Assembly (NCBI GenBank): GCA_951406725.2
Contig: OX597821.1
Coordinates: 91,574,001 to 91,638,000 of the forward strand
DNA: 64,000 nt
Reading direction: 5' to 3'
Source of the DNA: Octopus vulgaris
Lineage: Eukaryota
A model generated the notes under the pieces. That model did not search any database. It saw nothing but the letters and a program-made list of their open reading frames with translations, and was not told where the DNA came from. A program made the position numbers and the translations under genes. Below, piece by piece: positions 1 to 64,000 of this stretch. The stretch's first letter is position 1. Each line of letters opens with the position of its first letter.

Positions 1-200
1 GCAGTTTTAATGAGAAATGATGCCCCCATCAACATGTTCAGCAGACATTGCCCCATCTGATTATCATTTATTCTACAGTCTTCAAAATCATTTGGATGTA
101 AAAAATATGAATTTTGTTGATGAGGTCAGAACAGTTGTGGGAGATTATTTTTCATCACAGACAAGTGAATTTTGGAAGAGGGGCCTTACAAGTTTACCTT
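1..200 (+). mobile_element. Mariner/Tc1 transposase C-terminal relic
   Basis: ORF 17-289 begins SADIAPSDYHLFYSLQNHLD...FWKRGLTSLP, matching the mariner YSPDLAPSDYHLF motif region; cut off at ~200 by another repeat. Confidence 0.85.
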
Positions 201-1156
201 CCTTGCCAAGTACTAACTGCATGAGAAACCAATATGTATATTTTCTGATAGTATCATTCAAAATGTATCCAACAATTTCGCTGTGTTGATGCTCTTTGAT
301 GGGTCGAATGTATAGCCACATTTAATGCTGCCTGGTTTTCTTGATTTTCTTTTATCTACAAATCTATTGGAACTCAAACCATCTTAATTCTTCAACCAAC
401 CATCTCTTTAAAACTCGTGACTCACCAACGTTATTTCCTGTGGCAAGTAACAAAGAAATTCCAGTTTATCATTCTATGCAGAAGATAAATTTTGAAACAT
501 TTTCTTTTGCATATTCGTAATCTCCAACATTTAAAACATAGGAATCCGAAGAAATTCTTTTTTAAATGCATTTTTCAAGATGAGGTGTGAAACTGTATTA
601 GCTACCCCACCTCCCATTTCTAATTGCTGAAGATTTGGAGAACTTCAATATTTTCATTCACAAAGCAGTTTTTATCCTACATTTTTCAGTCACTCTTTTT
701 CAGCTCCGATGTCACAGATTATAAAGAGTATAAATTTTATGAAGCATCTTGAAGAAACATCTCTCTACTGTACTTTTAACACCACATCCACATTCAACTC
801 AACATTCTGTCATGGCCACCACCACCACCACTCTCGGGATTTTCACAAGACACCTTCACAGAGTATCACATCCATTCAAGCCAATTCGAATTTGACGAAT
901 GCTCATCCAGTTTCTTTTCATTGCTATCTTGGATTCTAGTATCTCATCACCATGAAGCCAGCAGACATTTTCATCACTTACCACCATTTCATTTCAACCG
1001 CTACCCTTTAGGACTTTTGTCTTGCTGCCATTCAACATCCTTGTTCACAGCAGTTACAGCAAGTCCAGCTATTCGTGATCAATTTTTCATACCAGCTTAT
1101 ATCTTTTGCTACTTCTTCCACCTCCACAAGCTCATTGCTGACTTTCAGTGTTGCTT
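201..1156 (-). mobile_element. Decayed repeat, probable Penelope-like C-terminal (GIY-YIG) fragment, copy 1
   Basis: Direct repeat of 4598-5536; minus-strand reading with stops FEFQ*IC..KTRQH..IRPIKEH resembles the PLE GIY-YIG block (YxFxC..YIGxT...RIKEH). Confidence 0.5.
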
Positions 1157-1249
1157 AATTTTGAAAAATGAAAAAAACCCACATTATTTATAGGATGACC
1201 CAGTATAATTATTATGTAATTGATCCTCTGATGTCCAGCATAGCCAAGT

Positions 1250-2630
1250 CTCTTGTCTTTGTTCAATGTTTACCATGTTCAATAACACTATGAATCAAAT
1301 TAAGACTGAATTAATTGCTAATATTTTCAATATGACGTGATATTAGGCATCATAAGCAACAATTCAAAACTGAAAGAGAAATATATTTACTCAACAGAAA
1401 TCATGACAGATAATACATATAGACAACCAAAAAATATGCCATCTGCCAAACCAATCAACTTTCTGAAGAAGCTGTTAGTCATATGTACAGTAAAAGTACC
1501 TTTCTATTCTTCATAAGGCAATTTATAAAGAAGAGATGGAGTAAATATGGGTTCGTGCTTTGAGTCAATGTTTATAGCATTCAACCAAGTGATAACAGAG
1601 AATAGAGTGGTACTTAATATATGGTGTATACCAGAAATGTCGATAATATATTTGTTGAGATGTATATATCATAAGACATTGAGAAGTTGAAGAAAAGAAA
1701 GACTTGAAAAACAACTCAATATAAAAAGTTAACATCCAAAATAATAAAAATTATAAAGATATGAATCCAGTTTCAGATATAAAAATCCAGATAAAAAGAA
1801 TAGGCTTATTGCATCTGTATACACTAAAGTTCAAAATAATATATCTGCATGGAGACAGTGAATGTCCTCACAGTCACAAAATGTCAGCGATAATACCTCT
1901 TTTCAAAAGAGACTATAGATTCTCATCCACATACACAACACTGAATCAAGTAATTCACAAAATAAAACAAACAGAAATATACAATTACTGACTAATAGAT
2001 GAAGCAACAAAAGAATTACATTGCACCATCAAATATTACACATATTAAAAGCACACAAATATATAAATAGTACTATATCAATAAAAATGCATACTGTCTA
2101 TAGAACATATGACAATATCATTAAAAACCTCATAAAACAGAACTCAAAATGCAACACTCAAAGTAAAAAACATAGCAACGATAATATACAGGAAAACACT
2201 AAAATCAAAGCCTTCCTTATCAACAACAAACCCCAAGCATCGAGCGCAAACTACAGATGACCAATGTAATTTATAAATTTGATTGAAAACATGAAAGTGG
2301 AAACCTAATGAATCCTACTGTGCCATTAGTCATACAAGTACAACATGCTCATGTTGGCTCACCATGTAGCTACAACACAGACCAATTGTAACACACTATG
2401 GTGTACAACATAAAACAGAACAGGACAGGAAGATGTTAGGGAAGGAACAACGTGTTCATACTTTAATTTCCCACAAAAACAGACCATTAACAAGAGAAGC
2501 ATTACTCATAGCACACCACATATAATGCACGGAGCAATGCACATTACACAAACATGTGAACGCACAAACACATTGCAAATGAAATATACCTATGGTTAAT
2601 GACAACAAAATCAAACAATTAAAATATATT
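1250..2630 (+). mobile_element. Penelope-like retroelement relic (RT + GIY-YIG)
   Basis: Degenerate motifs in order: LLKKLLVICT..PF (1460-1510), DGVNMGS (1535-1555), YTRNVDNIFV (1627-1656, YxDD-like), TNVIYKFD (~2260), HTSTTCS.WLTM, REALLI (~2492); many stops and frameshifts. Confidence 0.75.
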
Positions 2631-2744
2631 AAAAAAAAAGTGGTCAAAACCAAGCATCCAAGCATCATCACAGCAGCTGCCTTCCAGAACAATGAAGCAG
2701 TTGCACACTTCATATCCTAAAGTTGAAACAATGAGGTTCTAGCA

Positions 2745-2848
2745 AAAATGATGATGACAATGATGATGATGATGGTGGTGGTGGTGGTTGTGATGGTGGT
2801 GGTGGTGGTGATGGTGGTTGTGATGGTGGTGGTGGGGTGGGATGATGA

Positions 2849-2882
<34 letters not shown>

Positions 2883-3020
2883 GGTGGTGGTGGTTGTGAT
2901 GGTGGTGGTGGTTGTGATGGTGGTGGTGGGGTGGGATGAGGATGACAATGATGATGATGATGATGATGATGGTGGTGGTGGGGTGGGATGAGGATGATGA
3001 TGAGGATCATCATCATCATC
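2745..3020. repeat. Compound (GAT)n/(GGT)n microsatellite
   Basis: Direct inspection; source of the poly-H/P/T ORFs. Confidence 0.95.
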
Positions 3021-3054
3021 AGGAAATTTATAACTGTTTTTTAAAAACAAGCTG

Positions 3055-3470
3055 TACTCTCTCTCTTTACTCTTTTACTTGTTTCAGTCATTTTGACTGC
3101 GGCCATGCTGGAGCACCGCTTTTAGTCGAGCAAATCGACCCCGGGACTTGTTCTTTGTAAGCCCAGTACTTATTCTATCGGTCTCTTTTGCCGAACCGCT
3201 AAGTGACGGGGACATAAACACACCAGCATTGGTTGTCAAGCAATGCTAGAGGGACAAACACAGACACACAAACATACACACACACATATATTTATATATA
3301 TACATATATACTACGGGTTTCTTTCAGTTTCCATCTACCAAATCCACTCATGAGGCTTTGGTCGGCCTGAGGCTATAGTAGAAGGCACTTGCCCAAGATG
3401 CCACGCAGTGGGATTGAATCCGGAGCCATGTGGTTGGTTAGCAAGCTACTTACCACACAGCCACTCCTGC
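3055..3470 (-). mobile_element. SINE-A (tRNA head, CORE-like segment, internal (TA)n(TG)n, (GTAAAAGA)n tail)
   Basis: Reverse complement of the family seen at 8344, 13941, 18730 and others. Confidence 0.9.
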
Positions 3471-3759
3471 ACTCTGTACATCTACAAAAATATTAAAACT
3501 CCTTAATACAAAAAAGTGAAAGCTACAACACAGTGGCAAAGCCATTTCTATAGATGTGTGTGTGTGTGTGTGTATGTGTACAAATGTCTGTGTAAGTGTT
3601 CTATGAAGAGTACTTTAAAAGTAGGCATGACTTCTTCAAAATGACTTCAGTAAGATATTAGAGTATCTCAATCTACTGCTTGCTATCCATGGTGCAGCTA
3701 TGTTCTAGAAAATCAAGGAAAATGACACACTTGTCATCCACCAAAATAGCCACCATATA

Positions 3760-3760
3760 C

Positions 3761-3801
<41 letters not shown>

Positions 3802-3878
3802 CATCTATCTATCCATCTATCCATCTATCTGTCTATCTATCCATCCATCCATCCATCCATCCATCCATCCATCCATCC

Positions 3879-3960
<82 letters not shown>

Positions 3961-3996
3961 ATATATATATATATATTTGTGTGTGTGTGTGTGTGA
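3760..3996. repeat. (TATC)n/(TCCA)n/(TA)n/(TG)n microsatellite
   Basis: Direct inspection. Confidence 0.95.
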
Positions 3997-4194
3997 GTAA
4001 ATTAATGTTTACTTCGATGTTCAGTCATAATAAAATCAATTTTACATTATTCTAATGGATTACACTTGACTTTTGTGGAGTACAAATTTATTATTCTCAT
4101 ATAATAATGTTGTTGACAATGTCTTTAAAGGTTTGTCTTATATGAGGAAGTATAAAAAGTGAGTTCATTTATTTAACCACTTGATATCCATAGG

Positions 4195-4227
4195 ATTACG
4201 AGCGTTTCAGAGTCTTCATCATGTAAT
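4195..4227 (-). ncRNA. Degenerate minimal hammerhead-like motif
   Basis: Minus: ATTAC-ATGATGA-AGACTCT-GAAA-CGCTC-GTAAT; stem I 5 bp; C3 replaced by A; stem II tiny. Confidence 0.35.
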
Positions 4228-4597
4228 TGTAGTAACTATATGTTCACAGACTGCCTCTCTACCCTTAAATACCCAAATATTGGCTCACATGCTATGTTTT
4301 CTAAAAGTGGTTACATGATCTAGTCATGTGATGGTCGAGTCCTTCTAGCTTTACATGGGTTCTCATCACATCACATGACAGACCAGACTAGTGCAGGCAA
4401 ATGAGGTTTGTTCACCTAAGCCTACCATCAGCATTAAAAAGAGGCTTCACTCCCACTTTTTTTCAGTGTGGTGGGAAGCACTGTCAAGAGGAGTTTATTT
4501 TGCAGGTAGCCTCAGGTAGCCTTGAAGTATTGCATCCTTTCCTATTTTCCAGCAGAAGTCATGTCATGTATTTGTTTACTTGTTCTATTCAAGCACA

Positions 4598-5536
4598 CCT
4601 CGTCAAGTACCAACTGTATGAGAAACCAATATGTATATTTTCTGACAGCATTATTAAAAATGTATTCAACAATTTCGCCATGTTAATGCTCTTTAATGGG
4701 TCAAATGAATCATCGCGTTTAATCTTGCCTGGTTTTGTTGATCTTTCTTTATCTATATACACATATTTATTGGAACTCAAACCAACTTAATTCTTCAACC
4801 AACTATCTCATTAAAACTCGTGACCGACCATCATGATTTACTGTTACAAGTAATAAATAAATTCCAATTTATCATTCTATGTGGAAGATAAATTTTGAAA
4901 CATTTTCTTTTGTGTATTTTTAATCTCTGAAATCTAAAACCTAGGAATCCGAAGAAATTTTTTCAAAAAAGTGCATCTTTAAAGGTGAGGTGTAAGACTG
5001 CATTAGCCCTCGACCTCCCATTTCTCTAATGGCCGAGGAGTTGGAGAACCTCAATTTTTTCAATCACACATTTTTCAGTCACTCTTTCAGCTCCGATGTC
5101 AGAGATTATAAGAAGTTTAAATTTTATGAAGAATCTTGAGGAAACATCTCTCTACTGTACCTTAACACCACATCCACATTCAACTCGATAACCTGTCATG
5201 GCCACCACCACCACTCTCAGGATTTTCACAAGTCACCTTCACAGAGTATCACATCCATTCAAGCCAATTCGAATTTGACGAATGCTTGTCCAGTTTCTTT
5301 TCATCACCATCTTGGATTCCAGTATCTCATCACCATGATGCCAGCAGACATTTTCATCACCACCATTTTATTTCAACCGCTACCCTTTAGGACTTTTGTC
5401 TTGCTGCCATTCAGCATCCTTGTTCACAGCAGTTACAGCAAGTCCAGCTACTCGTGATCAATTTTTCATACCAGCTTATATCTTTTGCTACTTCTTCCAC
5501 CACCACAAGCTCATTGCTGACTTTCAGTGTTGCTTG
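4598..5536 (-). mobile_element. Decayed repeat, probable PLE GIY-YIG fragment, copy 2
   Basis: Colinear with 201-1156 over ~940 bp. Confidence 0.5.
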
Positions 5537-5924
5537 ACACAGCAGTCATTTCTCCATTTCATTTTTTTTTCATTTGAGAAATATCTTTTTGTCTCAGCTT
5601 ATAAACAAGCAGTTTGTAACTGTTTCCACCTTTTCTAATCACTGAAAATACCTTATTCATTCATGGTGTTTTCACCTTGTCTATAGGCAGCAACTTTCAC
5701 CTACACGACCCCAGTGTCACATCGAATGTAGATGTGCTTTTATGGTTTAAACACATGTTTCTCTGCAGTTTTCTTTAATCATTTTTCACTCAGAAAGCAT
5801 TGATTGATTTCAGGTTAAAGCAGAAACACTTTATGGGGGTACCACAAAGTGGGATCAAATAACCAAAGTCACATGATTTTAAAAAATGATTCTCCTAACA
5901 GCACGGCTAAGCCTGTACTTACTA

Positions 5925-6386
5925 TCATCATCATTTAGCGTCCGCTTTCCATGCTAGCATGGGTTGGACGGTTCAACTGGGGTCTGGGAAGCCAGAAGGC
6001 TGCACCAGGCCCAGTCTGATCTGGCAGTGTTTCTACGGCCGGATGCCCTTCCTAACGCCAACCACTCCGTGAGTGTAGTGGGTGCTTTTTACGTGCCACC
6101 TGCACAGGTGCAAGACGGGGCTGGCAAACGGCCACGGATGGATGGTGCTTTTTACGTGCCACCGGCACGGGGGCCAGGCAAGGCTGGCAACGGCCACGAT
6201 CGGATGGTGCTTTTCACGTGCCACCAGCATGGAGGCCTGTCGGGCCGGCGCTGGCAATGGACACGGTCTTGTGGTGCTTTTTACGTGCCACCGCCACGGA
6301 GGCCTGTCGGGGCGGCTGTGGCAAAGGACACGGTCGGGTGGTGCTTTTTACGTGCCCCCGGCACGGGGACCAGGCGAGGCTGGCAG
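5925..6386 (-). mobile_element. RTE-LINE 3' tail fragment with 5 units of a 62-67 bp tandem repeat
   Basis: Same 3' end (ggcgttaggaagggcatcc...agcggacgctaaatgatgatg) and same repeat unit as the LINE at 34583-36824; units start at 6081, 6144, 6206, 6273, 6340. Confidence 0.85.
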
Positions 6387-6454
6387 TGTGTGTGTGTGTT
6401 TTTGTGTGCTTCTAAGAAAATAGTATAAGTGTATAGGTAAGTGTACAATTAAGA

Positions 6455-6697
6455 GTGAGATGCATAGCTTAGTGGTTACGGTATTCAGCTCAGTCGTAAA
6501 GTCATGAGTTCAAAGTACCTGCATTTCAAAGGGCCAGTCTTGTTTCATTCTGTGTCACACTGAATCTCCCTGAGAACTACTTTAAGGTTACACATATCTA
6601 TGGAGTGCTCGGTCACTTGCACATCAATTTCTGAAGCAGGCTGTTCCATTGATCAGTTCAACTGGAACACTCATAGTCGTAACTGACAGAGTGCCAG
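6455..6697 (+). mobile_element. Degenerate, internally deleted SINE-C (tail type 1)
   Basis: tRNA-like head (gcttagtggtt...gagttcaa) joined to tail matching the reverse complement of 20213-20390. Confidence 0.6.
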
Positions 6698-7169
6698 GTT
6701 TTACTTGATTTAGTATCCATGGAAAATATGAGAATAAATCAAAAAATTTTGCTAAAATATCTGACAATATGGTATTGGTGCCACTTGCTTTGAATAGTGT
6801 AGGCAGGGGAATTTCTGGAGAGTTATTTCATTTCAATAGCAATGCTATATCTATAAACATTGGTATACCAGCTAAGAACATAGGATTAAATTGACCATTC
6901 AAAATGACCAGCAGAATGGATTTGAATAAAGTTTAGTGGAAATTCTTCTACTTATCTCTTCCCCTTTCACTGCCAACTTATCTGGTTGGCTAGTAGCAAA
7001 TTTAGATTCTTATAAGTTAGTTATGGTTCCGGATTCAACGTTCATATATCTTCTCGTACACATTATACCTTCCAGCAGTCGAGGCAAATACTTCGTCTTA
7101 AAATTCAGTTAAGAAATTACGTGGCTAGTGAAAAACTTTTGTGATTAGGTGAATACAAAAGAAGAGTAA

Positions 7170-7335
7170 TGCACACGCGTACGCATGTGTGTGTGTGTGT
7201 GTGCATGCACGCAAGGGCATACATGTATAAATAGCCTCTGAAAGGACATAAAAGACCATGTATATATGTGTGGTGTGCATATATTTATATACATCATTTA
7301 TATTTACTGTATGTGTATGTATGTGTATGTGTGTA

Positions 7336-7383
<48 letters not shown>

Positions 7384-7518
7384 TATTACACACACAAAGT
7401 ATACAGATATATATATATATGTGTGTGTGTATGTGTGTAAGTATATATATAAGCTGTGTTTCTTTATTCTCAGGCTATTTATATATATATATATACATAC
7501 ATATATATATATATACAC

Positions 7519-7583
<65 letters not shown>

Positions 7584-7655
7584 AGTAAGTGTGTGTTTGT
7601 GCATGTGTGTGTGTGTAGGTGGCTACGTGTGTGTGTGTGTGTGTGTGTGCTCGTA
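7170..7655. repeat. (TA)n/(TG)n/(CA)n microsatellite field
   Basis: Direct inspection. Confidence 0.95.
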
Positions 7656-8343
7656 CGAAAGTAACTATTACTCTCCCCTTATCTTTATATCTCTCATCTG
7701 CTTTCCTCTTTTATCTATCTATATTTCTACTCCTCTCACTTTACCAAACACCAATAGCTTCATTTAACCAGCTTGAAGGCAAGATAAGCACGTTAAGAGC
7801 ATTGCTTGAAATATTCATGTCCTTCTTTAATAGATTTCTATGAAAATATTATTCCAACCCCCATCACCTTTTATACTCGATAGACATTTTGCACCACTAG
7901 AGGGGAAAAGAAATATACAGAATAGCTTCGCTGTCACTCACTGACAAAAGCATCTTTTAAATGATTCCCATTTCTTACATAGCAAGATCTCTCTTTTAAA
8001 CAATGAGAAACAAGATGGTGTTACATCCAGACTAGATTTTGGACTCCACACAAGTAGCCAGGAGTTGTGTTGTATCCATGCCTTTCCCAACACCTTAAGT
8101 GACCTGAATGAAAGACAAACAGACAGAAATGGTAACTGAACTAGCCAGATACATACTCTTTTCTTTGAACTTGGGGTTATTTATTTCTTTGTTGTCTATC
8201 ACATTTTGCAAACAGCGGTACCTCTGGTTACATATTTTCAGCAGAATAATTACTGGTTCAATGTATTTAGAATAGCAAGCTTGATAAGGGATTGTGTGGA
8301 AACTTAGACAGAACAAATATTACATGTAATTTTCAGTCAAAAT

Positions 8344-8512
8344 CGCAGGAGTGGCTGTGTGGTAAGTAGCTTGTTTACCAACCACATGGTTCCGGGTTCA
8401 GTTCCACTGCGTGGCACCTTGGGCAAGTGTCTTCTACTATAGCCTCAGGCCGACCAAAGGCTCGTGAGTGGATTTGGTAGACGGAAACTGAAAGAAGCCC
8501 GTCATATATATG

Positions 8513-8545
<33 letters not shown>

Positions 8546-8756
8546 TTGTGTGTCTGTGTTTGTCCTTCTAGCATTGCTTGACAACCGATACTGGTGTGTT
8601 TATGTCCCCGTTACTTAGCGGTTCGGCAAAAGATACCGATAGAATAAGTACTGGGCTTACAAATGAATAAGTCCCGGGGTCGAGTTGCTCGATTAAAGGC
8701 GGTGCTCCAGCATGGCCACAGTCAAATGACTGAAACAAGTAAAAGAGTTAAGAGTA
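8344..8756 (+). mobile_element. SINE-A
   Basis: A box tggctgtgtggt, B box ggttcagtcc, CORE-like accttgggcaagt, internal microsatellite, gtaaaagag tail. Confidence 0.9.
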
Positions 8757-9278
8757 GAGATTATATGAGGTTTCATACTAAATCTGCTTAAAAGGCTTTA
8801 AGTAATCTGAGTCTGCAGTAGAAGACACCTGAAAAGGTAATGAAGTGGGACTGAACCCCGAAACTACATGGCTGAGAAGCAAGCTTTTTCCCCACACAGC
8901 AATGCCTTCTTATACTTCAGTGCAAAGTAAATAAATACAATATCATTAATGTTTCTTCAGCATTTTAATGTCTACTTTTCCATGATGACATGGGTCAGAA
9001 GAAAGTTATTGCAGCCTGATATTCTACAGCAGACACTCTTCCTTTAACCAAATATCACTTGTTTCTCAGCAACATACCATCTCCTTTCGTTCTTCAAACA
9101 ATAAACAGCTGTTAAGAGCACACACACACATATACATGTGCATTTGCACACACTTACAAACACACACACATGCTTACATATCTATACAACAGGTTTCTAC
9201 ACTGTCCCTGTCTACCAACTTCCACACACATAGTTTTTGTCAACCTAAGTATATGGTAAAAAGATATTACTTGCCCTA

Positions 9279-9509
9279 GGCGGCGAGCTGGCAGAATCGT
9301 TAGCATGCCAGACGGAATGCTTAACGGTATTTCGTCTGCCGTTATGTTCTGAATTCAAATTCCGCCAAGGTCGACTATGCCTTTCATCCTTTCGGGGTCG
9401 ATTAAATAAGTACCAGTTACGCACTGGGGTCGATTTAATCGACTTAATCCGTTTGTCTGTCCTTGTTTGTCCTCTCTGTGTTTAGCCCCTTGTGGGTAGT
9501 AAAGAAATA
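9279..9509 (+). mobile_element. SINE-B (tRNA-derived, tail type 1) with 17-bp TSD
   Basis: ggcggcgagctggcagaatcgttagc head, B box gaattcaaattcc; TSD agatattacttgcccta at 9262-9278 and 9509-9525. Confidence 0.9.
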
Positions 9510-10251
9510 GATATTACTTGCCCTAAATACCATACAGTGAAATTGAACCAAGAACCATATAATAGCAAAGAGAATTTCTTAACCACGCAGCCTTACAATT
9601 ACTAAAGGCCTAAAATGCCTATTATCTTTCATCTTTCACATGTTCCACTCATTTGACTGTGGTCAAGCTGGAACACTACCTTAAATGGTTTAATCAAACA
9701 AAATCAACCCCAATATCTTTTTTTTTTTATATCTGCTGCTTATTCAATAGGTTTCTTATGACAAAGTGCTATGTCATAAGGATGTAAACCAACTGACACT
9801 GGTTGCCAAGCAGTGGGGTCTGGGAGCCAAACATAGATACACACGTACATGTAAAGATACAAACATATGTGTTTGCCTATATGTTTGTCAGCATGTGTGT
9901 GTGTGTGTGAGACAGGTTTCCACACAGTTTCCATTAACAAAATTCACTCACAATGCATTGGTAGGCTATAATAGAAGACACTTGCTCAAGGTATCATGCA
10001 GTGGAACTGAACCTGAAACCACATGGTTGCAATATTAGTCAGTGAATGAGATTATTATTTTCTCTTACATAAGTATATTATGCATTCCTCTCTCTAACCT
10101 CTTCAGCACAATGGACAAAGTGCTGATGGCTTGTCTCCAATCATTTTATGCTGCTGTGTCTCGGAGGGGATCAACTCATTTAACTGCTAAGTATACAAAT
10201 CAAACAATATCTCTATATCCGTATGAACATGGAGTGATACAGTTAACTGCT

Positions 10252-10454
10252 TTAACCCTTTAGTGTTCACATTATTCTACCAAAATTAATGCTTTTCCAT
10301 CCACATTGTTTTGAGCTAATCATGCATTATCTTGTAGCTATGAGATTTTGATGAGGTAGCTGTTGGTGTGAGAGACCTGATCTGGCCAGTTTGAACATAA
10401 AACAAGCAGAATACTTTTGGCCGGATATGGTCGGTTTAAATGCTAAAGGGTTAA
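10252..10454. mobile_element. piggyBac-type non-autonomous MITE (195 bp)
   Basis: TTAA-CCCTTTAG...CTAAAGGG-TTAA: TTAA target duplication and CCC-starting terminal inverted repeats. Confidence 0.75.
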
Positions 10455-10771
10455 GTGGAATAAACAGTATATATTTGATGAAATTCATTCACATCATCAA
10501 CCTCAGTGGAATCATCATCCCCAATATCTGCAGCAGCATTGTAAAATCTACTCTACAATGCATGCATTGGTCAGATGGGACTTGTGGAGGCAGGTCATCT
10601 ATTGTTGGATGTCCTTCTTGTCACAAATTCTTATTTGTCTCCAAGCAAGATTTGGTTTATCCATGACTGCACAATTTTTTCAAGAGAAGTTGGAAAAGAA
10701 AGTCGGAAATGAATGACAATATTTGTATGAGGTCATCACTTGTTTCCAACTATCATGCACAAAGGGACACG

Positions 10772-10820
<49 letters not shown>

Positions 10821-11421
10821 TCATATATATACACAAGCTTCTTTCGGTTTCCATCTGCTAAATCCACTTAAAAGGCTTTAAGTAATCTGTGTCTGTAGTA
10901 GAAGACACCTGAAAAAGTAATGCAGTGGGATTGAACCCCAAAACTCACATGGTTGGGAAGCAGGTTTCTTTACCACACAACAATGCCTTCTTATATTTTT
11001 AAAACTTACATGCTTTGATTTGAAAAAAAACAGGAGTGTTCCAATAGCCACCACAGGCCGTTTTTAGATTGGAGAAATGCCACAGATGTTCCTTCAAAAT
11101 GATGGCTACTGGGAAAATGAAAACAGGGTGAGAAATCCTGAGGGTTGATGTTTCAAGATGGAAAAACTAAGTAAACTGTTTAGCACAAGGCTTGTGAAGG
11201 ATGGTGCCACAAACAGAATGGGTGATGAGAATAAATCTGAATTGAGAGTGCCGGAATAAAAATAGCAGGAGAACTGCCAGTTCTTAGGAACAGAGGCCAC
11301 TGCAGTGGGAAATGAGATGCCAGCATGAAAGTACACCTGAGGTTGGAGTGTGTTGGCAAACAACTTTATGCCTATTAGTCAGGTGAAAAACCCCCTTTTT
11401 TTAAATGCAGTCTACGATGTC

Positions 11422-11525
11422 ATCATCATCATCATCATTTAACGTCCGCTTTCCATGCTGGCATGGGTTCGACGGTTTGACTGAGGACTGGCAGGCCAGG
11501 AGGCTGCACCAGGCTCCAGTCTGAT
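11422..11525 (-). mobile_element. RTE 3' tail fragment
   Basis: catcatcat-ttaacgtccgctttccatgctggcatggg, same tail as 34583. Confidence 0.8.
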
Positions 11526-12722
11526 GTCTGTATTATAACCTCAGCACCAAGCTTTATGTTGGCAACAGTATTCCAATGTAGCTCTCACTTGAAATTTTGT
11601 TCAGTGTTAGTAATTGTTGTTAGGAGAAAAATTTTTTCCTGGCCCTGAAGAAGTGTTGAAGTATTTGCTAAGATTACAATGCTTAGCTTAAATACCAAGG
11701 TAAAAGTCGTTTGCACATAATGGGTTTCACCAAGCTGACTTCACTGCATAAAAACAATAATCTTCCTGAGATTCATACAATAGAAACTAAATTTTAGAAT
11801 TGGTTCACTGCAAATGTTACAATTGCATAATTATTCTTATTCAGCTAAATCTCCAAGTCCATTGTAAAATCATATTTTCCTTTTCTTCTCCTCTGAATGA
11901 ATCTACCCAAAATATTAGCATTCATTTCTCCCGATAGCAACAAATGTATTTTCTTTTTATAAACTTCGTGTTTGCTTTTGTTTGAAAATGCAAAGATATC
12001 ATTAGATTATGGAGGTATGAATCACAATGATTTCTATATAGTTTATATATAAAAGAAATATCCTTTTTATTGATTTCAGTCACTGGATTTTGGTTGCACT
12101 AAGGCTCTGCTTCCAAGGGATTTCAAACAATCATATTCAGCCTGTTTCATATTTCACTCTGTTATTATTTTTATTGATCTCTTTTTGTTTACCCACTAAG
12201 TTATGGCATGCATGCAACATAAAAACAACAGAAAATTTTTAGGCTTAAGCAAATGTAAACAAGATGTAGACACTGACACACATCACACACACACACACAA
12301 AAAAAACCCAAATGTGTAATAACAAGTAAACTCAGCTCCTCCTTGCTCAAAGTTTCTCTGGAACAGACATATGTCTTCATTTTCAGTATCCATGTAACTG
12401 AAGGTGCAGAAGCATATCCGTTCCTATGAATTTATCGGTAAAGTGATGCTGAGTTAACTCATTATCAAATATTTACATCTCTAACTACATGTACTGAGTC
12501 ATATGTTATTTTCACTTATTTACCTACCTGTGTATTTTCATGTGTGCGTGTGTGTGTGTGTGTGTGTTATGTAGGTATGTGTGCACGTGTACATGTATGT
12601 TTATTGCACAAGCAGGATAGATAAAACTCAAAATACGGGCATATGGAGTAGTGTTTAAGAGCACAGGCTACTAACCCCAAGATTCCAAATTCGATTCCAG
12701 GCAGTGACCTGAATGATAATAA

Positions 12723-12809
<87 letters not shown>

Positions 12810-12856
12810 AAAATACCTTAGGAATGAGAACCCAGGTTTGAAATTTCCTCAAGACA

Positions 12857-13264
12857 TAGGTGTAGGAGTGGCTGTGTGATAAGTAGCTTGCTTACCAACC
12901 ATATGGTTCCGGATTCAGTCCCACTGCATGGCACCTTGGGCAAGTGTTTTCTAATATAGCCTCAAGCCAACCAAAGTCTTGTGAGTGGATTTTGTAGACG
13001 GAAAATGAAAGAAGCCCATCATATATATGTATGTGTGTGTATATGTTTGTGTATCTGTGTTTGTCCTCCTAACATCACTTGACAACCGATGCTGGTGTGT
13101 TTACGTCCCTGTAACCTAGCGGTTCAGCAAAAGAGACTAATAAATTAAGTACTAGGCTTTCAAAGAATAAGTCCTGGGGTCAATTTGTTCGACTAAAGGT
13201 GGTGCTCTAGCATGGCCACAGTCAAATGCCTGAAACAAGTAAAAGAATAAAAGAGTAAAAGAGT
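12857..13264 (+). mobile_element. SINE-A nested in SINE-D
   Basis: Full family structure; 6-bp TSD aagaca on both sides. Confidence 0.9.
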
Positions 13265-13266
13265 AA

Positions 13267-13312
13267 GACACCTGATGAAGGCTGGAGGGTACACCAGCTG
13301 AAACATTGTGTT
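13267..13312 (+). ncRNA. Minimal type I hammerhead-like motif
   Basis: GACAC-CTGATGA-A-GGCTGG(agggtaca)CCAGCT-GAAA-CATT-GTGTT; stems I and II pair; stem III reduced. Confidence 0.55.
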
Positions 13313-13682
13313 AACAACAAACAAGATGAGGACAAATATCCATCGAATGTAAATAATGTAAATAAGAGTATATATATGTTGTTTGCTTTTAATCAGCAGA
13401 TGTTCCAAAGAAGCTCCAGATTGGAGAGTTTCAAACATGTTTCATAACTGTTGTGCATGAAATTCTAAGCCCTTGTGTCCTTGTAGAGGTTTGCATTAGG
13501 AAGGGAGTCCAATCATCAAAACACTGCCAAACCAGACAGTTGATCTTGGTGTAGTCCTCAGGCTTGCTAGCTCCTGTCAAGCCATTCAACCCATGTCAGC
13601 ATGGGAGATGGATGTTAAATGGGATGGTGATGATGGTCGTGAAGGAATTGGAAAGTCAATTACATCGTCCCCAGTGCCTACT

Positions 13683-13895
13683 TTTTTACTCTTTTATTGT
13701 TTCAGTCATTTGACTGTGGCCTTGCTGGAACACCGGCTTAAAGTGCGTTAGTCAAAGAAACTGACCCCCGAGACATATTCTTTGTAAGCCTAGTACTTAT
13801 TCTATTGGTCTCTGCTGAACTGCTAAGTTATGGGGACATAAACACACCAGCATCGGTTGTCAAGCAATGGCAAACACAGACACACACATACAAAT
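13683..13895 (-). mobile_element. SINE-A 3' half
   Basis: Reverse complement of the 3' module only. Confidence 0.8.
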
Positions 13896-13940
13896 ATATA
13901 CATATAATATGCTGTACCCCTTTCACTTTTATATATACAT

Positions 13941-14352
13941 AGGCACAGGTGTGGCTGTGTGGTAAGTAGCTTGCTAACCAACCACATGGTTCCGGGTTCA
14001 GTCCCACTGCATGGCATCTTGGGCAAGTGTCTTCTGCTATAGCCTCGGGCCGACCAATGCCTTGTGAGTGGATTTGGTAGACGGAAATTGAAAGAAGCCT
14101 GGCGTATATATGTATATATATATGTGTGTGTGTGTGTGTGTTTGTGTGTCTGTGTTTGTCCCCCTAGCATTGCTTGACAACTGATGCTGGTGTGTTTACG
14201 TCCCCGTCACTTAGCGGTTCAGCAAAAGAGACCAATAGAATAAGTACTGGGCTTACAAAGAATAAGTCCCGGGGTCGATTTGCTCAACTAAAGATGGTAC
14301 TCCAGCATGGCCGCAGTCAAATGACTGAAACAAGTAAAAGAGTAAAAGTGTA
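13941..14352 (+). mobile_element. SINE-A
   Basis: Full family structure. Confidence 0.9.
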
Positions 14353-15254
14353 AAAGAGTATACAATGAGCTTCTTCTAGTTTCTGTCTACCAAATCTACT
14401 CACAAGGCTTTAGTCAGCTCAAAGTTATAGTAGAAGACACCTGCCCAATGTGCCATATAGTGGGATTGAACCCAGAACAGTACTTAATTGGTACTTTTTT
14501 TTATCAACTCTAAAAGGATGACTCGAACTCAGAATGTAAAGACAGATGAAATGTCACTAAGCATTTTGCCCAGCATGTTGACAATGCTGTCAGCTTTCCC
14601 ACCTTATAACTTGAAATAATAATGCAGTTACTAATCGGTTAGGTTAGCTAGGTTAAGAAAAGAGTAAATAAAAAGGGTGCAATTTCAGAAAGGGACAAAT
14701 TATTGTAGAAGTATTATAAACAAGGGTTCAAATGCAATTATAAGCAGTGGAGATGATAGAAGTCAGTGAAGTCACTGAAGTGATTGTAATGTTTAGATAT
14801 TGTTGTTCTTGTAGGTTTATTTCCATCTTAGTTCTGATCAAGCACATTTATTATAAGAAAGGTATTCTAACCTCCCCCATCTTGTCTTCTTTTTTGTTCT
14901 GTATTTTTTGTGTTTGTTTGTTTTTTTTCAGAAATAATGTATTTTGATTTACATTATCCCATATATCCATAATTTTTTTTTTATAGTATGTTTGGTTGTG
15001 ATTTGAAGGAGGTTCAATATGTTTCTATATCTGGCAGGTCAAGCAGTAGCATGTGGTTCTATTGTTGTCTTGTGAAAAATGTGGAAATTAATTCACAGAT
15101 TAATTTGTCATCTTTGTGCAGAAACCATTCTTATAATCTTATCCTTACCATTCCAATTTTAGAATATCTACTGCTGAAGCTTAAAGATTTGTATAGAATT
15201 AGTCAAGAGGAGATATACATTCAGCACACATTTATAGGAACTCAAAATATTTTT

Positions 15255-15294
<40 letters not shown>

Positions 15295-15870
15295 CAGCAG
15301 TAGTAGTTATAAAAAAAGATAGGGAAAAGAAACAGTTCAATAGAGGGTAGATATATTTCAATGTTGATGACTGAAGAATAACAACAAAAAAAAATACTAT
15401 AACAAGCCTCTAATTCTTATATATTGTATCTTATTTTAAATGCTCTAAATTTTGTCATGAATTCCCTCAATACAACTTATTTATATATTTATGTATTCTT
15501 AGTATTGTATATCACATTTACTGGTCAACAGCATTGTTGGTTATAAGTTTCCAGTGATCAGCCACTGGGTAACTGCATTTATGACAATAAGAGTCGCTAA
15601 GGGGTTGCTATGGGCAACATCAGCTGGACAAGTACAGCACAGGATATTTATTCTTTAAAAGCATTAGTTTTCTGATTTCTCATCAATGTTTACTTCTGCC
15701 ACTGATATACACCAACATTATGCATAAACACTCATACATACGCACACATGTATACCTTCATATGCATACACATATGTATATGACAGGCTTTTGCAAATTT
15801 TGTCTATCAAATTCCAACACTATATATAAGATTGAAACGAGAATCATATGGTTGTAAAGGAAATTTTTCA

Positions 15871-16260
15871 TAGGCACAGGCGTAGCTGTGTGGTAAGAAG
15901 CTTGCTTCTCAACCACATGGTTCTGGTTTTAGTCCCACTGCATGACACTTTGGGCAAGTGTCTTCTGCTATAGCCACGGGCCAACCAAAGCCTTTGAGTG
16001 GATTTGGTAGACAGAAACTGAAAGAAGCCTGTCGTATATATGTATATGCTTGTGTGCCTCTGTTTGTCCACCCACCCCCAACTACCATCATTTGACAACT
16101 GATGTTGGTGTGTTTATGTCCCTGTAACTTAATGGTTCAGCAAAAGGAGACGGATAGAATAAGTACTAGGCATACAAAAAAATAAGTCCTGTGGTCAATT
16201 TGTTCGACTAAAGGCAGTGCTCCAGCATGGCTGCAGTCAAATGACTGAAACAAGTAAAAG
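15871..16260 (+). mobile_element. SINE-A
   Basis: Full family structure, somewhat diverged. Confidence 0.85.
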
Positions 16261-16369
16261 CATGCAGCCAGACTTTTTATTAGCTTTACTTTCCTGCTCA
16301 TTCAATGTGGTAAGACATTTTCATCAATGAGGCCAAACTCATAATAATCTTTTCCTCTATAGGTATGAG

Positions 16370-16757
16370 GCCTGACATTCTGGGAGAGGGGTTTTAGTTG
16401 ATTACCTCAGCTACAGTGTTCAACTGGCACTTCTTTAATCAACTCCAAAAGGATGAAAGACAAAGTCGACCTCAACAGAAGTTGAACTCTGAGTGTAGAG
16501 ATGGACGAAATTATATGTAGTGAAATATATATATTTCTTTACCACCCACAAGGGCTAAACACAGAGGGGACAAGCAAGGACAGACAAACGGATTAAGTCC
16601 ATTACATCGATCCCAGTGCGTAACTGGTACTTAATTTATCAACCCTGAAAGGATGGAAAGGCAAAGTCAACCTCGGCGGAATTTGAACCCAGAACGTAAC
16701 GGCAGACGAAATACGGCTACGCATTTCGCCCGGCGTACTAACGTTTCTGCCAGCTAG
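16370..16757 (-). mobile_element. SINE-B (16534-16757) followed by a degenerate tail-2 SINE-B
   Basis: Reverse complement of 9279-9509 family. Confidence 0.8.
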
Positions 16758-17417
16758 ACAGCACAAGGATGACAGAATAAATACAAGATCTGTACATTTA
16801 CTACGTCAAAATATATTTTATTCTTTTTTCAATGATGATACATGGAATTAAATTGTAGAAGCTAGTTGAAGAAATATTTTGTGAGAAAGTTCTGAGATAG
16901 GAAACGTAGAACAACAGCAAAGTTGTGGATCTTAGTCGTATCAGTTATTGGGCATAGAGAAATACACACATGGCAACGATGTGAATGGTTCTAAGTCTAA
17001 TTGACTGAGAAGCAAAAAGCTGGGTTAGCAAGCTGGTTTTATAAATGGAAAGCTAGACATTCTAGAAACTTCTAAGAGAAATGCCATGCTTCTTGAATAA
17101 TTAATAACTATGTCTCATGACATTGATGCTTCGAGAAGCTTAGAAAAGGGAGGTTACTCTATGATCTTTCTTACAAGGGAGTTCATTCAACTATCTAGCT
17201 ATCTACACAGTTACAGGCACTAAAGATTTTGTCCAGTGTGTTAACAATGCTGCCAGCTCACCACATTTGCCAGCTTCATACTAAAGACTTTACTATGTAT
17301 ATTTTTCATAATCTTAATTCACTCTGATTATTTTAATAACAGAAATTAGTAAAGAGAATAAATGTAGCCAATGACCATCCACCCTTATGCTTCTCTTAAT
17401 ATGTATAGTCAGCCAAA

Positions 17418-17630
17418 GGCGGCAAGCTGGCAGAATCGTTAGCATGCTGAGCAAAATGCTTAGTGGCATTTCATCTGTCTGCACGTTCTGGGTTCAAATT
17501 CCATCAAGGTCAACTTTACCTTTAATCCTTTTGGGTTCAATAAATTAATTACCAGTTGAACACTGGGGTAAATGTAATTGACTATAACCCTTCCCCCCAA
17601 ATTCCTGGCATTGTGCCAAAATTTGAAACC
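17418..17630 (+). mobile_element. SINE-B, tail type 2
   Basis: ggcggcaagctggcagaatcgttagc head; tail cccttccccccaaattcctggcattgtgcc. Confidence 0.8.
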
Positions 17631-18729
17631 AATATGTATAGTCTGCTTAGTAGGCAGTTTTCCTTTGATTTTGCTTCTGGTTTATTTTGGAAGATGGAAT
17701 GACTACTAAAAGAGCAAAATTTTAACATTTTTCCATGTTACACTTTTCTGAATGTTTCATATTTGCAGTCAACAAGTAATTTTCTATTTTTTACATTTAT
17801 ATATATTTTTTTTTTTGGTTGGAATATTAGCTTAATTAAAAGATAATAATAAAATTTAAGAATTCTAATGTGTTCTTAATTCTTCACAAATAATATAACT
17901 TGCTTTAGTTTGTATCTGTGAAATATAATTGGTTTGATATTGTTAGACTTCTTAAAGATGACTTCCTTTTTTCATATTGTCTGAAAAATTGTTTCAGCAT
18001 TTATTTTTTAGATATATTTCTTCACACACACACACACACACATGTATGTGTGTGTGTGTGTGTGTGTTTGTGTATGTATGTATGTATATGTATATATTTC
18101 AGTGTTGTCTCATGTCTTATATTGTGTGAGGGATTTTGTATTTTTGCTTTTAAATTTAATCACATTAGTTTAAGTACATTTTTTTTATGGTAGTATTTAT
18201 AATTCATGTTTTTCATAGAATTTAATTTCTTTTATTTCGGAATCAAAGATTTTATTAAATTATTTTTAGATAATTGTATTTTGTTAATATAGTAATATCT
18301 ACATTGTTTTCCTATTTTATTTTTCTATTTTCTTTCGAAATATTTTTATGTTTGATGTTGACTAACACTTTATAACAATATATTCTGTAGCTGTAAGTTC
18401 TTAGCAAGCTGATGCAAGGTTCATTTTCAGTTTCATTTTAGATACAGTTTTCCATTGACTGGTGAAGGCTTTGGGTTCGACCCTTCTTTTAGTCTGGACC
18501 ATTAAACAAACGATTCAGTTTATCTCTGCCATTAGAACCTTTTATACATGTATGTGTGTATATGTATTTGTATGCATGTATGTGTGTGTGTCTAAAAGGT
18601 ATGCATGTATGTATATAAGTATGTATGCTTGTATGTATGTATGAATGTATCAGTGGCAGCTTATGCATAGGCACTGCAGAACTTCAGCACCCCTATTTCC
18701 ACTCGATATTATCGATAACATTAAATAAT

Positions 18730-18895
18730 AGGCGCAGGAGTGGCTGTGTGGTAAGTAGCTTGCTAACCAGCCACATGGTTCCGGGTTCAGTCCCACTGTG
18801 AGGCATCTTGGGCAAGTGTCTTCTGCTATAGCCCCGGGCCGACCAATGCCTTGTGAGTGGATTTGGTAGACGGAAAATGAAAGAAGCCTGTCGTA

Positions 18896-18952
<57 letters not shown>

Positions 18953-19142
18953 TTGTCCCCCTAGCATTGTTTGACAACCGATGCTGGTGTGTTTACTTCC
19001 CCGTCACTTAGCGGTTCGGCAAAAGAGACCGATAGAATAAGTATTGGGCTTACAAAGAATAAGTCCCGGGGTTGATTTGCTTGACTAAAGGCAGTACTCC
19101 AGCATGGCCGCAGTCAAATGACTGAAACATGTAAAAGAGTAT
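18730..19142 (+). mobile_element. SINE-A
   Basis: Full family structure. Confidence 0.9.
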
Positions 19143-20207
19143 AATGAGTCCTTTTTCTTTAAATCTTTCTTTATACTTGTATATTATATAAGCTTAATGT
19201 CAGTAGCCATTCCCTAGTTTATGAAAATATACAAAAGTCCTTGTATAGAACTGTGCACTTCACAGTTCCAGCAACACGCTGTTTGGCTGTTGTGCACATG
19301 CTCACATGTCCGAGATAGGAAGCTTCACATTAGGGAGAGAGAGCACTGTCGCTCATGCAGTGCCAACCCTTGTGTGTTGATGAAAGGTAGTGTTTCTTTT
19401 TAATTCTTTGTATGTTGTGCTTAAAAGCATGTTTATATTCTTGAATGTGATAAAGTGTAGAATTAGATTATTATCCTGCTTCCAGCTTCAGTGTAGCTGT
19501 CAGGATTTGAAAAATAGCACAGATTTTTCCATCCCTTATTTTGTGATTTAGGGGGAATATTTGAAAAACAAGGGGGAATTCACAGTGGCGTTCAGTGAAC
19601 AACTTAAACAGACTACCCGGCAGTGGCTAAAACACAAAGCAGTCAAGTTTATGCATAAATTTACTTTTTATGTTTGTTTCCTTTTACACAATGAAACAAT
19701 GGCTAAAAATTTTCTGAAACAGCACCCCAACTAATTTTATCTACAAGCCGCTACTGGTAAGTATGTCATTGTTCAAGATTTCTTACCAATAGAAAAAGAG
19801 CCAGTTTATCACCAAGATCCAAGGATCTTTCATTGGAATTTCAACAACATCAACAGGATGTTTTTGTATGTGTGTATATGTGCAGATTTGTATGTTTTGT
19901 TTTATGTATGTATTCTCATGTGTATAGCTACATGTCTATATAAATCCTTAAAAATGTTTTAGCCCGAAGGCCATGGCCATGCTGGAGCACCACCGCTATT
20001 ATATATACTCAAATGATAAACTTCTGGAAAATTTTACAGATTTTTACAGTCCCAGTGATGGCATAGTCCTGTAACTTTCTCCTTTCTAATTTTGAGAAGC
20101 CTAATTTCTCAAGATTGGTATTTTGGTAGTATGTTACCTATCCCAGTGCCCCAATAATTACAGGTATAAACATGAACTTGTAATCTAGATGTATGCATGT
20201 ATATGTG

Positions 20208-20592
20208 TGGAAGCACTCCGTCGGTTACGATGATTAGGTTCTGGTTGATCCGAATCAACGGAACAGCCTGCTCGTGAGATTAACGTGTAAGTGGCTGAGC
20301 ACTCCACAGACATGTGTACCCTTAACGTAGTTCTCGGGGATATTCAGTGTGACACAGAGAGTGACAACGCCGGCCCTTTGAAATACAGGTACAACAGAGA
20401 CAGGAAGTAAGAGTGAGAGAAAGTTGTGGTGAAAGAGTACAGCAGGGATCACCACCACCCCCTGCCGGAGCCTCGTGGATCTTTTAGGTGTTTTCGCTCA
20501 ATAAACACTCACAACGCCCGGTCTGGGAATCGAAACCGCGATCCTATGACCGCGAGTCCGCTGCCCTAACCACTGGGCCATTGTGCCTCCAC
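20208..20592 (-). mobile_element. SINE-C (tRNA-derived), tail type 1
   Basis: Minus head ggcacaatggcccagtggttagggcagcggactcgcggtc...ggtttcgattccc with A and B boxes. Confidence 0.85.
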
Positions 20593-23500
20593 ACTCTCTG
20601 CATTAGGAATGCAGTGAACCAGTGATAATTCGGTCAGAAACTTGTACCTAATGGTGCTACTTTTCACAAAGCGCAGGCTTAAGGTTGAGTGTTTAGGGCT
20701 TTGAGCTTACAATGAGATGGTCATAGGTTTGGTTCCCAGACTGGGTGATGTATTGAGTTCTTGTACAAATCATATCAGACACACATTCATAGATTGATGG
20801 ATTTATAAATATTATCCAGCAAAATATAAGAAATGAATAGGAATGTATTGCCAAAATAGATGGATTGTTAACCCTAGATTATTAACCCATTGCTGATATC
20901 TCCTCTAATCAGTAATGATTGGAGCCATGACCATCCCATCGTATTTCCAGCTATAAAGCATCTAGAACCACGTTACTGTATAAGTATTATTCCATTGCTG
21001 TCATTTTTATTGTTTTGTAACCACTCTGTCCTGTCCCTTCTCCCCAAACACCAGCACTTTGGAATCTTCTTCTTGGTTGTATCTTTCCTACAGTTGTTGA
21101 TCTGCAACAGTTTTAACAAGACATTAATGGCATCATCCTCACTGATCTTGGATGAACTATATGGACATGGGTACTGCCTCTTCCTTCAGACTCAGAATGC
21201 AAAAATAATTCTTTTCAATTTTGGTACAAGGCCAGTAGTTTAAGGAAAGGGTGCCAGTTGATCACATCAACCCAAATATTTAACAGATACTTTATTTTAT
21301 CAACCTTGAAAAGATAAAGGACCATGTCAACCCAGGTGGTGTTTGAGCTCAAGAACATAGAGTCAGACGAAATGCCATTAAGCATCATGTCTGGTATTTT
21401 TTTCTCCAAGCTCATCACCTTTCAATATGTAAAAATAATAAACCTTGAATTAATATGACTTGAAAGATATTTGACTGCTATTTCAAGAAAATTAGTAACT
21501 ATATAGAGTCCCTTTCACTGGCTCATGGTTCGTGTTCCTTGACTAGGTTTAAATCCCAAAACCTTTATTTCTTATGCACTTATCACCAATGTTGAAATAA
21601 TGCTGGACAACTACTTTTTCAACTCTGGGATTATTTAATGCCTTTCAGTAAAAGCAGTCATAATTTTCTAAAGTTTATGTCGTGTTGACAGAGTGGCTTC
21701 TTAAAACTCCGTGCATTGCCTCATTGACTTCTTTTAGTTTCTGCTGGGCCTCTTAGGCTACAATAGAAATCTTGTTTCATAGTGATTTCCACTTCCATGT
21801 TATGCATGTCCTACTATTTCTTATAGAGATTTATGAGATTCTTTTGTTCTGATGTTAAAGAGCCCTTATTCTTCTCTTCCACAATTCTCTATTAGTGATG
21901 AATGCAATTCTGACTCAAGAGATGCGTAGCTTAAAGAATTACGCTGCTGGTGAGTGGTTAATTCTCATGTTCAAACCTCTCCAGGGCTATTGTATTCTTC
22001 TCTACTTAAGCGAGACACTTTATTGCTCTGTTTGGCACAGTCTTGCAAGCTGGCAACATGTACCACCACTTCTACTTCACAGTGAAGTAGTTAGCAGTAG
22101 GAATGCTACCCAGTGGTAAACAATGGGTACTTTAATAATATGTATCAACATTTACTACAGCTCCATCCCACACAGGCCAGCAAGGACAAAATTAATTGAA
22201 AACAGTTTAAACTGAAACAGAAAACCATTCATTTTACTTTTCGTTTGGTTTTTTTTTTTAAATTCTTCCATTTTTTTAAAATCAATCTTTTCATTAACAA
22301 ATCTCAACAAAAGTAATTTAACATTAAAAGTGGTTCTAAATGTGTGTTAATTGAAAAATACAGCCATGACATTAAAATGTGTGACAGGGATGGAGAGAGA
22401 GAAAGAGAGAGGAAGGTGGCTGGAATGTGATGGTAGAGAGAAAAGCAATTCTTTTCTTTCACACATCAAAAATACCACTTTTATTTTTAAATGAAAACAA
22501 AGAGAAAGAAAATGTTTAGTTTATAAATGCAATATAATCCTGATTGGAAATTGGTTTTATTCCCAACATCACATGGTTCCTGTTTGTTTTATGGCTTTTA
22601 TGTTCCTGTCTATTTTGTTTATCGCTACATATTTTTTTGTTGCTATTTTTTGTTGGTTTATATAAACTCTTGTTTTGTTTTGTTTGTTGTTTTTTTTCTA
22701 ATTTTTCCATGTATGAGGGATAGCAGAATCAGTGGAACACCAACCAAAAGTGCTATGCATGTCGTTAGTTACGTGTTTTTTACATTCTGAGATCAAATTT
22801 TGGTAGGGTGGTTCACTTTGATTTTCATCTCTCTAGAGTCATTAAGCGTTGCCTTGTGCTTAAGTCAGAAATTGTTGTGATGCCACATTCTTCAACAAAT
22901 GATGTGTCACATGGTAGGTGAGGTATTTTTATGGCCCAAACCAACATCATCATCATCTTCTCATCGTTGTTGCTCTTGCTCTCATCATTGTTATAAGGAG
23001 TAGTGGAATGGCAGAATTGTGAGAGCATCAGGCAAAAATGCCATATTTGCAGCATTTGGTGAGAGTTTTTGAAACCAGTGGGACTTCAGTTCAAATCTCA
23101 CTATGATCACACCTACCTTTCAGACGTCTACAAATGATAAAATATCAGTCATGTTCTGGGGTCAACTTAATTGGCTAAACACTTCCTCCACAACCTCAGA
23201 TTTTGTGATTACATTAGAAACAATTATAATTATCATCAGTCACATTCCTCTTCAGTTAAAACCTCAACAACATTTTTTAAAGGTTTTTTAATAGTAGAGT
23301 AATGTATTAAATGCAATTAAGAAATTAGTTTCAATCCATTATGACATGAGTTCAAATGACACTAAGGTCTTTTTCATTTTCCCTCTTTATCACTTTATCT
23401 TTTATCCTTTAACTTTTAATTGTTTCAGTCATTAGACTGTGGCTATGCTGGGGCACCACTTTGAAGAACTTTTAGGCAAGTGAATTTAGATACATTATTT

Positions 23501-23751
23501 TCTTATTTTAAGCATGTTACTTATTCTATCAATGCCTTTTGCTGAACTGCTATGTCATGGGGGCAGAAATGACCAATACCAATTGTCAAGCAGTGTGAGG
23601 ATACAAACACAAGCACAAAGGTATTCACGTGCGGATATATATATGATGCATGCATATATATATATATATACACATATAATATATACATACACATATAAAT
23701 ATATATATATATATATACACACACACATATATATATAATATATACATACAT

Positions 23752-23918
23752 CATCATCATCATTTAGCGTCCGCTTTCCATGCTAGCAACTGGGGTCTGT
23801 GAAGCCAGAAGGCTGCATCAGGCCCAGTCAGATCTGGCAGTGTTTCTACGGCTGGATGCCCTTCCTAACGCCAACCACTCTGTGAGTGTAGTGGGTGCTT
23901 TTTACGTGCCACCTGCAC
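23752..23918 (-). mobile_element. RTE 3' tail fragment (one partial repeat unit)
   Basis: Same tail as 5925 and 34583. Confidence 0.8.
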
Positions 23919-24021
23919 ATATATATACATATATATATATAATATAAATACACACACATATATATATACATATATATATAGGTATACATATACATATATA
24001 CATGTAAATACACACACATAT

Positions 24022-24065
<44 letters not shown>

Positions 24066-24716
24066 ACACACAGTGGGATTGAACCTGAAACCACGTAGTT
24101 GGGAAGCAAGCTTTTTACCACACAGCCACACCTGTATATATTTTGCTGAAATTTCTAGCATTTCGATTTTACTTAGGAAAATAATTTCGATTTTAGATGG
24201 ATATCTCCTTACTCAAAACATCCATAGGGAGACGTATTTCCTAGTTAATTACATAGATAATCTAAGTTAATGAAGTTTTTCAACTTACTATGTGTATTTA
24301 ATATGCAATATGTTTTGCTTAGGTATTTTTCTTCAGCTTTATTGTTAATATTCATAAACTGCATCCCTACATTTCCTCTGTTTTTATATATAATGGTCAC
24401 TTCTAAGACTTGTGTAGTAAATAGAAAAGGCTTTATTGAAGAGGTCATATAAGACTGAAATAGGTTGGTTGTGTTTTCCAGTTACCTTTAAAATCAAGAT
24501 CCACTACTATAATCTATAATGATCATCTTTTTTCATCATCATCATCATCATCATTTTAATGCCCAATTTCTGATGCTTGCATAAATCAGAGAGAAATACT
24601 TGTGGCAGATATTTTTATACCAGAATACCCTTCCAGTTAGCAACCTTATGTGTTTGTAGGCAAGAAAATATTTCCCTATGACTGGATGTGTTTTTCATGG
24701 AAGATTTGAAATAAAT

Positions 24717-25118
24717 AGGCGCAGGAGTGGCTGTGTGTTAAGTAGCTTGTTTACCGACCACATGGTTCCGGGTTCAGTCCCACTTCGTGGCACCTTGGGC
24801 AAGTGTCTTCTACTATAACCTCGGGCCGACCAAAGCCTTGTGAGTGGATTTGGCAGACAGAAACTGAAAGAAGCCTGTCGTATATATATATGTATGTATG
24901 TGTATGTGTGTGTGTGTCTGTGTTTGTCCCCACAACATCGCTTGACAACCGATGCTGCTGTGTTTGCATCCCCATAACTTAGCGGTTTGACAAAAGAGAC
25001 CGATAGAATAAGTACTAGCCTTACAAAGAATAAGTCCTGGGGTCAATTTGCTTGACTAAAGGTGATGCTCTAGCATGGCCGCAGTCAAATGACTGAAACA
25101 AGTAAAAGAATAAAAGAA
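24717..25118 (+). mobile_element. SINE-A
   Basis: Full family structure. Confidence 0.9.
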
Positions 25119-25399
25119 TATATATATATCATCATCATCATCATCACTGTAACATTTACTGTTGTATGCTTGCAAGAGTCAGATGAAGTTTATTGAGTCA
25201 GATTATCAATAGCCAGATCAGATGCCCTTCTTCCTGTTAATCCTTACCTTCTTCCAATCAAAGCAATATTTCTCTTTACTCATTTATGCCTTCACAGAAT
25301 ATTGCAAACACTCACTTACACACAAACACACACACATACACACATGTATGTATGTATATGCATATATATGTGTATATGTATGAATGTATCTATTTATAT

Positions 25400-25681
25400 A
25401 TACATATATATATCACGTGATCATGTGACCGGCCAGACCATCAGATGTTGTTACACATCACAGGTCACAATGCGTTCGCATTGTTTTAGCCTTTGAATGA
25501 CGCCACCCCGCTGGCTAAGCGAGCAGGCCAACAGAAGTAAGAGTGGGAGAAAGAGTGGTGAAAGAGTACAGCAGGGATCACCACCCCCTGCCAGAGCCTC
25601 GTGGAGCTTTTAGGTGTTTTCGCTCAATAAACACTCACAACGCCTGGTCTGGGAATCGAAACCGCAAGGCCATTGCACCTC

Positions 25682-25685
<4 letters not shown>
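25400..25685 (-). mobile_element. SINE-C, tail type 2
   Basis: Same 5' body as 20390-20592 but different tail (ggcctgctcgcttagccagcgggg...), also at 51772-52060. Confidence 0.8.
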
Positions 25686-25772
<87 letters not shown>

Positions 25773-26886
25773 TTTATTCAAGATTTTTGAGCTAAAACAG
25801 TTACCTCAGTCTGCACATATTGGTTGGAGCAAGTGTGTTCATATATTCATTTAAAGAATACCCGATGCAAAACTTTTGGAATGTCATGCAAAGTTTTACC
25901 ATGTCGCAAATAAAATGGCTTTGGGGGTTGTGCTTCAGTTTCTTTTGCTCTTTCTTAGAAAATCCTAGCATCTCTAAGTTTTTGTGCAAATCTGTAGTTA
26001 CATAAGCCTAATGCACTTATGATGAGAGGTATGAATGAAAATTTATAGCCAGGATACAAAATCTGTATGTTCTGCATTAGTTCACCAAAAGTGTTCTGTT
26101 TTTCCTGAGCTTTTGATTGTACATTCACAGCCCCTGGGCAGCTGACCTCTGCAGCAGTGCATCACTTTTCTTCAGTAGTTCATGACTTTTGTTCCCTGTC
26201 CAAGAAAACAATGTTAGATCTGTTGCGTTAGAATATACGCATGTAAATACAACTGTATGCATGTAAGTATGAATATAGATATGAAGAGTTTCTTCCATTT
26301 TCTGTATACCAAGCCTGCACAAAAGATTTTGGATGGCAAAAGGCAATAGTTGAAGGCACTTGCTCAAGAAAAGAACTTAATCCAAAATCTTGTAGTTGGG
26401 AAGTTCACTTCTTCCTCACCAATACAGATATTTATATATGCATATATATACACATATAAACATATATATATGTATACACAAACTCACACGCACAAACACA
26501 CACATATATACTTACATGTGAGTGTGTGCATGATTTGTATCTATGTATGTATGTCTGTATATATTTATATATATATATGGATAATATACATAGGATCTAG
26601 ATATGCTCATCATAGAAAACATGTAGTAGTGCTCAAAGGAATTTGAACTTATTCTTGATGAAGTGAACCTGCCTCATGGTAATATCAGTGTAAGATTTTT
26701 TATGGGTTACATAGCCAAGACTTTTTGCACATTCTGTCTGCAAATCATGAACATTATGATTATTAGATAATTCTAAACTTCCTGAAATAGCTGACGCATT
26801 GAGAAATTATGGATTGTTGTTGGTATTCTGTATTTTTTATACTCTATATAAATATTTTTGCATATATATATATATATATATATATA

Positions 26887-27059
26887 TAGGCGCAGGAGTG
26901 ACTGTGTGGTAAGTAGCTTGCTAACCAACCACATGGTTCCGGGTTCAGTCCCACTGCATGGCATCTTGGGCAAGTGTCTTCTGCTATAGCCTTGGGCCGA
27001 CCAATGCCTTGTGAGTGGATTTGGTAGACGGAAACTGAAAGAAGCCTGTCGTATATATG

Positions 27060-27092
<33 letters not shown>

Positions 27093-27310
27093 GTGTGTCT
27101 GTGTTTGTCCCCCCAACATTGCTTGACAACCGATGCTGGTGTGTTTACGTCCCCGTAACTTAGCGGTTCGGCAAAAAAGAGACCGATAGAATAAGTACTG
27201 GGCTTACAAATGAATAAGTCCCGGGGTCGATTTGCCCGACTAAAGGCGGTGCTCCAGCATGACCGCAGTCAAATGACTGAAACAAGTAAAAAGAGAAAAA
27301 AAGAGAAAAA
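26887..27310 (+). mobile_element. SINE-A
   Basis: Full family structure, preceded by (TA)n. Confidence 0.9.
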
Positions 27311-27356
27311 GATATATATATATATATATATACACATACACACACACACTACACAT

Positions 27357-27387
<31 letters not shown>

Positions 27388-27549
27388 CAATGTGTGTGTG
27401 TTTGTTTGTGTGGTGTGTGTGTGTGTGTGTGTGGGTATGCTTATGTGTATCTAATTATCAATTTATCTATCTATCTGTCTATGTGCATAAATCTTTTTTT
27501 CCAATCATTCACCTTGCTGGACAGTTGAAATCTATAAAGTTTCTTTTCA

Positions 27550-27700
27550 TTCTCTCACTGTTTCTTTTTCTCTTACTCCTTTCTGTTGAAGAGCGTAGGC
27601 TTGAAATATAAAAGACCTTTTCATTTTCCTGAGCATCAAACTAATACACTTGCTTATCGTTCATACACCTGTCTTCATATTTTATTTTTCTATAAATTTC
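27550..27700 (+). mobile_element. Short element with altered hammerhead-like core (family F)
   Basis: CTTT-CTGTTGA-AGAGCGTAGGCTT-GAAATATA-AAAG at 27579-27614; homologous to 29310-29455 and 56860-57020. Confidence 0.55.
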
Positions 27701-27711
27701 AACTATATACT

Positions 27712-27932
27712 CTTTTCTCTTTACTCTTTTACTTGTTTCAGTCAATTGACTGCGGCCATGCTGGAGCACCGCATTTAGTTGAGCAACTCGACCCTGGGAC
27801 TTATTCTTTGTAAGCCTAGTACTTATTCTATCAGTCTCTTTTGCCGAACCGCTAAGTGACTGTGACATAAACACACTAGCATTGGTTGTCAAACAATGCT
27901 AGGGGGACAAACACAGACACACAAACATACAT

Positions 27933-27966
<34 letters not shown>

Positions 27967-28128
27967 ATATATACGATGGGCTTCTTTCAGTTTCCATGTA
28001 CCAAATCCACTCACAAGGCTTTGGTCGGCCCGAGGCTACAGTAGAAGACACTTGCCCAAGGTGCCACGCAATGGGACTGAACCCGGAACCATGTGGCTGG
28101 TAAGCAAGCTACTTACCACACAGCCATA
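27712..28128 (-). mobile_element. SINE-A
   Basis: Full family structure, inverted relative to 26887-27310. Confidence 0.9.
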
Positions 28129-29309
28129 TATGTATATATAATTTATATTTTATGATATTTTATGTATATATATGTGGTATTTTTATACCTTCTTATATCC
28201 TTTCAGTTTTTTTTTTCATAATGTTGGAAATTTTTATATGAATATATTTTTTCAAAGTTTTTAATTAAGTTTACCTGATATAGAAATATATATCTTTTTT
28301 CTCGTTTTTTAGCCTTTAATCTTTGGTTTTGATTCAACAGACAATGTGTAACGCTACTCAGATGATATCTGAATTTAATTAGAGGTGCATTGTTGAATAG
28401 TTATAGCATGACCACCTTAGCATTACGCTAGGAAGAAGCATTATAAGGTATCTCTTACATATATACAAGTACCCCACTTTTATGGCTTAGATTGATTTAT
28501 CTATTTTTCTCTTACTTGGTTCTTAAATCCTTTTCTAAATTTTAATATTTAAATTTTGCTAAGTTTGAATACATATATTTTCCCCTACTTTTAATTCCCA
28601 CACTTAGATCCCATTATAATCTCTTTTGTTTTCCATTTTCGGCCCCTTTTATTACCGCTGTCCTTCCTCTTTCTGGTTATCACCTTTTCTCTATATCTCC
28701 TTATCTTACAGGCAACTTCTGAGACATATTATTTTATGTATATATGGCTGGTTTTATGGACCCAATAAAATAGGGGTAGGGGAGAGTATTTGACATTAAT
28801 TAATTTATCACCATCAACAAGAACTTAACTGTCAATTCCCATTGGATTTAATTCTAAGGGGTTGGAGACTACATGCTGCATTGAGGCTTTTGAATGTGAT
28901 AAGGATAAAGATGAGTGTAGCTATATCCCCATTCTGCTTTCTTGATCCCCATTATTTTCTTCTGCTGCTCTAAATTATAGTAGGCTTTAAGTATTTTTTC
29001 CCTAAATTCATTCTGCCATAGAAATAGCAAAAAGAATGGATGATATAATTATTTCAGTCTCTCATACAGATGAAAAATTTGATAAAAATTTATAATGGTG
29101 TATCCTGTATGTTGGAAATCTATATGGTCATATGACTCCAAGGTGAGTGGCTTATTTCATATTGACGTAATGTTTTCATTGATTGATTAAATGGAGCCAC
29201 TTGAAATGGCTGTAATGCACTGATACCTGGACACCCTTGTTACTTATTTTTTTCTCTCTTTTTTTCTCTCCTTTTTGTCTCTCCTTTTTTTTTCTCTCCC
29301 TGTTTCTCT

Positions 29310-29452
29310 CTTTGTTTTTTCTGTGTCCCTTTCTGGAGAAGAGCATAGGCTCGAAACATAAAAGACTTTTTCTATTCCCGAGCATTATACTAATACATCT
29401 GGTTGTTTTGTACACCACCTGTCTTCGTCTTTTGTTTTTTTCGTAAACTCTC

Positions 29453-29455
<3 letters not shown>
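29310..29455 (+). mobile_element. Family F element ending in long (TA)n
   Basis: CTTT-CTGGAGA-A-GAGC(ATAG)GCTC-GAAACATA-AAAG at 29329-29364; ends aaactctccc-(TA)n. Confidence 0.6.
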
Positions 29456-29527
<72 letters not shown>

Positions 29528-29756
29528 AATAATTACATATATAATATATATAAATTAGAATATTATATATTTATATTGTGAAATTTGAATTAATACTAAA
29601 TTGAATTTTTCCTTGTAAGTTTGGAGTTATACTCCCTATAATTATTATTGTTATTATTGTATCTACATATATATTCAGGTGTAAACAAACTTGTTGATTT
29701 GAGTCAAAGAACTGAATAGTATTTAAGTTAAGGATTCAATAAATTGATATCAATAG

Positions 29757-30160
29757 AAGGAGTGGCTGTGTGGTAAGTAGCTTGTTTACCAACCACATGG
29801 TTCCAGGTTCAGTCCCACTGCATGGCACCTTGGGCAAGTGTCTTCTACTATAGCCTCGGGCCGACCAAAACCTTGTGAGTGGATTTGGTAGACGGAAACT
29901 GAAAGAAGCCCGTCGTATATATGTATATATATATATATATATATGCATGTTTGTGTGTCTGTGTTTGTTCCCCCAACATTGCTTGACAACCGATGCTGGT
30001 GTGTTTACATCCCCGTTACTTAGCGGTTCAGCAAAAGAGACTGATAGAATACGTACTGGGCTTACAAAAGAATAAGTCCTGGGGTCGAGTTGCTCGATTA
30101 AAGGTGGTGCTCCAGCATAACCGCAGTCAAATAACTGAAACAAGTAAAAGAGTAAAAGAG
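29757..30160 (+). mobile_element. SINE-A
   Basis: Full family structure. Confidence 0.9.
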
Positions 30161-30739
30161 TATGTAACAGACTGAAATATGTTTTGGGATCAACAGAATG
30201 GATTAGAATATCTTGAAGTAGTTACCCAGCAACGGCATCAGTCAAATGGCTAAAACCGTTGCAATAAACAAATAGCAAACTACTGCAACATTTACTGCAA
30301 TCTGTGTTTGATTTACTACTATAATGATATACATTTATGCAGATTATATATATATATGTGTGTGTATGCATATGTATGTGTGTATATTGATATATATATA
30401 TATATTACGGAGATGTACTTGCATAGCGAGTGACTTGATCTGAGATCGTGTGCTGGAATGAAAACAACTGCAGTGTGGAAGGTGTTTATAAGCCATTTAA
30501 GAAACACACACAAAACCGTTAGATTCACTTCAGCATTTAAATTCAATTTGTCAAAATATTTTCATCGCTTTGAGATCGTGACCTGTTCACTGACAAAACT
30601 TCTTTATTATTCTCACACTGCCTCTTATGCATACATACATATATTTGGTACTATTGTGGCACGTGCTTGAAGTTTGAGCCTGATTATGCCATTTTCCTTT
30701 TTTGCTTTACAGTGTAAGAATGGCCACTCTACTAGCAAA

Positions 30740-31156
30740 GAACAAAGAGCAGTGATCAGACAGATGGTGATGCTGAGTTTTCTCATCAGTGGTGGAGGTT
30801 GACGTCCTGTTCATTCTTCATGTGTCACACTTGTCCAGCTACTTTTAAACTTCTTGATCTACTCATACACACTTTTACATAGTAGTGCACTGTACCTATA
30901 TTGTGCCAAAATTCTCTGATGAATTACAGCACCTGATACACCTTCTGGCCAAAGAAGTCAGACCACTGCTCCTTGTTCTTCTTTGATGCACATTGCTAGT
31001 GGAGCGGCCAGAAAGCAAAATGTTACGATCAGACTCAAACTTCGACTATGTGACCATAATAGTACCAACTATAAGCATGCATGTGCAGAAGGCAGTGTGA
31101 AAATAATAAAGATATGTCATGGTGAAAGTGCAGATAATTTTTGACTTCCCCTCGTG
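30740..31156 (-). mobile_element. Mariner relic (5' TIR + N-terminal HTH)
   Basis: Minus: acgaggggaagtcaaaaatt TIR; MAAPLAMCIKEEQGAVV*LLWPEGVSGAVIHQRILAQY...SVYE*IKKFK. Confidence 0.8.
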
Positions 31157-31389
31157 TCAATACATAGAGTACATAACTAATGATAATGTGAGGGTATTAA
31201 AGGCTATACTATTTTGTTGTTGCAAATCATATTTTTGTCTTTCGATATGTCTTTATTTTTTTATTTCAGTGTATATTTTGTATCCCTGATGTTTTAATGA
31301 AGAAATATTTAATATCAATTAGCGAAATATAAACAAGCAAAAATAAATATAAATTGGACAAAAAAGAAATATGTATTAAGATATGACAC

Positions 31390-31491
31390 AGATAAAATAC
31401 ACACACACACACACACACACATATATACATATGTATGTACACACACTTATATATCAGCATATTTATGCACATATATTTATGTGTGTGTGTA

Positions 31492-31542
<51 letters not shown>

Positions 31543-32945
31543 CTATATATACATATGCTTATATACATATGCATATATGTAGATATATTATATATGTGTA
31601 TATATATTAACAATAATGATGATAATATATATGTGTGTGTGTAGGTATACATACATTCATAGGCTTAGAAATATTGTAACATATTCTCCCAATGTATGTA
31701 TGTGTATTTTCTATAAATGCTTACATACACACACGCATACATGCATATGAGAGAGAGATATAGAGAGTGATAGTTAGAAAGTGATTGAGAGAAAGAAAGG
31801 CAGAAATATATGGGGAAAGTGTTGAAAAAAATGGAACTTTTCAAATATATTAAAATTAATATTGAGAGAAAAGAAACAAAACAAATATATTAATGGACGA
31901 AAGGACCACATCAAATATGAACAGAGACATAATAATATTTATAAAACAACCTATTAACACTACCAACCTCATTACCAAACATTGCTACAACAACTATAAC
32001 ACTGTCGCAATTACAACAACCATGCAACAACAATAACGACAAAAAGAGCAACAACAATAACAAACAGAAAATTAATTAGATTTTTCCTGATACAATATAG
32101 AACTAGTGATAATATAACAAGAGAAATTAAGAGCAGTAATGGAGCTCTATTTTATACTTTTGGTTACCTTCAATTATTAAACAAGAGCAAAACAGGCATC
32201 AAAAACAGAAATAATAGACACGGAAGAAGAACAAGAAGAACAAGAAAAAAATATGCATGCCTCATATATGAATATATGTCACAGAATGAACTGGAAACGT
32301 ATGGAAAATAATGCTTTTTTTTTTTTTGCAAAATGTATTGGGTGTGGGCTTGAATTAAATTATATTTTTTTTCTTTTAGTTCTATTTATGACCAAGATGA
32401 AAGACAAGACAAACATTTTAAAAGCAATAACAATGATGAAAAATTAAATTTCTTTATCATAATTTTCTTTATGCTTTAATATTTAAAAATATTTTGGGGA
32501 TTTATTTATTTATTTTTATTTTTTTTATTTCTAGGGTCTGCTGCTTTATATCTTCTAAAATCCCAATTCTAATACAAATAACCCTCCTCACCACTGCCAC
32601 TATCAATTTTCCCTCCAAAAAAGATGTTGCGGTTGGGGTGGGAAATATTCCATCAAAATTTGAAAAAATTAGCAAAAAGTGTAAAAATTTTCAATAGTCC
32701 CTTAAGACTTCAACAATTAATTTGTAATATTTCATTTAAAGTAAATTAAATTAAAACAAAAGATATATATATATATATGTGTGTATATATATATGTATAT
32801 ATATATGTATATATATGTATATATGCATACACTCATAAAGGAACACAGACAGAAGGGAATGGATATATGTATATATATCCTACATATCTACACATAAATG
32901 CATATACATACACTCACAAATAAACACGCACACATATATGTGAAC

Positions 32946-32997
<52 letters not shown>

Positions 32998-33535
32998 ATT
33001 TTATTTATGCATACATACATTTATATATTGAAAGATGCATACATACAAGCACACATACACATATACATACACATACATATACATACACATATATCCATAT
33101 ACACAAATATGCACACACGCATAGACAGAGAGAAACACAAGCATACACACTCACACACATGTTACATGTTTATATATACATATATATAATACACATAGTT
33201 TTTAGCTGATGCTATTAATTCTTTTAATGTAAAACCCATAATGATGGAAATGAGGATTGAGATAAATGATTTATGTGGAATAGAGTCTTGCAGTAATAGT
33301 ATTGGTGCTCAATACGCCCAGTGTCTCAGAGTTTGTACGAATGTGTATTGATATTCACAGAGAATGCTTTTATGTATATACCTATATACATACATACATA
33401 TATGTGTGTGTGTGTGTGTGTATGTGTATATATATATATATATACACACATATATATATATATATACACATATATATATACACACACACTCATATAGATA
33501 TAAATATATATATATATGTGTATATGTATGTATGT

Positions 33536-33576
<41 letters not shown>

Positions 33577-33800
33577 CATATGTACACACACATACATATA
33601 CACATATATATACACATATATATTTATGTGGGTATATATATATGTGTATGTGCATATATAAATATATATATATACATATATATACAAATATATGTAAATA
33701 CATACATATATACTTATATATACATACATATATATATATACACACACACACACATACATACACGCACACACACACATATATATATACATATTTATTTATT
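31390..33800. repeat. Dinucleotide microsatellite fields (31390-31640, 32760-33200, 33370-33800) separated by AT-rich unique sequence
   Basis: Direct inspection. Confidence 0.9.
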
Positions 33801-34334
33801 TATTCATTTAGATTAATCAGCAAAATTAGTGTTCAATTTCTATAAATGATTCTGAAAATTAATCTTAATTAGAAAATTAGAAGTATCCCTAATTACAATG
33901 TCAGCAAATATAGGTCATTAAAAGCTTAACATTTATGTGTATATGTGAGAAAGTGTGCATGTGTGTGTATGTGTGTACGTGTGTGTGTGCTTTCTACCAG
34001 CATGTATAAAATATGCATATGTCTTTAAATCTGTTATTAAGTAAACATATGCATATATACATCAATATTGTCACATTTAAGGCCATCATTTTGAGTAGCA
34101 TGAATAAGAAAACTTTAGTTTTTTTCTGAGATTGGGTTCCCTTCAAATAAAGCACAGAAAAATATGCATACACAAGCACACATTTACATAAATACATACA
34201 TCCATATGCGTGCACACATACACACACACTCACACACATATTGTATGTATTTATGTATGTATAGGTAGATAGATTTGTTAGAACAAACAGTAGAGAAAGA
34301 TCTTAATACACATTTATGTATATATATACATACA

Positions 34335-34376
<42 letters not shown>

Positions 34377-34403
34377 GATACACTCATAAAGGAACAGACT
34401 TGC

Positions 34404-34579
34404 GCAATCTCAAGTATAACCAGCCAAAATTGCAAAGATAATCTGGAACTCGACTGAGGAAAGAAAACTACGAGTGACCCGTCCTTGTTTCCTTTGAATC
34501 GTCTATCTGGATGCTTTGTTGTCCTTTTTTGTATTACTTAACTGTCTGGATATTTTGCGCTCTAGTCCCATTTTGTATT
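34404..34579 (+). mobile_element. Short interspersed element (family K), second copy inverted at 55337-55471
   Basis: Shared blocks gcaatctcaag...gaaattgc...gactga(g/a)ga...gtgacccgtcc...tggatg...gtcccattttgtatt. Confidence 0.6.
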
Positions 34580-34749
34580 CATCATCATCATCATCATCAT
34601 TTAACGTCCGCTTTCCATGCTAGCATGGGTTGGACGGTTCAACTGGGGTCTGGGGAGCCCGAAGGCTGCACCAGGCCAGTCAGATCTGGCAGTGTTTCTA
34701 CAGCTGGATGCCCTTCCTAACGCCAACCACTTCGAGAGTGTAGTGGGTG

Positions 34750-35590
34750 ATTTTATGTGCCACCGACACAGGTGCCAGACGAGGCTGGCGAACGGCCATG
34801 CTCGGATGGTGTTTTTATGTGCCACCGACACAGGTGCCAGACAAGGCTGGCAGACGACCACGCTCGGATGATGTTTTTTATGTGCCACCGACACAGGTGC
34901 CAGATGAGGCTGGCGAACGGCCACGCTCGGATGGTGTTTTTATGTGCCACCGACACAGGTGCCAGACAAGGCTGGCAGACGACCACGCTCGGATGGTGTT
35001 TTTATGTGCCACCGACACAGGTGCCAGACGAGGCTGGCGAACGGCCACGCTTGGATGATGTTTTTATGTGCCACCGACACAGGTGCCAGACAAGGCTAAC
35101 GGCCACGCTCGGATGGTGTTTTTATGTGCCACCGACACAGGTGCCAGACAAGGCTAGCAGACGACCACGCTCGGATGGTGTTTTTATGTGCCACCGACAC
35201 AGGTGCCAGACGAGGCTGGCGAACAGCCACGCTCGGATGGTGTTTTTATGTGCCACCAACACAGGTGCCAGACAAGGCTAGCAGACGACCACACTCGGAT
35301 GGTGTTTTTTTTTTTTATGTGCCACTGACACAGGTGCCAGACGAGGCTGGCGAACGGCCACGCTCGGATGGTGCTTTTATGTGCCACCGACACAGGTGCC
35401 AGACAAGGCTAGCAACGGCCACGCTCGGATGGTGTTTTTTTATGTGCCACCGACACAGGAGCCAGATTAGGCTGGCGATCAGCCACGATTGGATGGTGAT
35501 TGTTACGTGCCCACAGCATGGAGGCCAGTCGGTGCGGTACTGGCTACGCCCACGTTCGGATGGTATTCTTGTGTGCCACCGGCACTGGTA
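34750..35590. repeat. ~62-bp minisatellite, about 14 units, A/B alternating
   Basis: Units start near 34755, 34817, 34880, 34942, 35004, 35066, 35124, 35186, 35248, 35317, 35379, 35442, 35505, 35571. Confidence 0.95.
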
Positions 35591-35741
35591 CCACAAAGAT
35601 ACAAATTCCATTGATGTTCATCTATTTTGATTTTGTTTGATTTTCACTTGCCTCAACAGGTCTTCACAAGTGTCACAAGAAGGAAGGTATGCGCAGGTGG
35701 ACTGACTACGTCCTAGGTAGGGGCCACGGGTTATGGCCTGA

Positions 35742-36824
35742 CTAGTCTTGCCGGGTCTTCTCACGCACAGCATACTTCCATAGGTCTTGGTCTCTAGTCA
35801 TTTCCTTGGTGAGACCTAAAGTTCGTAGGTCGTGCTTCACCACTTCGTCCCAGGTTTTCCTGGGTCTACCTCTTCCACAGGTTCCCTCAACTGCTAGGGT
35901 GTAGCACCTTTGCACACAACTATCTTCAGCCATTCTCGTCATATGACCATACCAGCGCAGCCGTCTCTCTTGCACACTACAACTGACGCTTCTTAGGTTC
36001 AACTTTTTTCTCAAGGTACTTACACTCTGACGATTATGAACACTGACATTACACATCCATCGGAGCATACTGGCTTCATTTCTTGCGAGCTTACGCATAT
36101 CCTCAGCAGTCACGGCCCATGTTTCACTACCATGTAGCATGGCTGTACGTACACATGCATCATACAGTCTGCCTTTTACTCTGAGCGAGAGGCCTTTTGT
36201 CACCAGCAGGGGTAAGAGCTCTCTAAACTTTGCCCAGGCTATTCTTACTCTAGCAGTTACACTTTCAGCACACCCACCCCCGCTACTAACTTGGTCTCCA
36301 AGGTAGCGGAAGCTATCAACTACTTCTAGTTTGTCTCCCTGGAACGTGGTAGAAGTTGGTCTCTGCACATTTCCAGTGTTTATTTCTCCTGAGCATCTGC
36401 CACATACGAAAACTATCTTCCCAGTTAGCCTACCTTTGACATTGCTGCACCTCTTATGTGTCCATAGCTTACACTTGGTGCACCTTATAGAGTTTCTACC
36501 TACACCTTTTCTACAGATCGAGCAGGGCCATCTACCTGAAGTCGTTTGTGGTTGGTCCACCTTCCTACTTATTAGGACTTTGGTTTTGGCTAGGTTGATT
36601 CTAAGGCCCTTCGATTCTAATCCTTGTTTCCACACCTGAAACTTCTCCTCCAGTTCTGATAGTGACTCAGCAATTAGAGCAAGGTCATCAGCATATAGGA
36701 GCTCCCAGGGGCATCCTGTCTTAAATTCTTCCGTTATTGCCTGGAGGACTATGATAAATAGGAGGGGGCTGAGGACTGAACCTTGGTGGACCCCAACCTC
36801 TACCCGGAATTCTTCACTGTACTC
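35742..36824 (-). CDS. RTE LINE ORF2 C-terminal part (RT domains incl. GVHQGSVLSP, LLYADD; PHD-type finger; RRLRWYGH; GRGRPRKTW)
   Basis: Stop-free frame of 361 codons (track ORF 35742-36635 plus 63 upstream codons read by eye); no start, 5' truncated. Confidence 0.9.
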   Translation of the reverse strand, partial: EYSEEFRVEVGVHQGSVLSPLLFIIVLQAITEEFKTGCPWELLYADDLALIAESLSELEEKFQVWKQGLESKGLRINLAKTKVLISRKVDQPQTTSGRWPCSICRKGVGRNSIRCTKCKLWTHKRCSNVKGRLTGKIVFVCGRCSGEINTGNVQRPTSTTFQGDKLEVVDSFRYLGDQVSSGGGCAESVTARVRIAWAKFRELLPLLVTKGLSLRVKGRLYDACVRTAMLHGSETWAVTAEDMRKLARNEASMLRWMCNVSVHNRQSVSTLRKKLNLRSVSCSVQERRLRWYGHMTRMAEDSCVQRCYTLAVEGTCGRGRPRKTWDEVVKHDLRTLGLTKEMTRDQDLWKYAVREKTRQD

Positions 36825-36929
36825 GATGTATATATATATGCAAATGTGATGCTTGAAAAGGGATGTGTGACTTGTCTTCCTTCCTACTTACTAAGACTAA
36901 AATTTATTTTTGTAAATGTATACATATAT

Positions 36930-37080
<151 letters not shown>

Positions 37081-37379
37081 GTATACTTTATTATTGAGAT
37101 TTTAAAATTGTTTCAGGTGTTTTGCCATTAGTCATATACTTGGTATTTCCCTTGTGCTTCTTCCAACTTCTTTTTGTACTTGTCCTGCTTGTTTTAATTG
37201 TCCTAATTTGTGGTTTTTGCAATGTCATCTGTAAAATTTTAGTCCTAAGAGATTTCCATCTAACATTATTCTACCTTACTTCAAATTTATTTCCTTAAAT
37301 AATTTTTATTGAGTGGTAATAACAAGCTCAGAACAAATGATGTCAGTCTCTTTGTCTGAATTCATGTTGTATGAACACT

Positions 37380-37580
37380 ACTTCTGAGAAGATATGTTCC
37401 AGGTGTAACATAGCTGTTGCAAATTTTTTCCCAATTGTAGAGGTCTTTATGAATGTAAATACATATCTTGATTAAGCCTATTGCAATGAAAGCATCTAGG
37501 AATGCTTCATGCTCCACTGAGTCAAGGGACTTTTGTACAAGATTTTCATCATAATTACACAAAAGAGAATTGAAAGGAAT
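37380..37580 (-). mobile_element. Old LINE RT relic
   Basis: KSLDSVEHEAFLDAF resembles RT motif KAFDSVEH..IL.AL. Confidence 0.45.
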
Positions 37581-38890
37581 TTGAATAAAATTCTACAGAG
37601 GTAACAGTTAAAGTCAAAAAGAAATTTTCCATAACACGTGTCTTTCCATATCTTTGAAAAGGTAATGTGTGATTTGTTTTAGCTACTATTTCTATTAGTT
37701 CTCAACCTCAATCTCATAGAGACGCCTCTGAACAGACCAATGTTCAAATGCAGTACAGCCATATGTTTCGTCTGTCTTTAGGAATATATAGAACTAGCTG
37801 GCCCAGTGCCATCAAAAATGGTAGCTAATTGTAATATTTTATATATAAATAAGATACAAAACCACGTTTTTAGTTAATTAATTCTTTTATTACCAAATTT
37901 TTTTAGGTGTGACATCAATCATCGTTTATTACTGAAAGAATGCTGATTCGCACATACAAACATTCTCATACTTCCCCTGTGCACGCACACCTTCCTTTCT
38001 CCTTCATATGCTATGACAGAGAAAAACACAAGAGTATTATTATAGTAGATTACACACATTGTCTAAAGTGTCCATCCTTTATTTATAATAATAGATTGTA
38101 ATTTGGGAATCATTTAGTTGCTATTTCTACAAGGTGAAATGGCCAAATAGAGATTCTCTCATTGACACGAGTTACCCTGCCTTCTTTCTGGAATAAATAA
38201 AAGAATAAATAAATACTATTTTTCTACTTCTAGAATTGGTCAGAATCTTCAGAATTTCCTCCAGAATTCTCCTTCTGTTTTTACAGGTAAAGTGACTGGT
38301 TTTGAGTGCAGATGTTATTTAATGCCAAAAGCCCTGAACTACACTTTGGACATTGGTTCGGTTAGAATGACATATCTTGTTTATATTAAGAGGAAAACCA
38401 AAAATCAACAACAATAGAAACAAAACTATCACACAACAACAACAACAACAACAACAATGGCAGCAGCAGCAACATAACCAACAGCAACAACAACAACAAC
38501 CACTACCACGACAGCAGTAACAACGACAACAACAATAATGAGAATAGCAAAAAACGAACATCTATAGTACTAAGTAAACAGCAGATGGTAAAGAGTTTGA
38601 TATTTTTTTTTAAAATTATTTTCCTAAAACAACAATGACAACACCAGCAACAACAACAGCAACAACAACAACAGTATCAACAGCAATAACATTGAAAGAA
38701 CATCAGAAGATTTCCCAAGACAGTTTGTTTGAATTACAGATTTCTTTTCCAGAACTAAAGTATCTTATTTTATTTTATTATATTTTATTTAGCTTCTTCA
38801 ATATTAGCAAAACAATGTGCTTTTCTAGATATGCACACACACACACACACACACACACACGGATATAATGAGTGTGTGTATGTGTGCAAG

Positions 38891-38949
<59 letters not shown>

Positions 38950-39829
38950 ATATTAATTTGTGCATGCATACAAATAGATTAACACATATACATTCGTTTA
39001 CAATATACCTATCACTATATACATATACACAATTATCCATAAATTTTCATGTTTATATATGTATAAATATTTTTATATTCATATATCTACATACACTCAT
39101 ATTTAAGTATGCACTCCTTTCTGTATTTGTATGTGTACACATATTTTTATACATACATACATACACACATATATATATATACATATATACACACATATAT
39201 ACACACACATATACAGTTATATTTATATACATATCTATATACACATATACATTTATATTTATATACATATACATTTACATAGTTCCATGTTCTTATGTAA
39301 ACTCATACACACTCATACGTATGCATGAATGTAGAACAAAAATTATTGTTACAAGGAACCATATTAAAACAGTTTTATTACAAAATCTGATACAGAAAAT
39401 ACTTAGGCTGATTTCTTCTCTGTCATAGAAATTCATTACTTTGAATGAATGAAGAATGTATTCTTGTGCAGAGATATTTGAAGAACTAGAGATAACCAAG
39501 GTAATATGGTTCTGGAGAAGTAAATGCAGATTTGATAACTCACATACTGTCAATGGGGTGGTGCTGCCTTTAATGCCAAGACACTTGTCTCTAAATACTA
39601 AAGTTCAGAGTAAATTTGAATATAGTTAATCACCATGAAGAGTAAAGAATCTCTGCTTAAAGCTCCAGGCTTCTAACTGACAGATAACAGTCGTTAATGC
39701 ATATAATCCTACATGTGAAGCAGGCATGGAAGTTGAAAACAAATTTTGCTCTGTCTGAGATTGTACCTTATCCAAAATACCAAAGCAAGACATAATAATA
39801 GTGAGGGAATACTGAGGGATCTCACTCAA

Positions 39830-41301
39830 TACATGGGGTGTAAAAGATTTAAACCAGAATAAAGCACAACTGGAATTGTGTAGAACAGAATGCTGGTGTT
39901 CTGCTCCTACTTAAGGGTGAGATGCATGGTTTAATAATGACCAACACACTATTCTGTCATCCAAATAGATACCAAATAGACAGGTAATATCAAAAAGTTC
40001 TGGGATTAGTTCTGTAGTGTGCCAACAGATTATAGCAGACGGTTCATTGCACAGTGAGTGCAAGCAGCGACCTTCATGAGGCAGTGTGCTGAGTGACATT
40101 GCTGTGCTTACTTCGTAAGTTGTGAAATTTGTGGGGTTTTTTTTTATCACGTGTATGCTATAGTCTACGATTTTGTCATGGACAAGAGCAAAACACCAAT
40201 GTGAAATTTTGCATTGAACTTGAGAAATATGCAACAGAGATATTGAACATGCTTTGGCAAGCTGACAGTGATGAGGTAATGGATCATATGCAATGCTTCG
40301 AGTGGCACGGGCACTACAAAAACCAAAGAACATCCCTGGAAGATGATGAGTGACCTGGAAGACCTGTCATGAGCATTACTCTTGGAAGTGTGTTATTGCA
40401 CATCAAGAATTCGTCCCCCCACCCCAGGCCAGACCATCAATTGAGAGTTCTACTGTGACGCTTTAAATCATTAGAGGGAAAACATTCAGTGAAAGTGACT
40501 GGATCTGTGGAGCATGAAGAATTGGGTTTTTTCAAGACGACAATGCGCCATGTCGACAAGCTCCCCTCACTTGTGGTTTCCTCACCAAAAACATGTTATC
40601 ACTTCTACACCCACCCTGTTCACCAGATGTAACACCTGAAGACTTCCATCTCTTCATCAAAAGGAAAATGCAGCTCAAAGGTCACCAGCTTAACACCATT
40701 GTCAAGATCCAGGGTGAATCACAGAAGGTCCTCAACTCACTTATGGAAAACAACTTCCTAGCCAGTTTTCAAAAAGGGGAAAGAAAACTGGGACCAGTGT
40801 ATTGCTGTGCAAGGTAGCTATTTCAAAGGAGATGATATTAAAACTAAAGTAAATATAGGAGTGGGAGTGGCTGTGTGGTAAGTAGCTTGCTTACCAACCA
40901 CATGGTTCCGGGTTCAGTCCCACTGCGTGGCACCTTGGGCAAGTGTCTTCTACTATTGCCTCAGGCCGACCAAAGCCTTGTGTGTGGATTTGGTGGATGG
41001 AAACTGAAAGAAGCCCGTCATATATATGTATCTATATATGTGTGTGTGTGTGTGTATACGTTTGTGTGTCTGTGTTTGTCCTCCCAACATTGCTTGACAA
41101 CCAATGCTGGTGTGTTACATCCCTGTTACTTAGCGGTTCGGCAAAAGAGACCAATAGAATAAGTACTAGTCCTGTGGTCGATTTGCTCGACTAAAGGCGG
41201 TGCTCCAGCATTGCCACAGTCAAATGACTGAAACAAGTAAAAGAGTAAATAAGTCATTTTTATTAAACATAAGGATTCTGGGAACCTTTTGACACCATGT
41301 G
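39830..41301 (+). mobile_element. Decayed mariner with both TIR remnants, interrupted by SINE-A
   Basis: TA-catggggtgtaaaag ... ccttttgacaccatgtg; EQNTNVKFCIELEKYATE..WHG..RTSLEDDE; HPPCSPDVTPEDFHLF..LKGHQLNT. Confidence 0.85.
40859..41248 (+). mobile_element. SINE-A nested in mariner
   Basis: Full structure; flanking agtaaata duplicated. Confidence 0.9.
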
Positions 41302-41449
41302 ATCAGGAGCTCCTGATCACATTCAAGATCTAAATGTTCACATAGGATTATCACCATAGAGGCTTAGTGTCACAATGATGTACAGTTCTCATGTATTATG
41401 ACTGGAGCTGATGATTACTGAATGGAACTCGACCTAATACAGTTTGGTA

Positions 41450-41960
41450 TAGCAGAAGAAATGACACCAGTGGAAAATCAACATCGAGTCTGTCAAGGAA
41501 CTCGTAAAGACAAAGCCATGTAAACATTCTATTGAATGATATGGCAATGGATAAAATTCCTGATATATAATGTTCACTAGCACTGGATATGAATGTGACA
41601 TTACTGCTGGTCTCGAGAGTCCTCACTGCAGGATTTTCAGTTGTCTGATTTGCTTATGTAACAAATGGATAAAGATCGTTTTATGAGACAAATAACCAAA
41701 TTTAATTTGCAGTGTATAAGACAATTGTTGAAGCTACTCTTTTATACATTTCTGAAATCTGTCTAAGTTTTATACAAGAATTTCATAATTTCAAGCTATT
41801 GTATTTGAAGATGTCTGAAAAACACCAGCATATCCAGTTGTGGAAAAGAGGCAAGAATGTCAGTAGGCTTCAGCAAACTAATATTTCTTGTATGAAACTA
41901 TGGCTCCACAATGTCAGTTGTGATGGCCATACAATGTTGTGGGAAACTCAGTTGCCAAAG
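41450..41960 (+). mobile_element. Old RTE relic
   Basis: VYKTIVEATLLYISE resembles RTE VYKAVVLSTLLYGSETW; upstream RVCQG. Confidence 0.5.
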
Positions 41961-41963
41961 GAA

Positions 41964-42378
41964 GGCTGCGAGCTGACAGAAATGTTAGCACGCCAGGTGA
42001 AATACTGAGCGGTATTTCATCTGCCACTATGTTCTGAGTTCAAATTCCACCAAAGTCGACTTTGCCTTTCATCCTTTCAGAGTCGATTAAATAAGTACCA
42101 GTTATGCATTGGTGTCAATATAATCGAGATAATCTGTTTGTCTGTCCTTGTTTGTCCTCTCTGTGTTTAGCCCCTTGTGGGTAGTAAAGAAATAGGTATT
42201 TTGTCTGCCGCTACGTTCTGAGTTCAAATTCCACCAAGGTCCACTTTGCCTTTCATCCTTTCTGGGTTGATTAAATAAGTACCAGTTACGCACTGGGGTC
42301 GATATAATCGACATAATCCGTTTGTCTTTCCTTGTTTATCTCCTCTGTGTATAGCCCCTTGTGAGCAGTAAAGAAATA
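41964..42378 (+). mobile_element. SINE-B head-to-tail dimer
   Basis: Junction aaagaaata|ggtatt at ~42194; near-perfect 16-bp TSD tcagttgccaaa(g/a)gaa at 41948-41963 and 42385-42400. Confidence 0.85.
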
Positions 42379-43895
42379 AGGAAGTCAGTTGCCAAAAGAA
42401 GTTTTATCATTCTGAGAAAGCCAAATGAGTTTCAAAGATGAGTTACAAAGATGTAAATCAGGGTAAGTTGAAGAAGTGTGACAACAAAATATATGACTAG
42501 AAATCATTGGTGAATAACTGATACACATGGGAACAGGTGGTCTCAAACAGAAACCAATAATTTAGCCCTACACAAACAGAAACTCAATGATGAATACAAA
42601 ACTAGAAACTACCAGATAAGACCAATACAGGGCCTTTTCTTCCTTGAGACATCAAATGCTCAGACAGAAATTTGATTTCGTGTTTTGAACCTACGTGTTT
42701 CTACATAGATGCACAGAAGTCAAATCTAAAACATAATCATTCTCAACCTTATGGGATCACAGACAGTAAATCTGTAGCTACTATGGTGTATTTTTTACTG
42801 TAAGGACATGAATGTAGTTATGTGTTTGTGACTGTTGTCATACAGTAATATCAGAAAATGTTTTAAGTAGCTCTTGAAAATTGAAGAAGGTATTAAGATC
42901 CAAATATACACGTTTATAATGGTAACAATCTCATATAATCTTATTTCTGACAGCAAGGTTAATTGAGTATATCAAATAAAATATTTTATACAGAAGCAGC
43001 ACAGCTGCAACTGATTTCAAATAGTGACTAATGAGCAGCGAGAGAAACACCTCGTCCACTTAGCTGCATAATTGGAGAGAATGTTGTGTGGTATTATTTT
43101 AAAACTTTGTGTTCTGAGTTCACATCCCACCTAGGTCAACACTGCCTTCTATTTTTTTTTTCAGGTTTGATAAATAAAGACACACTCCAAGTTAATTAAA
43201 GCACTAAATGAGATTCTATGTATTATATGTTTTAATTCCGTGCATTCTGGGTTCAACTCTCACCCAAATCTCATCAACTAACAATAGGAAAAAAAATTCT
43301 TTCAGGACCTGATAAAATTGGTAATAGTCTTGGGAAGTCCTGGAGCAAGTGTGCTCCAGTAGTTAAGCTGAATACTCTCAGTGCCAGCATGCAAGCTGGC
43401 TGTAGAAACTCTAAGGGGACATTTAAACCCTGTGTACACATAGGGAAGGAATTACTCAAGTGATAATGTATTGATAACATACATGGTATGATGGATGCTA
43501 CAGATGATAGAATAATACTTACTTTCATATTTAGTACCACAAGTGCTAAATATTAGGGGTTACCATTGGTCGATATTTGTAACCAACCAACAGCTATACT
43601 CAGAAACAGGAATGCAACATGTTACTTGTATGATTCAAAAGTGTCAGCTCAGACTGTTTGGTCATATTGCTCGATTTTTCTGAGTTAGATTCTACATATC
43701 ATATTCTCTTCTCTGAGGTTCTTTGTGAGTAGAATTAGGGAGATGGAAACTGTATGGAAGCCTGTCACATACATTATATGTGTGCTTGTTCATATTGATG
43801 TATCAAGTTGTGTTCTTGTGTGTCAAAAGGTGATTTAACCATTCAATAAATATAGAGTGATGAAATAGGTACAAGATTGAAATAAGTACAAGACT

Positions 43896-44516
43896 TTTCT
43901 ACTCTAGGTACAAGGCTTGAAATTTTGAGGGAAGGGGCCAGTCAATTAGATCGACCCCAGTATGCAACTGGTACTTAATTTATCAACCCCGAAAAAATGA
44001 AAAGCAAAGTCAACCTTGTCGGAATTTGACCTGAGAGCATAAAGATAGACAAAATACCACTAAACATTTCACCCGGTGTGCTAACGTTTCTCATTTCTTT
44101 ATTGCCCACAAGGGACTACACACAGAGAGGACAAACAAGGACAGACAAGGACAGACAAACGGATTAAGTCGATTATATCGACCCCAGGGCATAACTAGTA
44201 CTTATTTAATCGACCCCAAAAGAATGAAAGGCAAAGTGGACCTTGGCAGAATTTGAACTCAGAGCCTAAAGACAGACGAAATACCTATTTCTTTACTACC
44301 CACATGGAGCTAAACACAGAGAGGACAAACAAGGACAGACAAATGGATTAAGTCGATTATATCGACTCCAGTGCGTAACTGCTACTTAATTTATCGACCC
44401 AGTAAGGATGAAAGGCAAAGTCGACCTTGGCGGGATTTGAACTCAGAATGTAACGGCAGACGAAATACGGCTATGCATTTCGCCCAGCGTGCTAACAATT
44501 CTGCCAGCTCGCCACC
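43896..44516 (-). mobile_element. SINE-B trimer (tail1-tail1-tail2)
   Basis: Perfect 19-bp TSD ttgaaataagtacaagact at 43877-43895 and 44517-44535. Confidence 0.9.
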
Positions 44517-44939
44517 TTGAAATAAGTACAAGACTACAATAACAATGAGGATCAATATGACTGACTAACAAAACCTTGAAGGCAGTGTCTTACAGAGTGA
44601 CAGTCCAATGACCGAAACTACCAAAGACTATACATGAGTGTATCAGGAATTATAATTATCATGTACTAATACTGCAATTCAACCTCAGCTGATCATTCCT
44701 AGAAATAAATTATTATTAATACTTCTATTTTCTTTTAATGGTGTATATTCTGTTTATAACATGTTAATACTCCTTCCATACATATTTCATATTTGCTTTT
44801 CATATTCGTTTTTATTGAATCAGAGAAAATTTGTTTTGATGGAAATAATTGATTCAAATATTTATAACAAGTACATACACCTATGTGATTATATATTGAA
44901 GTGAGAGAGAGAGAAAATGGAAGGATTCTTTTATGTTTA

Positions 44940-45700
<761 letters not shown>

Positions 45701-46761
45701 ACACCTCTAAATATATGTCTGTATAAATTTATGTGTTTTCAAAAGAATCTTTTTAATTGTGTGCCATTCCTTTAGAGCTTTCACTGAAAACTAACCATCA
45801 TGTCACACAATGTGTCTCTCTGATCTTCAAATTGCTACAGAGTAAGAACATAAAAATCAATGTTCCTAGCTTCTTCTGGAATTAAAAATAAAATGAGAAT
45901 AAAAGCAGAATTAAGTCAAAGATTGTTAAAGAATTATCTATGCAAGAAATCAATATTATTTTTGAGTTAGATATGGTAAACACGAAAGACTAAGAATTGT
46001 CAAAGTGTAGCAGAGTTAACTGCAACTATGTTGCTCCCAAGTAATCTTTAATTATATTTACAAATACATCCATACATCCACACACACACACTCACGAGTG
46101 CGCACACATATGCATGCATGTATGTGCACGCACACAAACACACACATATATATATATATACACACACACATATATGTACATAGGTTTGTATGTATGTATG
46201 TATGCATATGTCTTGAATCCGTTCTTACATAGATGGCATTCATCATCATGACCACCGTTGTAATATCTAGCTTCGTTTTCCATATTTGTAAGGGTCAGAC
46301 AAAACTAAGTTGGCACAGAGCTTTTCATAGTTTGATGACCTTCCTGGTGTCAACAACTAACATCTGTCCAAGGGAGGTAATTACCTCATCCCACCTCTTT
46401 ATTGAATAACAAACAACCCAGACATACTTAGGCAGATATATACAAACAAATGACACCGTCTGAATGTGCCTTTTGTTTACAATGATCACATATGTCAATA
46501 CATGCCTAGAAGACTGAATGTGCTTCGTAATGTTTTGCTTACAAGCAGTAAGTACATTTGAAGTCATTGTGAAGGCAGTATAGTTTCGAAGCAAATAAAT
46601 ACAGATTTCCCTGCTGAATATTCAAAGATGAAGTAGCTAGCAATGACTATTCATAACTGGTGATGCAACAAATAGAAAATATGTATGTCATACTGTGACT
46701 CTTCCCTTAGTGGCATTAAAAAACTCGACCTAATGCAGATATGTATATATATGTATATATA

Positions 46762-46982
46762 TTTCTTTACTACCCACAAGGGGCTAAACACAGAGGGGAC
46801 AAACAAGGACAGACAAACGGATTAAGTCGATTACATCGACCCCAGTGCATAACTGGTACTTAATTTATCGACCCCAAAAAGATGAAAGGCAAAGTCGACC
46901 TCGGCGGAATTTGAACTCAGAATGTAACGGCAGACGAAATACGGCTACGCATTTCGCCCGGCGCGCTAACGATTCTGCCAGC
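46762..46982 (-). mobile_element. SINE-B, low divergence
   Basis: Reverse complement of family; inserted in TA-rich tract. Confidence 0.9.
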
Positions 46983-46994
46983 TATATATGTATA

Positions 46995-47200
46995 TAGTTA
47001 ATCCAAGCATGAACAAAGAGAAACCACAGCAATGCGAGGACGTGGAACAAGTATAGTGTTATTGGACGCTCAGGAAAGGAAAGAAAGAAGGAGGATTTAA
47101 CATTTCGAGCAGTGCTCTTCGTCAGAAACATAGAAAAAGGAAAGATCCAAGGAAGGGAAGATGGAGAAAGAAAATCGCCAACAATACACACGCAGTCACA
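46995..47200 (-). mobile_element. Short hammerhead-bearing element (family D/E)
   Basis: Minus GTTT-CTGACGA-A-GAGC(ACT)GCTC-GAAATGTT-AAAT at 47095-47129; homologous to 54318-54545. Confidence 0.65.
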
Positions 47201-47599
47201 TACTACCTGACATACCCGGTAATTCCCATGAAAGCGGGGCTCATCCCTTGGTTCTGTTCTCATAACTGTTTCGCTAATCCAATAACAACAATACAAAGTA
47301 TGTAGCCCTTAAAACGGTCTTTGTGCATTTACAGCAACTACCGAACTGTCTTACATAGGATCTTTTGTTTTTAGGAATTCCTGATAAGTTATGAAAACCC
47401 AAATTGTGAAGTCAGTTATGTAATAACATGGAATTAGTTATCCGATAGTAAGAATTCAAATACTATTTCTAGCACATCTAATATCCACATAGAATTCTCT
47501 TGATTAATTTTGGTTTATATAACAGTGTGGTAATAAGACAGTGATAAACAGAGAACAAAATAGTCATGGGAGAAGTTGGTGAAGACACAATACATAATT

Positions 47600-47840
47600 A
47601 ATTGTAAAGTACATTATTATATTGGTTTCAAATTTTGGTACAAGTCCAGTAAATTCAGAGGTGAAGGCAAGTCAGTCACATTTGATCTCAGTGCTCAACT
47701 GGTACTTTCTTTATCGACCCAGAAAGGATAAAAAATAAAAGTCGACCTCAATGGGATTTGAACCGAAAACATAAAGACAGATAAATTGCCTTAAAGCATT
47801 TTGCCTGGCACACTAATGATTCTGCCAGATTGCTTGCCTT
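47600..47840 (-). mobile_element. SINE-B, tail type 2, degenerate
   Basis: Family similarity. Confidence 0.7.
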
Positions 47841-48955
47841 GTAGGCCTTTAATATATATATCCAATATATTATGTTCATTATGGCTTCAAATTGTGGGCT
47901 TTGTTCTTAAGGTAGCATCATATGTATAGTTCTAGATATACAGGAAATCAAAATATTGTGCCAGCTTTTACTTATTTTCAATGTAAATATCTCTTAGAAA
48001 GAATGATTTTGCTTAGAGAAATACTATTGTTTAGCTGATGGTTGTTGTAAATTGAAGTACATCACAGTTTCTGAATAAGTGAAGTACATCCCTTCATGTA
48101 GTTTGAGGCAGCTGAAATGGTTTGCAACAAGAAAGGCATCTGGCTATAAAACATTATTTCAAAAAGCCATGCAAACCTTGGAAAAGCAAATATAAAACGC
48201 TGCTGCTACTGATGATGATGATGATGATGACGACGACGACGACGACGACGACGATGATGATGATGATGATGATGATGACAATGACGACAACAATGTTGAT
48301 GAATTTAAGCACCTAACAAGCTTTTAATTTTGATTTGAGGCCAAATCATGAATGCTCTTAGGAAGACAATAACATTGGCAATTCTTATCCTGCTTTCTGC
48401 CATAATATTGTGTGATATATTTGCAATACATATATAAGGTTTATTCTAATAAAATGTAAAAATTTTCTTCATTAATTTTTAATATACAAGAGAAAATCTA
48501 AACCTTTAAAAACCAATTTCCAAATTCTTTTTTATTCTTTTTAATAAAATCTTTCAATTAGATCTGTCATACCGGTATTACCTATTATAACATCATGGAA
48601 ATATTTTAATTAAAATTCACAATACAAATATTAAATGCAGATAATATTTCTTTGTGAAATATGTAGCTGACTGCCATTTTATAAAATATATTTTTAAAAA
48701 TTGTTATCCATATCACTTTATAGAATTTGAAATGGGTTTCATAATTTTGCTCACCAAATTATTTTCTTTGGTCTTTATGAAGATATTTACAATGCTACAT
48801 TGATTACCTTCTTAATAAGGAATTTTAAGATTAAGGTTCCTTATTGTAACAAACCGTAGTGGAGGAACTACTACCCTATCCTTTGCATTTTGAATTCCAT
48901 TCATACTTTTCTATGTTTCTTACCTTCAATTCATTCTTATTTCATCTTACAACTG

Positions 48956-50051
48956 ATAAACTGTATTTTTATTTTCCATGAAGAAAATGATAATAAAGTG
49001 TTTCATTTCTGAAGAACCACTCATTTTACTTAATAATTTCAACTTCAAGAGCCACAGCTGTCCATGTTGATGAAGTACGATTTCAAGTATCTATGTCTTA
49101 GAAACTTATGAATTTAAATATTATCTTGCTGCAAAAAGTTTCTCTTAAAATCATACAAATACGTATTAAGCATAATAGGCAACATAAGCTGTTGAATGAA
49201 TTATTACAGTATATAGATATTACATACATATATACACACATACACACACGTTATTACAACTATAAAACATATTTATGACGTTTTTTTCTTTTACCTGAGA
49301 GTGAAGTCTCTTTTTGTGAAACAAAACGTAAGCCAATGTTCAGATACTTTAATTTGTATGTCTTCCATTAACATTGCTTTGCTTCTCAGCTTCCATTAAT
49401 AGATATCTTTACAAGCTTTTAATTATCTCTGAAATCTATTTTCATGTTTGTAGCCTCACCCAAAAATGTGAGCATAGCTCATTAGCTCTCATTTTAATCT
49501 ATTTTTATGTAGTTTACAGTAGCCATTTTGCATCTGGAAATTGAAGCAAAATTTAGCTAATTGTGCTGGCAGTCACTGCATCAATCTAGCCTACAGATAA
49601 TAAAGTAGCAAACAACCCTTGAGTATTTTGAGTTAGTATTCAATAAATTAAAAAAGAGTTATAAGTTTCGAATCTGAAGCTCTTATCATTTGATCTTTTG
49701 TAAACAGCAACTTGATACTTTGTTAAAAGTGAAAGTGTAACTTTAATTTATCCCGTATTTTGTTACAGTTTCGATAGGCCTATAGTAAGTTTATTATCCT
49801 ACACAGTGGCAATCACCAGGAAAGGTTATAAAGTGGATCCTATTTAAAATTAAGTGGCCTTTGTTGGTTAAAATAAATATTACAACCAAATTGTCTATGC
49901 CAGAAATGCAAGACATCAATACTTGAAATATTACCTTATCAACTTGTCCAGCTGTGGCTCTCAGAATTGGAATTATTAATTAAGATAAGTGGTTCTGCAG
50001 AAATAAAATATTTTATTACAGTTTTTCATGGAAACTGGAAATATAGTTTAT
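48956..50051. repeat. Inverted repeat pair (arms 48956-49099 and 49910-50051)
   Basis: e.g. gaagaaccactcattttacttaataatttcaacttcaagagccacagctg vs reverse complement gcagaaccacttatcttaattaataattccaattctgagagccacagctg. Confidence 0.8.
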
Positions 50052-50259
50052 GAAATGTAATAATCTAATAATAAAATATAAAACCAAGTATGGATTTATG
50101 CTAGGAAACAGATACTCGCTTCTAATCATAATGTCGAATGTTACAAAATTAACGAAAATCACACCTAAACGTGTCGAAAAATATGTAAGGTTATAAATAT
50201 GCTGGGAATTGGTACAGAGCTGGTATGAAAATGATAATCATAATGGATACAGTTACAGC

Positions 50260-50330
<71 letters not shown>

Positions 50331-50332
<2 letters not shown>

Positions 50333-50886
50333 GCCCTGATGCAGTACCAGGCAGTGGCTCTCATGGCTGCTAATCTTAACTGATTGGAAGTGTTATCATG
50401 TACATTGTTTTGTCTTGGTATAAATGATGGGCCACAGCAAATATTGTGCTCAATACCACAGATTTGCTTGTCAGTTGTTTGACCTTAACCAGTTGAGCAT
50501 GTCCCTTAGTGGCTGACGATATGTGCATCTCTGATCACGAGCAGAAGTAGTGGAGGAGCATCATAGCCATGTGTTGAGAGGGATTCTTTGGGGTTTGAAT
50601 AATTCACCTCTGGAAACATGGGTGGTTCTTTCAACATCCTTAAACAACCCTTATTTAGGGACCTTTTGAGCAGGATGGGCTACTTGACCTGAAGAAAATT
50701 CTAACTGGGCCCCACCTGCAAGGTCATGTGCTGTTTATCTTGATATGAGATCACCATGTCGCGCACATATGGTTGTGATGCATGTGCCTGGTGTACCTTT
50801 ATCAGACGGGTAGTCATGATGGGTATATTGGGCTTCGTATATTTTACCCCAGTGTCACTTTGATGGCATGAACTGCTCTCTCACTC
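50331..50886. mobile_element. Unclassified ~556-bp interspersed element embedded in (AAT)n
   Basis: High-complexity block bounded by (AAT)n at 50260-50330 and 50887-51082; no ORF. Confidence 0.5.
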
Positions 50887-50890
50887 AATG

Positions 50891-50954
<64 letters not shown>

Positions 50955-51033
50955 TAATAATAATAATAATGATAATAATAATAACAACAACAACAACAAC
51001 AACAACAACAATAATAATAATAATAATAATAAT

Positions 51034-51080
<47 letters not shown>

Positions 51081-51771
51081 TAATAAAGAAAACTTTGCCT
51101 CTAACTATTTTTGTTATTGAGATAGGCCTTTGACATGTAACTATGATGTTTCATTTCTGTTGAAGCGATTTCATTTCAATGATGCTGATCATCATCAGTT
51201 ATTCCTTGAATATTCTGGAAAAGTACCTCTTTCCACTTTACCTCTCTTATTTGTTACACTGGTATTTCTAATAAGTGACTCTCTCATGGAACAAGTGTCT
51301 GCACAGAGCTGTACTTGACAGACAGAGATGGGCATTGTCCAAATTAACAATGTTTACATCTTTGTCCTATTTATTTCAGAGATATTTTAGGACATGCAAT
51401 TCCACTGTAGCTGAGATAGTTTGATACATGAGTTTGTAATTCACTTGTTCTTCTTGAGTTTTCAGGTTGATGTTGGTCTTCATTATAAAATATTTGAATT
51501 CATTTTTTTTAGTGTCATAGAAAGCATCCTTGTACACGTTTTCCAGTGCTGAACTCACCATAAGAATCTGATGAGAAAATGTGTTGTTACTCAAAAAGCA
51601 TTCATAGCCAGCCTATCAAAGCCAATATATGATGATGGTGGCGTTGATGTTATGGGCTTAAAGATTTTCAAGGAGATTCTGTGTTATATAATTTCTTCTA
51701 GCTTTGAATCACTTTTCTGTTTTATTGATTCTCTAGTCTTTTCTTATGAATTATCTCTCTTCATATATATA

Positions 51772-52060
51772 TCACCGTGATCGTCCAGGCTATCAGGTGT
51801 TGATACACATCGCTGGTCACAATGTGCTTCATATTGTTTTAGCCTTCAAATGACGCCACCCCACTGGCTAAGCGAGCAGGCCAACAGAAGAAAGAGTGAG
51901 AGAAAGTTGTGCCGAAAGAGTACTGCAGGGATCACCACCACTCCCTGCCGGAGCCTCGTGGAGCTTTAGGTGTTTTCGCTCAATAAACACTCACAAGGCA
52001 CAGTCTGAGAATCGAAACTGCGAGCCCGCTGCCCTAACCACTGGGCCATTGCACCTTCAC
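51772..52060 (-). mobile_element. SINE-C, tail type 2
   Basis: Homologous to 25400-25685. Confidence 0.8.
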
Positions 52061-52157
52061 ACACACACACATATAGTTAATAAAAAACATATATCAGAAA
52101 AGAAGTATACTCTGTAAAATAGAGTAGTAATTGCTACAACAAAATTTTATATCTTCG

Positions 52158-52226
52158 ACATAGAGTCACCCAAGGTTTCGTATCCACAAAGCCAAAACCT
52201 TGTGGACGGCTCATCAGACTCTATAT
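52158..52226 (-). ncRNA. Type I hammerhead ribozyme motif (near-canonical, cleavage triplet GUG)
   Basis: Minus: ATATAGAGT-CTGATGA-G(CCG)TCCACAAGG(TTTTGG)CTTTGTGGA(TA)C-GAAA-CC(TTG)GG-T-G-ACTCTATGT. Confidence 0.75.
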
Positions 52227-52484
52227 TCATATATACATACATATATACATGTATATGTGCATATAAATATTTATATATATATATATATGTGCATGTATGT
52301 ATGAATGTATGTATATAGGTATGTTGGTGTAAACAGGAAAAATAGAACTCAAAATATAAGAATATGTTTATTTTTATTAATATTTAGCTAAATATTAATA
52401 AATATATGTATGTGTGAGTGTGTGTGTTTATATATACATACCTATAATATATCTACAAATATAATATGTGGCAATTAGATGGTT

Positions 52485-52555
52485 GTCATAATAAAACTCA
52501 GAGTTTCGGATGCCGGGGTTGAAGTCTACTTCGGCATCTCATCTGTTATTAAGAC
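52485..52555 (-). ncRNA. Type I hammerhead ribozyme motif (core CAGAUGA)
   Basis: Minus: GTCTTAATAA-CAGATGA-GATGCCG(...)CGGCATCC-GAAA-CTC(T)GAG-T-T-TTATTATGAC; stem I 9/10 pairs. Confidence 0.65.
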
Positions 52556-53637
52556 CCATATTATTATTATTAATACATATAATATATATATATATATTTA
52601 TGTGTATAGTGTGTATATAAGTGCATGTATATATATATATATACATACAAACATACACAAATATATGTATACACACACACACACACACACATATATAAGT
52701 GTATGTATATAATATTACTAAACTCTTTATCTTGGTCACTCTCAAAACCTTATTTGATTACTGTTACGAGCTGTAGTTTGTAGTTTCTTTGACAGAATTT
52801 ATTAGTTTAAGAAAGTTCAGCGAAATCATTATAGCTGCAGAGGATGTACCAAAAATAAATCGAGAATATTTTTTTTTCCTTTCTGTTAATGAAATTCCTC
52901 CCAGAATATAAGTCTGGAAATAGTGACATTATACACTGATGCATATAGCTATTGGTGGTGACCACAGACCATTCCATGGCAGGAATCATTTAAACTTTGA
53001 CTGATACAACTCTCTTGAGACAGAAGGCAGTCTGCAGTTTGTGTGACTGTACCGGTGTATATGTCTGTAGCAGTAATCTTGATATGTGTCATGCACACTT
53101 GCAGAATAATTCGCAGAATCAATTTGCAAGAAAATAATTTGCCCAGGTAATAAGAATAAACAGCAACAAATATTATAAAGCAGAAAACAATGATTGGGAA
53201 AAAAATAATAATAAAAACAGTGTATACTAAGAGATTAAAGATGTAATGAAATATATAAGGTCTGTGTATGGTTACCTTAGTGTGCCATATGTACATTTAT
53301 ATATATATTTTATATTTTCTCTTATACTTGTTCCTGTCATTATACTGCAGCCATGCTGGGGCACTGCCTTGAAGAATTATTTTTGTATGCATTTTTTATG
53401 TATGTATTTTCTATGTATGCATCAATGTAATTACACATGTGCTGTTGGCAATTTCTTTTCTGGTGAAGAACTATACTTGAAACGTCAAACTCTCTTTTCA
53501 CCAAGCATCAAGCTGATATATTTCTTGTGCATGTCCTCTTGTTTGTTAATTTTACTAATTTTACTAATACACACACACACATGTATATATATACCACCAC
53601 AGATACACTTAATTAATAATAATTTAATAATAATTGA

Positions 53638-53680
<43 letters not shown>

Positions 53681-53823
53681 CGTATGTGTGTGTGTATGTA
53701 TGTAGTATATACATGTATATATATGTAGTTGGAATTTATAAAAAAAACAAAAGACAGACAGGTATATAAACACCAAACAGGTGTATTTGTTTAATGCTTA
53801 TGTGTGTACACACACAAAGACTC

Positions 53824-53931
53824 TTTAAAATCAAATTTGAAATACCTTATATTATGTTTCAAAAGACTTGAATCACTTGCAGAAGATAGGGAAGCATGGA
53901 GAACTATGAATTGGAACGATGTTAAAGATTT
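53824..53931 (+). mobile_element. RTE C-terminal relic, duplicated at 54701-54807
   Basis: LAEDREAWR motif; two direct copies. Confidence 0.55.
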
Positions 53932-53937
53932 ATATAC

Positions 53938-54257
53938 ATATTGTTGCATTAGGGATGGTCGGATTTTTTTTTCAAAATAAACACACACACTACATATTCA
54001 TTCTTCCCTTATTTATTATTGTTCTTATTCTAACTCATGTCCATTGTCATGGAAATCTTTCAAGCAGAGCAAGAGCATGCATGAAGATGGAAAGTGTCGC
54101 TGAAGAGGTCACAGATGTGTGACGAAAAATTTTCAAACAATGGACATGTGTTAGAATGAGAACAATAATAAACAAGTGAAGAACGAATATGTAGTGTGTG
54201 TGTTTATTTGGCAAAAACAAAAAATAAAGGAATGTCCATCCCGAAATACAACAATAT
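53938..54257. repeat. Foldback: ~125-bp inverted arms around a loop containing a hammerhead core
   Basis: Arms 53938-54061 and 54124-54257; CTGAAGA-G-GTCACA(GATG)TGTGAC-GAAA at 54100-54127. Confidence 0.85.
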
Positions 54258-54317
54258 CTGTTTCAACACAAAACTTCATATCAGGAATCTTGCAACACAA
54301 ACAAATCCATAAATGTG

Positions 54318-54545
54318 TATATATATATGTGTGTGTGTGACCTCGTGAGTACCACTGGCGATTTTTTTCCTCTGTCTTCCCTTCTCGGGATCTTTCCTTC
54401 TCCTATGTTTCCGACGAAGAGCTCCGCTCGAAACGTTAAACCCTCCTTCTTCCCTTCTTTCCTGAGCGTCCAATAATACTTTATTTGTTCCACGTCCTTG
54501 CGTTGTTGTGTTTTTTTGTTTTCTTGTTTGGATTAACTTTATATA
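54318..54545 (+). mobile_element. Short hammerhead-bearing element (family D/E) ending in (TA)n
   Basis: GTTT-CCGACGA-A-GAGC(TCC)GCTC-GAAACGTT-AAAC at 54407-54441. Confidence 0.65.
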
Positions 54546-55276
54546 TATATATATAAGCCTGTTGTGCATGTACATATACCTACCGATTTCTCTTAGGTAT
54601 CTTACCAATTGACTAAGAATAAAGTGGAATCGAACCTGTGCATGTGTTATTGTTATTAGCATAATTATTTTCCCAAGAAACAGCAAAATGTGTGTGTGTG
54701 TTTAAAATCTAATTTGAAAGGCCTTAAGTTATGTTCAAAAGACTTGAATGACTTGCAGAAGAAAGGGAAGCATGGAGAGCTATGATTTGAAATGATGTTA
54801 AAGATTTTGAGCTTCACAGAGATAAGCATTCTGAAATGAAATGAAAATTTCATAGAAACAAGATTAATATCAATAGCATTACAAGAGTTTCTAATTCCTT
54901 CTTTAGATATTTTTTATACCCAAAAGTATGCATATCATCTTGTTCTGGTAAGAGATTGCATAAGCTTGCTCATATGGTTGAGATACACTTGAACTATTGG
55001 AATTTCATTCTGGGTGTCCAATTTCACTGCAATGTCTGTCAAAATCCTACAATTTATGTGGAGGATTGATCATTCCTAATAAACAAGTGGAAAACGGAGC
55101 CAATGCTGAAATGAGATCCTGCTGCAGTATATGTGATTAGCTCTTCAAAAACCCTTCGTTGTTGAAGTCATTCAAGATCTCAAGTGCTAGGAAAAAACAA
55201 TATAAGAACAAGATGAGGTCAAGCCCTACAAGGAACAGACAGCCATTATATATGTATACATATGCATATATAAATA

Positions 55277-55336
<60 letters not shown>

Positions 55337-55340
<4 letters not shown>

Positions 55341-55471
55341 CAAAATGGGACAAGAATGCAAAACATCCAATTAGATGATGCAAAAATCACGGACGGGTCA
55401 TTCGAAGCCTCTAGTCTTCAGTCAAGAACCGGATCATCCTCGCAATTTCAGCTGATTAATCTTGAGATTGC
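55337..55471 (-). mobile_element. Family K element abutting long (TA)n
   Basis: Homologous to 34404-34579. Confidence 0.6.
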
Positions 55472-56589
55472 TCCAATCTGGCCAGCCCCAAGGAAAAACT
55501 AAGCTACGAGCATTAGATTCCTTGGAAAAAGGATCGAATGTATATGAAACAAGGACAGAAAAATGGACGATGTTACACGAATATAAATACAAAAAAAAAC
55601 AACAACAATAATAATAATAATAACAGGACAGAAAAACAGGCATCTATATATATATATATAAGGTGAGTGAGAAAGTATGAGGGTTTAGTTCACTGATGAT
55701 CTAAACGAATAGATATGCTGTTAGATTCCAAGTTCACAGCTGTGGCTGGAATTAGGGATCCATATTAGGCTTCTGAGTTAGCAGGTATATATTATATTAG
55801 AGGGGAAAGGACAACAAAAACCAAGGCAGGACAGGTATCTCAAGTCATTTAGAATATTTAATTAGGCTAAGGTGAATTTGAATACTTACAGCTGGGTGAC
55901 ACCTTGGGCAAGTGTCTTCTACTATAGCTTTGGGCTGACCAAAACCTTGTGAGTGGATTTGGTTGATTGAAACTGAAAGAAACATGTTGTGTATGTGTAT
56001 GTGTGTGTGTGTTTGTGTATCTGTGCTTGTTCCCCCACTAATATTGGTGTGTTTACATCCCAGTAACCTTGTGGTTCGGCAAAGGAGACCAGTAGAATAA
56101 GTATTACAAAGAATAAGTCCTGGTGTCAATTTGTTCAAATAAAGGTGGTGCTCTAGCATGGCCACAGTCAAATGCCTGAAACGAGTAAAAGAATACGAAT
56201 AAAAGAATATGAATAAAAGAATACACATATTACCTATTCCTCCAATCATATTGTTCATGTTTAAATTAGACAAATCAGTGCTGGCTAGATAACATTAGCA
56301 GGTAATGTAAGAAATTCTGCTAATTATTTTGTCCAACGTAGTTATGATTCCGCCAATACATCACCTTACAATAATTATATAGTATTGAGAGGGTGCACAA
56401 TATTCTAAACACTAAATTCCAATTTCTAAAGTGGAGCTAAAATATTATAATCTAATAAAATAAATGAAGGAGTATAAATACAGAAGATACTAAGAACAAA
56501 TAACGATTTCTTATATAAGCCTCAATAATGAGTGACTGGAGCAATCGATTTTATCAAACCTAGTAAATGACTGGTACTTAATATTTTTT

Positions 56590-57018
56590 CTCTTTTACTT
56601 GTTTCAGTCATTTGACTGTGGCCATGCTGGAGCGCCGCCTTTTAGTCAGGCAAATCGACCCCCAGGACTTATTCTTTGCAAGCCTAGTACTTATTCTATT
56701 GGACTCTTTTGCCGAATTGCTATGTTACGGGGATGTAAACACACTGGCATCGGTTGTCAAACGATGTTGGTGGGACAAACACAGATACACAAACATAGAC
56801 ACACACACACACACATATACATATATATATGATGCCATGATAGATCGTTAGCCACTACACACATTTTTTCTCTCCTTGTTTTTTCTGTGTCCCTTTCTGT
56901 AGAAGAGCGTAGGTTTGAAATGTAAAAGACATTTTCTATTCCTGAGCGTTATGCTAATACATCTGTTTGTTTTGTACACCACCTGTCTTCGTCTTTTGTT
57001 TTCTTCATAAACTTTCCC

Positions 57019-57050
<32 letters not shown>

Positions 57051-57210
57051 TACGACGGGCTTCTTTCAGTTTCTGTCTACCAAATCCTCTCACAATGCTT
57101 TGGTTGGCCCGAAGCTATAGTAGAAGACACTCGGCTAAGGTGCCATGCTCTGGGACTGAACCCGGAACCATGTGGTTTATAAGCAAGCTACTTACCACAC
57201 AGCCACTCCT
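56590..57210 (-). mobile_element. SINE-A split by a family F element (56830-57020) in its internal microsatellite
   Basis: 3' half 56590-56810 and 5' half 57040-57210 colinear around the insert. Confidence 0.8.
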
Positions 57211-57419
57211 ACTTTTTTTTTCAGTAACTGCAGGAGGGATGAATAAGTTTAACAAGAACTGAAGTCATTACATAAAGAATTGTGACAACTAAGCACTACC
57301 CAATACTCTCTGAGCTCTGTGAAACAGTCATCCAAGGAATATATTAGTGTGTGTGTGTGGATACATGTGTGCGTGCGTGTGGGTGTATTAGCATGTGCGA
57401 TCATGTGTATGCATAGAGT

Positions 57420-57477
<58 letters not shown>

Positions 57478-57480
<3 letters not shown>

Positions 57481-57886
57481 CGCAGGAGTGGCTGTGTGGT
57501 AAGTAGCTAACAAACCACATGGTTCCGGGTTCAGTCCCACTGCATGGCATCTTGGGCAAGTGTCTTCCGCTATAGCCCCGGGCCGACCAATGCCTTTTGA
57601 GTGGATTTGGTAGACGGAAACTGAAAGAAGCCTGTCGTATATATGTATATATATATATGTGTGTGTGTATATGTTTGTGTGTCTGTGTTTGTCCCCCTAG
57701 CATTGCTTGACAACCGATGCTGGTGTGTTTACGTCCCCGTCACTTAGCGGTTCGGCAAAAGAGGCCGATAGAATAAGTACTGGGCTTACAAAGAATAAGT
57801 CCTGGGGTTGATTTGCTCGACTAAAGGTGGTGCTCCAGCATGGCTGCAGTCAAATGACTGAAACAAGTAAAAGAGTAAAAGAGTAA

Positions 57887-57890
<4 letters not shown>
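57478..57890 (+). mobile_element. SINE-A
   Basis: Full structure; (TA)n on both flanks. Confidence 0.9.
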
Positions 57891-57930
<40 letters not shown>

Positions 57931-58758
57931 GCACACACCCTATACAGATCTTGTGCAAGGTTTCCTTGAAATTACTGTTACTGAACATATTTCATAAGGT
58001 TTTATACATGTGTGAGTATGTATATAATTATATCTATAAAGATGGATACAAACTTTTATGTATACATAGATGTGTACATGTATATATACACACATATATA
58101 TATATACACACACACATACATATATGGATATGTATACATATATATATATATATACACACACATACATATATGGATATGTATACACACATATATATACATA
58201 TATATAAACGCACACACACATATATATACACGCAAATATATATATATATCAGCACACACACATATATATACACGCAAATATATATATATATCAGAAACAA
58301 CTTTGAATTTTTGGATAGATAGCTCACTGTCTGTCTATGGCGTCACATATAAGCACAGCTCACATACACATACACACATACACATACACACGCACACATG
58401 CATACACAAACACCATACACGCACACATGTGACTCCCTAAAAAATAAAAAATAAATAAGTGACAATGCTTCAACGACAACATCACACACACACACACACA
58501 AACACATATATACACATATATACATATATTTATCATAAGTAAATGGTGATGGAGATGTAGAAATCATCAAACCACGATGAAAATCATAAAAGCAGAAGAC
58601 ATTTGTGGAAGGGAATAATTGATTGGCTGAAACTGACTATGGGAGGCCAATTCGATAATAATTTCATTTGTCACTAGCCAAGCAGAAACACAAAACATTG
58701 CGAAACTAGCAAAAAATAATATATATATATATATATATAAATATATAGTACAAACCAC

Positions 58759-58805
<47 letters not shown>

Positions 58806-58810
58806 TGATG

Positions 58811-58845
<35 letters not shown>

Positions 58846-58866
58846 TAATAATAAATAATAATAATA

Positions 58867-58935
<69 letters not shown>

Positions 58936-59076
58936 TGAAAAGCTGGGTGGGAAATAATACGGATGATGTTAAGAACATAAAACATACCAACAACAAGCAC
59001 AATAATAATGACAACAACGATAATAATAACAATGATGATAATAATACTAATAATAATAATAACAACAATAATAATG

Positions 59077-59113
<37 letters not shown>

Positions 59114-59183
59114 TAATAATAATGATAATAATAATGATAATAATAATGATGATGATAATGATGATAATGATAATAATTGTGAT

Positions 59184-59234
<51 letters not shown>

Positions 59235-59235
59235 T
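58759..59235. repeat. (AAT)n/(GAT)n/(AAC)n microsatellites
   Basis: Direct inspection. Confidence 0.95.
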
Positions 59236-59396
59236 TCTTATGTTGGCCACATGGTAAATAAAACAAAAGCGGAGTGTGATTTGCTATGATGTAAGCTTTG
59301 CTATACGTATGTAGCTACATGGTTATGGTTTCTGCTGGGAAACCTTAGCTGAACTGCACAAATTATACAGAAACACATTTTCATATGTGTTTGTGT

Positions 59397-59464
<68 letters not shown>

Positions 59465-59843
59465 GCATATATGTATGTATATATATGTACATATACACAT
59501 AAATATATATATATATGTATATTGTGTCTTTTTATTCTGTTTTATTTTTGTTAGTCTTGTGTTTTTTTTTATATTTTCCACAACATTGAAGTTGTGAAAC
59601 AGAAAAATAAAAGGCCAAAAAAAAAATAATAATAATCAGCTAAAATTTATATAAAGAGAAAAAAATTATACTTTTTTCTCAATTTATATTAATTATTTTT
59701 CTGTTTGTGTGAGTGTGTGTGTGTGTGTTTGTATAATGGGAATTTACAAAGAAATCAAGAATTAACAAAATGAAAATGAAAATTTATTTGATTCATCAAT
59801 CTTCTTCTCTACCCTAGCTCTCTGTCTTTCTCTCACTTACACA

Positions 59844-59875
<32 letters not shown>

Positions 59876-60520
59876 CCTATAACATCATCATCATCATTAT
59901 CATCATCAGTGTCATTATTTCCACCATTGTTCTTTATGTCACTGCCATTATTGTCAGTCTTAATATTATTATTGTTACTATTTTCACCCTATTCATCATC
60001 ATCATAATCTCTATCACCATTAGCATCATCATCATCATCAGCAGCAGCAGCAGCGTTTTTGTAATTTACAAAAATCTCACATTATTATAATTAAAAATTT
60101 TTAAGTTTTCCTTTTCTCTCAAAACAAGGGTTTGTAAGTTTCGAGTGAGTCATTACAACAACGTGGTTTCAATACCTGCCTAAATCTATATTTTTTCACT
60201 TACATCAGCAATTCCCTTGGGTAAAATATAAACAGAATAAAACCTATTTGTTATTCACCATAAATTTCTGGTTTAAAGCAAAATAAAGGAATTCCTATCA
60301 GATTTGAATTAATTAAATTTAGACCACTATTCTACACTCACAACCACATTATTGACATAAAAGTGAGTTACCTCCTTCACTGATGTCCTTAGGTCCTCTG
60401 TCTATAGATTTTAGTGATTGGTAAGCTTTTATGTGTGTGTGTGTGTGTGTGTGTGTGCACGTGTGTGTGTGTGTGAAATTGAAAAATTATATACTCTATT
60501 TGTCCTTTATATCTATAAGT

Positions 60521-60705
60521 GGGTACTGAAAATTTCTTGGCTTTGTGTAAAAGAAAATAGGAGGGTCAATTAATTATGATTTTATTCAACATATTCCCCC
60601 TTCTCAGATTCCCACATTTATTGCAGCAGTACTTCAGTTTTTCTAAGCCCTGTAAAAGAATTCGGACAGTCGGGCCTCCAACCAGGCCTTTCTTGATACC
60701 CTTCA
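60521..60705 (-). mobile_element. Mariner terminal fragment
   Basis: gggtactgaaaatttcttggcttt TIR-like start followed by a segment typical of mariner 3' ends in reverse. Confidence 0.5.
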
Positions 60706-61079
60706 AGCTAGGTACTTCTATATTATAAATACTATGTATTATTATTTAGCAATTCTCAAAGGTTGTGAACTGGCAGAATCATTAGCATACTAGATGAAAC
60801 ACCCAGCTTTCTTCTAGCTTTAAGTTTTGGGTTCAAATTCTGCTGAAGTCAACTTTGTCATTCATCCTTTCAGAGACACTAAAATAAAAATCAATCGTAC
60901 TCTGGGATCAATATAATCAATTAGATCCTCCCACCAAAATGTTCAGGCCTGGTGCCTATAACAGAATGAATTATTTTGTAATGATTAAATAAACTGATGA
61001 TCGAAGAGCTTCCAGCCATGACCAACCATCTCTATTTCATTCAAACATTGTATTTAAGATTAGGGTTTTTTTTCAGTGT

Positions 61080-61370
61080 GTCCTGGCAAGGGTGAAAGGG
61101 GTGCAGTGGTATGGACATGTGTTGAGGAGGGATTAGTATCATGCTCTAAGGAGAGCGCTTGAGTTTAAAGTGAATGAACTTCAAAATCGAGGTCGAAAAA
61201 AGGAAACGTGGAGGGGACAGGTGGAGGAGGAGATTGGGAGGGTCTGCTTGAGGAGGGAGGACACCCAAAACTCAGTGAATTGGCGAGATGGTATGAGAGT
61301 GGTTGCTGTAAGAGTGAGGTAGACCCAGCCACCCCTGTTAAAGGAGACAAACCCGGATTTGAAATATTGT
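61080..61370 (+). mobile_element. RTE C-terminal relic
   Basis: VQWYGHVLRRD..LRRALEFKV...RGRKKETWRGQVEEE. Confidence 0.8.
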
Positions 61371-62189
61371 AATTTCACTCTCTCTACATATGTTAAAGAC
61401 ATTAGGTTTTGATCTGGAGTAACCATGACAACCATTTCTATACAGGTCAAGTGATAATGAAGAGGAAGCACTTTTGTTTTGTGTAAATATGGTAGTTCTA
61501 TGGTTCTATTCCAGAGGGATTTTAGTCATCAATACTTTTGGGTAAGGAGAATCAATGCTTTCGTCTTTGCTGACATCCATGCTCAGTAGCATGACACTCA
61601 TCCATCAGAAGGTGTACGGTGCATTTAATGAAGAGCATCTCCAGGGTTCATTCTGACGTTTCACACTTTAGCAGTATGTTGGCGATAATAATGAGAATCA
61701 TCACCACTACCCACACCTTCATTATCATCACCGTTATCATCATCGTCATCGTCATCTTCATCATCGTCATCGTCATTGTTTTTGGTAACATTTAATTTAA
61801 AGTATTTTGCTTTGATTTTGCTGTTTTATTACATTTTTAAAATTTCCCTGTGCTTGCATGTTTCTCTGATGAGTTTGCACTCTCCCTGAATCCACCCCAC
61901 CCTCACCCCACTCTACCCAATTTCATTCATTACCATGGCAACAGTATGAAAGTGTGCAATATCATTTTTGTTTTTTTGTTGTTTGTTTTCCTCAATACCA
62001 GACCATGTTTATAGTTAATTGCCCCTTCTCAAACCTTTTTAAGTATCCCAATGTCACTGATAATTATCAGACAAGTTTCGTTTTTTGTTTCCAAAATCAT
62101 GGGTACAAACCCCTTCTTCCTAATTAATCAATAAAAAGAAAAAGAAAAAGAAAATCATTTTTGAAAATCTTTTGTTTTAGCTAATATTT

Positions 62190-62420
62190 ATTTCTTCATT
62201 GCCCACAGGGTGCTAAACACAGAGGGGACAATCAAGGACAGACAAATGGATTAAGTCGTTTACATCAACCCCAATGCGTAACTGGTACTTATTTAATCGA
62301 CCCCGAAAGGATGAAAGGCAAAGCTGACTTCGGCAGAATTTGAACTCAGAATGTAATGGCAGACGAAATACTGCTAAGCATTTCACCCGGCGTGCTAATG
62401 ATTCTGCCAGTTCACCACTG
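62190..62420 (-). mobile_element. SINE-B
   Basis: Family similarity. Confidence 0.85.
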
Positions 62421-62559
62421 TTTTAGCTAAAATTCTAACAACTAATAGGAAATGACTGCACTTGATGCAACATCTACTAATCTGGATAGGGTGAGTTAAG
62501 TCTATGTAGATATCTCTATCTAAATGACATAAAGGTGAGAGAAATAGATCTCTTTATTC

Positions 62560-62945
62560 TTTTATGCTTTCACTTGTTTCAGTCATTTGACTGCAGCCAT
62601 ACTGGAGCACTGCCTTAAAGGGTTGTAGTCAAAGAAATTGACCCCAAGACATTTTTTGTAACCCTAGTATTTATTCTATTGGTTCTTTTGCTGAACCCCT
62701 AAGTTATGGGGACATAAACACATCAGCTTTGGTTGTCAAGTGATAGCAGGGAAACACAGACACACGTAAATACATACATATATATATGACAGGCTTCTTT
62801 CAGTTTCTACCTATCAAATCCACTCAAGGCTTTGCTTGGCCTGAGGCTATGGTAGAAGACACTTGCCCAAGGTGCCATGCAGTGGGACTGAACCCAGAAC
62901 CATGTAGTGGGGAAGCAAACTTCCTACCACACAGCCATGCCTGTG
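62560..62945 (-). mobile_element. SINE-A, diverged (further 5' half at 63420-63575)
   Basis: Family similarity. Confidence 0.8.
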
Positions 62946-63389
62946 CCTTGGGTCATTTTTTTTCACTTAAATGATATTAATGTTTGGGCTAAGGCCATGC
63001 TGGTGCACTGCAATCAGTGGTTTTTGTTCATCTTATTAGCCCCACTACATTTTTTGGAACTTATATCATTGTTCTTCCAAATATGAAATGTAACATAGAC
63101 ATTGGTTAACACTGGAAGAGAATTGTTAGCATGGAGATCAAAATGTTTGTGATATTTTGTTTGTCTTTATGTTCTGAATTCTAATTCTGATGAGATCAAA
63201 TTTACCTTTCAGATGAGTGCTGAAGTCACTGAAATCAACTAGCCTAGCTCCCTCCCCAGAAATTGCTGGGAATGTGCCAAAATTTGAAAATGATATTGTA
63301 GTATATTTATGCTCAGATATCTAGTTCTTGTCCTATCTTTTGATCTATATGTCTGTCTATCTATCTATTTATCATTCTATCTGTGTGTG

Positions 63390-63421
<32 letters not shown>

Positions 63422-63574
63422 TATATACGACAGGCTTCTTTGAAATCCACTTACAAGGCTTTGGTTGGCCCGAGGCTATAGTAGAAGACACTTGCCCGAG
63501 GTGCTATGCAGTGGGACTGAACCCGGAACCATGTGGTTGGTAAGCAAGCTACTTACCACACAGCCACTCCTGAG

Positions 63575-63609
<35 letters not shown>

Positions 63610-63619
63610 ATGAGAATCA

Positions 63620-64000
63620 TCAGTCAAAAAAAAAAAGGTAATGCAAGTTGGGAAACAAGAGGAAGTGTACCAGTGAAAGTCAGACAAGAACCAGTTGAAG
63701 AAGTTACAAGCTTCATATATCTGGGAAGCACAGTGACAAGCAGCAGTGATGCAGAAACAGATGTAAGCTGCAGAATTGCCCAAGACAGCATCAGTATTTA
63801 GAAACCTGATAACACTTTCGTGTAGCAAAAACATAAGTACAGAGCTGAAGATTCATCTGTAAAAAGCAGCAATACTGGCAATAGTGATCTATGTAGCTGA
63901 GACCTGGAAGATGACAGCAAAAATTGCCTGCCAACTTGAAGTATTTCCTCGGTGACGCCCCAGAAAGATCCTAAGAATCACTTAAGACAGAGTGACAAAT
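63620..64000 (+). mobile_element. RTE LINE relic (post-RT region), runs off window
   Basis: VEEVTSFIYLGSTVTSSSDAETDVSCRIAQ; frameshifted continuation KAAILAIVIYVAETWKMT. Confidence 0.85.

What the first reader, a model, noticed from the sequence alone, without database searches (positions are those of the whole stretch)
52158..52226. Near-canonical type I hammerhead ribozyme, isolated in low-complexity DNA
Seen: exact CUGAUGA and GAAA, 9-bp stem I, 9-bp stem II plus closing G-C, 3-bp stem III with a 3-nt loop. The only defect is G at position 17 (GUG). Established: the NUH rule disfavours G17. Inference: a genuine hammerhead, one substitution from active, with no attached ORF.
Basis: partly seen in the sequence, partly recalled or inferred. 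Interest (0 to 1): 0.75.

Follow-up and report, generated by a model that had tools for sequence, protein, structure and literature searches.

The report
Dead hammerhead ribozyme in retrotransposon fragment
The motif is a real hammerhead ribozyme sequence, but it is an old, broken, 5'-truncated copy of the 3' end of a Penelope-like retrotransposon that occurs many times in this genome, so it is an ordinary genomic fossil and not an isolated or new ribozyme.

Summary
On the minus strand, 52226->52158, there is a type I hammerhead: 9-bp helix I, CUGAUGA, long helix II, GAA, 3-bp helix III, G at position 17 (base 52167). Chance is excluded (0 of 300 shuffles). It is not isolated. It is one copy of a dispersed repeat: at least 82 copies in the window's 2.8-Gb genome, none for a reversed control. 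Across them position 17 is A 54, C 19, U 4, G 5, so the family carries a cleavable GUA/GUC site and the window's G is a private A->G change, which also pairs with C3 (P = 0.99). Copies are variably 5'-truncated and end in (TA)n. Long copies carry a degenerate RT-endonuclease frame and direct or inverted repeats. An intact 717-aa sister frame has the motifs that define the 'Hydra' clade of Penelope-like elements (RWK, DKT, CxCX5C, CxxC, CxH), and a close homologue folds like telomerase RT. Sister families keep the core while helix I changes by compensatory substitutions. The window fragment (about 156 nt, about 89% identical to the family majority, no coding remnant) is a dead solo copy. Hammerheads in Penelope-like elements, mostly seen as solo truncated copies, are already described. 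Rfam's models miss this architecture. Low interest.

The parts
52158..52226 (-). Whole hammerhead-type motif (type I topology, helix I open), decayed copy
   Evidence: Sequence reading; 89.2 bits, E 2.8e-19 to the family covariance model R1, the only hit in the window; only descriptor hit in the window, 0/300 shuffles
52218..52226 (-). Helix I, 5' strand AUAUAGAGU
   Evidence: Pairs with 52158-52166; 86.8% of cells paired across 63 distinct copies; 7 of 9 pairs show changes on both sides somewhere in the set
52211..52217 (-). Core C3-U4-G5-A6-U7-G8-A9
   Evidence: Exact CUGAUGA; most paralogues read CUGACGA at the free position 7, so a CpG->TpG change here
52180..52210 (-). Helix II hairpin: G10.1-C11.1, CC/A internal loop, 11 bp, UUUG loop
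   Evidence: helix 90.5% paired across copies; long helix II with an unpaired base at its 5' end is the published PLE hammerhead trait (PMC4209133)
52177..52179 (-). Core G12-A13-A14
   Evidence: Sequence reading; invariant in the seed alignment
52168..52176 (-). Helix III hairpin ACC-UUG-GGU (A15.1-U16.1 closing pair)
   Evidence: 95.1% paired across copies; loop is UUG, UUU or AUU by subfamily
52167..52167 (-). Position 17 = G (C on the + strand): the cleavage-site nucleotide, non-permissive here
   Evidence: Family census A 54, C 19, U 4, G 5 of 82; P(C3:G17 pair) = 0.994 against 0.0 in A17/C17 paralogues
52158..52166 (-). Helix I, 3' strand ACUCUAUGU
   Evidence: As for the 5' strand
52071..52157 (-). 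Rest of the retrotransposon 3' end downstream of the ribozyme (long-tail form), ending at a (GT)n/(TA)n repeat
   Evidence: BLAST to paralogue L013 covers 52225->52086 at 83.6%; alignment to the family majority 89%; the end at ~52071 is read from the family 3' consensus
52227..52458 (.). TA/CA-rich microsatellite between the two retrotransposon fragments (probable insertion target)
   Evidence: Sequence; only spurious microsatellite 'miRNA' hits below threshold; (TA)n is the reported target of Hydra-clade PLEs (PMC8557442)
52489..52551 (-). Second, separate hammerhead-type motif from a different PLE family (B type): UAAUAA-CAGAUGA-G-AUGCCG..CGGCAU-C-C-GAA-ACUCUGAGU-U-UUAUUA, with U4->A
   Evidence: 75% identical to the 3' end of the young family; near-identical to L034:2234-2302, which has a canonical CUGAUGA

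Best explanation
The motif is the hammerhead ribozyme of a Penelope-like retrotransposon (PLE), most probably of the 'Hydra' clade, preserved in a dead copy. In the source element the ribozyme sits in the 3' untranslated region. It lies about 1.0-1.2 kb downstream of the RT part of a single RT-endonuclease frame, about 25 nt before a first 3' end and about 95-130 nt before a second (tail) 3' end. Because PLEs insert as partial tandems, this region becomes the pseudo-LTR. [Inferred from hammerhead chemistry and PLE literature, not shown here:] in a transcript the three helices fold around the CUGANGA/GAA core and the chain is cut 3' of A17 (C17 in the sister family). The published hypothesis is that this trims read-through or tandem transcripts, and in vitro work on another PLE found cleavage dispensable for insertion. 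[Shown here:] the window copy arose by target-primed reverse transcription into a (TA)n/(CA)n microsatellite and was 5'-truncated exactly at the 'TATA' that starts helix I. It has since drifted about 11% from the family majority. One of those changes is A17->G, which violates the NUH rule and locks C3 into an extended helix I. The copy has no promoter, no coding part and no partner ribozyme of its own family, so it most likely does nothing.
For: - Repeat family: >=41 paralogues at 86-92% identity on many chromosomes; 82 pattern hits against 0 for the reversed control.
- Position 17: H in 77/82 copies; in the 30-copy alignment G occurs only in the window copy, L021 and L028.
- Retroelement hallmarks: 5' ends spread from -1318 to -1, and 3' ends run into (TA)n in two classes. 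Long copies share 1.4 kb, and L038 has a second copy of the 3' segment 2.8 kb upstream.
- Coding capacity: the RT-like frame has >10,000 candidate relatives, many in tandem at 2.59 kb or head-to-head, with open frames up to 717-720 aa.
- Hydra-clade motifs: RWK, DKT, CxCX5C, CxxC...E and N...CxH in the 717-aa frame are invariant or nearly invariant in 26-32 homologues and match the published definition (PMC8557442). RWK, DKT and CxCX5C are also readable in the decayed family-A frames.
- Fold: AlphaFold model of homologue P0003 (49% identical to the 717-aa frame) has pLDDT 88.9 and its best PDB matches are telomerase TERT.
- Structure conservation: family D keeps the core with three compensatory pair changes in helix I and one in helix II, at the same distance from its RT. 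Overall 86.8% of cells are paired against 30-50% when partners are slid, and 16/25 pairs change on both sides against 9.1+-1.9 in shuffles.
- Inactivation: C3:G17 pairing probability 0.994.
- Window: no PLE coding remnant.
- Literature: HHRs lie in PLE pLTRs and most genomic motifs are solo copies of truncated PLEs (PMC4209133); canonical HHRs are universal in the Hydra clade and (TA)n is the target (PMC8557442).
Against: - No Rfam hammerhead model matches the window copy or intact paralogues of types A, C or B, even at E<=10 on 106-nt slices.
- Pfam and PDB sequence searches find neither RT nor GIY-YIG in the frames.
- The fold search of the C-terminal module is not significant (best E 2.9; Hpy188I only at rank 15, TM 0.30). 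The endonuclease assignment therefore rests on motifs read by eye and on the published description.
- No phylogeny with reference PLEs was made.
- Helix I has no internal loop for the loop-loop contacts that fast natural hammerheads use, so even intact copies may cleave poorly.
- The covariation counts come from an alignment fitted to the model, and the loci were gathered by similarity to the motif or to the RT, which biases conservation upward.
- No cleavage or expression data exist here.
Confidence: 0.9

Rival explanations
1. A free-standing or domesticated hammerhead (for example an intronic regulatory ribozyme) that is active or only one step from active at this locus.
For: All core nucleotides but one are canonical and the three helices are intact. 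Three of the four differences from the family majority inside the motif are at tolerated positions.
Against: It is one of >=82 dispersed copies. Its divergence (~11%) is typical of the other decayed copies. G17 is non-permissive and pairs with C3. It is embedded in microsatellite with no family-specific upstream sequence. There is no evidence of locus-specific conservation.
Confidence: 0.03
2. A short non-autonomous hammerhead element (metazoan retrozyme or SINE-like, giving small circular RNAs) and not a truncated autonomous PLE. The two hammerhead-type motifs ~330 nt apart in the same orientation would be its two ribozymes.
For: Two hammerhead-type motifs lie at 52226-52158 and 52551-52489 on the same strand. 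19 of 30 sampled copies retain <100 nt upstream of the ribozyme, and 5 of 30 start exactly at helix I.
Against: The two motifs belong to different families: R1 does not match the second, and the second is 75% identical to the young family's 3' end. The DNA between them is microsatellite, not a conserved unit. 5' ends of the family are spread continuously up to >1.3 kb, and the long copies run into the RT-EN frame. No unit-length tandem of the A motif was seen.
Confidence: 0.05
3. Chance resemblance, or a generic inverted-repeat structure in low-complexity DNA with no hammerhead ancestry.
For: CUGAUGA...GAAA alone occurs 6 times in the window against 1.8 expected. No Rfam hammerhead hit.
Against: 0 of 300 shuffles give a full-descriptor hit. 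The family keeps every core nucleotide, prefers H17, and sister families covary. The position relative to a PLE frame is as published.
Confidence: 0.01

Closest known systems
Hammerhead ribozymes of Penelope-like elements (Cervera & de la Pena 2014, PMC4209133), including those of the Hydra clade (Craig et al. 2021, PMC8557442)
   Same: Type I topology; location in the 3'/pseudo-LTR region of an RT + C-terminal endonuclease element; longer-than-usual helix II with an unpaired base near its 5' end; no clear loop 1; thousands of dispersed copies, most of them solo motifs from truncated elements; (TA)n targets.
   Different: Helix III here is a real 3-bp stem with a non-palindromic 3-nt loop, unlike the 1-2 bp/palindromic-loop 'min-HHR' thought to act as a dimer. 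Helix I is long (9 bp against 4-5). Helix II is very long (12-13 pairs with a bulge). The window copy carries G17.
Rfam RF00163 Hammerhead_1 (type I hammerheads such as those of Schistosoma and amphibian satellites)
   Same: Same catalytic core, same order of helices, same open helix I.
   Different: The model (45 positions) does not score the window copy or intact paralogues at E<=10. The genome's true RF00163 hits (L031-L036) are other sequences with a 4-bp helix II and short helix III. No loop-loop tertiary motif is recognisable here.
Retrozymes / hammerhead-bearing small circular RNAs of metazoans
   Same: Type I hammerheads carried by retroelement-derived repeats. I recall from the literature, without checking it here, that PLE machinery has been proposed to mobilise metazoan retrozymes.
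   Different: No paired identical ribozymes flanking a unit, no tandem units; copies grade continuously into a coding PLE.

Membership tests
Hammerhead ribozyme (type I) | Conserved core C3 U4 G5 A6 N7 G8 A9 ... G12 A13 A14 | tested here: met
   CUGAUGA at 52217-52211 and GAA at 52179-52177; retained in most of the 63 distinct family copies, with scattered decay substitutions
Hammerhead ribozyme (type I) | G10.1-C11.1 and A15.1-U16.1 pairs flanking the core | tested here: met
   G52210-C52180 and A52176-U52168; A-U at 15.1/16.1 in 59 of 60 scored copies
Hammerhead ribozyme (type I) | Cleavage-site nucleotide 17 is H (A, C or U), not G | tested here: not met
   Window copy has G (52167). The family does meet it: A 54, C 19, U 4, G 5 of 82
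Hammerhead ribozyme (type I) | Three helices supported by compensatory change among relatives | tested here: met
   86.8% paired against 30-50% slid; 16/25 pairs with two-sided change against 9.1+-1.9 in shuffles; family D helix I UGGGAU/AUCCCA against UAGAGU/ACUCUA. Caveat: the alignment was fitted to the model
Hammerhead ribozyme (type I) | Match to a curated Rfam hammerhead model (RF00163 and clan) | tested here: not met
   No hit at E<=10 for the window copy or for intact paralogues L013, L057, L034
Hammerhead ribozyme (type I) | Helix I / loop II tertiary contacts of fast natural hammerheads | tested here: not met
   Helix I is an uninterrupted 9-bp duplex with no bulge or loop; by reading only
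Hammerhead ribozyme (type I) | Site-specific self-cleavage | not testable with these tools
   Needs in vitro transcription or RNA-end mapping
Penelope-like element, Hydra clade | Reverse transcriptase related to telomerase RT | tested here: met
   Model of homologue P0003 (pLDDT 88.9) has best PDB matches TERT 3du5, 6zd2, 9swn (E 2e-08 to 5e-08), ahead of retron/DRT/LINE-1 RTs; YxDD motif invariant
Penelope-like element, Hydra clade | C-terminal GIY-YIG endonuclease | tested here: inconclusive
   Motifs VY...YIG(L)TE..FK.R...H...E...N read by eye and invariant. The domain model shows a beta-beta-alpha-alpha-beta-alpha order of elements; whether that is the GIY-YIG fold is my recollection, not a tool result. 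No Pfam/PDB sequence hit and no significant fold hit
Penelope-like element, Hydra clade | Clade motifs: RWK present, DKG changed to DKT, linker CxCX5C, CxxC and CxH around the conserved E and N, no CCHH inside the EN core | tested here: met
   KHMRWKAFFF, FSDKTKNLY, CSCRNKELC, CGLCDME, LNTRTELFGSCPH in the 717-aa frame; invariant or nearly invariant columns; definition from PMC8557442 section 11. Absence of CCHH was not examined rigorously
Penelope-like element, Hydra clade | Short element (<3 kb) with a single ORF; partial-tandem (pseudo-LTR) and inverted arrangements | tested here: met
   2151-nt frame; tandem spacing 2.59 kb and head-to-head pairs; second 3' segment 2.8 kb upstream in L038; inverted motif pairs in L043, L046
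Penelope-like element, Hydra clade | Insertion into (TA)n and a hammerhead near the 3' end | tested here: met
   3' ends abut (TA)n in most copies; motif 25-130 nt from the 3' end
Penelope-like element, Hydra clade | Phylogenetic placement with reference Hydra-clade RTs | not tested
   No reference sequences to hand; the paper's supplements are not held; the only named homologue is from the jellyfish Sanderia malayensis
Retrozyme / hammerhead circular RNA element | Two like ribozymes in direct repeats flanking a short non-coding unit | tested here: not met
   The two motifs in the window are of different families and are separated by microsatellite
Hammerhead satellite DNA (newt, schistosome type) | Head-to-tail tandem arrays of the ribozyme unit | tested here: not met
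   Copies are dispersed singly over at least 27 contigs

The most novel reading that the evidence does not exclude
The hammerheads of this genome's Hydra-clade PLEs have a 12-13-pair bulged helix II, a stable non-palindromic helix III and no loop-loop contacts, and Rfam does not see them. They could be a distinct, monomer-active structural subclass. The currently proliferating sister family has C at core position 4 and a G.U pair or extra base next to G12 (L049-L051), yet has hundreds of near-identical copies with intact 717-aa frames. Either that family carries a new active core variant, or it gives natural in vivo evidence that ribozyme cleavage is dispensable for PLE retrotransposition.
Probability: 0.15. 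Interest if true: 0.45.

Novelty: new member of a known kind. Interest (0 to 1): 0.12.

Why it matters
For the finding itself, very little. It is a neutral fossil of a known association (hammerhead ribozymes in Penelope-like retrotransposons), and the 'defect' is ordinary decay.

Two side points have modest practical value:
1. Curated Rfam hammerhead models miss this whole class even when the core is intact. Genome scans that rely on RF00163 will therefore under-count PLE ribozymes in invertebrate genomes.
2. The genome offers a natural series: families with GUA or GUC canonical cores, and a very young family with a deviant core. That series could test the open question of whether the ribozyme does anything for the element.

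Tried and rejected
- **Rfam.** Scans at the gathering threshold on the window and at E<=10 on the neighbourhood, the motif alone and intact paralogues of three types gave no hammerhead family. A 20-locus scan returned only microsatellite 'miRNA' noise and was uninformative.
- **tRNA scan.** ARAGORN found no tRNA in the window.
- **Sequence searches on the frames.** Pfam on decayed and intact frames and on 26 homologues, and PDB sequence or profile searches, found nothing.
- **Fold search of the endonuclease module.** Not significant.
- **Covariation within family A alone.** Rejected as a test: the copies are neutral decay products of one master and were ascertained by similarity to the motif. 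Sister families C and D, found by a 3'-half pattern and by RT similarity, were used for this test.
- **Genome-wide search with covariance model R1.** I did not try to get round this, so copy number, the position-17 census and the end distributions rest and the 66 loci already held.
- **Supplements of PMC8557442.** Not held, so I could not check whether this exact family is already catalogued.
- **Rival readings.** Chance, satellite, retrozyme and domesticated-ribozyme readings were considered and rejected as set out under rivals.

Full report
**1. What is in the sequence**

The motif lies on the minus strand, 52226->52158. Read 5'->3' it is:
- AUAUAGAGU (helix I, 5' strand);
- CUGAUGA (C3-A9);
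- G10.1, an internal loop (CC opposite A), an 11-pair helix with three G.U pairs, a UUUG loop, then C11.1;
- GAA (G12-A14);
- ACC-UUG-GGU (helix III, closed by A15.1-U16.1);
- G at position 17 (window base 52167, C on the + strand);
- ACUCUAUGU (helix I, 3' strand).

In the predicted ensemble that pair has probability 0.994, against 0.0 in natural paralogues with A or C at position 17.

A structural descriptor for the whole motif finds this one site in the window and none in 300 dinucleotide-preserving shuffles. CUGAUGA...GAAA alone is only mildly enriched (6 found, 1.8 expected).

The window is eukaryotic: it is AT-rich, full of microsatellites, and has a U6-like gene. Its assembly is 2.8 Gb in 227 contigs.

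**2. It is one copy of a dispersed repeat**

BLAST of the 86-nt region against the window's own genome gave 41 matches at 86-92% identity on many chromosomes, out of 279 candidates.

A 32-nt pattern across the cleavage site, with N at position 17, gave 82 matches and none for the reversed control. Position 17 is A in 54, C in 19, U in 4 and G in 5. The family therefore carries a cleavable GUA or GUC triplet, and the window's GUG is a rare, private transition.

In the 30-copy alignment the majority reads UAUAGAGU-CUGA(C/U)GA-GCUGUCCACAAGGCUUUGGCUUUGUGGAU(A/G)C-GAA-ACCUU(G/U)GGU-A-ACUCUAUG. Within the motif the window copy differs from the majority at four places, and only A17->G touches a core position:
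- N7 (CpG->TpG);
- the bulge base of helix II;
- a C-G->U.G pair near the loop;
- A17->G.

**3. What the repeat is**

Similarity extends beyond the motif on both sides. Downstream it runs into (TA)n. Upstream it stops at very different points, from -1 to -1318 nt, which is the pattern of 5' truncation during target-primed reverse transcription.

The 3' ends fall in two classes, about 20-30 nt and about 95-130 nt after the motif. This recalls the optional 'tail' and the two reverse-transcription start sites reported for PLEs (PMC11167929). The window copy has the long form.

Two long copies share 1.4 kb, and one has a second copy of the 3' segment 2.8 kb upstream, a pseudo-LTR layout. Between them lie degenerate frames with RT-like and Cys-rich/GIY-like motifs.

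The RT-like frame has more than 10,000 candidate relatives in the genome. These include a very uniform sister family (53% identity) with open frames of up to 717-720 aa, often in tandem at 2.59 kb or head-to-head.

That 717-aa frame and its 26-32 database homologues carry every motif that Craig et al. 2021 give as diagnostic of the 'Hydra' clade of Penelope-like elements:
- RWK;
- DKT in place of DKG;
- a CxCX5C linker;

The other clade traits also fit: an element under 3 kb, a single frame, a C-terminal endonuclease, (TA)n targets and a hammerhead near the 3' end (PMC8557442). RWK, DKT and CxCX5C are also legible in the decayed frames of the window's own family.

Sequence libraries do not see the domains, in keeping with the clade's reported divergence. 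An AlphaFold model of homologue P0003 (49% identical to the 717-aa frame; pLDDT 88.9) matches telomerase catalytic subunits best, as expected of a PLE RT.

The endonuclease module could not be confirmed by fold search, so that assignment rests on motifs. The only named homologue is from a jellyfish.

**4. Is the hammerhead structure conserved among relatives?**

| Family | Found by | Key features |
|---|---|---|
| C | The 3'-half pattern | GUC site; helix II 5' strand changed so that two A-U pairs become G-U; flanks much more diverged than the motif |
| D | RT similarity (60-64%) | Core and A17 kept; helix I UGGGAU/AUCCCA where family A has UAGAGU/ACUCUA (three pairs changed on both sides); one helix II pair C-G->U-A; motif 1.0-1.2 kb from the RT match, as in family A |

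On 63 distinct sequences aligned to model R1:
- 86.8% of cells are paired, against 30-50% when partners are slid;
- 16 of 25 pairs show two-sided change, against 9.1+-1.9 in shuffles;
- no shuffle reached any observed measure.

The alignment was fitted to the model and the copies are related, so these numbers lean towards the structure. The family D changes can, however, be read directly from the sequences.

**5. Why Rfam is silent**

No hammerhead model scores the window copy, nor intact copies of types A, C or B, even on 106-nt slices at E<=10. The same genome does contain RF00163 hits of other architecture. The cause is therefore the architecture (a very long, bulged helix II), not the G17 change. 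Cervera & de la Pena needed special descriptors for PLE hammerheads for similar reasons (PMC4209133).

**6. The window locus**

The family-A fragment spans about 52226->52071. It starts exactly at the 'TATA' of helix I and is about 89% identical to the family majority. The window has no PLE coding remnant.

About 330 nt upstream on the same strand lies a second hammerhead-type motif (52551->52489). It belongs to a different PLE family, with U4 mutated to A. The two are separated by TA/CA microsatellite. Two independent insertions into one microsatellite fit the (TA)n target preference better than a retrozyme-like unit does.

**7. Mechanism and verdict**

Shown here:
- descent from a PLE hammerhead family;
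- truncation and decay of the window copy;
- the private G17 and its predicted pairing with C3.

Inferred from established hammerhead chemistry and the PLE literature:
- intact copies cut 3' of A17 or C17;
- the role may be the trimming of tandem or read-through transcripts, a hypothesis that in vitro work on another PLE did not support as essential.

The window copy most likely has no function. This is a known kind of object, and the finding is ordinary.

Noticed in passing
window 52489-52551 (-), fragment about 52557->52459: A second hammerhead-type motif from another PLE family: 6-bp helix I UAAUAA/UUAUUA, core CAGAUGA (U4->A), 7-bp helix II GAUGCCG/CGGCAUC with one extra C before GAA, near-palindromic helix III ACUCUGAGU, U17. 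A paralogue (L034:2234-2302) has a canonical CUGAUGA. Model R1 does not match the window copy, and Rfam does not match the canonical paralogue L034 (the window copy lay inside the negative scan).
   Followed up: partly
L049:3096-3158, L050:3096-3158, L051:4589-4651 (G000:C14, C20, C11): The very young, abundant sister PLE family has intact 717-aa frames, many copies with identical match scores, and 2.59-kb tandems. Its motif at the hammerhead position has C at core position 4, A at 7, and a G.U pair or an extra base next to G12 (AGAUAA-CCGAAGA-GAUGG...GCAUCU-GAA-ACUCAGAGU-U-UUAUCU). It is either an active core variant or a ribozyme lost without harm to proliferation.
   Followed up: partly
L001-L030 (family A copies), relative to the motif: 3' ends fall in two classes (about +20-30 and about +95-130 nt after the motif, both abutting (TA)n), reminiscent of the PLE 'tail' and dual RT start sites. 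5 of 30 copies start within 4 nt of the 'TATA' that begins helix I, possibly through microhomology with the (TA)n target.
   Followed up: partly
window about 51800-52057 (-): Immediately 3' of the PLE fragment and a (GT)n run lies a tRNA-like head (GGTGCAATGGCCCAGTGGTTAGGGCAGCGGGCTCGCAGTTTCGATTC...) followed by about 200 nt. It looks like a tRNA-derived SINE. ARAGORN and Rfam tRNA do not call it.
   Followed up: no
window 15075-15186 (-): U6 snRNA match only just above threshold (47.7 bits against 44), with several mismatches in conserved stretches and an insertion. Probably a U6 pseudogene or variant copy.
   Followed up: no
L031-L036 (G000:C5, C7, C1, C3, C15): The genome's bona fide RF00163 hits are other hammerheads. 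They include 108-nt forms with a long insertion in helix II and a 2-bp helix III capped by a palindromic GAUC loop, the dimer-type architecture described for metazoan PLEs.
   Followed up: partly
L006:1691-1793 (+), and a weaker one at 2037-2147: A 5S rRNA match (50 bits, above threshold) lies about 120 nt downstream of a family-A copy, with a second weaker 5S match about 350 nt further on.
   Followed up: no
window 52232-52320 and 52590-52710, and many loci: TA/CA microsatellites give many sub-threshold matches to mir-297, mir-466, mir-3149 and similar Rfam families. These are composition artefacts.
   Followed up: no
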